43,256 nt of DNA, taken from the IMG/VR virus record IMGVR_UViG_3300037484_000800, positions 1-43,256 of that record. The stretch is one strand, 5' to 3'. Below are positions 1-43,256 of the stretch, piece after piece. A program made the translations under genes and the position numbers. This DNA comes from a virus. Lineage: Duplodnaviria; Caudoviricetes. The notes beneath the pieces are model-generated. The model was not told the DNA's origin. It saw nothing but the letters and a program-made list of their open reading frames with translations, and did not search any database. Each line of letters starts with the position of its first letter. Position 1 is the first letter of the stretch.

Positions 1-225
1 GCCCCTGGATGTATCAAAGCCGTGAATACTTTTTTATGTTGGCCAATCTGGATGGATTTGTCGACCATCCAAAACACGGAGTTTGTGGACTGGAAATAAA
101 GACCGCAAGTCCATTTATGGCTAAAAAATGGGACGATGATAATGTCCCTGACAACTACTATGCACAGGTGCAACACTATATGGCGGTGATGGGATTCCAA
201 AGATTTTTTATTCCGGTACTAATCG
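1..225. repeat. Terminal direct repeat (circular assembly overlap), copy 1
   Basis: 1-225 matches 43032-43256 except A126 vs G43157; the YqaJ ORF reads in frame across the join. Confidence 0.95.
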
Positions 226-686
226 GGGTTAAGTTTGATTTTCGGGAAGTACCACGGAATGAGACTTTTATCGCCAACTTGATCGAGGAAGAACGAAGGT
301 TTTGGTATGAGAATGTGTTGGCTAATCGGCTTCCTGCTCCTACGGGTGCGGAATCAGAAGATGATGTGCTTATTTCTTTATACGGAAATAAAACCGAAAA
401 GACGATTACTATGCACAACTTAGAACAAGAAGCCGCTCGTTATAAATCCTTAAATGAGCAGATTAGCTTGCTTGAAAAAGAAAAAGATATATTAAAAAAT
501 AACTTTAAGGCCATATTAGGAGATGCTAAATGCGGTGTGGCTGGGAAATATAAAGTAACCTGGTCTCGCTTTGAACAAGAGCGATTTGATACTTCCGCAT
601 TTAAAACACAACAGCCAGAAATGTATAAAAAATTTATAAAACAGACAATTTCCAGTCGGTTAACGGTAAGTGGAGGGAACGTATAA
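3..686 (+). CDS. YqaJ-like viral recombinase/lambda-exonuclease family, 3' part (gene starts at 42731 across the circular join, about 328 aa)
   Basis: ANLDG...GLEIKT and YYAQVQHYMAV motifs; in frame with ATG 42731. Confidence 0.9.
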   Translation, partial: PWMYQSREYFFMLANLDGFVDHPKHGVCGLEIKTASPFMAKKWDDDNVPDNYYAQVQHYMAVMGFQRFFIPVLIGVKFDFREVPRNETFIANLIEEERRFWYENVLANRLPAPTGAESEDDVLISLYGNKTEKTITMHNLEQEAARYKSLNEQISLLEKEKDILKNNFKAILGDAKCGVAGKYKVTWSRFEQERFDTSAFKTQQPEMYKKFIKQTISSRLTVSGGNV

Positions 687-1921
687 TGAAAGCAGATGGA
701 AGTGATTTTAATAACAATAGACAACCAATTGAACAAACAAAAAGAATTTTTAGCCTAACTAAGGCTGAAAGAAAAAAAGCTAAAGTTAAAATAGCCATTA
801 TTGGCCCGTCGGGTTCGGGTAAAAGTTTTACGGCTTTACGATTAGCGACTGGAATTATTAGTAAAACAGGAGGAAAAATAGCGTTAATTGATACGGAAAA
901 TCGACGCAGTGAATATTATGCTAATGAATTTGATTTTGATATTTTAGCTTTAACATTACCATTTAGCCCGGAATCTTACATCCAGGCTATCGAAACTGTG
1001 GAAAGTAAGGGTTATGACGTATGCATTATTGATAGCGGGACTCATGAATGGAAGGGTGAAGGCGGAATATTAGATTCTAAAGAAAAAATGAATGGGTCTA
1101 ATGAATTTGCAAAATGGGCACATCTTACGCCAAGACATAATGCGTTTATCGACAAAATAGCCCGCAGTAATATTCATATAATTTTGACCTTGCGAGGAAA
1201 AGATCAATATGTGTTAGAACAAAAAGAAAACGGTAAGCAGGGAGTTAAAAAAGTCGGATTAGGCCCTGACCAAAGAGATGGAATCGAATATGAATTTACG
1301 GCTACTTTTCTTTTAGACTTGGATGGTAATGTGGCTCAATCTCAAAAAGATAATACTCATATTTTTAACAATTCTGCTCAATTAACAGAAGAACATGGGC
1401 GAGCGCTTTATGATTGGGCAGATCAAGGTAAGGAATTCGTTTCTACAAAAAAGGAATTAGATATTATTAATAAAAAAATAAATAATATCGTTACTGCTTG
1501 TAATCTTACTAAAGCGCAAGAAGATGTAATACGAAAAAAAATAGTTAATCTTCAATTAGATCCCATAAAATTAAATGAATATATTATGCTTTTAGAGCAA
1601 AAATCTAATGAAAAGTTGTTACAAAAAGAAGTCAAACAAGAACCAGAAAAGAAAACTGATGAAATGCTTAAAAGAATTAAATTTCTCAATGACCTTATAA
1701 TGTCTATTCCTGAAAAAGATAGAGAACAATGGATTGATGAACATGAACGATGTAAAACATTAGATGATTATAATCGTGTTATTGCTATTGTTCAAGAAGA
1801 AATAAAATCTTGGATAGTCGATAATCCAACTAAAAAAGAAGAAGTTGATTTTAACGTAAAAAAGAAAGAAATAAAAGAACCAACGAATCCTATTCCTGAA
1901 AAAAATATAGGACTTTTTTAG
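686..1921 (+). CDS. AAA_24/Sak4-like P-loop ATPase (recombination partner)
   Basis: GPSGSGKS Walker A, IDTE and IIDSGTHEW motifs; follows YqaJ. Confidence 0.8.
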   Translation: MKADGSDFNNNRQPIEQTKRIFSLTKAERKKAKVKIAIIGPSGSGKSFTALRLATGIISKTGGKIALIDTENRRSEYYANEFDFDILALTLPFSPESYIQAIETVESKGYDVCIIDSGTHEWKGEGGILDSKEKMNGSNEFAKWAHLTPRHNAFIDKIARSNIHIILTLRGKDQYVLEQKENGKQGVKKVGLGPDQRDGIEYEFTATFLLDLDGNVAQSQKDNTHIFNNSAQLTEEHGRALYDWADQGKEFVSTKKELDIINKKINNIVTACNLTKAQEDVIRKKIVNLQLDPIKLNEYIMLLEQKSNEKLLQKEVKQEPEKKTDEMLKRIKFLNDLIMSIPEKDREQWIDEHERCKTLDDYNRVIAIVQEEIKSWIVDNPTKKEEVDFNVKKKEIKEPTNPIPEKNIGLF

Positions 1922-1931
1922 GAGTTAACCG

Positions 1932-2777
1932 ATGAAGTTTACCGGTCCCTGTGAAGTAAAATTTATCGAAGAGCGAGCAGGTAATGATGTTTATGAAGTT
2001 ATCCCGGCTAAAGAAGATAAGGCCGCGCTTAAAATCTTTATGGCCTATAAAACGCGACGAGATGCAAGAGATAAGACGAATATTTACCCGGAAGTCTCTT
2101 TTTATATCGAAGCAAAAGAGCGGACATACAGCCAAAATAGTACAGTTTTTAAGCTTTTAACGATTATCCTGATTACGGAATTAGGCAGGAAGCCTACACA
2201 TGCAGAAATAGACGAGGCTTATAAAGATTTGCTCGAAATGTACGCTGATAGGCGGCCATGCAGATTTGACAAAAATAAACTAGTGCCTATCCATCTATCA
2301 AAAAGTGATGTTTATCAGGCGTCCAGATTAGTGCAGGGCGCTATTGATTACCTAGTTACAATGTGCAATTTGCATCCGAGTAACGACTATTTTATAACGA
2401 CTAACCTGCAAGCGGATGTTAGGCAATATATAAAAGAATGGCAAGTCTGGCGCGGGGAACTAGAGCGAGACCCGGTTGATTATATCGATTACGAAAAAGG
2501 GCTGCTTATTACAGAGCGTGAATGGAAAAAACGGCATCCAGTATGCGAAGCCTGTCTGGTTGCAGCATTACCAGGAGACCCGCTTGAAAAGTGTCATATT
2601 GTTAGCCGAGGCGCAGCTTCCATAGAGGAACCCTGGAACTGGCTGCAATTACATTATAGCCATCATCGATTATTACAACACCAAGAAGGATGGAAGTCGT
2701 TTCTAAATATTTATACACATTTAGTCGGACGGGTAAATAGAGCCAGGGAAATGGCGGGAAAGAGAGGTAAAATATGA
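1932..2777 (+). CDS. NinB-like/HNH-type nuclease protein
   Basis: RTYSQNS in the N-terminal part; C-terminal CEAC...HIVSRGA...N...H..HH HNH-like motif. Confidence 0.55.
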   Translation: MKFTGPCEVKFIEERAGNDVYEVIPAKEDKAALKIFMAYKTRRDARDKTNIYPEVSFYIEAKERTYSQNSTVFKLLTIILITELGRKPTHAEIDEAYKDLLEMYADRRPCRFDKNKLVPIHLSKSDVYQASRLVQGAIDYLVTMCNLHPSNDYFITTNLQADVRQYIKEWQVWRGELERDPVDYIDYEKGLLITEREWKKRHPVCEACLVAALPGDPLEKCHIVSRGAASIEEPWNWLQLHYSHHRLLQHQEGWKSFLNIYTHLVGRVNRAREMAGKRGKI

Positions 2778-3214
2778 TTGTAATCAATACAAAAGAAGAA
2801 CTATTATCCAAATTAGAAAAGGGTATAATAGAAATACAAGAGAATGTAAAAATTACATTTGATATAAAATGGGATGAGATAGGAGAAAAAATATTAAAAT
2901 TGATCATCAAGGGCAATTGCGACATCAAGGGCTATTGCGACATCAAGGGCAATTGCGACATCAAGGGCGACTTTTTTTGGTCGCATGCAGCAATGCCAAA
3001 AATAGGCGGAAAAATAAAAATTAGGCGTGTATTGCCGCCTGCATGGCAACGCCAGTACTGGGATAAAAGATTAGGCATTAATACTACTCATCTTTGTTAT
3101 GATGAAATAATAGAAAAATTAATACTACCTAATCTTAACGATTGGTTGGCACTAGATAAGTGGACAGAGACGGAACGCTGGATGCTAGAAAGTTTACGAG
3201 GAACAAATGGATAA
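2774..3214 (+). CDS. Hypothetical protein with short IKG[N/Y]CD hexapeptide repeats
   Basis: ORF coupled to neighbours; 18-bp tandem repeat at 2906-2971. Confidence 0.7.
   Translation: MIVINTKEELLSKLEKGIIEIQENVKITFDIKWDEIGEKILKLIIKGNCDIKGYCDIKGNCDIKGDFFWSHAAMPKIGGKIKIRRVLPPAWQRQYWDKRLGINTTHLCYDEIIEKLILPNLNDWLALDKWTETERWMLESLRGTNG
2906..2971 (+). repeat. 18-bp coding tandem repeat ATCAAGGGC[A/T]ATTGCGAC, 3 full copies plus a partial
   Basis: Directly visible. Confidence 0.9.
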
Positions 3215-3680
3215 ACTAATAAAATTAAAACACACGTTTGGACGGGCTATAATTACGCAATATTTTGGTAGAACGAGATTTGCGGAATTAAATTCAGGAT
3301 ATTATCCTGCCGGTGGTCATACTGGCATTGACTTCGGAATACCAGAAGGCACGCCTATTAACGCGACCCATGACGGGATTATCGTACAAGATGACGATAT
3401 CGATAAAAGCGCAAAAGGAATCTATATCGTTATAGTTGATCCGAAACAACTTATTGCGACTCATTATTACCATCTTAATGGTAACACTGTAGAATTGGGG
3501 CAAAATGTACGTACAGGGGATGTTATAGGATATTCCGGGAGTACTGGCCTGTCTACCGCGCCGCATTTACACTTCGGGCTTTGTCGCGTAAATGCTGCAT
3601 GGATACGACTTGATAAAGACAATGGAACTAACGGGTTTATCGATCCATTAGACAAGGAATTGGTGAAATGGAAATATTAG
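3207..3680 (+). CDS. M23 family metallopeptidase (peptidoglycan hydrolase-like)
   Basis: HTGID, YYHL and GSTGLSTAPHLHF motifs. Confidence 0.9.
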   Translation: MDKLIKLKHTFGRAIITQYFGRTRFAELNSGYYPAGGHTGIDFGIPEGTPINATHDGIIVQDDDIDKSAKGIYIVIVDPKQLIATHYYHLNGNTVELGQNVRTGDVIGYSGSTGLSTAPHLHFGLCRVNAAWIRLDKDNGTNGFIDPLDKELVKWKY

Positions 3681-3691
3681 GAGGATTTAAA

Positions 3692-3775
3692 ATGAAGGGT
3701 ATTTTGCTGGGTTATTTTGTGGGTTTGATTTTGTGGATAATTATCGCTGTAATAATACAAATGATTTTTTTTTAA
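3692..3775 (+). CDS. 27-aa single-TM small protein (not in ORF track)
   Basis: GGAGG SD; MKGILLGYFVGLILWIIIAVIIQMIFF*. Confidence 0.5.
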   Translation: MKGILLGYFVGLILWIIIAVIIQMIFF

Positions 3776-3783
3776 TTTAAAAT

Positions 3784-3854
3784 TGTGTGGTCGTCTAATG
3801 GTAGGACACAAGCCTTCGAAGCTTGGCATGGAGGTTCAAATCCTCTCCGTACAA
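3784..3854 (+). tRNA. tRNA with TCG (Arg) anticodon and Gln-like body
   Basis: Cloverleaf: TGTGTGG/CCGTACA acceptor, GTC/GAC D-stem, CAAGC-CTTCGAA-GCTTG anticodon arm, GGAGG-TTCAAAT-CCTCT T-arm; no encoded CCA. Confidence 0.8.
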
Positions 3855-4188
3855 TCACCGCCCCGTATGGGGATGGTATTTTATATCTATTTTCCTATTC
3901 CTGCAAGCTGTTTAAAAACAGCACGCTTAGTAATGCCTGCGTTAAGGCTATATTGTTCTAAAAACTTTGCGGGAAAAATGTATTGAAGGTTTTTTTTGAG
4001 TACCTTCATGGTCTTTTATTTTAGGCTGCCAGCGTCAGGCAGACCATCGATGGAAATTAAATTAAGCGCGGACATCGGCGCATAATTTGACGCTGTACTA
4101 ATAATACTTGTGCCGGGTAGTAGTAATTTGCTTCCCGGCAATTAAAAAACGTGTCATTAAAAAAACGCTAAATTGATAGGAGTTTTAA

Positions 4189-5199
4189 ATGGCTAGACCA
4201 AAAAAGCAGACGGTTGATTATTTCCCACATGATTGCGTTCATAAAAAAACGATGTATATTTTAGAAAGTAAATATAACGTTTATGGCTATACATTTTGGT
4301 TTAAACTATTGGAATTATTAGGGTCCACCCCAAATCATTTTTATGATTGCACTAAAAAAAGCGATTGGGAGTATCTTGTGGCTAGAACATTAATTAAAAG
4401 CGATGAGAAAGCATTAGAAATCTTAAACCTATTAGCCGATTTAGACGCGATAGACAAGAAATTATGGGATACATCAAAAATAATTTGGTCTCAAAACTTT
4501 GTTGACAGGATATCTGATCTTTATACTTCTGCACGGCATACAGATGTTCCACAAAAACCAAAAATCATAAAAATCATAACTACGCCAGATAATGCAGCGT
4601 CTTATGTAGTTTCTACGCCAGATAATGCAGCGGAAATACAGAATAACGACATAACTACGCCAGAAAATCCACAAATTAAATTAAAGGAAAGTAAAGTAAA
4701 TCAAATTAATAATATTCCCGATTCTGATTTTGAAGTACCGAATGAGTTATTCGAAGGTATTCTTGACGATTCGCCTACGGCGGCTCATACTGAGCAAAAT
4801 AATAAAAAATCTAAGCATTCACCTAAAGACATAAATCTACATAATCAAATTAAATCCTATTTTATCGAAAATCATGGGAAGTTTTACAGTTACCCTGCTG
4901 AAAGTGAAGGTATCTATCGGTTAATAAAGTTTTCCAGGCAAGATGCTCCAGGCCTTCCAGAATTTGATTTTATTATTGCTGCTACTCAAGAGTTTATTCA
5001 ACTCAAAGATTCTGGAGAAAAAATATTTAACAATCAGCCATGCTTACCGTCTGTGATTTCTTCACAAGGTCTATGGCCACGCATTATGGAATTTATGAAA
5101 CGGAAAAATCTTATCCGTGGCTCTCCTGTTAACGGTGAATCGGAAGCAGAATACTATGAGAGAACTATGAAAGGAGTTTTTAAGAAAGCACATGATTAG
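4189..5199 (+). CDS. Phage replication initiator (DUF4373/Lin1244-like N-terminus)
   Basis: MARPKKQTVDYFPHD N-terminus; internal iteron-like repeats. Confidence 0.8.
   Translation: MARPKKQTVDYFPHDCVHKKTMYILESKYNVYGYTFWFKLLELLGSTPNHFYDCTKKSDWEYLVARTLIKSDEKALEILNLLADLDAIDKKLWDTSKIIWSQNFVDRISDLYTSARHTDVPQKPKIIKIITTPDNAASYVVSTPDNAAEIQNNDITTPENPQIKLKESKVNQINNIPDSDFEVPNELFEGILDDSPTAAHTEQNNKKSKHSPKDINLHNQIKSYFIENHGKFYSYPAESEGIYRLIKFSRQDAPGLPEFDFIIAATQEFIQLKDSGEKIFNNQPCLPSVISSQGLWPRIMEFMKRKNLIRGSPVNGESEAEYYERTMKGVFKKAHD
4580..4712 (+). promoter_or_regulatory. Putative replication origin: iterons plus AT-rich tract within the initiator gene
   Basis: CTACGCCAGATAATGCAGCG at 4580 and 4613, CTACGCCAGAAAAT at 4655, then an A-rich stretch; lambda-O-like layout. 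Confidence 0.65.
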
Positions 5200-5587
5200 A
5201 AAAGATTTTATAGCTAATTTAATTAATTTTTATTATCCTCTTTCTCCTTTTGTCGCTACGGTATTTGCTGATTATTTAATATCAAAAAAGTTTTCAGAGC
5301 GCGATTATGACAAGCTTTTTAAATGGCTTACAAATAATTTTTCCAGGAAATGGAAAATAACTCCGACTAATACAGAAATCGAAGAGGCTGAAAAAGCAAT
5401 CAAAGAGTTTGCTGATAAAATCGGCAATCGTAAAGATGCCTTGGATTATGGCAGAAAGCCATTTGCGCTAATTACCGAGCAGGAACCTGATATGAAAGAT
5501 TTCAGCAAAGAGATTGATGATGCTTTTGAAAAATTAAAGAAAAAGCTAGGCATGAAAAAGCAAAAAAGGGAGGAAACCCATGAATAA
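5192..5587 (+). CDS. Hypothetical protein (possible helicase loader by position)
   Basis: Coupled directly downstream of the initiator. Confidence 0.6.
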   Translation: MIRKDFIANLINFYYPLSPFVATVFADYLISKKFSERDYDKLFKWLTNNFSRKWKITPTNTEIEEAEKAIKEFADKIGNRKDALDYGRKPFALITEQEPDMKDFSKEIDDAFEKLKKKLGMKKQKREETHE

Positions 5588-6374
5588 CAAAACAAAAAAG
5601 CCGGATGTAGATGAAAAGCGTGTGCTGCGCGGCGGCAGTTGGGGCGGCAACGCCAGGGACGTGCGTTCGGCTAGCCGGGTCGGGTACGGGTCGTCCGGCC
5701 GTGGCGCCTACACCGGTTTCCGACTGGCTATCAATTTTAAAGAAGGAGATTTGAAAATGACAAGAAAAACTGTCAAAGTTAACAATGTGGAATTCAGTTT
5801 TATCTGGATTGAACCAGGTGAGTTTATGATGGGCTCGCCAGAAGACGAGTCTGGAAGATGGAGTGATGAACTCCAACATAAAGTAGTTCTGACTAAGGGC
5901 TACTGGATGGCAGAGACAGCTTGCACTCAAGAGCTGTGGCAGGCGGTGATGGGAAAAAATCTAAGTCATTTTAAGGGTGAGCAGTTACCAGTAGAGAATG
6001 TAAGCTGGTATGATTGTAAAGAATTCATCGAGAAGCTTAACAAGTTGGTACCTGGATTAGATGCACGGCTACCGACAGAAGCGGAATGGGAGTATGCCTG
6101 CCGGGCTGGTACGAAAACGCCCTTTAGCTTCGGAGAGATCATCACCACTGACCAGGTGAATTACGACGGGAATTATCCATATGCCGACGAGAAAAAGGGA
6201 GCATACAGGGCAAAGACTGTGGAAGTGAAGTCTCTCCCGCCCAATCCGTGGGGGTTATACGAGATGCATGGGAATGTGTGGGAATGGTGCGAGGATATTT
6301 ACGGGGACTATCTATATCCATCCGGTACAGTGACTGATCCCGGTAGCCAAGATTCGAACAGGGGCGAAATATAA
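5580..6374 (+). CDS. Circularly permuted FGE-sulfatase/CLec-fold protein: VR-like cassette 1 fused in front of a scaffold lacking its C-terminal VR; internal start at 5757
   Basis: RVLRGGSW...GFRL at the N-terminus, then GEFMMGS, PVENVSW, RLPTEAEWEYACRAG, PNPWGLYEMHGNVWEWC; stop before the usual RGGSW; AGGAGA SD before ATG 5757. Confidence 0.9.
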   Translation: MNNKTKKPDVDEKRVLRGGSWGGNARDVRSASRVGYGSSGRGAYTGFRLAINFKEGDLKMTRKTVKVNNVEFSFIWIEPGEFMMGSPEDESGRWSDELQHKVVLTKGYWMAETACTQELWQAVMGKNLSHFKGEQLPVENVSWYDCKEFIEKLNKLVPGLDARLPTEAEWEYACRAGTKTPFSFGEIITTDQVNYDGNYPYADEKKGAYRAKTVEVKSLPPNPWGLYEMHGNVWEWCEDIYGDYLYPSGTVTDPGSQDSNRGEI

Positions 6375-6571
6375 TGATGGAGGAGAGAGAATGTTTTAAT
6401 AACCAGATCATTGCCGCGCTGCACACGCAGCGCGGCGGCTGTTGGGGCGACAACGCCAGGGACGTGCGTTCGGCTAGCCGGGTCGGGTTCGTGCAGTCCG
6501 GCCGTTTCGGCATCACCGGCTTCCGTCTGGTAAGTGGAGCAGACAAAAGTGAGGAGTTAACCCATGAGTGA
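6374..6571 (+). CDS. VR-like cassette 2 mini-protein
   Basis: QRGGCWGDNARDVRSASR...GFRLV; TAATG coupling to the scaffold. Confidence 0.8.
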   Translation: MMEERECFNNQIIAALHTQRGGCWGDNARDVRSASRVGFVQSGRFGITGFRLVSGADKSEELTHE

Positions 6572-7046
6572 TGAAACAAGAAAGCCTGATGCAGGCGTGA
6601 GGCATGTGCGGCGCGGCGGCAGTTGGAACAACTTCGCCTTGAACGTGCGTTCGGCTAGCCGGGTCGGGTACAAGCCGTCCAGCCGTGGCGCCAACACCGG
6701 CTTCCGACTGGTGAGTGGAGCAGATAATAAATTACTAACTGACTACAATAATGCTTTGCAAGCATTATATGACCATGTAGGATTTGTTGAGGATTGGGTA
6801 GTCTGTCCTATTGATGATAAGACAGACTATTATTGGCAAATAGAAAAAAATATTGTTAAATATGCTAAAACTAAAAAAGAATTACAAAACGAAGTCAATA
6901 ATTATTATGAAGATGAAATCTATAGACAATGTTTTTATAAACAACATATTTATAGAGGCAAAGACATGACAATGATTTTTGTTGACACCCATGTTGATGA
7001 AATGAAATATTTTGCTTTTTATGACAATAAAAAAGAAAAGAAGTGA
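6564..7046 (+). CDS. VR-like cassette 3 fused to an unrelated ~105-aa AT-rich domain
   Basis: RGGSWNNFALNVRSASR...GFRLV followed by an abrupt composition change. Confidence 0.8.
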   Translation: MSDETRKPDAGVRHVRRGGSWNNFALNVRSASRVGYKPSSRGANTGFRLVSGADNKLLTDYNNALQALYDHVGFVEDWVVCPIDDKTDYYWQIEKNIVKYAKTKKELQNEVNNYYEDEIYRQCFYKQHIYRGKDMTMIFVDTHVDEMKYFAFYDNKKEKK

Positions 7047-7121
7047 TAATATAATGGTTGTTATAATTCTTGCTAGATGCATTATTTTATGGTGGACAGG
7101 GAGAAAGTGAGGAGGCAACCC

Positions 7122-7310
7122 GTGAGTGATGAAACAAGAAAGCCGGATGTAGATGAAAAGCGTGTGCGGCGCGGCGGCAGTTGGAGCGTCATCGCCAGGA
7201 ACGTGCGTTCGGCTTTCCGGGTCGGGTACGGGTCGTCCAACCGTTACGCCAACACCGGCTTCCGCTTGGTGAGCGGAGCAGACAAAAGTGAGGAGGCAAC
7301 CCATGAGTGA
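7122..7310 (+). CDS. VR-like cassette 4 mini-protein
   Basis: GAGGAGG SD plus GTG 7122; RGGSWSVIARNVRSAFR. Confidence 0.8.
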   Translation: MSDETRKPDVDEKRVRRGGSWSVIARNVRSAFRVGYGSSNRYANTGFRLVSGADKSEEATHE

Positions 7311-7491
7311 TGAAACAAAGAAGCCTGATGTAGATGCAATCCGTGTGCAGCGCGGCGGCAGTTGGTTCAGCTTCGCCTGGAACGTGCGTTCGGCTAACCG
7401 GGTCGGGTACGTGCCGTCCGGCCGTGACTCCTACACCGGCTTCCGACTGGTGAGTGGAGCAGACAAAAGTGAGGAGGCAACCTGTGAATAA
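7303..7491 (+). CDS. VR-like cassette 5 mini-protein
   Basis: GAGGAGG SD plus ATG 7303; RGGSWFSFAWNVRSANR. Confidence 0.8.
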   Translation: MSDETKKPDVDAIRVQRGGSWFSFAWNVRSANRVGYVPSGRDSYTGFRLVSGADKSEEATCE

Positions 7492-7669
7492 CGAAACAAA
7501 GAAGCCGGATGGCGAGAAGCGCGTGCTACGCGGTGGCTGTTGGTACGGCGACGCCAGGAACGTCCGCTCGGCGAACCGGAACTGGTACGAGCTGGGCTAC
7601 CGCTACGACTCCATTGGCTTCCGCTTGGTGAGCGGAGCAGACAAAAGTGAGGAGGCAACCTGTGAATAA
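7484..7669 (+). CDS. VR-like cassette 6 mini-protein (divergent codon backbone)
   Basis: GAGGAGG SD plus GTG 7484; RGGCWYGDARNVRSANRNW. Confidence 0.8.
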   Translation: MNNETKKPDGEKRVLRGGCWYGDARNVRSANRNWYELGYRYDSIGFRLVSGADKSEEATCE

Positions 7670-7862
7670 CGAAACAAAGAAGCCGGATGCAGACGTGGTG
7701 CGTGTGCTGCGCGGCGGCAGTTGGAACTATAACGCCTGGTACGTGCGTTCGGCTGACCGGGTCAGGTTCGAGCCGTCCAGCCGTAACGCCAACACCGGTT
7801 TCCGACTGGTGAGTGGAGCAGACCTGAATCGTGTGCAGCGCTGTGGCATAAAGGAGTGTTAA
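7662..7862 (+). CDS. VR-like cassette 7 mini-protein
   Basis: GAGGAGG SD plus GTG 7662; RGGSWNYNAWYVRSADR. Confidence 0.8.
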   Translation: MNNETKKPDADVVRVLRGGSWNYNAWYVRSADRVRFEPSSRNANTGFRLVSGADLNRVQRCGIKEC

Positions 7863-8162
7863 GTGGAAAAAACAGAACTAATAAAAAGGCTTGCGGCTAT
7901 CGAGGGTAATCCGGAAATATCTTTTGTCGTAGATAATGATGAGATATTAGACGATTATCCTAATACAATCTTTGATGAAATTTATGCTATAAAACTGGAA
8001 CAAGAATTGATCTATGATGATGTAATTTATTTTAACAAAAAAAAACTAAAAGATCATATCGAAAATATTTCATTTTTTGAACATGGCGAATTACTTGATG
8101 CACATATCGAAGAGATAAAAAAAACAGCGAAGCATAAAATCTTTATCAGGATAGGAGTTTAA
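7863..8162 (+). CDS. Hypothetical acidic protein
   Basis: AAGGAG SD; operon context. Confidence 0.7.
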   Translation: MEKTELIKRLAAIEGNPEISFVVDNDEILDDYPNTIFDEIYAIKLEQELIYDDVIYFNKKKLKDHIENISFFEHGELLDAHIEEIKKTAKHKIFIRIGV

Positions 8163-8165
8163 AAC

Positions 8166-8849
8166 ATGATGAACTATAAAGAATTAATCAAGCAAGCATA
8201 TGAAACAGCCTGTGAAAAAGGTTTTCATGTTTGCCCGGAGTGTAAGGGACATAAAATATCATGTCTTGGAGCAGGACAATGTGATAATAGTGGTATAGAC
8301 TGTACGCCTAATAGTAATTGCGGAGAATATGAACCGAAATGTAAAAAGTGCAATGGCACAGGCATAAACCATAACATGAGCAATCGTCATTTTCGAGGGA
8401 TGATAGTTACGGAGATAGGGGAAGCTATTGAGGCGTTTAGAATAAATAAGTTGTCAAATAAAGATCATGTTAATTACACATTTGCTATTTTTAATCAAGA
8501 AGGGACATCGGGATATTTTAAAACACAATTTGAAAATCACGTTAAAAATACATTCGGGGACGAGATTACAGATATCTATATAAGAATATTCGATTGGGCA
8601 GGGTATTTACATTTCGATGAGTTTGAAATTAAACCATATCAGTTTGAAAGTTATGATAATGTCGTCTGCATGTTAGATGAGGTTACACAAAATTTATATA
8701 AAGATTACCGTAATAGATATTCAATTGAGCTTACCCTATCCGCACTAAACGAACTATGCAAGCATCTTAACATCGACATTGAAAAACACATCATCGCAAA
8801 AATGGCTTACAATAAAACAAGGCCATATAAGCACGGAAAGGAATTTTAA
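8166..8849 (+). CDS. MazG-like nucleotide pyrophosphohydrolase with inserted Cys-rich Zn finger
   Basis: EIGEAIEA...DEITDIYIR acidic motif, C-terminal KMAYNKTRPYKHGK; CPEC...CKKC insertion. Confidence 0.7.
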   Translation: MMNYKELIKQAYETACEKGFHVCPECKGHKISCLGAGQCDNSGIDCTPNSNCGEYEPKCKKCNGTGINHNMSNRHFRGMIVTEIGEAIEAFRINKLSNKDHVNYTFAIFNQEGTSGYFKTQFENHVKNTFGDEITDIYIRIFDWAGYLHFDEFEIKPYQFESYDNVVCMLDEVTQNLYKDYRNRYSIELTLSALNELCKHLNIDIEKHIIAKMAYNKTRPYKHGKEF

Positions 8850-8851
8850 GC

Positions 8852-9325
8852 ATGAATCAATCAATTTTAAAACTACCAGAGACGTATAATTCTGCAACAG
8901 ACGCCGAAAAGTTGTCAGCATATATCATTCAGCTTGAAGCAAAGGCGCTTAAGGCAGAAAAGGATTTGCGCGACTACGACGAAACGCATAAAGGCTTAAT
9001 ACTCGGCGCCAAGAAGTTTTTTAGAGAGCTTTGGAGCCTGACAAAAAAGAATAACGAGTATGTGGAAGCGCTTAACAAATTAAAGCGCGAAAACGAAAAG
9101 CAGCGCAAACGGCACAAGCGGCGCTATGCTTGGTTGCTGCGTAAATACTTGGCGCTTAAGGCAAAAAAAATTAAACCGTGCCCAGAATGTAAAGGCTTTA
9201 AATCTGTCGGTGCCGGTAAAAACTGCAAAACGTGTGATTATAAAGATAAATACAGTCCAGATGCTTGTGCAGTTTGTAAGTGTTCGACATGTGACGGACA
9301 GGGGGTGGTTACACATGATAACTAA
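8852..9325 (+). CDS. Coiled-coil protein with C-terminal CxxCxG Zn finger
   Basis: CPECKG...CSTCDGQG. Confidence 0.65.
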   Translation: MNQSILKLPETYNSATDAEKLSAYIIQLEAKALKAEKDLRDYDETHKGLILGAKKFFRELWSLTKKNNEYVEALNKLKRENEKQRKRHKRRYAWLLRKYLALKAKKIKPCPECKGFKSVGAGKNCKTCDYKDKYSPDACAVCKCSTCDGQGVVTHDN

Positions 9326-9372
9326 AACATAATGGGCGTTGATTTTATTCAACAGTTCCCGGAGGAGATAAC

Positions 9373-10080
9373 GTGAAAAATATTGTCCATTTGGTAGATT
9401 GCATGGAATTTATGACAAACGTATCGGATAGTGCGTATGATTTAGGGATTATCGATACTGATTACGGGATAGGCGAAGACTGGAAAAAAGATTCTTGCAG
9501 TAGAAAAAATAAGATTAAAACTGTATTTAATACTGCCTATAAAAATAACAATCCACCTGATGAAAATTATTTCAGTGAATTGTTTCGAATAACAAAACAT
9601 CAAATTATTTGGGGTTATAATTATTTTTCTAATTTATTACCAGTTACAAATCATATAATCATTTGGGATAAAATGAGAAATGTGAAAAAGACAAAAAAAA
9701 GTGAAGCAGAATTAGCGTGGACTGATATTCATATTCCAATGAGAATTTACCATATTAGATGGGATGGATGTAAAAAAGGGAAAGAAACAGGAATAATAAC
9801 AATACATCCACATCAAAAACCAATTTTACTTTATAAAAATTGCTTGCAAGATTATGCAAAACCAGGATGGAAAATATTCAGTTCTCACGTTGGAAGTGGT
9901 TCCGATCGAATAGCTTGCTATGATATGGGATTTGAATTCGAAGGTTGTGAAATTGTGCATCAATTATGGGAAAGCCAGGAAGCCCGCTTTCAAAATTATA
10001 TAGCTCAAAATGAACTTTTCAGCAAGCAAGAAATACAAAAGCAGATTTATGCAGAATGTTATTTAAATGAAATGAGGTAA
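9373..10080 (+). CDS. DNA N6A/N4C methyltransferase family (beta class) with atypical catalytic motif
   Basis: DCMEFM, IIWGYNYF, HPHQKP and HVGSGS motifs; DTDY where DPPY is expected. Confidence 0.8.
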   Translation: MKNIVHLVDCMEFMTNVSDSAYDLGIIDTDYGIGEDWKKDSCSRKNKIKTVFNTAYKNNNPPDENYFSELFRITKHQIIWGYNYFSNLLPVTNHIIIWDKMRNVKKTKKSEAELAWTDIHIPMRIYHIRWDGCKKGKETGIITIHPHQKPILLYKNCLQDYAKPGWKIFSSHVGSGSDRIACYDMGFEFEGCEIVHQLWESQEARFQNYIAQNELFSKQEIQKQIYAECYLNEMR

Positions 10081-10084
10081 AGAA

Positions 10085-10282
10085 ATGACAAAAGCAGAAG
10101 AACTAAATTTACGAGAAACTAATAAGCAGTTAGTCGAGGAGATAATGAGGAAAATCGTGAATAACAAAACAAAAAAATTGTATATAGCTACAAGCAAAAT
10201 AGTACGCGGTGGCAGTTGGCACTACAACGCCTGGGATTTATTATTGCCACAGGTCAGCATCAGGAAGAATAGTGGAAGGTGA
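10085..10282 (+). CDS. Hypothetical protein containing a truncated eighth VR-like cassette
   Basis: VNNKTKK...VRGGSWHYNAWD. Confidence 0.6.
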   Translation: MTKAEELNLRETNKQLVEEIMRKIVNNKTKKLYIATSKIVRGGSWHYNAWDLLLPQVSIRKNSGR

Positions 10283-10285
10283 AAA

Positions 10286-10642
10286 TTGTTAATAGTTTTT
10301 TGGCAAGGAAAAGCTGTAGGAACGAATAAGCGGCTATTATGGAATCCTAAATTACATCGGAATGTACCAAATCCAGAATATAAAAGATTTATACAAGATA
10401 TGGCCTGGAGGGTGAAGCTTAATGGTTGTTCGTTCCCGGGAAAAATTGACGTTACCTTGGAAGTAACAACCTGGAAGCTAAGAGACACCGATTCATTAGA
10501 TAAGCCGTGTCTCGATGCCTTAGAACAAGGCGGGGTTGTTAAAAACGATAATCAAGTAAGAGATCTACAAATTAAGCGCTTGTACCATAAAAAAGGAGAA
10601 CTGGATACTATAAGGTTTTTTATAAGTGAGGTGAAATTGTGA
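10286..10642 (+). CDS. rusA: RusA-like Holliday junction resolvase
   Basis: RDTDSLDKPCLDALEQGGVVKNDNQV matches the RusA D-x-D-N-x-x-K...D...DD pattern. Confidence 0.8.
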   Translation: MLIVFWQGKAVGTNKRLLWNPKLHRNVPNPEYKRFIQDMAWRVKLNGCSFPGKIDVTLEVTTWKLRDTDSLDKPCLDALEQGGVVKNDNQVRDLQIKRLYHKKGELDTIRFFISEVKL

Positions 10643-11151
10643 AAAAACTATTAACAAAGATTTTAAAGATTTTAAAAGAAAAAATAAGAGATTACAAAGA
10701 ATACATACGTAAACAAAATAGCGAATTAATTTATTTAGTAGGGAGGGAGCAGTACCTTGTTGAAAAAATTAAAAAAATGCTTGAAGAAAAAGAAAAAACA
10801 CGAATGAATCTTATAGCTGGTATAGATGCTGCAACGACTTATACGCCGTTATTAGGATATATTACCATTCTTAAAGCCAATTATGAACTATTAAAAAGCG
10901 GAACAGGGATTTTACCTTTTAGCGAATTCAAAAAGCATATTGAATATAAAGATTATGAGGATATAAGAATGTATGTTTTTAAGTATTTTATTTTTTATAA
11001 AGGTGAATGCCAAGAATTTAAAATAGAAAGGGAAGAGTCTAAAATAGAAAGGGAAGAGAGTAGATCTTTATTGCATCAAGAAGAATATGTAAATATAATT
11101 TATCAAGAATTATATGAATCGTATTTAGATGAAGTTGCTTTTAGCCAGTAG
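10639..11151 (+). CDS. Hypothetical protein
   Basis: GAGGTG SD, coupled to rusA. Confidence 0.65.
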   Translation: MKKLLTKILKILKEKIRDYKEYIRKQNSELIYLVGREQYLVEKIKKMLEEKEKTRMNLIAGIDAATTYTPLLGYITILKANYELLKSGTGILPFSEFKKHIEYKDYEDIRMYVFKYFIFYKGECQEFKIEREESKIEREESRSLLHQEEYVNIIYQELYESYLDEVAFSQ

Positions 11152-11163
11152 GAGGGAAAAGGG

Positions 11164-11691
11164 ATGAAAGATAAATATCAAATACAATTGGCATTATGTA
11201 TTATTTTTGGTTTTTTTATTCTAATAATAGCTTCTTATTTGCCATTTTTAAGTTTAACCCATGAATTTGGTCATTATTTAATAGCAACTATTATGGGGTA
11301 TGAATCATATATAAAAGATTGTTATACAACAATTACTAAATATTATGGTAAATTACCTATAGAAATAATGTACGCAGGCTATATTTTCGATATATGTCTA
11401 TATTTTATCATTACTTTATTTATGATTATTTTATGTAAGTATTCTAATTTTTCTATAATAGGTATTCCTGCTGGATTGTTTATGAACAATTTTTTTGGTG
11501 TTTCTGTTCCTGGCAATAGTATAAATCCAGACTTTGAAAAAATAAAAGAATTATATAGTGTTGACCCATATAAACCATTTAATATTTTAGGATATACGTT
11601 TTTGATTTTGCTAATTTTAATATTTCTTAGAAAATTAGATTCTTTTGAAAAAAATATTAAAAAATCTGAAAAGGATAAATATTTATCGTAA
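11164..11691 (+). CDS. Membrane protein with HExxH motif (M50-like metalloprotease)
   Basis: Several TM segments; THEFGH; NPD motif. Confidence 0.6.
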   Translation: MKDKYQIQLALCIIFGFFILIIASYLPFLSLTHEFGHYLIATIMGYESYIKDCYTTITKYYGKLPIEIMYAGYIFDICLYFIITLFMIILCKYSNFSIIGIPAGLFMNNFFGVSVPGNSINPDFEKIKELYSVDPYKPFNILGYTFLILLILIFLRKLDSFEKNIKKSEKDKYLS

Positions 11692-12138
11692 AATTATAAT
11701 AGCTTCAACTCCTGCGACTATCAATAAAACAGCTATTAACCCGGTATTAAGGAGAGAGGAGACTCTTGATGATTTCAAACTCTTCTCGGCTGATTTCTTC
11801 TGCTCGTCTAATTCTTTCTGCAAGTTTATCTCGTTCAATTCTAATTCTGCTATACGCCTCTTGTCGGATTCGTTTATAGTCTTCAAACTCTCTACGGACT
11901 CGCTCAAGCTCCCGGACGATTTCTTCTCGTTTTCCTCTATCTGATTCAAGTTCTCCAATTCGCTCAATATTTTCGTCAGATTTTCCGGTGAGTCGAACAG
12001 CTCGGTCATTAACATCAAGTGCAAGTTGAGCAATTTCTCGCTCTTTTCCTGCAAGTTCGATTCTTGAGATGATAAAAAATATGATGACGAGAATAAGAAG
12101 AACCATGGCAATAGCCAAAATAATATTTTTTGCCACAT
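11683..12138 (-). CDS. Signal-peptide + coiled-coil + C-terminal TM protein overlapping the i-spanin-like gene
   Basis: ATG 12138 after AGGGGAG SD; hydrophobic N- and C-termini; no Cys. Confidence 0.6.
   Translation of the reverse strand: MWQKILFWLLPWFFLFSSSYFLSSQESNLQEKSEKLLNLHLMLMTELFDSPENLTKILSELENLNQIEENEKKSSGSLSESVESLKTINESDKRRIAELELNEINLQKELDEQKKSAEKSLKSSRVSSLLNTGLIAVLLIVAGVEAIIILR
11747..12136 (-). CDS. Rz/i-spanin-like protein
   Basis: N-terminal TM then a charged coiled coil; follows the holin. Confidence 0.6.
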   Translation of the reverse strand: MAKNIILAIAMVLLILVIIFFIISRIELAGKEREIAQLALDVNDRAVRLTGKSDENIERIGELESDRGKREEIVRELERVRREFEDYKRIRQEAYSRIRIERDKLAERIRRAEEISREEFEIIKSLLSP

Positions 12139-12374
12139 TAGCTCCCCTTTATACTAGTTTTTTCATAAGCTCTTGCAAATAAAACGGCAGCAACAGCTAT
12201 CCACCAGGCTGTTTGATCTATTATCTTTAAACACAATAATATTGTAGGAAGAACAATTCCTACTAATGATTTAAACGCCAAACATTTCAATAATAATTGA
12301 TATAATCTTTCTGATATATTTTTCATAATGTTTTCCTTATGGAATTGGTAATGATTTAATCTTTTCGATAGCAA
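12138..12374 (-). CDS. Putative holin (2 TM, basic C-terminus)
   Basis: Size, hydrophobicity and position at the end of the late operon. Confidence 0.55.
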   Translation of the reverse strand: MLSKRLNHYQFHKENIMKNISERLYQLLLKCLAFKSLVGIVLPTILLCLKIIDQTAWWIAVAAVLFARAYEKTSIKGS

Positions 12375-12669
12375 GATTAATTAAAGTACCACTTAAAAAG
12401 GTAATCGCGGATCCTGCCAGCAATAAAGCCCCGATCATTATTTTATTTGACAGCCTTTTAAATTCTGCTTCAAATGTTTTAACAGCCTTTCCTATTTCGC
12501 TGACGTCTTCCTTCATTTCTTTTTTAACTTCATCAATATATACTTCTACTTCTTTTTTAGATTCTGAAATACGCCGATGTAATTCCCGCTCTCCGGTTTC
12601 TCTGGTTATTTTTTCAGAGTCGAGTTGTTTGAATTTTTCTTCACATAAAGCTAATACATCATCGTGCAT
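12337..12669 (-). CDS. Coiled-coil protein with C-terminal TM (lysis-cluster membrane protein)
   Basis: Charged helix followed by IMIGALLLAGSAITFL. Confidence 0.6.
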   Translation of the reverse strand: MHDDVLALCEEKFKQLDSEKITRETGERELHRRISESKKEVEVYIDEVKKEMKEDVSEIGKAVKTFEAEFKRLSNKIMIGALLLAGSAITFLSGTLINLAIEKIKSLPIP

Positions 12670-12728
12670 ATTATTCTTCTAAATTAAATATTCAAATGGG
12701 TAAGATTAATCTTTTTCACACCTTCCCC

Positions 12729-14714
12729 TTAATTCCATGAATTACCTATATTTGTAGACGTTCCAGTAGAATCGTAATATATTTGATTTAAATAATTTTC
12801 AAGCCCTACGACATAAAGTCTAAAATCATCTAAATAAAAAATACTATTAATTGGAGCTGTACTTGCATTATATATATCAATAATAAAACCTGTAATAGCT
12901 ACATTAAGCGTAATAGTCACAGTTAATTGTTGCCATGAATCTCTTATTAAAGGAGAATTTGATTGTGTAAAATTCCAAGCCCCACCATAATATTCGCCAA
13001 TTCTTAGATTAATGTCACTTAAGGCAACAGGTGAATCCGTGGGAACATAAACCCAAGCAGAGAATACAATTTCTTTTTCTGCGGTCATACCATGCAAATC
13101 TGCTGAATCGATAGCATCAACTAATGAAGCATAAGCTTCCGTTCCCGCTGCATTTGTTTTAGTAAAAATAAATGAATAATGCTTATAATCATTATCTGGA
13201 GCTAAAATATAATGATACCAAAACGTCTCTATTTCTCTATAATATTCTGTTGATACAACAAAAGTTGCATTTGAAGTTATTGGCACGGTTTCACCTATAA
13301 TCATCGGTGGATTTGTATGTCTACAAGTACTTCTGTCTATTAAATTACCACAATTTACAGCGGTATTTCCATTAATAATATTATTTCCACCTGCATCTTG
13401 TATACATTTACCATTATTGTTAAAAATATTATTAGAAATAATATTATTATTATTTGAAAGATTTATACCATAATAATCATCTGGAGCTTGAAATATATTA
13501 CAATCTATAAAATTATTATTAATTATTTTTAAATTGTAAACATCAGAATAGCAATAAATACATCTCCACCGTTGATTATAAAAATAATTACTATTTATTG
13601 TTCCTTCTTTTATATCAAGCAGGCCTATTCCTAATCCATCATTATTTGAAAATTTATTGTTAGAAATGTTTATAATTGCATCGCTCTGCGCATTTCCATC
13701 TATCCATATAGTATGTCTGTTTAAATAAGAATAACTTGTAGGAAGCATAGCGGTATTATCTATACTACATTCTTTAATATTTATACTCGCTGTAGTTGTT
13801 ATGAAAATAACAGTCGTATTTAAATAATTAAATTTTACATTTTCAATAATTATTTTTGATAATAATGATACATAAATCCCACTAGCATATTCATCATTAT
13901 CCTCATTATCAATAAATAAATTGCTTATTTTAATTAGTTTATTATCTGATACGCTGGTGCCCGTTGCATTTATTTTATATGTAGTTGAAATTGTCCCGCT
14001 TATAATCGTAGACCATCCCTCTCCATCTAATATTATGCCTGGTTTTAAATAAATACTTTGTGTTATTTCAAAAATACCAGATAAAAGTTTTACAGTACCG
14101 CCATTATAAGCATTATATAAAAATGAAGCAGCTGCGTTGATAAAAATATTGTCTTCTGCGCCATCACAATAATAATTAGCATTATCGCCTTCATATGTAG
14201 AGGAAGCCACTATTACAGTTGTACTTTCAGTCTCAAGCTTAGACTGTACATAAATAGGTTTATACTTACCTGAACCACGATAGGTTTCATGAACGTATAG
14301 CTTCCCTATATTCCTGTAATTAATAATAGTTGGATGGTAATAAGCATATAAATCCGAACTAAAAACAGGGGAGACTACATCAATATAATATTGTCTTGTA
14401 TCAGAAATATACAGATAATACCAGTATCCCTGAATCATTGAACAAAGCCAATCGCCCTCGGTTATTGTATAGCCTGTTTTTTCTACTACTTGCTTCCCAT
14501 TTACGTTTATTATACCTTTACCGATGGCTATTTTATGCTCTTTGTTTAAACTAAGCTTTAGCCCTGATACAAACCCGGGAGGGAGCGCTTGAATTACCGC
14601 ATCTGTCTGTTGTCTAATTAATGTAGCTTTTGCCCTTTCAACGTCTGCTGCTGTTCTCATTTCACAACCTCCAAGTACAAATAAAAATAATAAAACTAAA
14701 ATTGCATTTTTCAT
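12729..14714 (-). CDS. Right-handed beta-helix (tailspike/pectin-lyase-like) protein with lipoprotein-like signal peptide
   Basis: GGTVKLLSGIF...ILDGEG, Asn/Ile-rich repeats; MKNAILVLLFLFVLGGC lipobox-like N-terminus. Confidence 0.7.
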   Translation of the reverse strand: MKNAILVLLFLFVLGGCEMRTAADVERAKATLIRQQTDAVIQALPPGFVSGLKLSLNKEHKIAIGKGIINVNGKQVVEKTGYTITEGDWLCSMIQGYWYYLYISDTRQYYIDVVSPVFSSDLYAYYHPTIINYRNIGKLYVHETYRGSGKYKPIYVQSKLETESTTVIVASSTYEGDNANYYCDGAEDNIFINAAASFLYNAYNGGTVKLLSGIFEITQSIYLKPGIILDGEGWSTIISGTISTTYKINATGTSVSDNKLIKISNLFIDNEDNDEYASGIYVSLLSKIIIENVKFNYLNTTVIFITTTASINIKECSIDNTAMLPTSYSYLNRHTIWIDGNAQSDAIINISNNKFSNNDGLGIGLLDIKEGTINSNYFYNQRWRCIYCYSDVYNLKIINNNFIDCNIFQAPDDYYGINLSNNNNIISNNIFNNNGKCIQDAGGNNIINGNTAVNCGNLIDRSTCRHTNPPMIIGETVPITSNATFVVSTEYYREIETFWYHYILAPDNDYKHYSFIFTKTNAAGTEAYASLVDAIDSADLHGMTAEKEIVFSAWVYVPTDSPVALSDINLRIGEYYGGAWNFTQSNSPLIRDSWQQLTVTITLNVAITGFIIDIYNASTAPINSIFYLDDFRLYVVGLENYLNQIYYDSTGTSTNIGNSWN

Positions 14715-17700
14715 AAACCTAACCTCCGTATTTTACGCTGATAAGATTTTTCATATTTAGCTTGACGCTCTCTGTATCCAGGCGTTTTCTTAAGGGCTTT
14801 ATTCCTTTTTTCCTGCGCTTTTTCCATTATTTCCCGGATACGAATCGCGTCTTCCTGGTCTTTAAAAAAATCTTTCTGCTTTACACCGACTAAAAAAGAC
14901 ATGGTTTTAAAGAATTTATCCATATCTTCCGTCGTGTCCTTATATCCTACATTATTTTCTAGCCATGTTTCAAGTTGTGGAATAAAAGTTGTTGCCGTAT
15001 CTAGTAAATTATCTAAGCGCTGAATAATAATAAAATTGTCTTCTAAGACCTGTTTTACCTTACCATCAATTTTAAGCTCGCCTTTTTCTCCACGTTCTGC
15101 CTGGAGGCCATCCTCGAAGCCTGCTACCCGCATAAGGCCGTCTACAAACTGCATTACAACAGGTTTATCTAAAAAAAGACTTAACACCCGTGGAGCTGTT
15201 TCTGTATCTTTTAAAGCACGCTTTTTAAAGGAATCCCAGCCTTCATCCTGGCGAAGATAGACATTTACTATACTTTTGATAAGTGGATTCGCTGAAGAAA
15301 GTATTTCATCGCGTATTTCTTCAGGAGTCCAGACAGGCATTGGGATTCCTGTTTCTGTCATCTCAAAACGTAAAGGAAGTTTATTTATATCAGCCATTGG
15401 ACCAGGGAAGCTTATCCCGGGAAGGCTTTGTAAGGTCCGGACAGTACCGTCTTCTTGCCCTGTTACCATCGCCCCCCCCTCTCGTAACCAATCGGGAACC
15501 TGTGAGCGGTCGTAATCTTCCTCAATTGCTCCTTGTACTTTAAAGGCTGTAGAATACATAGAGCGTACATTGCTTTTGAGTCTAAAAATATTTGTCATTT
15601 GCAATGATATATTTTTCCGCAACCAGGTATAAAAAGGTATAGCTGCTTTCATGTATTTCTGTTCGAATTCCGTAAGGTCTGAATAATCAAAAAACCACTT
15701 CTTAGCGTCCATTACTGCAAAGTCTATATGATTTTGACTTATATCTCCTACTCTGGCTGCCATATCCTGCAAGTCCATAAGCATAGATTGAAATTTAGGA
15801 GTTGATTCTATTACTGAACCAATTTCCCGGCTACCTTTAAAAGCGATATTATCCTGGCTGAAAATATTAGCCAAAGCCAGTCCCTTTTTAGATTTAGTCA
15901 GTTCTTTTACTGTTGTTTCAACATCAAAACCCATAATGTTTTTTGAAATAATTCCTGATTTCCTGGCTTCCGTTGCCAGTTCTTTAATCGTTTTTCCACC
16001 TATTGGTTTATTTAATATTTCAGCAACCCTGGCCTTTGGCAGTTTTAGCGTATTAAATATCTCTTCACCGTATAAAGCGTATGCAGTTCCTACTAAAGCG
16101 TCCATGGACTGCTTAGGATTAAAAGCTCTAGGCCCAAACTTAAGAAAAAGTTGTGTATTATTACTTTGAGCGTTACGCAAATGAAATCCTGGCGTAAGAG
16201 TTGCCATACCTTTCCACCAGGAAGAAAAAGCCCTGGCACGTTCTAAAAACCAATTAACTCCTTCATCGTTATTTGTTACCGGTATTACCCGGTTAACTAT
16301 ATCCGCTACATCTTTATCAAACCAATACTTTTCAAGCCCTGGTACTTTTTCTCTGTATAAGCCTAATTCGCTTAAATCAGCGTCTGCCCTTGTCAGTGCC
16401 TCTATTATATGTGGATTATCTTTAAGTATTTCCTGTGAAATATCGTCAAAACTAATTCCAAACTCCCGGAATTGTTTCAGCATATTCCCATTAGCTACCG
16501 CTTGAGCATGCGCTATAGAACGGTGTAGAAGCATTTCTTCTAAATCTAAGTTAAATGTCGACCAGTTTTTTTTTGTGACCAAGATTTCTGCTGTTTCTTT
16601 GTCTATTCCTAAAAGTACACTTAATTTTTCTATTTCTTGGTTAATAGTCTCAAGAGTAAGGTAATTTTTTTCTTTAGTAAATCGCGGAGCTCGTGAACCG
16701 GTAATGCTTCCAGGTTTAGCGTTAAAGTAATCTTTTTTATTCTTTACACTTGGCAAGTAGTTAGCAAACTCTCCAAAGCTTTTTAAAAGACCTTGCTGTA
16801 CTAATTCTTCTTCTTCTTTACGCAAAGTTTTAAAATATGTCTGTATCTGATCTGATAAAAACTTTACTTTAGCAAATTCTTTTTCATCAACTCCCAGGGC
16901 TTTTAAAGCTTGCGAATTATTAAATAAATCAGCTAATCCTATATTTTTAAACTCTGCTTGAGCAATTACATTGCGAACTTTTTCTCGTATTGTATCATCA
17001 TAACCTTCAAGAATAGACTGAACTTGTTTTACTTTTTGTTCGGCAAGCCATTGAAATTCATTAGTAGCCGCATTTTTTTTTATATTAAGCATAGTCTGGT
17101 AAGGATTACGAAACCCGAATGCTTTACGTAAAAAGCCAATAGGCCCTCTATTGGTTATAGACCAGACAGCATCATCATATATTCCACCTATTTTACTATT
17201 TTGGATACTTTGTTTAAATGTATTCCAGGATTTAGAAATGGGAGTGTCCCCTCTGAATTTTGTAAAAGCTTCTTTTCCAAACAAGTTTAAAGCGGATTCC
17301 CCGGCTCCTGTCCAGTTGACGCCCTCAAGCCCTGCCATTTCCCCTTCAAACGATTTAAATTTTTCAAAAAGATCTGCCGCTTCCTGGCCGCCGGTAAGTG
17401 ATTTTGCAAACTTTTCCGGGCTACCTGAAGTCTTTCTAAGCTCATCCATAAAAGGAATACCGGTTAGCTTTTCAGCTTCAGTAGGCCAAAGTTTATTACT
17501 AACAGTTTCTTGTCCTTTTTTAATACTTTCTATCAATTCTGCTTTAAGCTGATCAGGAGTAGAACGTAAGGCTTTATCATAACTTTGCCGATATACTTTA
17601 TCTAAATATCTGGCTATTCCGCCATTTTTTAAATCATATTTAGCTATATATCGTTTTGCCGCGTCATCTTTATTGGCAGTAATAAGTTTTAGCAATTTAT

Positions 17701-18313
17701 CTTTATCCAGACCTTTTTGATAAAGTTTAGCCATATCGCCAATATCGTCCAGATTTTTAATTGCCAGTTTTACTGAACGCTGCGCAAAGTCACCGGCTAC
17801 AGACTTAGCTACCTTAGTAGAGCCGCCACTTATATACGTAGTAGGGTCAAGCAGCACATCCCCGATAAAGCCTATAACATCTTCTATATTAGTTGGCCCA
17901 ATTATGGGAATATCCACCTTGTTACGCATAAACTCCGGGGTATCACTACCGGTTACTGATTTATAAATACCCTGGAATTTTCCTAATTCACCAGGATCTT
18001 GACCTCCAAATAAAGTACCCTTCCAGGTTCCTTTGCGTTCTCCGGTTAATCCTTTTAAAATGCCTTCTAACGGATTAACAGCTTCACCGCTTACAAGCCT
18101 GGTTACATCTTCACCAAGATTAGCGGTAACATACTGCCCGCGGGAAAGTAAATCCATTACGAGTTCTAAAGGCTGTAGCCAGTTGCTTTCTCGTTCTTTT
18201 TTTGCTTTTTCCCCTTGAACATAAGGTAGTAAATCACGTTCCGCGTCGGTCATTCTTTGACGATTTAAAGGATTATAATTTTTATAATTATATCGATTAA
18301 TAAAATTAGGCAT
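14711..18313 (-). CDS. Large internal virion/DNA ejection protein
   Basis: 1200 aa, helical; FDYSDLT...IPFYTW motif; podovirus synteny. Confidence 0.65.
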   Translation of the reverse strand: MPNFINRYNYKNYNPLNRQRMTDAERDLLPYVQGEKAKKERESNWLQPLELVMDLLSRGQYVTANLGEDVTRLVSGEAVNPLEGILKGLTGERKGTWKGTLFGGQDPGELGKFQGIYKSVTGSDTPEFMRNKVDIPIIGPTNIEDVIGFIGDVLLDPTTYISGGSTKVAKSVAGDFAQRSVKLAIKNLDDIGDMAKLYQKGLDKDKLLKLITANKDDAAKRYIAKYDLKNGGIARYLDKVYRQSYDKALRSTPDQLKAELIESIKKGQETVSNKLWPTEAEKLTGIPFMDELRKTSGSPEKFAKSLTGGQEAADLFEKFKSFEGEMAGLEGVNWTGAGESALNLFGKEAFTKFRGDTPISKSWNTFKQSIQNSKIGGIYDDAVWSITNRGPIGFLRKAFGFRNPYQTMLNIKKNAATNEFQWLAEQKVKQVQSILEGYDDTIREKVRNVIAQAEFKNIGLADLFNNSQALKALGVDEKEFAKVKFLSDQIQTYFKTLRKEEEELVQQGLLKSFGEFANYLPSVKNKKDYFNAKPGSITGSRAPRFTKEKNYLTLETINQEIEKLSVLLGIDKETAEILVTKKNWSTFNLDLEEMLLHRSIAHAQAVANGNMLKQFREFGISFDDISQEILKDNPHIIEALTRADADLSELGLYREKVPGLEKYWFDKDVADIVNRVIPVTNNDEGVNWFLERARAFSSWWKGMATLTPGFHLRNAQSNNTQLFLKFGPRAFNPKQSMDALVGTAYALYGEEIFNTLKLPKARVAEILNKPIGGKTIKELATEARKSGIISKNIMGFDVETTVKELTKSKKGLALANIFSQDNIAFKGSREIGSVIESTPKFQSMLMDLQDMAARVGDISQNHIDFAVMDAKKWFFDYSDLTEFEQKYMKAAIPFYTWLRKNISLQMTNIFRLKSNVRSMYSTAFKVQGAIEEDYDRSQVPDWLREGGAMVTGQEDGTVRTLQSLPGISFPGPMADINKLPLRFEMTETGIPMPVWTPEEIRDEILSSANPLIKSIVNVYLRQDEGWDSFKKRALKDTETAPRVLSLFLDKPVVMQFVDGLMRVAGFEDGLQAERGEKGELKIDGKVKQVLEDNFIIIQRLDNLLDTATTFIPQLETWLENNVGYKDTTEDMDKFFKTMSFLVGVKQKDFFKDQEDAIRIREIMEKAQEKRNKALKKTPGYRERQAKYEKSYQRKIRRLGL

Positions 18314-19305
18314 TATTTATTAGGTCTCTTTTTAAAGAACTCTGATTCAAGAAGTGGTAAATTACGTTGTGGGATAATTTCTTCTTCTTTTTTCTTAGGA
18401 ACTGGTATGATTCCGGTATAATTAGGTTGTTTATTACCATTTAAATATTTTAAAAGTTGATTAATTAATGCGGTTCCAGGTGATAAATTTAAAAATTTAC
18501 TTATTACTTCATTTGTACTTTTCGGCGGTTCTGTCCATGATTTTATCGCTTCATAAACTGCGTTATTTGGCGCTGGTAAATATGGGAAAATTGCATCAGC
18601 CCAGTTTTTAATCAAACCCAATAATTCATCTGGCTTTTTGGTTCCTCCTGCATCATTTAAAGCTTGTCTCATTCTATAATTAATCCATTTTGTAGAATAT
18701 TCTAATGCTGTTTTTTTCTGTCCATTTGTCCATTTAGGATTATTATAATTTATAAAATCGTTAAACCTTTTTTGTAATTCATCAAAATCAACAGACGACC
18801 AATCACTTATTCTTCCTTCTGTGGAAACAATACTTTTGCCATCTCTACCTTTTAACGTATTTTCATCTGCCCACATAGCTGCTAAACCGCTAAAACCCGT
18901 TTCCATATCAGCAAAAAAATCGTCTTCTTTTTCGTCTTCTTTATCTCCATAACCCTTAGGTTCATGTCCAAACTCTACAACCGTCCTATTATACAGATTT
19001 TTAGGAGCTCCAAATCTTTCTAATACTTTTTCTGAATATACTCCGCTTGCCGTATCTTTATTAAATCCCAATCCTTCGTCAAATTGCCTAGATCGTTCTG
19101 CTCTTTCAAGATTTGCCTGTTCTTCCTGGGAACGTCTAGTTCGTGCTGTTTGTAGAAAATCAAGCCCTGAAGTTACCCCTTGCCCAAGTTGGCCGATACC
19201 TTGCTGTAACAATTGACCGCCTTGTGCTAAATTTTGAGAAGCCTGCCCTCTAGCTTGTAGGACATTCTTTATTTTATTTAAGTTTTCTTCACTCCATGTA
19301 GCCAT
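18313..19305 (-). CDS. Putative ejection protein
   Basis: Gly/Gln-rich N-terminus; synteny. Confidence 0.55.
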   Translation of the reverse strand: MATWSEENLNKIKNVLQARGQASQNLAQGGQLLQQGIGQLGQGVTSGLDFLQTARTRRSQEEQANLERAERSRQFDEGLGFNKDTASGVYSEKVLERFGAPKNLYNRTVVEFGHEPKGYGDKEDEKEDDFFADMETGFSGLAAMWADENTLKGRDGKSIVSTEGRISDWSSVDFDELQKRFNDFINYNNPKWTNGQKKTALEYSTKWINYRMRQALNDAGGTKKPDELLGLIKNWADAIFPYLPAPNNAVYEAIKSWTEPPKSTNEVISKFLNLSPGTALINQLLKYLNGNKQPNYTGIIPVPKKKEEEIIPQRNLPLLESEFFKKRPNK

Positions 19306-19342
19306 AATTTACTCCTATCGATAACTTTTTGCTGCCGTTGGG

Positions 19343-21169
19343 CTATCTATTTGGAGCTGCCGCCGTTCCAGCCCCACTAGCAGTTGTTGTTCCAGCACTA
19401 CTGGCAGCAGGCTTAGTACCACTAGCAATCGCGGCCACGATTTGAGCACCAGCTCCAATCATACCTAAAATAACAGACCATGTTTGCATTCTCTGTTGAT
19501 TATTATATGCCCAGTCTTCACGCATTAAAGCCATATCTTGTAACATTTGAGTGTAAGGCACCATAGCAGAATTATACATATCCTGTATCTGTTGACGCAA
19601 TTCAGTATCAAGACCTAATTCTGCCATAATTCCTGTATAAATAGCTTCAGTATGCGCTCGTAACCCTTGTAAATCAGCACTATATTCCTGTAAATATTGT
19701 GCATTCGCGCTTTCTATCATAGATATTTCCTGGCCATAAACAGCTAACTGCATAGCAGCATTTTCCCGCTGTTTCTGGATAAAATCAGCGACATTAAGCT
19801 GACCTGTTTGTACCATAAATTGGTATTGCTGCATTTCCGAATCAAATTGAGCTTGCTGTCTAGCATAATTTTGTTCTGCTATTTTTAACCGATATTGAAT
19901 TTGCGTATTTGCTATTTGACTACTAATATTATCAGCTGTTACCAAAGCTTGAGCAGACCGCCCGCTGGCTCCTAAACTTTCAATAATTAGTTTTGTTTCT
20001 TCTCTGACCTGCTTAATATCACTCATAAACTGACGATCTTGTAAGTCTTTTTCTTCAGGAGTAAATCCTTGTTGTCCGCTAATCCCACCTTCAAGTAAAG
20101 CCGCTAAACCGCCAACTCTTTGTTGATATCCTGCTTCATTGCCTAACCCTAATATTCTACCAGCTTGGTTAAGACCGCCGCTTAACCATTCTTCTTGAGT
20201 TTCAGGATTTTGTATTTTGTCAATTAATCCCTGAATGGCATTCCAGGCTTTAGAATCTTTAATATTTTCAAAATTATACCCTTTTTCGTTCATGAAATCT
20301 GTAAGAGTAGGAACATCGGTATTTTGTGCTTCATCCAACATACCGGCCATTCTTCTTAAATCTTTGACAATATAAACGCGTCCATCTTGAAGTTGATATC
20401 CTTGAGCTATTGTCCGACCCTGGTCATCATAAAATACTTTAGGAGTAGCTCCGGATTCAGCTAAAGTACTTTCATCCGGTGCTTGTTGTGCCATTTGTGA
20501 TCGCATTTGCCCATACAAAGAGATTGCGGTTCCCCTTGCTCTTTCGAGATCGCCAGCATCTATTCCAAATTTACCATTTTCCGCCCCACTAAAAAATAAA
20601 GCGGCTATTGCATCTGGTCCTTGTAAAAATGCTCTTTTAATAATATCTTTGCTCCAGTAATCATCAAACCAGCTTGTATCCTTGTAAATTATTTTCCAAT
20701 ATTCTTCAAATGTATTATCTTGGATTTCTTTTCTTTTAGCTGTTAAATTTATATTAGCAAAAGAATTTTGTGCAAACCAATCATTAACAGATAAATTAGT
20801 TCCTTCTACTTTACTTGTAGACCAGTCTATACCGGTTGACGGAGTTTGTTCTGGAGTAGTTGCCGGCGGAGGAGTTTCTACTGGAGGAGTTTCTACTGGA
20901 GGAGTTTCTACTGGAGGAGTTTCTACTGGAGGAGTTTCTACTGGAGGAGTTTCTACTTTCGGGATAGTCTCCACAGGCACAATATTTTGCTGTATTGGTT
21001 TTTGTATAGGCTGCGATATAGAAGGCTGTACAATAGATGGTTGGATAGTTGGGCTTTGTACAGGTGACTGTGGGGGAAGAGTTGTACCAAGTTTATTTTG
21101 AGTAGGTTTTTTTTGCTGATAAGGATTCTGGACATTCATTAAATCAGCTAATCCATAAGTTAAAGGCAT
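19343..21169 (-). CDS. Putative ejection/pilot protein with VETPP repeats
   Basis: Gln-rich helices, Gly/Ala hydrophobic C-terminus; synteny. Confidence 0.55.
   Translation of the reverse strand: MPLTYGLADLMNVQNPYQQKKPTQNKLGTTLPPQSPVQSPTIQPSIVQPSISQPIQKPIQQNIVPVETIPKVETPPVETPPVETPPVETPPVETPPVETPPPATTPEQTPSTGIDWSTSKVEGTNLSVNDWFAQNSFANINLTAKRKEIQDNTFEEYWKIIYKDTSWFDDYWSKDIIKRAFLQGPDAIAALFFSGAENGKFGIDAGDLERARGTAISLYGQMRSQMAQQAPDESTLAESGATPKVFYDDQGRTIAQGYQLQDGRVYIVKDLRRMAGMLDEAQNTDVPTLTDFMNEKGYNFENIKDSKAWNAIQGLIDKIQNPETQEEWLSGGLNQAGRILGLGNEAGYQQRVGGLAALLEGGISGQQGFTPEEKDLQDRQFMSDIKQVREETKLIIESLGASGRSAQALVTADNISSQIANTQIQYRLKIAEQNYARQQAQFDSEMQQYQFMVQTGQLNVADFIQKQRENAAMQLAVYGQEISMIESANAQYLQEYSADLQGLRAHTEAIYTGIMAELGLDTELRQQIQDMYNSAMVPYTQMLQDMALMREDWAYNNQQRMQTWSVILGMIGAGAQIVAAIASGTKPAASSAGTTTASGAGTAAAPNR
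20868..20957 (-). repeat. Perfect 15-bp coding tandem repeat x6 (VETPP)
   Basis: GGAGGAGTTTCTACT x6 on the + strand. Confidence 0.95.
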
Positions 21170-23088
21170 GTAAAACTCCTTTCTTTTACTTCCAGTGAAA
21201 ATCCTGTTAAAGCTGCTGCCGTAGCTGCATTATGTCTTAAATGAAAAGATAAATTTTTACCGTCACAAGTATAAGGAGGAGTAATCAAAGTTTTATAAAA
21301 TCCCGTGCCTGTACTTACGGTTAAAGTAACAACAGTATTTACTGTTCCATCATCACTGTAAATAGTAAGCGTATGCGTAGCCCCGGTACTTCCTGAAACT
21401 TGTTTAATTTTAAGCCATATTCGACCAATATACTTTTTTAACATAAAATGCCCCCAGTCAAAATATCTGGTTTGCATTTTCATATCTATGGCCGTATCTG
21501 AACCGGTCAGGTTGTCAACAGCTCCATAATCGCATCTAGCAATATATGGAGTAGCCTGATCAACAATTCCTAATAAATAGCCATTGTCTCCAGAGCCTTT
21601 ATTATATATAAACCCATGGACTTTATAGGTTAAAAACTTAAAAAAAGAAGCTCTTTTATCGCCCATTTCGTCATCCCTGATTGTATCCGGGTCAAAAGAA
21701 AGAGTTACGCTATTTGTAGGGAAAGATACCCAATATTCATTTTGATAGCATATCCCACAGGCATTTGTCAGGGTATAAGAAGTAATATCTGTTTTAATAT
21801 GTTTAGAAATCTTTACTGCTTCGTTGCCATCCCATGCATAAATTCCATCTATGGCAACAAAGAATACATAGCGACCAACCATTACAGGCGACCGGTTAGC
21901 AATTGTACCTATATGCGATAAAGACCTGCTGCGTTGCCAGTTTTCATAACTTGTACCAGTAAATAAAAATATAGTATCTTCTTTAAAAACTAATAAAGCA
22001 TCAAAGTAAGATATCATGGAAATAATTTGCTTTCCACCTTCTCCAAAATATTCTATTTCACCTTCACGCCAACCGGTAACAGAATTATAAGGACTCATAT
22101 TAATTGTATTACTAGCAGCAAAAACTATTCTAGAATTGTGCGTAATAACAAATTGAGGCCGTTCGTTTTCCATAATTTGCGTTAAATATTGTGTATGATA
22201 AACCTGTAAATAATCCGCGCTAAAAGCGCTAGATGGCGCTGTGCCAAAAAGAATTAAAATTACATATTTATTTGATAAATAAGTAGCTGTAGATTGATCG
22301 TACGGCTCCCAAAGAAACTCGCCGTTTGAATCTAAAGGGATATTAAACTCTAAAGTTTTATCTCCTTCGGCGGTTGTCCAGGCCGGAGTCGATGTTAAAG
22401 TGAGACTAGTCCACGCTGTACCGTTCCAATATTGATAAGTGATACTAGCCGGAGAACCGGCCGCTTGCTGGCATCCTTTAAAAATAACTTTATTAAAAGT
22501 TAAATCACAGGAAATAAAGCAGCCGTCACCGTTAGTTGTTGAACAAACTTGAAAATCGTCTGTACCTGCATCCTGGGCATCTGTAGAATCATCGGTAAAA
22601 ACAGTTCCTACAGCTGTATATTGACCGGCGTCCCATTCTGTACTAGTTCTAGTTCTAGTATCATATGTCTCAAGATTTTTTACTAAAAAGCCAGAAGAAT
22701 AATAAATAATTGCCGGTTTATCTACTCCATTAACTGCTATAATAAACTCATTCAAAGCAGAAAACTCTACATTATAACCAGTCGTAAAGGCATACGTATT
22801 ATCAATTGCCGCTATGGTAGTTCCTGTCCCTTGATAAAAGTTTATTACTGAACCTGTATCAAGAGCCGCTATTGTTGTCCAAGCGCTATTAATATAAACC
22901 CGGATTCCGCCTCTCATTCCGGTAAAAGCAGATAAATTAGTAGTTGAATATTTTGTTAGTCCGTTTCGTTTTTGAAGGCCATTTCGCCACTGACAATTTT
23001 CTGCTACCCGAAGTTCATTATCTTTCATCAGTTCATTTAATGTGTCAGTGTGGTATCCTCCTTGAAAATTAAGTATATCTTTTATCAT
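21160..23088 (-). CDS. Tail nozzle/stabilisation protein (P22 gp10/T7 gp12-like)
   Basis: FQGG...AENC...LQKRNG N-terminus; beta-rich; position after the adaptor. Confidence 0.65.
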   Translation of the reverse strand: MIKDILNFQGGYHTDTLNELMKDNELRVAENCQWRNGLQKRNGLTKYSTTNLSAFTGMRGGIRVYINSAWTTIAALDTGSVINFYQGTGTTIAAIDNTYAFTTGYNVEFSALNEFIIAVNGVDKPAIIYYSSGFLVKNLETYDTRTRTSTEWDAGQYTAVGTVFTDDSTDAQDAGTDDFQVCSTTNGDGCFISCDLTFNKVIFKGCQQAAGSPASITYQYWNGTAWTSLTLTSTPAWTTAEGDKTLEFNIPLDSNGEFLWEPYDQSTATYLSNKYVILILFGTAPSSAFSADYLQVYHTQYLTQIMENERPQFVITHNSRIVFAASNTINMSPYNSVTGWREGEIEYFGEGGKQIISMISYFDALLVFKEDTIFLFTGTSYENWQRSRSLSHIGTIANRSPVMVGRYVFFVAIDGIYAWDGNEAVKISKHIKTDITSYTLTNACGICYQNEYWVSFPTNSVTLSFDPDTIRDDEMGDKRASFFKFLTYKVHGFIYNKGSGDNGYLLGIVDQATPYIARCDYGAVDNLTGSDTAIDMKMQTRYFDWGHFMLKKYIGRIWLKIKQVSGSTGATHTLTIYSDDGTVNTVVTLTVSTGTGFYKTLITPPYTCDGKNLSFHLRHNAATAAALTGFSLEVKERSFTCL

Positions 23089-24065
23089 AATGTTGAAAAA
23101 TCTATATCAATCGGCCTTTCTGCTGATTGTTTAGGGTACATCTTGGGATTATTATTAGCCTGGATAATATTGTATTTATTTTTAAGATATTCATACCTGG
23201 ATAAACATCTATCTGATTCTTTTGCTTCATGGTTACATTCTGCAATAAAAGACGACGCCCAAAAAACTATCGCCATTTGATAAGCTGCATCTATAGGTAA
23301 TTCTGTTGTTGCCTGGGTAGATGCGTCTGTAAAAACTGCCGGTTGATATTTATACCAAATATGAAACGATTCTTGCCGGTCAGGAACAGGGGAAAGATAG
23401 ATTTTTTTCTCTTGAATATTATAATATTCAGGAGTACCAAAACTTTCCGGTGAAGTAAAATGGTCATGCGGAGCAGGCTTAAGATGTTCGTCATCCCATT
23501 CTACAGCAATTATAGAAAGAAAATCATCGGGTAAAGGAGTTTCAATGGTGCAATCCTGTGGAAAATTACTTGTTAACGTCTGGGTACCAGTAGAAGCTCC
23601 ACCTAAAATTAATTCTGTGGCATCGACGTAAGTTTTACCACTTGGTGAAGCAATTGTAATAGCCGTACCATTTATAGTATCAATTGTAAATGTCCAAGAA
23701 GTTGTTGACCAAATTACAGTAAGATTAGCTCCCCCACCTATGGCTGTTCTTAAAGTAGCCTGCAAGTCAGAGGCTACCGTTGTTCCTGATATATCAGTTC
23801 TCGCTGTAGTCGTAATTGCTACATCTGTAACCGCTAAAGCATTTGTACCGCCTGTTATTGTTACGCGAATAGCAAAATTTGTTTCTGTATTAAACCGTGG
23901 GGTAATAGTTAAGTAATCTTCTTTTTTAAGTCCAGCGCTACAAGTATCTATAGCAAAAGTATTCATAGCCTGGTTAATAATTTCCATTACTCTTGTATCA
24001 CTATAACCATCACTTGAGGTACGGCTTAATTCTCTTATATGTGTTGTAGCTCCAGATAATGTCAT
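23085..24065 (-). CDS. Head-tail adaptor protein
   Basis: LPDDFL...GTPEYY...IYLSPVPD adaptor-like motifs. Confidence 0.6.
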   Translation of the reverse strand: MTLSGATTHIRELSRTSSDGYSDTRVMEIINQAMNTFAIDTCSAGLKKEDYLTITPRFNTETNFAIRVTITGGTNALAVTDVAITTTARTDISGTTVASDLQATLRTAIGGGANLTVIWSTTSWTFTIDTINGTAITIASPSGKTYVDATELILGGASTGTQTLTSNFPQDCTIETPLPDDFLSIIAVEWDDEHLKPAPHDHFTSPESFGTPEYYNIQEKKIYLSPVPDRQESFHIWYKYQPAVFTDASTQATTELPIDAAYQMAIVFWASSFIAECNHEAKESDRCLSRYEYLKNKYNIIQANNNPKMYPKQSAERPIDIDFSTL

Positions 24066-25264
24066 TATGTAAATATAGCTCCAGTCGAATTTTTATTGGT
24101 TACTTGTTCATCAGCTGTATCTATGTAGTCATTTCCTGCATTGGCTGCTTCATCCGTATTAAATGCAGCTGCATATGTACAATTAGCAAAACCATTTGCT
24201 ACACCACCAGCTCCATTTGTATCAATATCAGTAGCATAGCAAGCTCCTAACTCCGCACAACTTTCAAATCCATAAGCATGTTGACTTGCCACTGCTCCCG
24301 AATGATCTATCTTAGAAGCTAAACATCCTGTTACATAACTACAAGCTCTAAATCCAAACGCATCATCAGCGGAACTATCTATATCATTTGCAGTACAACC
24401 AACTACATTAGTACAACTGTAAAAGCCCATCGATTTACCTGCACTTGAATCAACATCATAAGCCTTGCAGCCGACAACTTCAGTACAAATATCAAATCCA
24501 AATGCATGAGAAAAATCCGAGTCTAGTGTTTCTGCGTAGCAACCTGTTACCCTATAGCAAGTGGTAAATCCTTTAACTACGTTTGCGCTTATGGAAAATA
24601 CATGATTTGCCTGTCCTTCTCTACACGCATTAAAGCCATATATACTACCATTTGTAGAAGATAGGGTATAAACATAACAGCCATTGCTTAAATGTGTTTG
24701 ATAAAATCCATGGATATCACCACTACTACTTAGATCATGTACCTGACAACCGTAAAATTGACTTGTTGGTCTAATCTCTGCATTTGCTGTTAATTCAACA
24801 AAAATCCCATACATTGCAGTATTGCTTAACCGATTAGAAACTCTACACTTTATACAAGTAACATCTTTAGCATTTATGTAAAGACTCTTTGTAACCGCTG
24901 CCGCGATACTACCAGTACCCTTAATCCATACATTTTCTAAATACGCATATTGTGTGTTTACTTCAAAATAACCTGCGGTATCACCTACATTAAAAAATGT
25001 TCCACCATCAAAAATAATTCTTGCACAATTGTTAGTCTTAAGTATTCCATATGTATCACCACCAGAAAGAAATCCAGAAAATGCATAATTAGCGGCTAAA
25101 TATTTAAAATAAAGACTTTTTATTTCGTCTCTTATTTTATAATTATTAGCGCTTGTTCTTGTTACTACAGCATTAAAGTCATCCTGTGAAGCTATTACCC
25201 AAAAAGGGGAATCTGTTATTTTATTGAAATAATCATATTGTTTTACACCATTTAAGACACGCAT
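24065..25264 (-). CDS. Cys-rich beta-helix repeat protein (fibre/spike-like)
   Basis: Repeating GFxxCxxVxGCxAxxID units. Confidence 0.6.
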   Translation of the reverse strand: MRVLNGVKQYDYFNKITDSPFWVIASQDDFNAVVTRTSANNYKIRDEIKSLYFKYLAANYAFSGFLSGGDTYGILKTNNCARIIFDGGTFFNVGDTAGYFEVNTQYAYLENVWIKGTGSIAAAVTKSLYINAKDVTCIKCRVSNRLSNTAMYGIFVELTANAEIRPTSQFYGCQVHDLSSSGDIHGFYQTHLSNGCYVYTLSSTNGSIYGFNACREGQANHVFSISANVVKGFTTCYRVTGCYAETLDSDFSHAFGFDICTEVVGCKAYDVDSSAGKSMGFYSCTNVVGCTANDIDSSADDAFGFRACSYVTGCLASKIDHSGAVASQHAYGFESCAELGACYATDIDTNGAGGVANGFANCTYAAAFNTDEAANAGNDYIDTADEQVTNKNSTGAIFT

Positions 25265-25278
25265 ATATATTCCTCACC

Positions 25279-25605
25279 TTAAGTTAGAGCTTCGTTAATC
25301 CGTTCATATTTTACAGTCAGACCCCAGGTACGAGCATTAGTGTTTGTATAAGCAAATACAACAGCATCGCCAGTTTCTATTTCATGCTTATCCGTATCGA
25401 CAAAATCAGTCAATGACACCATGTCTTCTTTTACATAAACAACGTCATAAACTGGATTAGTATGATCGTCCTTTGTCGCTGTGAAATATTCACTTGTTCC
25501 GCCCGCTGCGCTTAAATGCAATTCTATTTCTATTAGACGGCATTTTATTCCGGGTGTCCAGGTTTGCGCCATTGCGCCTGTTCCCGTATATTGATCTTGT
25601 GCCAA
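25279..25605 (-). CDS. Hypothetical virion protein
   Basis: AGGAG SD plus TTG start; beta-rich. Confidence 0.6.
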   Translation of the reverse strand: MAQDQYTGTGAMAQTWTPGIKCRLIEIELHLSAAGGTSEYFTATKDDHTNPVYDVVYVKEDMVSLTDFVDTDKHEIETGDAVVFAYTNTNARTWGLTVKYERINEALT

Positions 25606-25628
25606 AATACGCTCCTATTCTTTGCTTA

Positions 25629-25967
25629 TTAGCAGCCTACTTTTTTTGCTTCAAAACGAACGTCCGTTAAAGCAGCAATACTTATACCGTTTGGTATTTC
25701 TATTAAAACGCCGTCAGCCGCAGCATCATAGTCCGCATAAAGTATTTTTACTTTATTGTTTGTGTAGTCATACTCAAACACATAGCCGGAATTAGCCGGG
25801 ATAGTTACCAAATCGGGTGTAAATGGAAGGGTAAGCGATTCTCCACCAGTTGTATAAGTACTTGTAAAAACAAGAGTTCCGATATATAACCGGCTTCCCC
25901 TGACATTAAATTCCTGTTGTGTTGAAATCGTATTCATTCCAGCTTTAAGCGTGGGTGTTACAGCCAT
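25629..25967 (-). CDS. Hypothetical virion protein (likely start MAVTPT at 25967)
   Basis: AAGGA SD before ATG 25967; YTTGGESL motif. Confidence 0.6.
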   Translation of the reverse strand: MAVTPTLKAGMNTISTQQEFNVRGSRLYIGTLVFTSTYTTGGESLTLPFTPDLVTIPANSGYVFEYDYTNNKVKILYADYDAAADGVLIEIPNGISIAALTDVRFEAKKVGC

Positions 25968-26343
25968 TATTATTTCCTTTCTTTGCAAATTTAGCAGCAA
26001 TAATATTATTCTTTGATTCAGGTTTAATAAATTTTTCATATAAACTTATATGTTGCTCATGCAATCTTTTATTTTTGTCTAAATTTTCAAATACTTTTTC
26101 CATTTCTTTTAAAACAAATTCTGGAATAAAAATTTCTTTTTCACCCAGGTTAGTTGCTTTTTTAGCATCCCACTTAAGATTGCTTTTTTCATTAAATCCT
26201 AAATCTATTTTTTGTATTTCATTTTCTTTAAAACTTAGATCTTCTTTTAATTTAGTAACAGCTTTTATATCTAAATAGCCGCCGTTAATTTCTTGTGGAA
26301 TTAGGTGCATAAAAGTTACTCTTTCCAAAACATTTAATTTCAA
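25945..26343 (-). CDS. Hypothetical protein
   Basis: GGAGG SD; late operon. Confidence 0.65.
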   Translation of the reverse strand: MKLNVLERVTFMHLIPQEINGGYLDIKAVTKLKEDLSFKENEIQKIDLGFNEKSNLKWDAKKATNLGEKEIFIPEFVLKEMEKVFENLDKNKRLHEQHISLYEKFIKPESKNNIIAAKFAKKGNNNGCNTHA

Positions 26344-26367
26344 AATAATCCTCCATAATTAAATATT

Positions 26368-26389
26368 ATAGGGGGCATAAGCCCCCTAT
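26368..26389 (-). terminator. Hairpin after the capsid-associated gene
   Basis: ATAGGGGGC-ATAA-GCCCCCTAT; weak U-tract. Confidence 0.55.
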
Positions 26390-26391
26390 TA

Positions 26392-27975
26392 CTAAGCGTC
26401 TACATTACTATTTAATAAAATATAATACGGTGTATCACCAATAATAATTCTTAATGAATGCGAAGCAGCGGCAGCAGTACACGTATCAAATATCTCACCA
26501 GCAGTGGCCGCGCCCAACCCTTGAATATTCATTAGATACCCGGAAACCTGGAAGGTAGCAATATCGGCGCCATTTGCAGAAAGATACATATATGATGTAC
26601 GAGTTCCAACAGCAGCGCCAGAGCCAAGATTTAATTCAACTTCAAGAGGAGCATAATTGCCGGAAGTTGTACCGGCAGATAAAGTCATTTCCGCGCAAAC
26701 AGCAGAACCCAAACCAGTTGTACTACCTGAAGCGCCATATGTAACTTCGCCTTTAAAAGCATTCGACCAGCCGCCTAATGCGACATTAGCCGTCATAAAT
26801 GCCCTTACTCTTCCGCCAACCTGCCCGGCGCCCGTAAGAGTTGTATAGAATAAAACAGGTTCAAAGGAAGTAGAAGCATTAGTAGAAGCACAAGTAGAAT
26901 AAACAGTAATTGCTTTATCACCGTCATAAGTTCTGGTTATTGGAGTTCCAGAAGTACCTGAAATAAAGCTACCAGTACCAACAACAACATCAGAGCTAGG
27001 CCCTAATATAAGTTGATCTCCGCTTTCATCCCATAATACATAGCTGCCGCTTGTTGCTCCAAAAAACTTGACATCGTAGCCAGTATCATCAACTCCTACG
27101 GTTACAGTTCCCGTGAAAGTCGTATTAATAACATGACTTGCGACTCCAATGTTAAAAGCCTCTGAAGCGCCAACAGCAGCAAGAATAAGACAGTCAGTAG
27201 CAGAAGCAGTATCCCATTCAAGTGTAACGTCGCCTGCGTTTGTCGTTCCATTTCCAAACTTAATATAGTCGTCATCGCCGATAAGAAAATCGACGCCAAC
27301 TGTATATACTAAATTAGCGGAAGCATCAAAATAAACATAGCTTGCTCCACTTGCTTCATTGGCGTACCACTTGATATCAAAGGATTTTTGTGTGGCAGCA
27401 GAGTCGCCAATTTCAATTAACGAATCGTCAGCCGCGGCTGAAACAATCAAGTTTATTGAATCCCAGGTTACTGATACATCACTACCGCTTCCAAAGACAA
27501 GGCTGTCATTATCGGCGAAAAGGGTATCAGATCCTTCAATCCATTGTCCGGTTAAAAATACATTATGCGTAGTTGAGGTTGTGGTTGCTGTAACATTGAC
27601 AGCAAACTCCCCTTTAGCCCCTGAATAATCGGCTCCGGCATCAGCCACAGCACCGCTTTTAATTTTGAGTGCATGTCCGGCGGATACCGACAAAGAAGCG
27701 GTAATTATACTTGCGCAGTAACCAAAAACCTGCAATTCTCCAATTGCTCCTGACGCAATAGCCACGGCCGGAAAGCCGATCATGTATTCTCCGGTATCAC
27801 CAGTTAAAGCCGCTGTTACATACCCATATTCATCCAGAATTATTTTATAGGGAGTTTTAGCAGTTAAAGCAGCATGCGCTACTACTGTATACCATTTTTT
27901 ACCGTTACCATCTACCCGCGGTTCCGGTGGAGTCTTTTGATATGTATTATTAAAATCAAAAATTATATTACCCAT
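26392..27975 (-). CDS. Capsid decoration/head-fibre-like protein
   Basis: Directly after the MCP; Ala/Gly/Ser/Thr-rich beta protein. Confidence 0.55.
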   Translation of the reverse strand: MGNIIFDFNNTYQKTPPEPRVDGNGKKWYTVVAHAALTAKTPYKIILDEYGYVTAALTGDTGEYMIGFPAVAIASGAIGELQVFGYCASIITASLSVSAGHALKIKSGAVADAGADYSGAKGEFAVNVTATTTSTTHNVFLTGQWIEGSDTLFADNDSLVFGSGSDVSVTWDSINLIVSAAADDSLIEIGDSAATQKSFDIKWYANEASGASYVYFDASANLVYTVGVDFLIGDDDYIKFGNGTTNAGDVTLEWDTASATDCLILAAVGASEAFNIGVASHVINTTFTGTVTVGVDDTGYDVKFFGATSGSYVLWDESGDQLILGPSSDVVVGTGSFISGTSGTPITRTYDGDKAITVYSTCASTNASTSFEPVLFYTTLTGAGQVGGRVRAFMTANVALGGWSNAFKGEVTYGASGSTTGLGSAVCAEMTLSAGTTSGNYAPLEVELNLGSGAAVGTRTSYMYLSANGADIATFQVSGYLMNIQGLGAATAGEIFDTCTAAAASHSLRIIIGDTPYYILLNSNVDA

Positions 27976-27985
27976 TGAAACCTCC

Positions 27986-28927
27986 TTATTTCGTATAGTC
28001 CAGCGCGGTTAACTTAAAGTTTGTTCTCCGATCTAAACATTCCAATTGGCCAATGAACTCCATCATATTAGTAAGAGTTCCCTTCATACCGTTTTGATAC
28101 ATATCTTCCCAGCCGTTGATATCAAAATTATAGTCAGGATGTCTGATTAGCTTAAACTGTTTAAGGTTAAGTCCATACCAGAAACCAGCAGGACAATAAT
28201 TGTCTGCAGTAACCGGCTTTCCACGGTAAGCAGCTGTCTGAAAGCCTGCTTTAAGCAAGTCTTCATCACCATACCGACGCGCTCCATCGTATATAGCACA
28301 GAATTTGTCCCATAAGTCCGGGGTAGTAAGGTGAAAGCTTGGCCCTTCATTCTTAAACGTACAGCGAGCTATATAATAGTTCAGTGAATACTGGCCTGTA
28401 ATAATAAGAGTTGTTGTTGTTGAGTTTTCCTGGGAAGCCCAGTTTGCTGCATCGGAAGGAGAAATTCCTGCATAAGACGAAGAAGAATCGACAATAGTCG
28501 ATAAAGCCTCCAAGGGATTCTCATTGGTGCTTTGGGTGTATAAATCGGTTGCCATCTGGTCGGTAATATCTTCCTGCATTTCTTTAAGTTTATCAGCCAT
28601 AAGATCTATAATTTCACCTTTGCCGGCGTTATAAATTTTTTCATCTTTTGTGATCATAGCGTCGCCGATATAATCAGCCCAGTTTAATACACCCTTAGTA
28701 CGTGTATCTTTTTTTCCGAAATTCCATTGTTCACGGAAACCAACAGACTTAGCACGGTCTAATTTTTGGTAACGAACTGGAAACGAAATAAATCGTCCGC
28801 CGTCAACAACCCTGCCCATTTTCTTTAGTTTTAAAAAAATGGCAGAAAAGTCGTAAGCGCATTCTTTCATCGTATCGTAGTAGTATTCCTTCGATACGGA
28901 TTCAGCTTCTAAATAAGTAAGAGCCAT
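27986..28927 (-). CDS. Major capsid protein
   Basis: 313 aa after the scaffold; GGRFISFPVRY, YAGIS and GFQTAAYRGKPVTADNYCP pattern. Confidence 0.8.
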   Translation of the reverse strand: MALTYLEAESVSKEYYYDTMKECAYDFSAIFLKLKKMGRVVDGGRFISFPVRYQKLDRAKSVGFREQWNFGKKDTRTKGVLNWADYIGDAMITKDEKIYNAGKGEIIDLMADKLKEMQEDITDQMATDLYTQSTNENPLEALSTIVDSSSSYAGISPSDAANWASQENSTTTTLIITGQYSLNYYIARCTFKNEGPSFHLTTPDLWDKFCAIYDGARRYGDEDLLKAGFQTAAYRGKPVTADNYCPAGFWYGLNLKQFKLIRHPDYNFDINGWEDMYQNGMKGTLTNMMEFIGQLECLDRRTNFKLTALDYTK

Positions 28928-28951
28928 TAATAACCTCCAATATACGGCAGG

Positions 28952-29833
28952 TTATTTGTTCTTTTCAGCCTCTTGAGCAGCCATCCGCGCTTCGTCAATT
29001 GAGCGGAAAGCTTTTGGTTTTCCACCAGCTTTAGAGCCCTCGGAAGAAACAAGTTTTCCTGCCTGTTTTTTCTGGAGTTTCTGGGTAAATTCTCTTTGTT
29101 CCCCTACGGGGTCATAAGAACGTCCCTTGTGAGCATAGTGAAGAATTTCCATTAAAGCATCGATACTATTAGCGCTTAAAAGCTCGTCGTATGATTTTTG
29201 AACTGAATCTTTATCAAAGTCTTCATACATTAAAGCCATTTTATTAAAAGCTTCTTCTTGTTGAGTCTTGGCATAATTTTCGTTTTCCCACTGTTCGATC
29301 TTTTTAAACTTATCACCATATTTCTGGTCAATAAGTTTTTCGATAGCAGATTGATCGAATCCGGAATTACCCTGGTCCCGTAATTGTTTTAAATACGGGT
29401 AGAGTTTAGGATTTTGACGGATAATTTTATCATATGTTGCCATCTCTTCTTTATCACGCTTCATCTGTTCTTGCCATTCCCGCCGTTCTTTTTCTAAAGT
29501 TTGGCGGTCTTGCTCATGTTGCTTTTTTTGTCCTGATAAGTCAGCAGTTTTTTTGGAATAATCACTACGCATCATATAAGATTGCTTCCAGGCTTTATTA
29601 AGTTCTTCTTTTGTTTTAAAAGCGTCGCCTGTTTCAGGGTGCTTATAAAAATAAGATTCGCTTACCGACTGTTTTGCAGACGGAATTTTTGCCGTAGCAA
29701 CCGGTTCACCTTGTCCGCCTTCGGCGGGGGCTGGCTCGCCTTGTCCTTCTAAATCTACTAGTCCATCTTCACCGGCGAACCACTGAAGATTGACAAGAGG
29801 ATATAAGGGGGCTTTCCCATTTTCATAAATCAT
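28952..29833 (-). CDS. Scaffolding protein
   Basis: YMMRSDYSKKT motif, coiled coil, position; N-terminal NLQWFA. Confidence 0.75.
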   Translation of the reverse strand: MIYENGKAPLYPLVNLQWFAGEDGLVDLEGQGEPAPAEGGQGEPVATAKIPSAKQSVSESYFYKHPETGDAFKTKEELNKAWKQSYMMRSDYSKKTADLSGQKKQHEQDRQTLEKERREWQEQMKRDKEEMATYDKIIRQNPKLYPYLKQLRDQGNSGFDQSAIEKLIDQKYGDKFKKIEQWENENYAKTQQEEAFNKMALMYEDFDKDSVQKSYDELLSANSIDALMEILHYAHKGRSYDPVGEQREFTQKLQKKQAGKLVSSEGSKAGGKPKAFRSIDEARMAAQEAEKNK

Positions 29834-29842
29834 TAGAAACTC

Positions 29843-30157
29843 CTATTTAAGTAACATATCTAAACTAGGTTCTTCACCTTGTCCTTGCGGGGGCATCGAA
29901 CCTTGATTTGCCATATTTTTAGCTTTTTGCATTGGGTTGGCGTTTTTCACCTGATTTTTCCCGAACTCAAAAAGCTTTTCTTTTGGATCTTCCGGCTTGA
30001 GTCCTACCTGGGCCAGAACATCCGCAATTGTCACTACATCCTCGCCAAATTTCCCTTCCTGGGACATCATGGTTAGATCTGTGGGATTTAACATACTCAT
30101 GCTGCCCGCTAACGGGTCAGCTGGTTTTCCGCCCATAGGCGGCATCATTCCAGGCAT
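29843..30157 (-). CDS. Hypothetical Met/Pro/Gln-rich protein
   Basis: AGGAG SD; between portal and scaffold. Confidence 0.65.
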   Translation of the reverse strand: MPGMMPPMGGKPADPLAGSMSMLNPTDLTMMSQEGKFGEDVVTIADVLAQVGLKPEDPKEKLFEFGKNQVKNANPMQKAKNMANQGSMPPQGQGEEPSLDMLLK

Positions 30158-30167
30158 AAATACTCCT

Positions 30168-31988
30168 TTATGCTGCTACAGTCGGCAGCGGGCCGGGTGG
30201 AGCCGGCTGTTGCATTGTTTTGGCTTCTTTTTTCTTTTTATTAAGCCGTTCCATTATTTTACCGCGTATTGGTATTTTGAAAATTTCAAGCAAAGATTCA
30301 GCATCAATAACACTATTTTCCGTAAGTTGTACATTAGCTAACTGTAAGAACAAGTTTGCCATGCTTTGTTTATCAAGCGGTAAAGTGCTATTTGTCTCGA
30401 TTGTTATATCAAAATCAGCGTAAACTTGATCTTCTTCACCAAAAACTTCGATAAACTTCTTGTAATCTTCCTCGCGCATTTCAAATTCTTCTACTTCTGC
30501 ATCGTTTTGCGGTTCTTCGTCGAGTGGTTTTAAGGTTGCACCTACAAACTCTTTGGTATTACTGATTTCTTTATAGTCGATATTCTCTCCACGTTTTACG
30601 TTTATATTTCTGATTTCCGGTCCGTAATTTTGTTGCATTAAAGACACGACCAAATAGCAAAGTCTTTTAATTGCCCATTCCAAATTTCGTACTCTTTGCC
30701 GGGTACGGGTATAAGCTGTTTCAACCAATGTCGCAATCTCTCTGGCCGACTGGCGCTGTTTTTTTTCAGATACTCCTTTAGTAATATCAGTTACCCCGGT
30801 AACCTCTTCGATAGCCGATGCAATATAATTAAGTACATCGGTTGCCGTTCTGTTAATCGGTTTCACTTCAATTTCTTCTGGAGGTTCCGTTCCTGGCACT
30901 ATCGCAAAATAGTTTCCGCCACCAGGTGCTTCTTTTTTCCAGGTTTCAGCATCTATGCCGTTATTGGCATCTCCGGAAAAATTAGGATCGGCATACCGGC
31001 GGACATGGTTACATATCTTTTGAAGTATTAGGTTAAATTCTTTATGAAGATCTTCAATTTGATCACATTCTCCGTTGCCCATAAACTTAAACGGCACTTT
31101 ATAGTCATACTGAATAACATACGGCGGTTTTCCGTGAAGAAAAGGAGAAGGCCTATCGTCCAAAGGTTTGTCGTAGCCTTCACCAAAGGTTATTAGCCGG
31201 CCATGCGGATATTTGGGCATCTGTTTCTTTACTTTTTCAACTGCCCTTGCTTCAATTCCTTTATCATTACGAACTGTTTTTTCTTCTTCAATAATAGACT
31301 CGATTGCCGTATCATCTTTAATCCAACCAGTATAAATTGTCACAAATCTATTCGAAAGCTCTATATCTTCTTTTTTAGCAAAATCTTCCTGGAACTCATC
31401 GTCTTTATCCGGCTTAAGGTTCATCCATTCGTCTGGAAATTTTTCTTTTACCCAGGAGAGAGGCTTCTTTAATTTTTCAAAGCACCAGGGAGCCTTCCAG
31501 GGGTCGGTATACCCAGGAGCGATCATAAAAGTTCTTGGGTCTACGACTTCAATACAAACATCTCCAAAATCTCCATTGTCTGCATCAAAGTAGACTTTAT
31601 AAATACCAATCTTGGCAATCAAAGAAGAAAGTGTACAATCAAAGATTTTCATATCAATTTCTTCTTTATCCCAGAAATATTCCAGCGCATAGTCATACAA
31701 TTGCATATAGCGTTGTATATAGTAGTCCCTGGACCGTACCCCCCAAACCGGCTTATTATCGGTTAAAGTAGGAGCAATTGTCATAACAGTTGAAAAAATA
31801 TAATTAACCTGTGCCTTAGTGTCTGTTTCCGGGATATTCTCTTTATTCCAGAGTTCTCCCTCAAACATCTTAAGATACCGGTTCATTTTTTTTCTGGCAT
31901 TTACGTATTCTTTAGAATCGTAGACTTTATTAAGAGTCTCACGGAGTTTTTTAATTGTTAGCTCGCTTTTCTCGTTTTTACTGCTCAA
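30168..31988 (-). CDS. Portal protein (P22-like)
   Basis: 606 aa after TerL; VVDPRTF and EEVTGVTDITKG motifs. Confidence 0.8.
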   Translation of the reverse strand: MSSKNEKSELTIKKLRETLNKVYDSKEYVNARKKMNRYLKMFEGELWNKENIPETDTKAQVNYIFSTVMTIAPTLTDNKPVWGVRSRDYYIQRYMQLYDYALEYFWDKEEIDMKIFDCTLSSLIAKIGIYKVYFDADNGDFGDVCIEVVDPRTFMIAPGYTDPWKAPWCFEKLKKPLSWVKEKFPDEWMNLKPDKDDEFQEDFAKKEDIELSNRFVTIYTGWIKDDTAIESIIEEEKTVRNDKGIEARAVEKVKKQMPKYPHGRLITFGEGYDKPLDDRPSPFLHGKPPYVIQYDYKVPFKFMGNGECDQIEDLHKEFNLILQKICNHVRRYADPNFSGDANNGIDAETWKKEAPGGGNYFAIVPGTEPPEEIEVKPINRTATDVLNYIASAIEEVTGVTDITKGVSEKKQRQSAREIATLVETAYTRTRQRVRNLEWAIKRLCYLVVSLMQQNYGPEIRNINVKRGENIDYKEISNTKEFVGATLKPLDEEPQNDAEVEEFEMREEDYKKFIEVFGEEDQVYADFDITIETNSTLPLDKQSMANLFLQLANVQLTENSVIDAESLLEIFKIPIRGKIMERLNKKKKEAKTMQQPAPPGPLPTVAA

Positions 31989-32214
31989 TTAAATTATTCT
32001 CCCGCATGTAGTTTTTTTTGTCTTTTTCTGTATCACAATATTTTCCTAAAGATTCATTCCATCCATAAAAAAACTTAAACTTAAAAGGCGTAGGATAAAA
32101 CTTTAATCTTGCAGGTTTACCGCAATCCGAACAGTTTAATTTATGTTTATCATTTGGTTTCTGGATCACTTCATGAATTTTATTACAAGATTCACACAAA
32201 TATTCGTACCTCAT
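31978..32214 (-). CDS. FmdB-like zinc-ribbon protein
   Basis: YEYLCESC...CSDCG. Confidence 0.75.
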   Translation of the reverse strand: MRYEYLCESCNKIHEVIQKPNDKHKLNCSDCGKPARLKFYPTPFKFKFFYGWNESLGKYCDTEKDKKNYMRENNLIEQ

Positions 32215-33923
32215 GCTGCTTCCTCGTTTTGAAAATAATTATCCCAAACTTTAGACTTGCGCTTGCCTTGTAATTTTTCTTCCAGAGTAAGTTCATACGA
32301 TTTCTTTTTACTAAAAAGCGGTTCTTTCCAATATTGCATCGCAAACTTTTCAATTGTGTAGAAAAGCATACTGGCGGCGTCTACCTGGTCGTCTGTATCG
32401 CCGGTTTGTCCGGTGAACATTTCCATTTGCTGAATAAGGCCAGTGCAAGATTTTTGTACGGCCAGTTTCCCTTCCCGTACAAAAGCTCCCATAGTCAGGT
32501 TAACTCTATCGCCCTTACTTTTAGTCCTGGAAATTGGTATTGGCAGTACATTACACGGTACCATTTCTTTATTAACTTTTTGGTATTCCTGAATTTTTAA
32601 ATCAAGTAAATACTGAAAAGATTCCTGTAAGCCTAATTCAATCCCCACCTGTACTGGCCGATACTGTAAGCATTTTTTAATAATAAAATCGGCCAGTTTA
32701 TTCGGCTTCTTTTTAAATCCGATACTCTCCACAATCCAGATAAACCCCGATTTATCCAGGGCAGCAATTACAACGCCAGTTGTATCGGAATACGAGTTTA
32801 CTGTCGGCGCCGGGTCGACCGTAATATAATAAGCGTATTCCTGTTCTTTCGGCAATTCTAAATAAGTCGGTATCGGCGGAGCAAAAATCTTATCTTCAAT
32901 AGGCGACGGGTCAAGGTTATACTGGCAGTTAAAAATATATCTGCCTTGCCTTTGAAGCATTTTTTCCAGATATTTTTCCGTAAAGTACGAATAAATTATT
33001 TTTCCATTTTCCCGGACTCTACGGATAAAAATATGATTTTTATCAATATGCTCTTCCCGGATAATGGTATTATACAAATCATTATAATGGTAAAAGGTTC
33101 CGATTATTGTCATGGTTCCTGTTGGTTCCATTATCGACTGCATATGACGGTACCAATCCATAACCTTCTGCATCTGTTCCAACGTAGTAATTGAATCTTT
33201 ATCAATTACATCATCAAAATAAATTATATCAAAGTGAAAACCGGTAATCTTTTTACCCTCACCGACTACCGTAATTTGCGCACCTTGGGGAACAAAGCCT
33301 AATTCTGGTATTCGCTTCAAAGTTAAACACTGCGCATTCGACTCTTCCCAACCCTTATAATCTTTTTTAGGGTCAGGTATAATGTCAGGAAAAAGCCGCC
33401 TTAAAATAGGTGTGGCAAATATACTTTTAATATCCGCCAATTCTGTTTCCACAAGAGTGGAAGTAACAGAACAAAGACAAATACGAATATTAGGATTATT
33501 TAAAACCCTCTGTACTATTTCAAGTTTTATCCAGGTACTTTTTAACGTCCCACGCGGCAAAAGAAGCATCTTGTCACAATCCTGTTGCAGTTGCCAAGCC
33601 ATCCAGGAATGTAGCTTCTGGTCTATCCTCCGACGTTTATTCTTGGGGTCGATATACTCTCTCCATTTTAGTATTACCGCTCCCAAAAAATACAAGTCAT
33701 TTAAGCACTTCCATCGTAGCCATTCATCATAAGCCAACTCAAGAATCGTCTCTTGCCGGGCATCCAACATTTGATTGATTCGTTCTGGTGTAGTATCAAC
33801 CAATGCCGCTTTCTCAATAAAATCTTTCCGGACTTCCGCTACAATCTCATTGTACTTTCTCTTGTCTACAAGAGTCATTTCAGGAGCAGTATCAATTGTA
33901 GGTTCTTTTACGGTTGTACTCAT
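32211..33923 (-). CDS. terL: Terminase large subunit
   Basis: LPRGTLKST Walker A, ITGFHFDIIYFDD Walker B, VDPA and DDQVDA nuclease motifs. Confidence 0.9.
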   Translation of the reverse strand: MSTTVKEPTIDTAPEMTLVDKRKYNEIVAEVRKDFIEKAALVDTTPERINQMLDARQETILELAYDEWLRWKCLNDLYFLGAVILKWREYIDPKNKRRRIDQKLHSWMAWQLQQDCDKMLLLPRGTLKSTWIKLEIVQRVLNNPNIRICLCSVTSTLVETELADIKSIFATPILRRLFPDIIPDPKKDYKGWEESNAQCLTLKRIPELGFVPQGAQITVVGEGKKITGFHFDIIYFDDVIDKDSITTLEQMQKVMDWYRHMQSIMEPTGTMTIIGTFYHYNDLYNTIIREEHIDKNHIFIRRVRENGKIIYSYFTEKYLEKMLQRQGRYIFNCQYNLDPSPIEDKIFAPPIPTYLELPKEQEYAYYITVDPAPTVNSYSDTTGVVIAALDKSGFIWIVESIGFKKKPNKLADFIIKKCLQYRPVQVGIELGLQESFQYLLDLKIQEYQKVNKEMVPCNVLPIPISRTKSKGDRVNLTMGAFVREGKLAVQKSCTGLIQQMEMFTGQTGDTDDQVDAASMLFYTIEKFAMQYWKEPLFSKKKSYELTLEEKLQGKRKSKVWDNYFQNEEAA

Positions 33924-34195
33924 TATTTAGGTGCTTTTATAATATGATATAAATTGCCATAATTATCTTTTGCGAAAATGTAACCTTCCGGGGGAAATTT
34001 AAAACTATCGCCACGCCCGTCATTCGTTGCAGGGTCGAAAGTAATGTCGAAAATAATGCCTTTTTTAAGCTTTATGCCGGCATACGTATTTGATTTAGTG
34101 CCGGCTTGTAGAATTTTGCTAAGCTTTTGACATAGGTAACTCTTAATACTATTCAGGAGTCCCACAGTCCACCTCCCCCGTACCCTCTTGCCCAT
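33923..34195 (-). CDS. Hypothetical protein
   Basis: ORF between TerS and TerL. Confidence 0.5.
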   Translation of the reverse strand: MGKRVRGRWTVGLLNSIKSYLCQKLSKILQAGTKSNTYAGIKLKKGIIFDITFDPATNDGRGDSFKFPPEGYIFAKDNYGNLYHIIKAPK

Positions 34196-34745
34196 CGTCC
34201 TTTGAATCGCTAGTGCATACGCTAGCGCGTAACTGTTTGTAGAACCGCTTGCGCAGCTGCTCGTACTCGCTTACTGCTATTTGTTTCGCGGCATCCACTG
34301 TTGCATAGGTACCATCCATCCTGTTAAGGATGTCTGCTGCCTTATTACGCTCATTAAATGTTGGCTCGGTCTCTATCACCTGGTCTACTACCAGCTCCCT
34401 ACTAGCCTCACCACCTGCAGCACCTGTATCCTCTGTGTCACCTAGCTTTGCCATACGGTAGATTGTCGTCTTGCGTCGTTGCTCACCTTTGAGTGTAAGC
34501 GCTAGCTGCCTGACACGATCCTGGACTCCGCACCCGTACTGGTCGAGTATCTCTTGTATAGCCGTCTTGACCCTATCGCGACTTATCACGCGATGCCCTT
34601 GTACCTCTGCGGTGCCTACGGTGACGTGTGGTCTAATAACTCTATAGGACTGTGTGGCATTATTGTATGTCTTGGGATTATCCTGGTCTGTAATAGCCGC
34701 GACAAATGATTGCTCTAATATATCCAGATTAGCCATTATCTCCAC
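34149..34745 (-). CDS. terS: Terminase small subunit
   Basis: NATQSY...TAEVQGHRV HTH-like region, KAADILNRMDG; upstream of TerL. Confidence 0.7.
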   Translation of the reverse strand: MEIMANLDILEQSFVAAITDQDNPKTYNNATQSYRVIRPHVTVGTAEVQGHRVISRDRVKTAIQEILDQYGCGVQDRVRQLALTLKGEQRRKTTIYRMAKLGDTEDTGAAGGEASRELVVDQVIETEPTFNERNKAADILNRMDGTYATVDAAKQIAVSEYEQLRKRFYKQLRASVCTSDSKDDGQEGTGEVDCGTPE

Positions 34746-34968
34746 CTATAGCGCCTGCAATATAGCGCTCGCTGTAATTATACGTAGGGTCAATCATTAA
34801 AATACTATACTCCCCCTCACAATTGACTACTCTCTCGATGTCAACTATCTGCATTACATCGACCTGCTGCAGGACTGGCAGTTGATACGACACATTGAGC
34901 CGTTGCTGCTGTACCTGGCTATAATTGCCCATACTCATTATCTCCATATGCATTTTACCCTACCCCGC

Positions 34969-35017
34969 AAATAAAAAAGGCAATAGCTATCAGGATTGAT
35001 ACCTGATAGCTATTGCC
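34969..35017 (-). terminator. Strong intrinsic terminator in the late leader
   Basis: Perfect 16-bp stem GGCAATAGCTATCAGG/CCTGATAGCTATTGCC followed by TTTTTTATTT on the - strand. Confidence 0.8.
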
Positions 35018-35065
35018 GATGTAGAGGTAAGATTGGATTGGATAGGATGCAATAACCTAATCTAT

Positions 35066-35094
35066 ACCATATCGTAATATCTCCAATATGTCAA
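35066..35094 (-). promoter_or_regulatory. Putative late promoter
   Basis: TTGACA-17 bp-TATGGT on the - strand. Confidence 0.5.
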
Positions 35095-35164
35095 TAGTAC
35101 TTATTGATTGTTTAGTATTTTCATTAAAAAATAATCAATAATTATAAAATAATTATTGATACGC

Positions 35165-35220
35165 TTGACAGCGTGATAACACTATGCTATACTCATATTA
35201 TAGCACAATAATAGTGCTAT
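35165..35220 (+). promoter_or_regulatory. Near-consensus sigma70 promoter with downstream inverted repeat
   Basis: TTGACA(35165)-17-TATACT(35188); ATAGCAC-N7-GTGCTAT at 35200-35220. Confidence 0.75.
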
Positions 35221-35262
35221 CAAAAAAACGTTGGCGAACAAAAACGCATAGGGAGATACATT

Positions 35263-36057
35263 ATGAAAGAATCAGACAAGTACAAGTACGACAAAGCAAA
35301 AAAACATGGCCAAAAAGTGACTCAAAAATCTATTATGGAAAAACGCCTATTACGCCGTACGTATAGTGCTACACCCTCCCTCGAGGATGTATGTACTAAG
35401 AAAAAAAAAGAGTTTGACAAAAAAATAGAGACTATCCTCTATAATAGATTTCAGTACGCATTAGCGTACTCAAAAAATCCCGCACACGGCACGGACACAT
35501 TTTGCCTGTCCTCTGACAGTAATTTTGCATATCGCTATAATCAGTATCAGGGCGACAGATATAGCAATAAGTGTACCTATCGTATTTTGATCACTGATAG
35601 GTATTTGTCAATTCCAGCCGGATCTCGTCGACCAGCCCTTGACGTTTGCGACAATATCCCCAATTTGGCCGCAAAAAAAATACACACAATTAGAAATTGC
35701 GATGTATACGCAGCCATATGGCTGCAAAATGCAAAAGGCTTTGACTGCAAAATCGTCAATGGTTTTATCGCTAAAAAAGGTGATCTGACATATCATGCCA
35801 CCACGATCAAAAAAGCCGTTTTAGGCGTCCTAAAAAAAGAAAATCGTACATCAGTCCCTACAAAAATCACTCTCGAAACCCGGATGACACGGAGGCTGTA
35901 TCACGCCATCACAGGCGCATGTTATGTCGGCATTGACGATTTTTTAGCTCGTCATAATATATCATACAAATCTATGACAGTCAAGGATTTACTACCATTT
36001 TTGGAAAAAACCGAAACCTGGGGTTTGTCAGTGCTCAAAAAAAATATATCAGTCTAA
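35263..36057 (+). CDS. Hypothetical basic protein
   Basis: GGGAG SD; 264 aa. Confidence 0.75.
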   Translation: MKESDKYKYDKAKKHGQKVTQKSIMEKRLLRRTYSATPSLEDVCTKKKKEFDKKIETILYNRFQYALAYSKNPAHGTDTFCLSSDSNFAYRYNQYQGDRYSNKCTYRILITDRYLSIPAGSRRPALDVCDNIPNLAAKKIHTIRNCDVYAAIWLQNAKGFDCKIVNGFIAKKGDLTYHATTIKKAVLGVLKKENRTSVPTKITLETRMTRRLYHAITGACYVGIDDFLARHNISYKSMTVKDLLPFLEKTETWGLSVLKKNISV

Positions 36058-36162
36058 CCCCATCCAGCCCGGCAATCCGGGCACATGGCCAGCACACGGA
36101 GCGTCCGGGCAACAGCCCACGCCTGGCCGGGTAACGCTAATGCCAAAAAATGGAGGAAGAAA

Positions 36163-36400
36163 CATGGAAACAAAACAAGCTAACGAATCAGAAAACAAAA
36201 AAAATGAAACATCTATCAACCTATCTGCCATGGTTGTAGGTGATCGAGCTGTCTACGATAACCAGGTCGTCGAGCTGCGAGACCAGGGTCGTCAGGGAGG
36301 GACAGAGTTTGACCTGTGGTTGGCCTATGTCGGCGAGTCCTGCGAGTTTAATACGGATTATCCCCCCCTGGTTGTTGACCGCGATGATGTAAGCATCTAG
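36163..36400 (+). CDS. Hypothetical acidic protein (start approximate, METKQ)
   Basis: GGAGG SD before the second ATG of track ORF 36140..36400. Confidence 0.6.
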
Positions 36401-36405
36401 CCCAC

Positions 36406-36496
36406 CCTGCCCAGTCATGCAGGCGGAAAGGAAGAATATGAACTTAATAAAATCTAATAAACCTGGCAAGCCTGCCCAGTCATGCAGGCGGAAAGG
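36406..36496 (+). repeat. 26-bp direct repeat x2 containing a hairpin and SD-like tail
   Basis: CCTGCCCAGTCATGCAGGCGGAAAGG at 36406 and 36471. Confidence 0.9.
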
Positions 36497-36508
36497 GAAG
36501 GAAAAAAT

Positions 36509-36934
36509 ATGGCTAAAACAGACAATATCTTTTTTAGGGTAACGCCTACCCTAATAGAACAGCTTGAGGAACACTACGAGTCTGCCGGTTTGGCCGCAAG
36601 TAAAATAACAAAGGCCTTACCTTATTTGCGGTCTAGAACACTAGAGGAACTCAAAAGTAAATTTACCAAGCCAGAAATCATGTTTATTATTATAACATTA
36701 GCCGGAAAATCGATTGACCCCCAATTTATTACGGATAAAGAGTCAGTCAAACGGCTTATGATTGACGCTCACACAATGAACAAGAAAGAACAGCAATTAG
36801 TTAACCTTAATATGCTTCTTGAGGCCTTATCCGAATTAAGCGCAGCGCAGCTGTACTTTTTGTTTGACTTTTGCTCACAATACTACAAGGAGCCGGGAAC
36901 TAACTTACAGGAATATGCCAGCCAGTTAATTTAA
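36509..36934 (+). CDS. Putative ribbon-helix-helix-like DNA-binding protein
   Basis: N-terminal NIFFRVTPTLIEQL; AAGGA SD before ATG 36509. Confidence 0.5.
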   Translation: MAKTDNIFFRVTPTLIEQLEEHYESAGLAASKITKALPYLRSRTLEELKSKFTKPEIMFIIITLAGKSIDPQFITDKESVKRLMIDAHTMNKKEQQLVNLNMLLEALSELSAAQLYFLFDFCSQYYKEPGTNLQEYASQLI

Positions 36935-37512
36935 GAGGCTTCGGCCTCTTTTTTTTCTTCTAGTGCCTTCATAAACATTTCTGTCAATGTAGGCAGCTGC
37001 TCATAGATCAACCCCGGGCATTCCGTATCCCCAAAATCCCGATGACCAGCAATACGGAACTGCATTTCTTTTTCCGCTAAATTACGAGCATGGTCAATAA
37101 ATCCATCAACGATTACCTGCAAGGCTTCCATGGGAAGCTTATTTTTAAAATAGTTTCCACACACTTCGATGCTGATTGCTCGGCAATCTATTTTTCCACC
37201 TCGGTCGCAGCCCCAGGCCACAGAGCCGAACGGGTCATCCATCAGTGTAATTAGTCGCCAACTGTCTTTATACTCATGCAAGGCGAATTGTGCTTGTGCA
37301 TATGTCTGTTTATCTTTACGCGGATGCTTATGGTGGGTATCGTATTCATCGACTTTAATACCTCTTTCCCTACAAAAATTTGCGTAACCCCACCCGCGCC
37401 CACAATCATCAAACCAGTCCTGCACCTCAAGTATGCTTTTATTTTTCAAATCCGGTCCGCAACTATGGTGCAATACCAAAATATCAACTATTTTCCTTGA
37501 TGCTTCAGCCAT
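36931..37512 (-). CDS. N-acetylmuramoyl-L-alanine amidase (Amidase_2) endolysin-like
   Basis: VLHHS, ISIEVCGN and GHRD...TECPG Zn-binding motifs. Confidence 0.85.
   Translation of the reverse strand: MAEASRKIVDILVLHHSCGPDLKNKSILEVQDWFDDCGRGWGYANFCRERGIKVDEYDTHHKHPRKDKQTYAQAQFALHEYKDSWRLITLMDDPFGSVAWGCDRGGKIDCRAISIEVCGNYFKNKLPMEALQVIVDGFIDHARNLAEKEMQFRIAGHRDFGDTECPGLIYEQLPTLTEMFMKALEEKKEAEAS
36933..36956 (+). terminator. Intrinsic terminator
   Basis: AAGAGGC-TTCG-GCCTCTT plus T-tract. Confidence 0.85.
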
Positions 37513-37538
37513 TGACTATCTCCTAACATATGTATAGT

Positions 37539-37568
37539 AGTATACACCACATTAAATTAGCTTGTCAA
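37539..37568 (-). promoter_or_regulatory. Putative promoter of the amidase gene
   Basis: TTGACA-18-TATACT on the - strand. Confidence 0.55.
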
Positions 37569-37719
37569 AAGCATTTACATCAAATTTACATCAAAAGTAT
37601 TGAAAATAGTTTTATATAGGTTTATTAAGCTTTACAATAAAAATGAATAATTCCTTATTTTTGCGGGAATTATGCAAATAGATTATAATACCTTTATGCA
37701 TTTTTATAAGCAGTTACAG

Positions 37720-37762
37720 GCTTCCCAAGCTCGTGCCGAGGGTTCGATTCCCTTCGCTCGCT
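37720..37762 (+). other. attP core: 3' half of tRNA-Gly(CCC)
   Basis: GC-TTCCCAA-GCTCG, GAGGG-TTCGATT-CCCTT T-arm, CGCTCGCT; 5' half absent; next to the integrase. Confidence 0.85.
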
Positions 37763-37796
37763 AATATCTAACTAACTATAATGCAAGAAATTAAAT

Positions 37797-37829
37797 GGCT
37801 ACTCCTCACCGGGTGGCCTTTTTTATTTT
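37797..37829 (+). terminator. Terminator downstream of the reconstituted tRNA
   Basis: GGCTACTC/GGGTGGCC stem plus TTTTTTATTTT. Confidence 0.7.
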
Positions 37830-38017
37830 CTGACTTACACCAAATTTTACATCAAAAAGTATTGCATTTGTTTTTCTATTATGCTAATCTTGTTTAAAGC
37901 TGGTAACTTAGTGTTGGTACTATGGCATAACATAACGGCTAATGTTTGCAGTAATTTGGACGCTTCGACACAACCCGCCGCCAACACGACAACTGCTACC
38001 AGCCTTTTTATGGAAAT

Positions 38018-39133
38018 ATGAGGCATAACTATACACTCTTTAGGCGCAAAGGTTCAAAGATCTGGTATTTTTATTATTATGTAGGAGCAGAAAGAAAATC
38101 AACTTCTACAGGAAAAACTTTAAAGTTTGAAGCGGAAGAATATTCGAAAGAGTTTATTAAGCGATTAAGGGAAGGCGATCAAAAGATTATCACTTTAGGT
38201 GATATCTGTAAGCCCTATTTTACTAATGATTGTCCTAGACAAAAAACCTTGAAACAGAAAAATAAGCCTATGGGCGAAGAACATCGGAAAGCCCAACTCT
38301 CAAGGCTTAAACGCTATATCCTGACTCATCCTATTTGTACGAAAACAAAAGATACCCTTACTCGCGGAGACTTTATAGACTTTATTGATTATATGATTAA
38401 AAAATACACTATATCCACGGCCAATAATGCGGCTAAAGTACTAAAAACAATTTGTAAAGAAGAATTTAACCGGGGAAATCTAAAGGTTGATTTTATGGCA
38501 GGCTTAGGCAATATATCTAAGGAGAAAAAAGAAAAAGGTGTGTTTACCCGGAAAGAAACTGATATTATGTTTCGCGTGAAACCTTCTTTATTTTCAACGG
38601 CCAGAGAACGAATAGTTTTTTTACTTACTTGTGAAACCGGCATGCGTCGGAATGAAGTCTTAGCCATTAAATGGAAAAATATTGATTGGGAAAATCATAT
38701 AATAAATATAGTTGACGCTTGGGAAAACTTCTATCAACGAAGTAATAAAAGACCTAAATGGAACAAAATTCGCCAGACTCCTATGTCCGAAGAAATAGAA
38801 AAAGGATTACGCCTATACTATGAATCGGTTTTAACCTGCCGGCCAGAGGATTATATTATTTGCTGGGATGATAGTTCCCCGGTATCTCCAAGAACCTGGC
38901 AGCGTTGGTTTGAAAACATCTGTAATGAAATGAAAATTGACAGAAAAGTCAGGAACCTAACCGCTCATAGTTTCCGACATACCTGTATTACCCGCTGGAA
39001 ACAAGCCGGTATCCCGCAGGAACTAATTCAACTATGGGCGGGACACAGCGAAGCTAAAACGACGGCTATTTATACCCATTATTCAAATGAGTTTATGGTT
39101 GAACAATTAAGAAATAAGGCCAATACTATTTAA
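38018..39133 (+). CDS. int: Tyrosine recombinase/phage integrase
   Basis: TGMRRNE, HSFRH and AGHS...TAIY catalytic residues. Confidence 0.95.
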   Translation: MRHNYTLFRRKGSKIWYFYYYVGAERKSTSTGKTLKFEAEEYSKEFIKRLREGDQKIITLGDICKPYFTNDCPRQKTLKQKNKPMGEEHRKAQLSRLKRYILTHPICTKTKDTLTRGDFIDFIDYMIKKYTISTANNAAKVLKTICKEEFNRGNLKVDFMAGLGNISKEKKEKGVFTRKETDIMFRVKPSLFSTARERIVFLLTCETGMRRNEVLAIKWKNIDWENHIINIVDAWENFYQRSNKRPKWNKIRQTPMSEEIEKGLRLYYESVLTCRPEDYIICWDDSSPVSPRTWQRWFENICNEMKIDRKVRNLTAHSFRHTCITRWKQAGIPQELIQLWAGHSEAKTTAIYTHYSNEFMVEQLRNKANTI

Positions 39134-39197
39134 AAAACATCTTTACTTTGCAAACCTAATGCCTTATAGTCGAAATTGTAGTATCTTACCCCTTTTA

Positions 39198-39686
39198 TTA
39201 CCCAACATTTTTCTTTTTTTCGTAATCTTCCTCTTTTACTGAACGCCTACCTTGTATATAACTATAGGCCATATCAGTAAATCGTCTAATTTGAGTAGCA
39301 TCCCAAAACTGGACTAACTCTACCAGGTCACGAAGAGCTTGGTTGACTATTACTCTTTCAGCAACTGGGTCAAGCTTTGTAATCGGTGATACCTTTTCTT
39401 TTATTTCCTTCATTTCCCTTTGTAGGGATTCCATAGCTGATTCAGATTTTCCGCCTCTTAATTTTAAATCCGCATCTACTATATTATCTAGTCTACCAAA
39501 CAAAAAGCGGCTATCAATTTCAGTTTTATCTAAAATAGTTTGAATTTCTTCAAGTCCAAGCCCGCCCTCTATTCCTTTTTCTTTTCTTCCATAGCTAGCA
39601 GAGCTTATATTAAACCATTCTGCAATATCTTCTTGAGTTAGATTTCTATATTTTCTTATTGCCTTTAACCTATTAAATACATTCAT
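39198..39686 (-). CDS. XRE-family HTH repressor (CI-like)
   Basis: RLKAIRKYRNLTQEDIA...SYGRKEKG; divergent layout. Confidence 0.85.
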   Translation of the reverse strand: MNVFNRLKAIRKYRNLTQEDIAEWFNISSASYGRKEKGIEGGLGLEEIQTILDKTEIDSRFLFGRLDNIVDADLKLRGGKSESAMESLQREMKEIKEKVSPITKLDPVAERVIVNQALRDLVELVQFWDATQIRRFTDMAYSYIQGRRSVKEEDYEKKKNVG

Positions 39687-39729
39687 TATTTATCTTACAA
39701 AGACTTTATAGCTTAACGTACTTTAAAAC

Positions 39730-39812
39730 TAACGTATTACGTTAATTTTGTCTATAACTTTTTTAAAATATTTTCAAAAATTATTGACAAACTAATTTAA
39801 TGCGTTTATGAT
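39730..39812 (+). promoter_or_regulatory. Switch region: palindromic operator and early promoter
   Basis: TAACGTA-T-TACGTTA at 39730-39744; TTGACA(39784)-17-TATGAT(39807). Confidence 0.7.
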
Positions 39813-39818
39813 TAACCT

Positions 39819-40013
39819 ATGAGTGAACGAAAAAGAAATAATATCAAACGTATACCGTTAAAAGCAGTAGGAATAGAAATCCCTGTTAAAAATCGGTTAG
39901 AAGATTATATCGATAAAAAAAAGAGAAAATATATAAAAATTACAGAAAGTGATTTTGTTTCCAGGGCGGTTACTGAAAAACTTGACCGGGAAGAAAACGA
40001 GGACGAAGCATGA
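39819..40013 (+). CDS. Small DNA-binding protein at the Cro position (RHH-like)
   Basis: Divergent from the repressor; TESDFVSRAVTEKL. Confidence 0.65.
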   Translation: MSERKRNNIKRIPLKAVGIEIPVKNRLEDYIDKKKRKYIKITESDFVSRAVTEKLDREENEDEA

Positions 40014-40177
40014 CAGATTTAGCCCATCTTAAGATTTATGCCGAGGAAAGCATAAAGACTTGTCAAACAGAGCTAAAAGATGGCTGGAAGCCTGAATTTT
40101 TCAGAGGTATGAAAGCCGGCTATGAGATCATTATTAGTCACATAGCCTGGATGGAGAAAGAAAATGCAAAGGACTAG
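40010..40177 (+). CDS. 55-aa hypothetical protein (not in ORF track)
   Basis: ATGA overlap; MTDLAHLKIY...NAKD*. Confidence 0.55.
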   Translation: MTDLAHLKIYAEESIKTCQTELKDGWKPEFFRGMKAGYEIIISHIAWMEKENAKD

Positions 40178-40322
40178 GTTCGGCAACTTTTTTAAAGGGT
40201 TGGCTATTAGGTTGGTTATAAGTATCGGCTTGTGGTTGCTGATTTATAAGACAGTAATGGTCATATTAGGTAAGCAAGAAGGGAAAAAAGATGAAGCAAT
40301 GTGCCCACTGTATGAAGTTTAA
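40164..40322 (+). CDS. 52-aa single-TM protein (not in ORF track)
   Basis: GGAG SD; MQRTRFGNFFKGLAIRLVISIGLWLLIY... Confidence 0.45.
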   Translation: MQRTRFGNFFKGLAIRLVISIGLWLLIYKTVMVILGKQEGKKDEAMCPLYEV

Positions 40323-40683
40323 AAAAGCGGATAACTGTATTCGCTGTTATCAAGCAGAAATGAATCGTTATAAGCACTTAATAAGTGATATTAACGAGGT
40401 TATTACTACAACTGCTTGCATGGATGTTGCCTATAAAATAAAGGCTATATTAGCCAAACAACCGCGAAGGCATTTTACCAAAGACGAACTTACCATCAAA
40501 TGCTGTGTATGCCATGTTATTATCCGCAAAGGGACAAGTCTGGATTCACTTGCTATTAGCCACGGGTATTGTCCGCGGTGTGCGCATGAAGCGGCTAAGG
40601 ATGTAACTATCTCCATAGAAGAACCTGAACCACTTTTAACTATAGGTATAGATAATCAAAAACCTGTGGAGGTAGAGATTTAA
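40291..40683 (+). CDS. Cys-rich Zn-finger hypothetical protein
   Basis: CAHC, CIRC, CCVC and SHGYCPRC motifs. Confidence 0.65.
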   Translation: MKQCAHCMKFKKADNCIRCYQAEMNRYKHLISDINEVITTTACMDVAYKIKAILAKQPRRHFTKDELTIKCCVCHVIIRKGTSLDSLAISHGYCPRCAHEAAKDVTISIEEPEPLLTIGIDNQKPVEVEI

Positions 40684-40952
40684 TGGATAATCGGCGGGAA
40701 ACTTGCGGGACAATGCCGGATGGCGATGTTATCTATACGATTTATGGCCTGGCTAAACTTTTGGCTATATCAAATGTAACAGCCTACAGATATTTAGTAA
40801 AAAAAATTATTCCTTCCGGTAAATTCGGTCGGCAATACCGGATACTTGGCAGTAGTATTCGTGAGTTTTTAAAAGGGCAAAAAGCGCGCTCCCATAGACC
40901 AATGGCTGCTGTGATACCTGACAGCCAGGAGCGCGCTTTCTGCCCTTTTTAA
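40683..40952 (+). CDS. Excisionase-like HTH_17 protein
   Basis: YTIYGLAKLLAIS..TAYRYL...IPSGKFGRQYRI. Confidence 0.75.
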   Translation: MDNRRETCGTMPDGDVIYTIYGLAKLLAISNVTAYRYLVKKIIPSGKFGRQYRILGSSIREFLKGQKARSHRPMAAVIPDSQERAFCPF

Positions 40953-41011
40953 TAATGTTTGTCCTGGCAGGGTTTCCTATTTTTTCTCCTTTACTCTGCC
41001 AGGTTTTAAAT

Positions 41012-41091
41012 GGCCGCATGGTGCAGGTGGATGCATACCGCTATATGTACAAGGGATAGCGGAGACCCTGGTTCAAGTCCGGGTGCGGCCA
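41012..41091 (+). tRNA. tRNA-like gene with enlarged anticodon arm (identity unassignable)
   Basis: GGCCGCA/TGCGGCC acceptor, GTGC/GCAT D-stem, CCTGG-TTCAAGT-CCGGG T-arm; 7-bp stem with 11-nt loop. Confidence 0.75.
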
Positions 41092-41167
41092 ATAAGAGAT
41101 TTTTGCTTTTTCGGTTTCCGTTAATCTCCATCAAAAAAAACGCAAACCGGTAATTAAAAAAAATGTG

Positions 41168-41342
41168 GCTGGTATGACGGAATGAGACGTTAATCAGTTA
41201 AGCGAGAACTTGTCCGGTGTAGCGATACGATGCGGGCATGACTGTCTAAATTAGTATGATAAGGCAGACAGACAAGAAGTAAAACGAGGCGTCATCACAA
41301 CACGCCTATCGCTAACGTGCTGCGGAAATGCAGCTACCAGCA
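41168..41342 (+). ncRNA. Candidate structured RNA with tRNA-like ends
   Basis: GCTGGTA/TACCAGC closing stem, D-arm-like 5' end, GCTGC/GCAGC 3' hairpin, nested internal helices. Confidence 0.5.
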
Positions 41343-41371
41343 TTTTTATTAGAGCAAAGGAGGAAAACTAA

Positions 41372-41566
41372 ATGGAAAACGAAAAAAAACCGATCGACAT
41401 TACTTTGATACGGACACTATTAATCTGGCAGGCTATGCGCGGGAATGAGCGGGCACGTGGAGAAATAACGTTAGGTGATCTTGATGGATTAAGCCATTCA
41501 GACACATTTACGGAATTTATTCAGGAAAATTGGGACGAATTAGTTAGTCGGGGGGAACAGACATGA
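41372..41566 (+). CDS. Hypothetical protein
   Basis: AGGAGG SD. Confidence 0.65.
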   Translation: MENEKKPIDITLIRTLLIWQAMRGNERARGEITLGDLDGLSHSDTFTEFIQENWDELVSRGEQT

Positions 41567-42426
41567 GAAAATACACACCAGCAGAATTAAAAACGATTTT
41601 AGAGATCCACAAAAAATGGCTTAACCATGAACTGGGAAGTTCGCATGCCGACCTGACCAGAGCCGACCTGACCGGCGCCGACCTGACCGGCGCCGACCTG
41701 ACCAGAGCCAACCTGACCGGCGCCGACCTGACCGACGCCTACCTGACCAGAGCCAACCTGACCAGAGCCGACCTGACCGACGCCGACCTGACCGGCGCCG
41801 ACCTGACCAGAGCCAACCTGACCAGAGCCAACCTGACCGGCGCCGACCTGACCGACGCCAACCTGACCAGAGCCAACCTGACCGGCGCCTACCTGACCGA
41901 CGCCGACCTGACCGACGCCGACCTGACCAGAGCCGACCTGACCGACGCCAACCTGACCGGCGCCGACCTGACCGACGCCAACCTGACCAGAGCCAACCTG
42001 ACCGGCGCCTACCTGACCGACGCCAACCTGACCAGAGCCAACCTGACCGACGCCAGAGGATTGGTGAAAACAATGGGTGTAACTCCTGGAAATTACTACT
42101 GGAAAAGATTTGAAAAGGAATTAATTAATAGGGGTTATCAATTTTATGTTGGCATTAACGAATTGAGAAAAAATGAAATATTTGCCGAAAATCCTATCGT
42201 TACATGTTCATATCCTGGTTTTCATTTTGCTAGTAGATCTTGGTGTGCAGTGAATTATCCACATTATCCATATGAGGCGTTAATCCAGATACCGATAGAT
42301 GCAAAAATCAATGAACCATGGGCGACGGACGGAAAAGCCAGTGCTGACAAAATAATCATAATCCAGGTGTTTGATACAGCTAGCGGCGAAGATGTTACAC
42401 AAAATTTTATCAAAAAAAATAACTAA
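41563..42426 (+). CDS. Pentapeptide-repeat protein with C-terminal domain
   Basis: 27 x A[D/N/Y]LT[R/G/D]. Confidence 0.9.
   Translation: MRKYTPAELKTILEIHKKWLNHELGSSHADLTRADLTGADLTGADLTRANLTGADLTDAYLTRANLTRADLTDADLTGADLTRANLTRANLTGADLTDANLTRANLTGAYLTDADLTDADLTRADLTDANLTGADLTDANLTRANLTGAYLTDANLTRANLTDARGLVKTMGVTPGNYYWKRFEKELINRGYQFYVGINELRKNEIFAENPIVTCSYPGFHFASRSWCAVNYPHYPYEALIQIPIDAKINEPWATDGKASADKIIIIQVFDTASGEDVTQNFIKKNN
41647..42051 (+). repeat. 15-bp coding tandem repeat x27
   Basis: GCC-[G/A/T]AC-CTG-ACC-[AGA/GGC/GAC]. Confidence 0.95.
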
Positions 42427-42440
42427 GGGGAGGAAAAGAG

Positions 42441-42734
42441 ATGCTAGGAGTTTATTATCTACACGAAAACGGGAAATTAATTTCTAAACCGGCGGCATGT
42501 TTTGCAAATACATCCGTTGGTGAATACATGGATAGTCCATTTGTTAGAAAATACTGGATTATGCCAAAAAACGCACCAGTACCGGGTTTAGAAGGACAAA
42601 AAAATTGGATGTTAAATTGGCTTCGTGAAGCCTATGAATTAGGAGCTAAGCCGGAAGAGATTAAAAGGATTTGCGATGCAAACGGTTTAGATTGTGAAGC
42701 AATTTTGGAAGAAACAAAGGAGGAAAGAATATGA
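42441..42734 (+). CDS. Hypothetical protein
   Basis: GGAGG SD; YYLHENGKLI. Confidence 0.7.
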   Translation: MLGVYYLHENGKLISKPAACFANTSVGEYMDSPFVRKYWIMPKNAPVPGLEGQKNWMLNWLREAYELGAKPEEIKRICDANGLDCEAILEETKEERI

Positions 42735-43256
42735 ATGAGACTAAAAATATAACACCCTATATGGTTATAGGTGATAACCTTAACGAGGATAATGACGAAA
42801 CTTGGCGAGCGCTACGCCGTCTAGGAATTGGCGGATCAGATGCAGGAGCACTTCTTAACTACAATAAATATAAATCTGCATTAAATGTTTATGCCGAAAA
42901 GCTAAATTTGGTTCCGACTATTGAAGAAAATGACGCTATGAAACACGGGAAGCGCATGGAACCGATATTAAGAAATGAATTTCCATCTATCTACAAAAAA
43001 CGGACCGGTATAGATATTGAAGTGTCGGAAAGCCCCTGGATGTATCAAAGCCGTGAATACTTTTTTATGTTGGCCAATCTGGATGGATTTGTCGACCATC
43101 CAAAACACGGAGTTTGTGGACTGGAAATAAAGACCGCAAGTCCATTTATGGCTAAAGAATGGGACGATGATAATGTCCCTGACAACTACTATGCACAGGT
43201 GCAACACTATATGGCGGTGATGGGATTCCAAAGATTTTTTATTCCGGTACTAATCG
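42731..43256 (+). CDS. YqaJ-like recombinase, 5' part (continues through the join to 686)
   Basis: W...RRLGIGGSDAGALL..NKYKSALNVYAEK motif; open to the window end. Confidence 0.9.
   Translation, partial: MNETKNITPYMVIGDNLNEDNDETWRALRRLGIGGSDAGALLNYNKYKSALNVYAEKLNLVPTIEENDAMKHGKRMEPILRNEFPSIYKKRTGIDIEVSESPWMYQSREYFFMLANLDGFVDHPKHGVCGLEIKTASPFMAKEWDDDNVPDNYYAQVQHYMAVMGFQRFFIPVLI
43032..43256. repeat. Terminal direct repeat, copy 2
   Basis: Matches 1-225 with one mismatch. Confidence 0.95.

Follow-up and report, generated by a model that had tools for sequence, protein, structure and literature searches.

Layout of the locus

The locus lies on the forward strand of the window, i.e. the whole stretch of 43,256 nucleotides analysed here, and comprises one FGE-type CLec body and seven units with the motif RGG[S/C]W...GFRL (Table 1). 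A preliminary description had reported seven cassettes, each bearing the motif of a variable region (VR), and all seven were located in the window by that motif; a DNA pattern of three VRs gives two matches in the window compared with none in 100 shuffles. The RGG[S/C]W...GFRL frame of the motif stands as first written, whereas the spacing between the arginines is x7 rather than x6 and the leading R-V-x-R fails in cassettes 2 and 3. The count of seven separately translated cassettes was too high: since the frame of cassette 1 continues into the body and cassette 3 runs on into another domain, there are five free-peptide ORFs (cassettes 2 and 4–7) and two fusions. The preliminary description did not include the truncated eighth copy, the VR-start remnant at 7830-7848 or the adenine signature treated below.

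Table 1 Coordinates of the cassettes, the scaffold and the truncated eighth copy
Feature	Coordinates	Strand	ORF (aa)	Motif	VR core	Start signals and remarks
Cassette 1 + FGE body	5580..6374	+	264	5628	5628-5726	GGAGG SD
VR-less scaffold	5757..6374	+	205			Internal ATG, AAGGAG 8 nt upstream
Cassette 2	6374..6571	+	65	6431		TAATG start on scaffold stop, without SD
Cassette 3	6564..7046	+	160	6612	6612-6710	AGGAG SD
Cassette 4	7122..7310	+	62	7170	7170-7268	AGGAGG and GTG
Cassette 5	7303..7491	+	62	7351	7351-7449	AGGAGG and ATG over preceding stop
Cassette 6	7484..7669	+	61	7529	7529-7627	
Cassette 7	7662..7862	+	66	7710	7710-7808	
Eighth copy, truncated	10157..10282	+		10205		Leader and RGGSW half, then unrelated sequence

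The tandem arrangement of cassettes 4–7 was found as described, with periods of 181, 181 and 178 bases and a one-base frame shift per unit. Each of these four cassettes is preceded by AGGAGG, and the starts of cassettes 5–7 overlap the preceding stop, the overlap reading ATGAGTGA or GTGAATAA. An SD is thus present for six of the seven cassettes, the remaining one being cassette 2, which starts on the stop of the body. The start of the 264-aa ORF likewise overlaps the stop of the upstream gene, and the scaffold would be translated from the internal ATG at 5757. All seven VR cores are equal in length, free of stops and have a start codon ahead of them, and the only indel in the aligned leaders is one of 3 nt. 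A leader sequence is common to cassettes 1 and 4. Cassette 3 is fused in frame to an AT-rich domain of 105 aa that matches phrog_24232, to which no function is assigned. Irregular parts are also present: the 5' end of cassette 2 contains a fold-back of the VR start (6413-6439), and the tail of cassette 7 holds a remnant of another VR start (7830-7848). This remnant and the truncated eighth copy represent decay, which counts against the reading preferred below, in which the cassettes complete a scaffold in trans.

The record is metagenomic, and an assembly chimera of population variants of a single VR would also produce a row of similar units. The public run X1, a sediment metagenome that contains short pieces identical to the window and may be its source sample, yielded a 217-nt contig that is identical to 7523-7739 and links cassette 6 to cassette 7, the sole junction bridged independently. 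Furthermore, the units differ in leaders, tails and backbone, unique sequence interrupts the array, and arrays of this type occur in 14 viral records and nine metagenome loci. A chimera is consequently very improbable, and the observed layout is confirmed as real rather than an artefact.

Genome context

The ends of the window (1-225 and 43032-43256) are identical over 225 nt, so the window corresponds to a complete circular phage genome, though the record is classed as linear. The genome, with a GC content of 38%, encodes a P22-like portal, a terminase, a capsid protein, an integrase and a repressor; judged from the portal, terminase, integrase and repressor, the phage is temperate and podovirus-like. 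The cassette locus comes after the replication initiator in a rightward run of recombination and replication genes, the recombination genes lying at 9-1921, and the virion genes are on the opposite strand. The early-operon placement claimed at the outset is borne out by this position among replication and recombination genes, distant from those of the virion. A close relative of the phage was looked for and none was found; a probable related phage is represented by a 43,348-base contig encoding an integrase (P0242) 50% identical to that of the window.

Some further features of the genome were recorded. A pentapeptide-repeat protein with a DUF7666-like tail is encoded in the early region at 41563-42426, where the GC fraction is 0.51 in a genome of 0.38. 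Genes for tRNA-Arg(TCG) and tRNA-Thr(TGT) are located at 3783-3856 and 41011-41092; CGA is present in the GFR motif of four of the seven cassettes.

The FGE/CLec body and the split point

The Pfam FGE-sulfatase profile is divided between the body, which matches positions 5-197 of 255, and the separate cassette ORFs, five of six of which match 204/206-254; cassette 2 has no FGE-sulfatase match at E<=0.01. In alignment with intact homologues the body ends one to two residues before RVLRGG, in agreement with the earlier statement that it stops where the motif should begin. In the 264-aa ORF, residues 12-50 match TvpA 253-291 and residues 63-243 match TvpA 21-235. The division of the profile and the TvpA match uphold the assignment of the cassettes as VRs of FGE-type CLec DGR targets, both fold and sequence matching that type, and by this order of matches the 264-aa ORF is a circular permutation of a TvpA-type FGE/CLec protein. 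The intact homologues closest to the body are about 60-70% identical to it and, where named, are mostly cellular FGE proteins; the GC content of the body is 47%. No conserved cysteines are found across the seven cassettes where the catalytic Cys pair of FGE would sit, and a catalytic formylglycine-generating enzyme, whose catalytic triad is described in the available text of PMC6328139, was ruled out because the VR-equivalent segment is without this pair.

In the CLec structures described in the portions available of two reports (PMC6328139, PMC5006420), loops (insert 3) lie between β2 and β3, the binding site is located between β3 and β5, and β5 pairs with β1. Given this strand order, with the split falling in the loop, the body alone would be without core strands. 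In an alignment-based model of the permuted ORF, residues 41-50, which hold the GFR strand, have a pLDDT of 83 with a strand at 45-47; residues 1-30, the RGGSW half, have a pLDDT of 41-48, docking of the whole tip onto the body thus being conjectural.

Source of the variation

Across the cores of cassettes 1–5 and 7, 30 of 99 columns are variable, 27 of them at codon positions 1-2. A search of 185,579 species genomes for template-like patterns led to one DGR, in a Desulfobulbaceae MAG (L175). This DGR is complete, with a caspase-like/FGE target, HRDC, RT and template, the domain names having been assigned partly by eye. Its template, with 28 adenines in 99 bases, was used as an independent adenine map: its adenines coincide with 23 of the 30 variable columns (Fisher p=6.5e-12), and with 26 of 41 when all seven cassettes are included (p=3e-11). 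The bases at the AAx positions of the cassettes are A53, G41, T33 and C5; for the RT of the Bordetella phage (bRT) C is likewise the rarest change, but T exceeds G, in the available text of PMC7826257. The Desulfobulbaceae template is the nearest one found, yet it differs from the cassettes at 13-16 non-adenine positions, by which it was ruled out as the donor, and the exact cassette backbone was not found in the genomes or metagenome contigs searched. The cores of the six cassettes other than 6 differ among themselves at 11-19 of 99 bases, whereas that of cassette 6 is 27-32 bases away from them and likely derives from a second template, i.e. two templates in all.

The phage itself contains none of the machinery sought. 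No RVT_1 match for an RT was found in the complete genome or among the 49 ORFs of a scan with Pfam and PHROG (outside the locus, ORFs of at least 90 aa), and these ORFs also gave no Pfam or PHROG match to an Avd or HRDC gene. All copies of RGG[SCAG][WF] in the six frames belong to the eight cassettes, all of them mutated, and no template repeat was present among them. A complete DGR cassette was therefore ruled out, the phage being without RT, template and accessory gene. A standard remote DGR target was likewise ruled out, as the VRs are N-terminal or stand alone instead of closing a complete CLec gene at its 3' end, but in its mutational signature the locus behaves like such a target. The VR cores have a GC content of 64-74%, rising to 79-91% at third positions. 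Because of the adenine signature, the foreign GC and the lack of an RT or an unmutated copy in the phage, the most likely source of the diversity is a DGR that the phage does not carry, acting via direct retrohoming or through the capture of host VRs; this was likely the DGR of the phage's host.

As regards the IMH and downstream hairpin of a remote DGR target, the GFRL end of the cassettes is constant, and a hairpin over it is significant in cassette 6 only (z -3.6), being weak or absent in the other six. In addition, three linked synonymous changes at the 3' ends of the VRs (7257-7279 and equivalents) separate cassettes 4 and 6 from cassettes 3, 5 and 7; these changes preserve a small hairpin whose register is shifted and which is significant only in cassette 6.

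Recurrence in other phages and metagenomes

A two-VR tandem DNA pattern returned 44 and 22 viral loci, from which chance matches, VR–template pairs and pairs of whole genes were dropped. VR-only arrays were present in 14 other viral records (G001-G011, G019-G021), nine of which contain an FGE body, so that the related layout sought was found in unrelated phages; G021 has a partial FGE match at its contig end. An RT is absent from all 14 records, three of them 100% complete and four others (G002, G006, G007 and G008) 10-72% complete. The stretches fetched hold from two to about 15 VR units per record, one match in G003 being spurious. In all nine array groups examined, C is the last base of 57-80% of the hypervariable codons and the rarest one at their first or second position.

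Among nine array-associated bodies that were checked (eight viral and one metagenomic), the frame stops 6-31 residues past the EW motif in seven, and the bodies of G020 and G022 likewise stop shortly after it. The bodies of G011 and L185 differ in that the frame runs through out-of-frame cassettes to a final in-frame VR. A VR ORF starts on the stop of the body in G003 and G009 too, and the frequency of SDs in other phages is modest (7/15 cassettes in G009, 4/10 in G005 and 5/16 in G003). A three-VR pattern gave 11 metagenome loci, nine of which are arrays, one repeating G010. In five of these arrays (L185, L187, L189, L191 and L193) a start lies within 30 codons in 6 of 26 cassettes and an SD in none of the 26. 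In these five and in L121 the VR units are mostly start-less and in one frame with stops between them, and the frame of the body in L185 and in L121 continues across out-of-frame VR units and closes with a VR that is in frame. Arrays of the L185/L121 type are likely a variant based on recombination or frameshifting, and some of the related arrays without start codons look like recombination donors.

These arrays bear on an alternative in which the 264-aa permutant is the working protein and the other cassettes are a stored library that is gene-converted into the cassette-1 slot, the copying running through the shared leader and backbone and perhaps performed by the RecE/Sak4-like recombination genes of the phage. 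Seven of the nine bodies checked have a VR in frame upstream, and G001 has a single ORF that comprises four VRs, a short linker and the body; the working form may for this reason be a permuted protein of one chain. The leader common to cassettes 1 and 4, the start-less arrays, the recombination genes at 9-1921 and the mosaic structure of the units (67 of 105 pairs of non-A sites are incompatible) also favour a stored library. However, silent donors have no need of an SD or a coupled start, G004, G010 and G019 have a degenerate upstream VR, an in-frame Met precedes the body in six of the seven permuted ORFs listed (the exception being G001), and the bodies of G003, G020 and P0045 have no upstream VR. 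A stored library is considered unlikely as the main explanation. Of the two mechanisms offered in the preliminary description, complementation in trans and recombination donors, both stand as candidates, the latter fitting the mosaicism and the start-less arrays elsewhere.

Evolution of the split bodies

The VR-less bodies of G010 and G004 have a dN/dS of 0.086, and those of G003 and G020 a dN/dS of 0.195 (176 codons in each case), which shows that VR-less bodies are under purifying selection in relatives. On a tree of 62 bodies with several long branches, 11 of which were labelled split (L042 not among them), the split state requires eight changes, at least six of them forced, and a single clade of split bodies is rejected (p-AU 4e-5). 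The simplest reading is that the split layout arose repeatedly, and reversions could add changes. The body of the window is surrounded by intact FGE proteins, most of them cellular, and lies close to P0045, which is a free body of 221 aa without a VR on a 41.7-kb contig; this grouping has a support of 88/92 with a long branch.

The array could also be decaying neutral debris, left by duplication of a VR through slippage and misintegrated DGR cDNA once an FGE gene had broken. Such debris would account for the fold-back of cassette 2, the 7830 remnant and the truncated eighth copy, and the independent origins could stem from a mutational bias of retrohoming. Seven stop-free VR cores of equal length with starts and a single 3-nt leader indel argue against it, as does the occurrence of the layout in nine other records, and the selection on VR-less bodies (dN/dS 0.09-0.20) had already weakened it. 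Neutral decay is distinctly improbable.

Proposed mechanism

The reading preferred here, in which a host DGR writes exchangeable tips that complete one CLec scaffold in trans, is given an even chance of being correct. Host DGR cDNA from two templates would home into the cassettes during the prophage state or replication; alternatively, already-mutated host VRs would be copied into them by recombination. In the early operon, translation from the internal start would then yield the scaffold and translational coupling the peptides, each of which would supply β3 to β5, complete the fold and give a different binding site. The cassette-1 fusion would be the same scaffold–tip complex in one chain. 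More speculatively, the targets of the assembled binders might be host proteins, with CLec-tipped defence sensors or the ligands of these sensors as the most plausible candidates, and the intracellular role of the binders would be directed against defence. The recurrence of split bodies, the split point, the coupled starts with SDs and the adenine signature count for this trans-completed scaffold; the mosaicism, the start-less arrays elsewhere and the modest SD frequency in other phages count against it.

A different target is envisaged if the peptides or their DNA act on the host system itself, by swapping into or poisoning host CLec sensors or by soaking up DGR cDNA, with the scaffold as a chaperone. 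The cellular nature of most named homologues, a ratio of peptide genes to scaffold of up to about 15:1 and the proposal of CLec domains as hypervariable defence sensors in the available text of PMC10907252 and PMC7159879 would suit such an activity. Poisoning has no need of diverse tips, however, and a conserved scaffold accompanies nine of the 14 array records. This explanation is improbable.

For the trans-completed scaffold, the wider proposition is that unrelated phages repeatedly evolved a two-chain, antibody-like binder, in which a constant scaffold is combined with a translated tip library, hypermutated via the immune DGR of the host, that counters host CLec defences; this is advanced tentatively and is doubtful as a whole. 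A VR-less scaffold with VR-only cassettes but no DGR, its tips most likely DGR-written, is a recurring phage architecture that on the simplest reading evolved repeatedly and that has a likely mechanism.

Normally, a DGR provides each gene copy with a single binding site. If the proposed reading is true, splitting the fold provides many specificities at once per phage, at 180 bases each and without a mutator, and represents a case of a virus using host hypermutation machinery across genomes. The hypothesis that the CLec targets of cells serve to sense phages would also be supported indirectly, and a system in which to test it would be at hand. Moreover, a natural split CLec scaffold with exchangeable tips of 60 residues would be a compact platform for binder display, and its small parts lend themselves readily to work in vitro.

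Comparison with known systems

Variant cassettes beside one expressed frame are known from Neisseria pilS/pilE and Borrelia vls, where the units are mosaic and the cassettes have no starts. The window shares the row of cassettes and the mosaic units with these systems and differs from them in its SDs and coupled starts and in the RT adenine signature of its variation; cassettes without translation starts are found in other arrays and not in the window.

TvpA of Treponema denticola (PDB 2y3c), an FGE-type CLec DGR target, is one chain with one C-terminal VR and a DGR in the same genome, whereas the window has seven VR copies, placed N-terminally or on genes of their own, and neither RT nor template. 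Remote targets in cyanobacteria and Treponema, as described in the parts available of PMC7517822 and PMC5758913, are whole CLec genes with the VR near the 3' end, rewritten by a non-adjacent DGR in the same genome, avd, TR and RT working in trans; those of the window would be VR-only genes in a genome other than that of the DGR. The CLec/FGS sensors of conflict systems have the same domain family and mutational signature, and a cytosolic, non-virion role is proposed for them in the available text of PMC10907252 and PMC7159879; however, they are cellular, full-length and fused to NTPase, vWA or effector domains, whereas the window's proteins are viral, split and without an effector.

Searches of literature that was mostly outside subscription turned up no account of a VR-less scaffold accompanied by arrays of VR-only genes. 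The available part of PMC5758913 reports a tandem cassette of eight targets, three VRs in N-terminal position and 44 aa as the size of the smallest target, and mentions no VR-less scaffold; its supplements list the 44-residue target and the three N-terminal VRs, which may bear on novelty.

Other arrangements of VR units

One cassette of the G002 array (L085:3840) is unmutated and template-like (NNNPRNCRSAYRNHNE...), in a record without RT. In the viral contig L017, whole FGE genes occur nine times in tandem, and every one of them has a VR of its own. Finally, proteins of 85-98 aa that consist of two different VRs and nothing more were found (P0125-P0131, P0134, P0142 and P0146), most of them with a short linker resembling the cassette 7 tail and those of the P0129 type with longer linkers.
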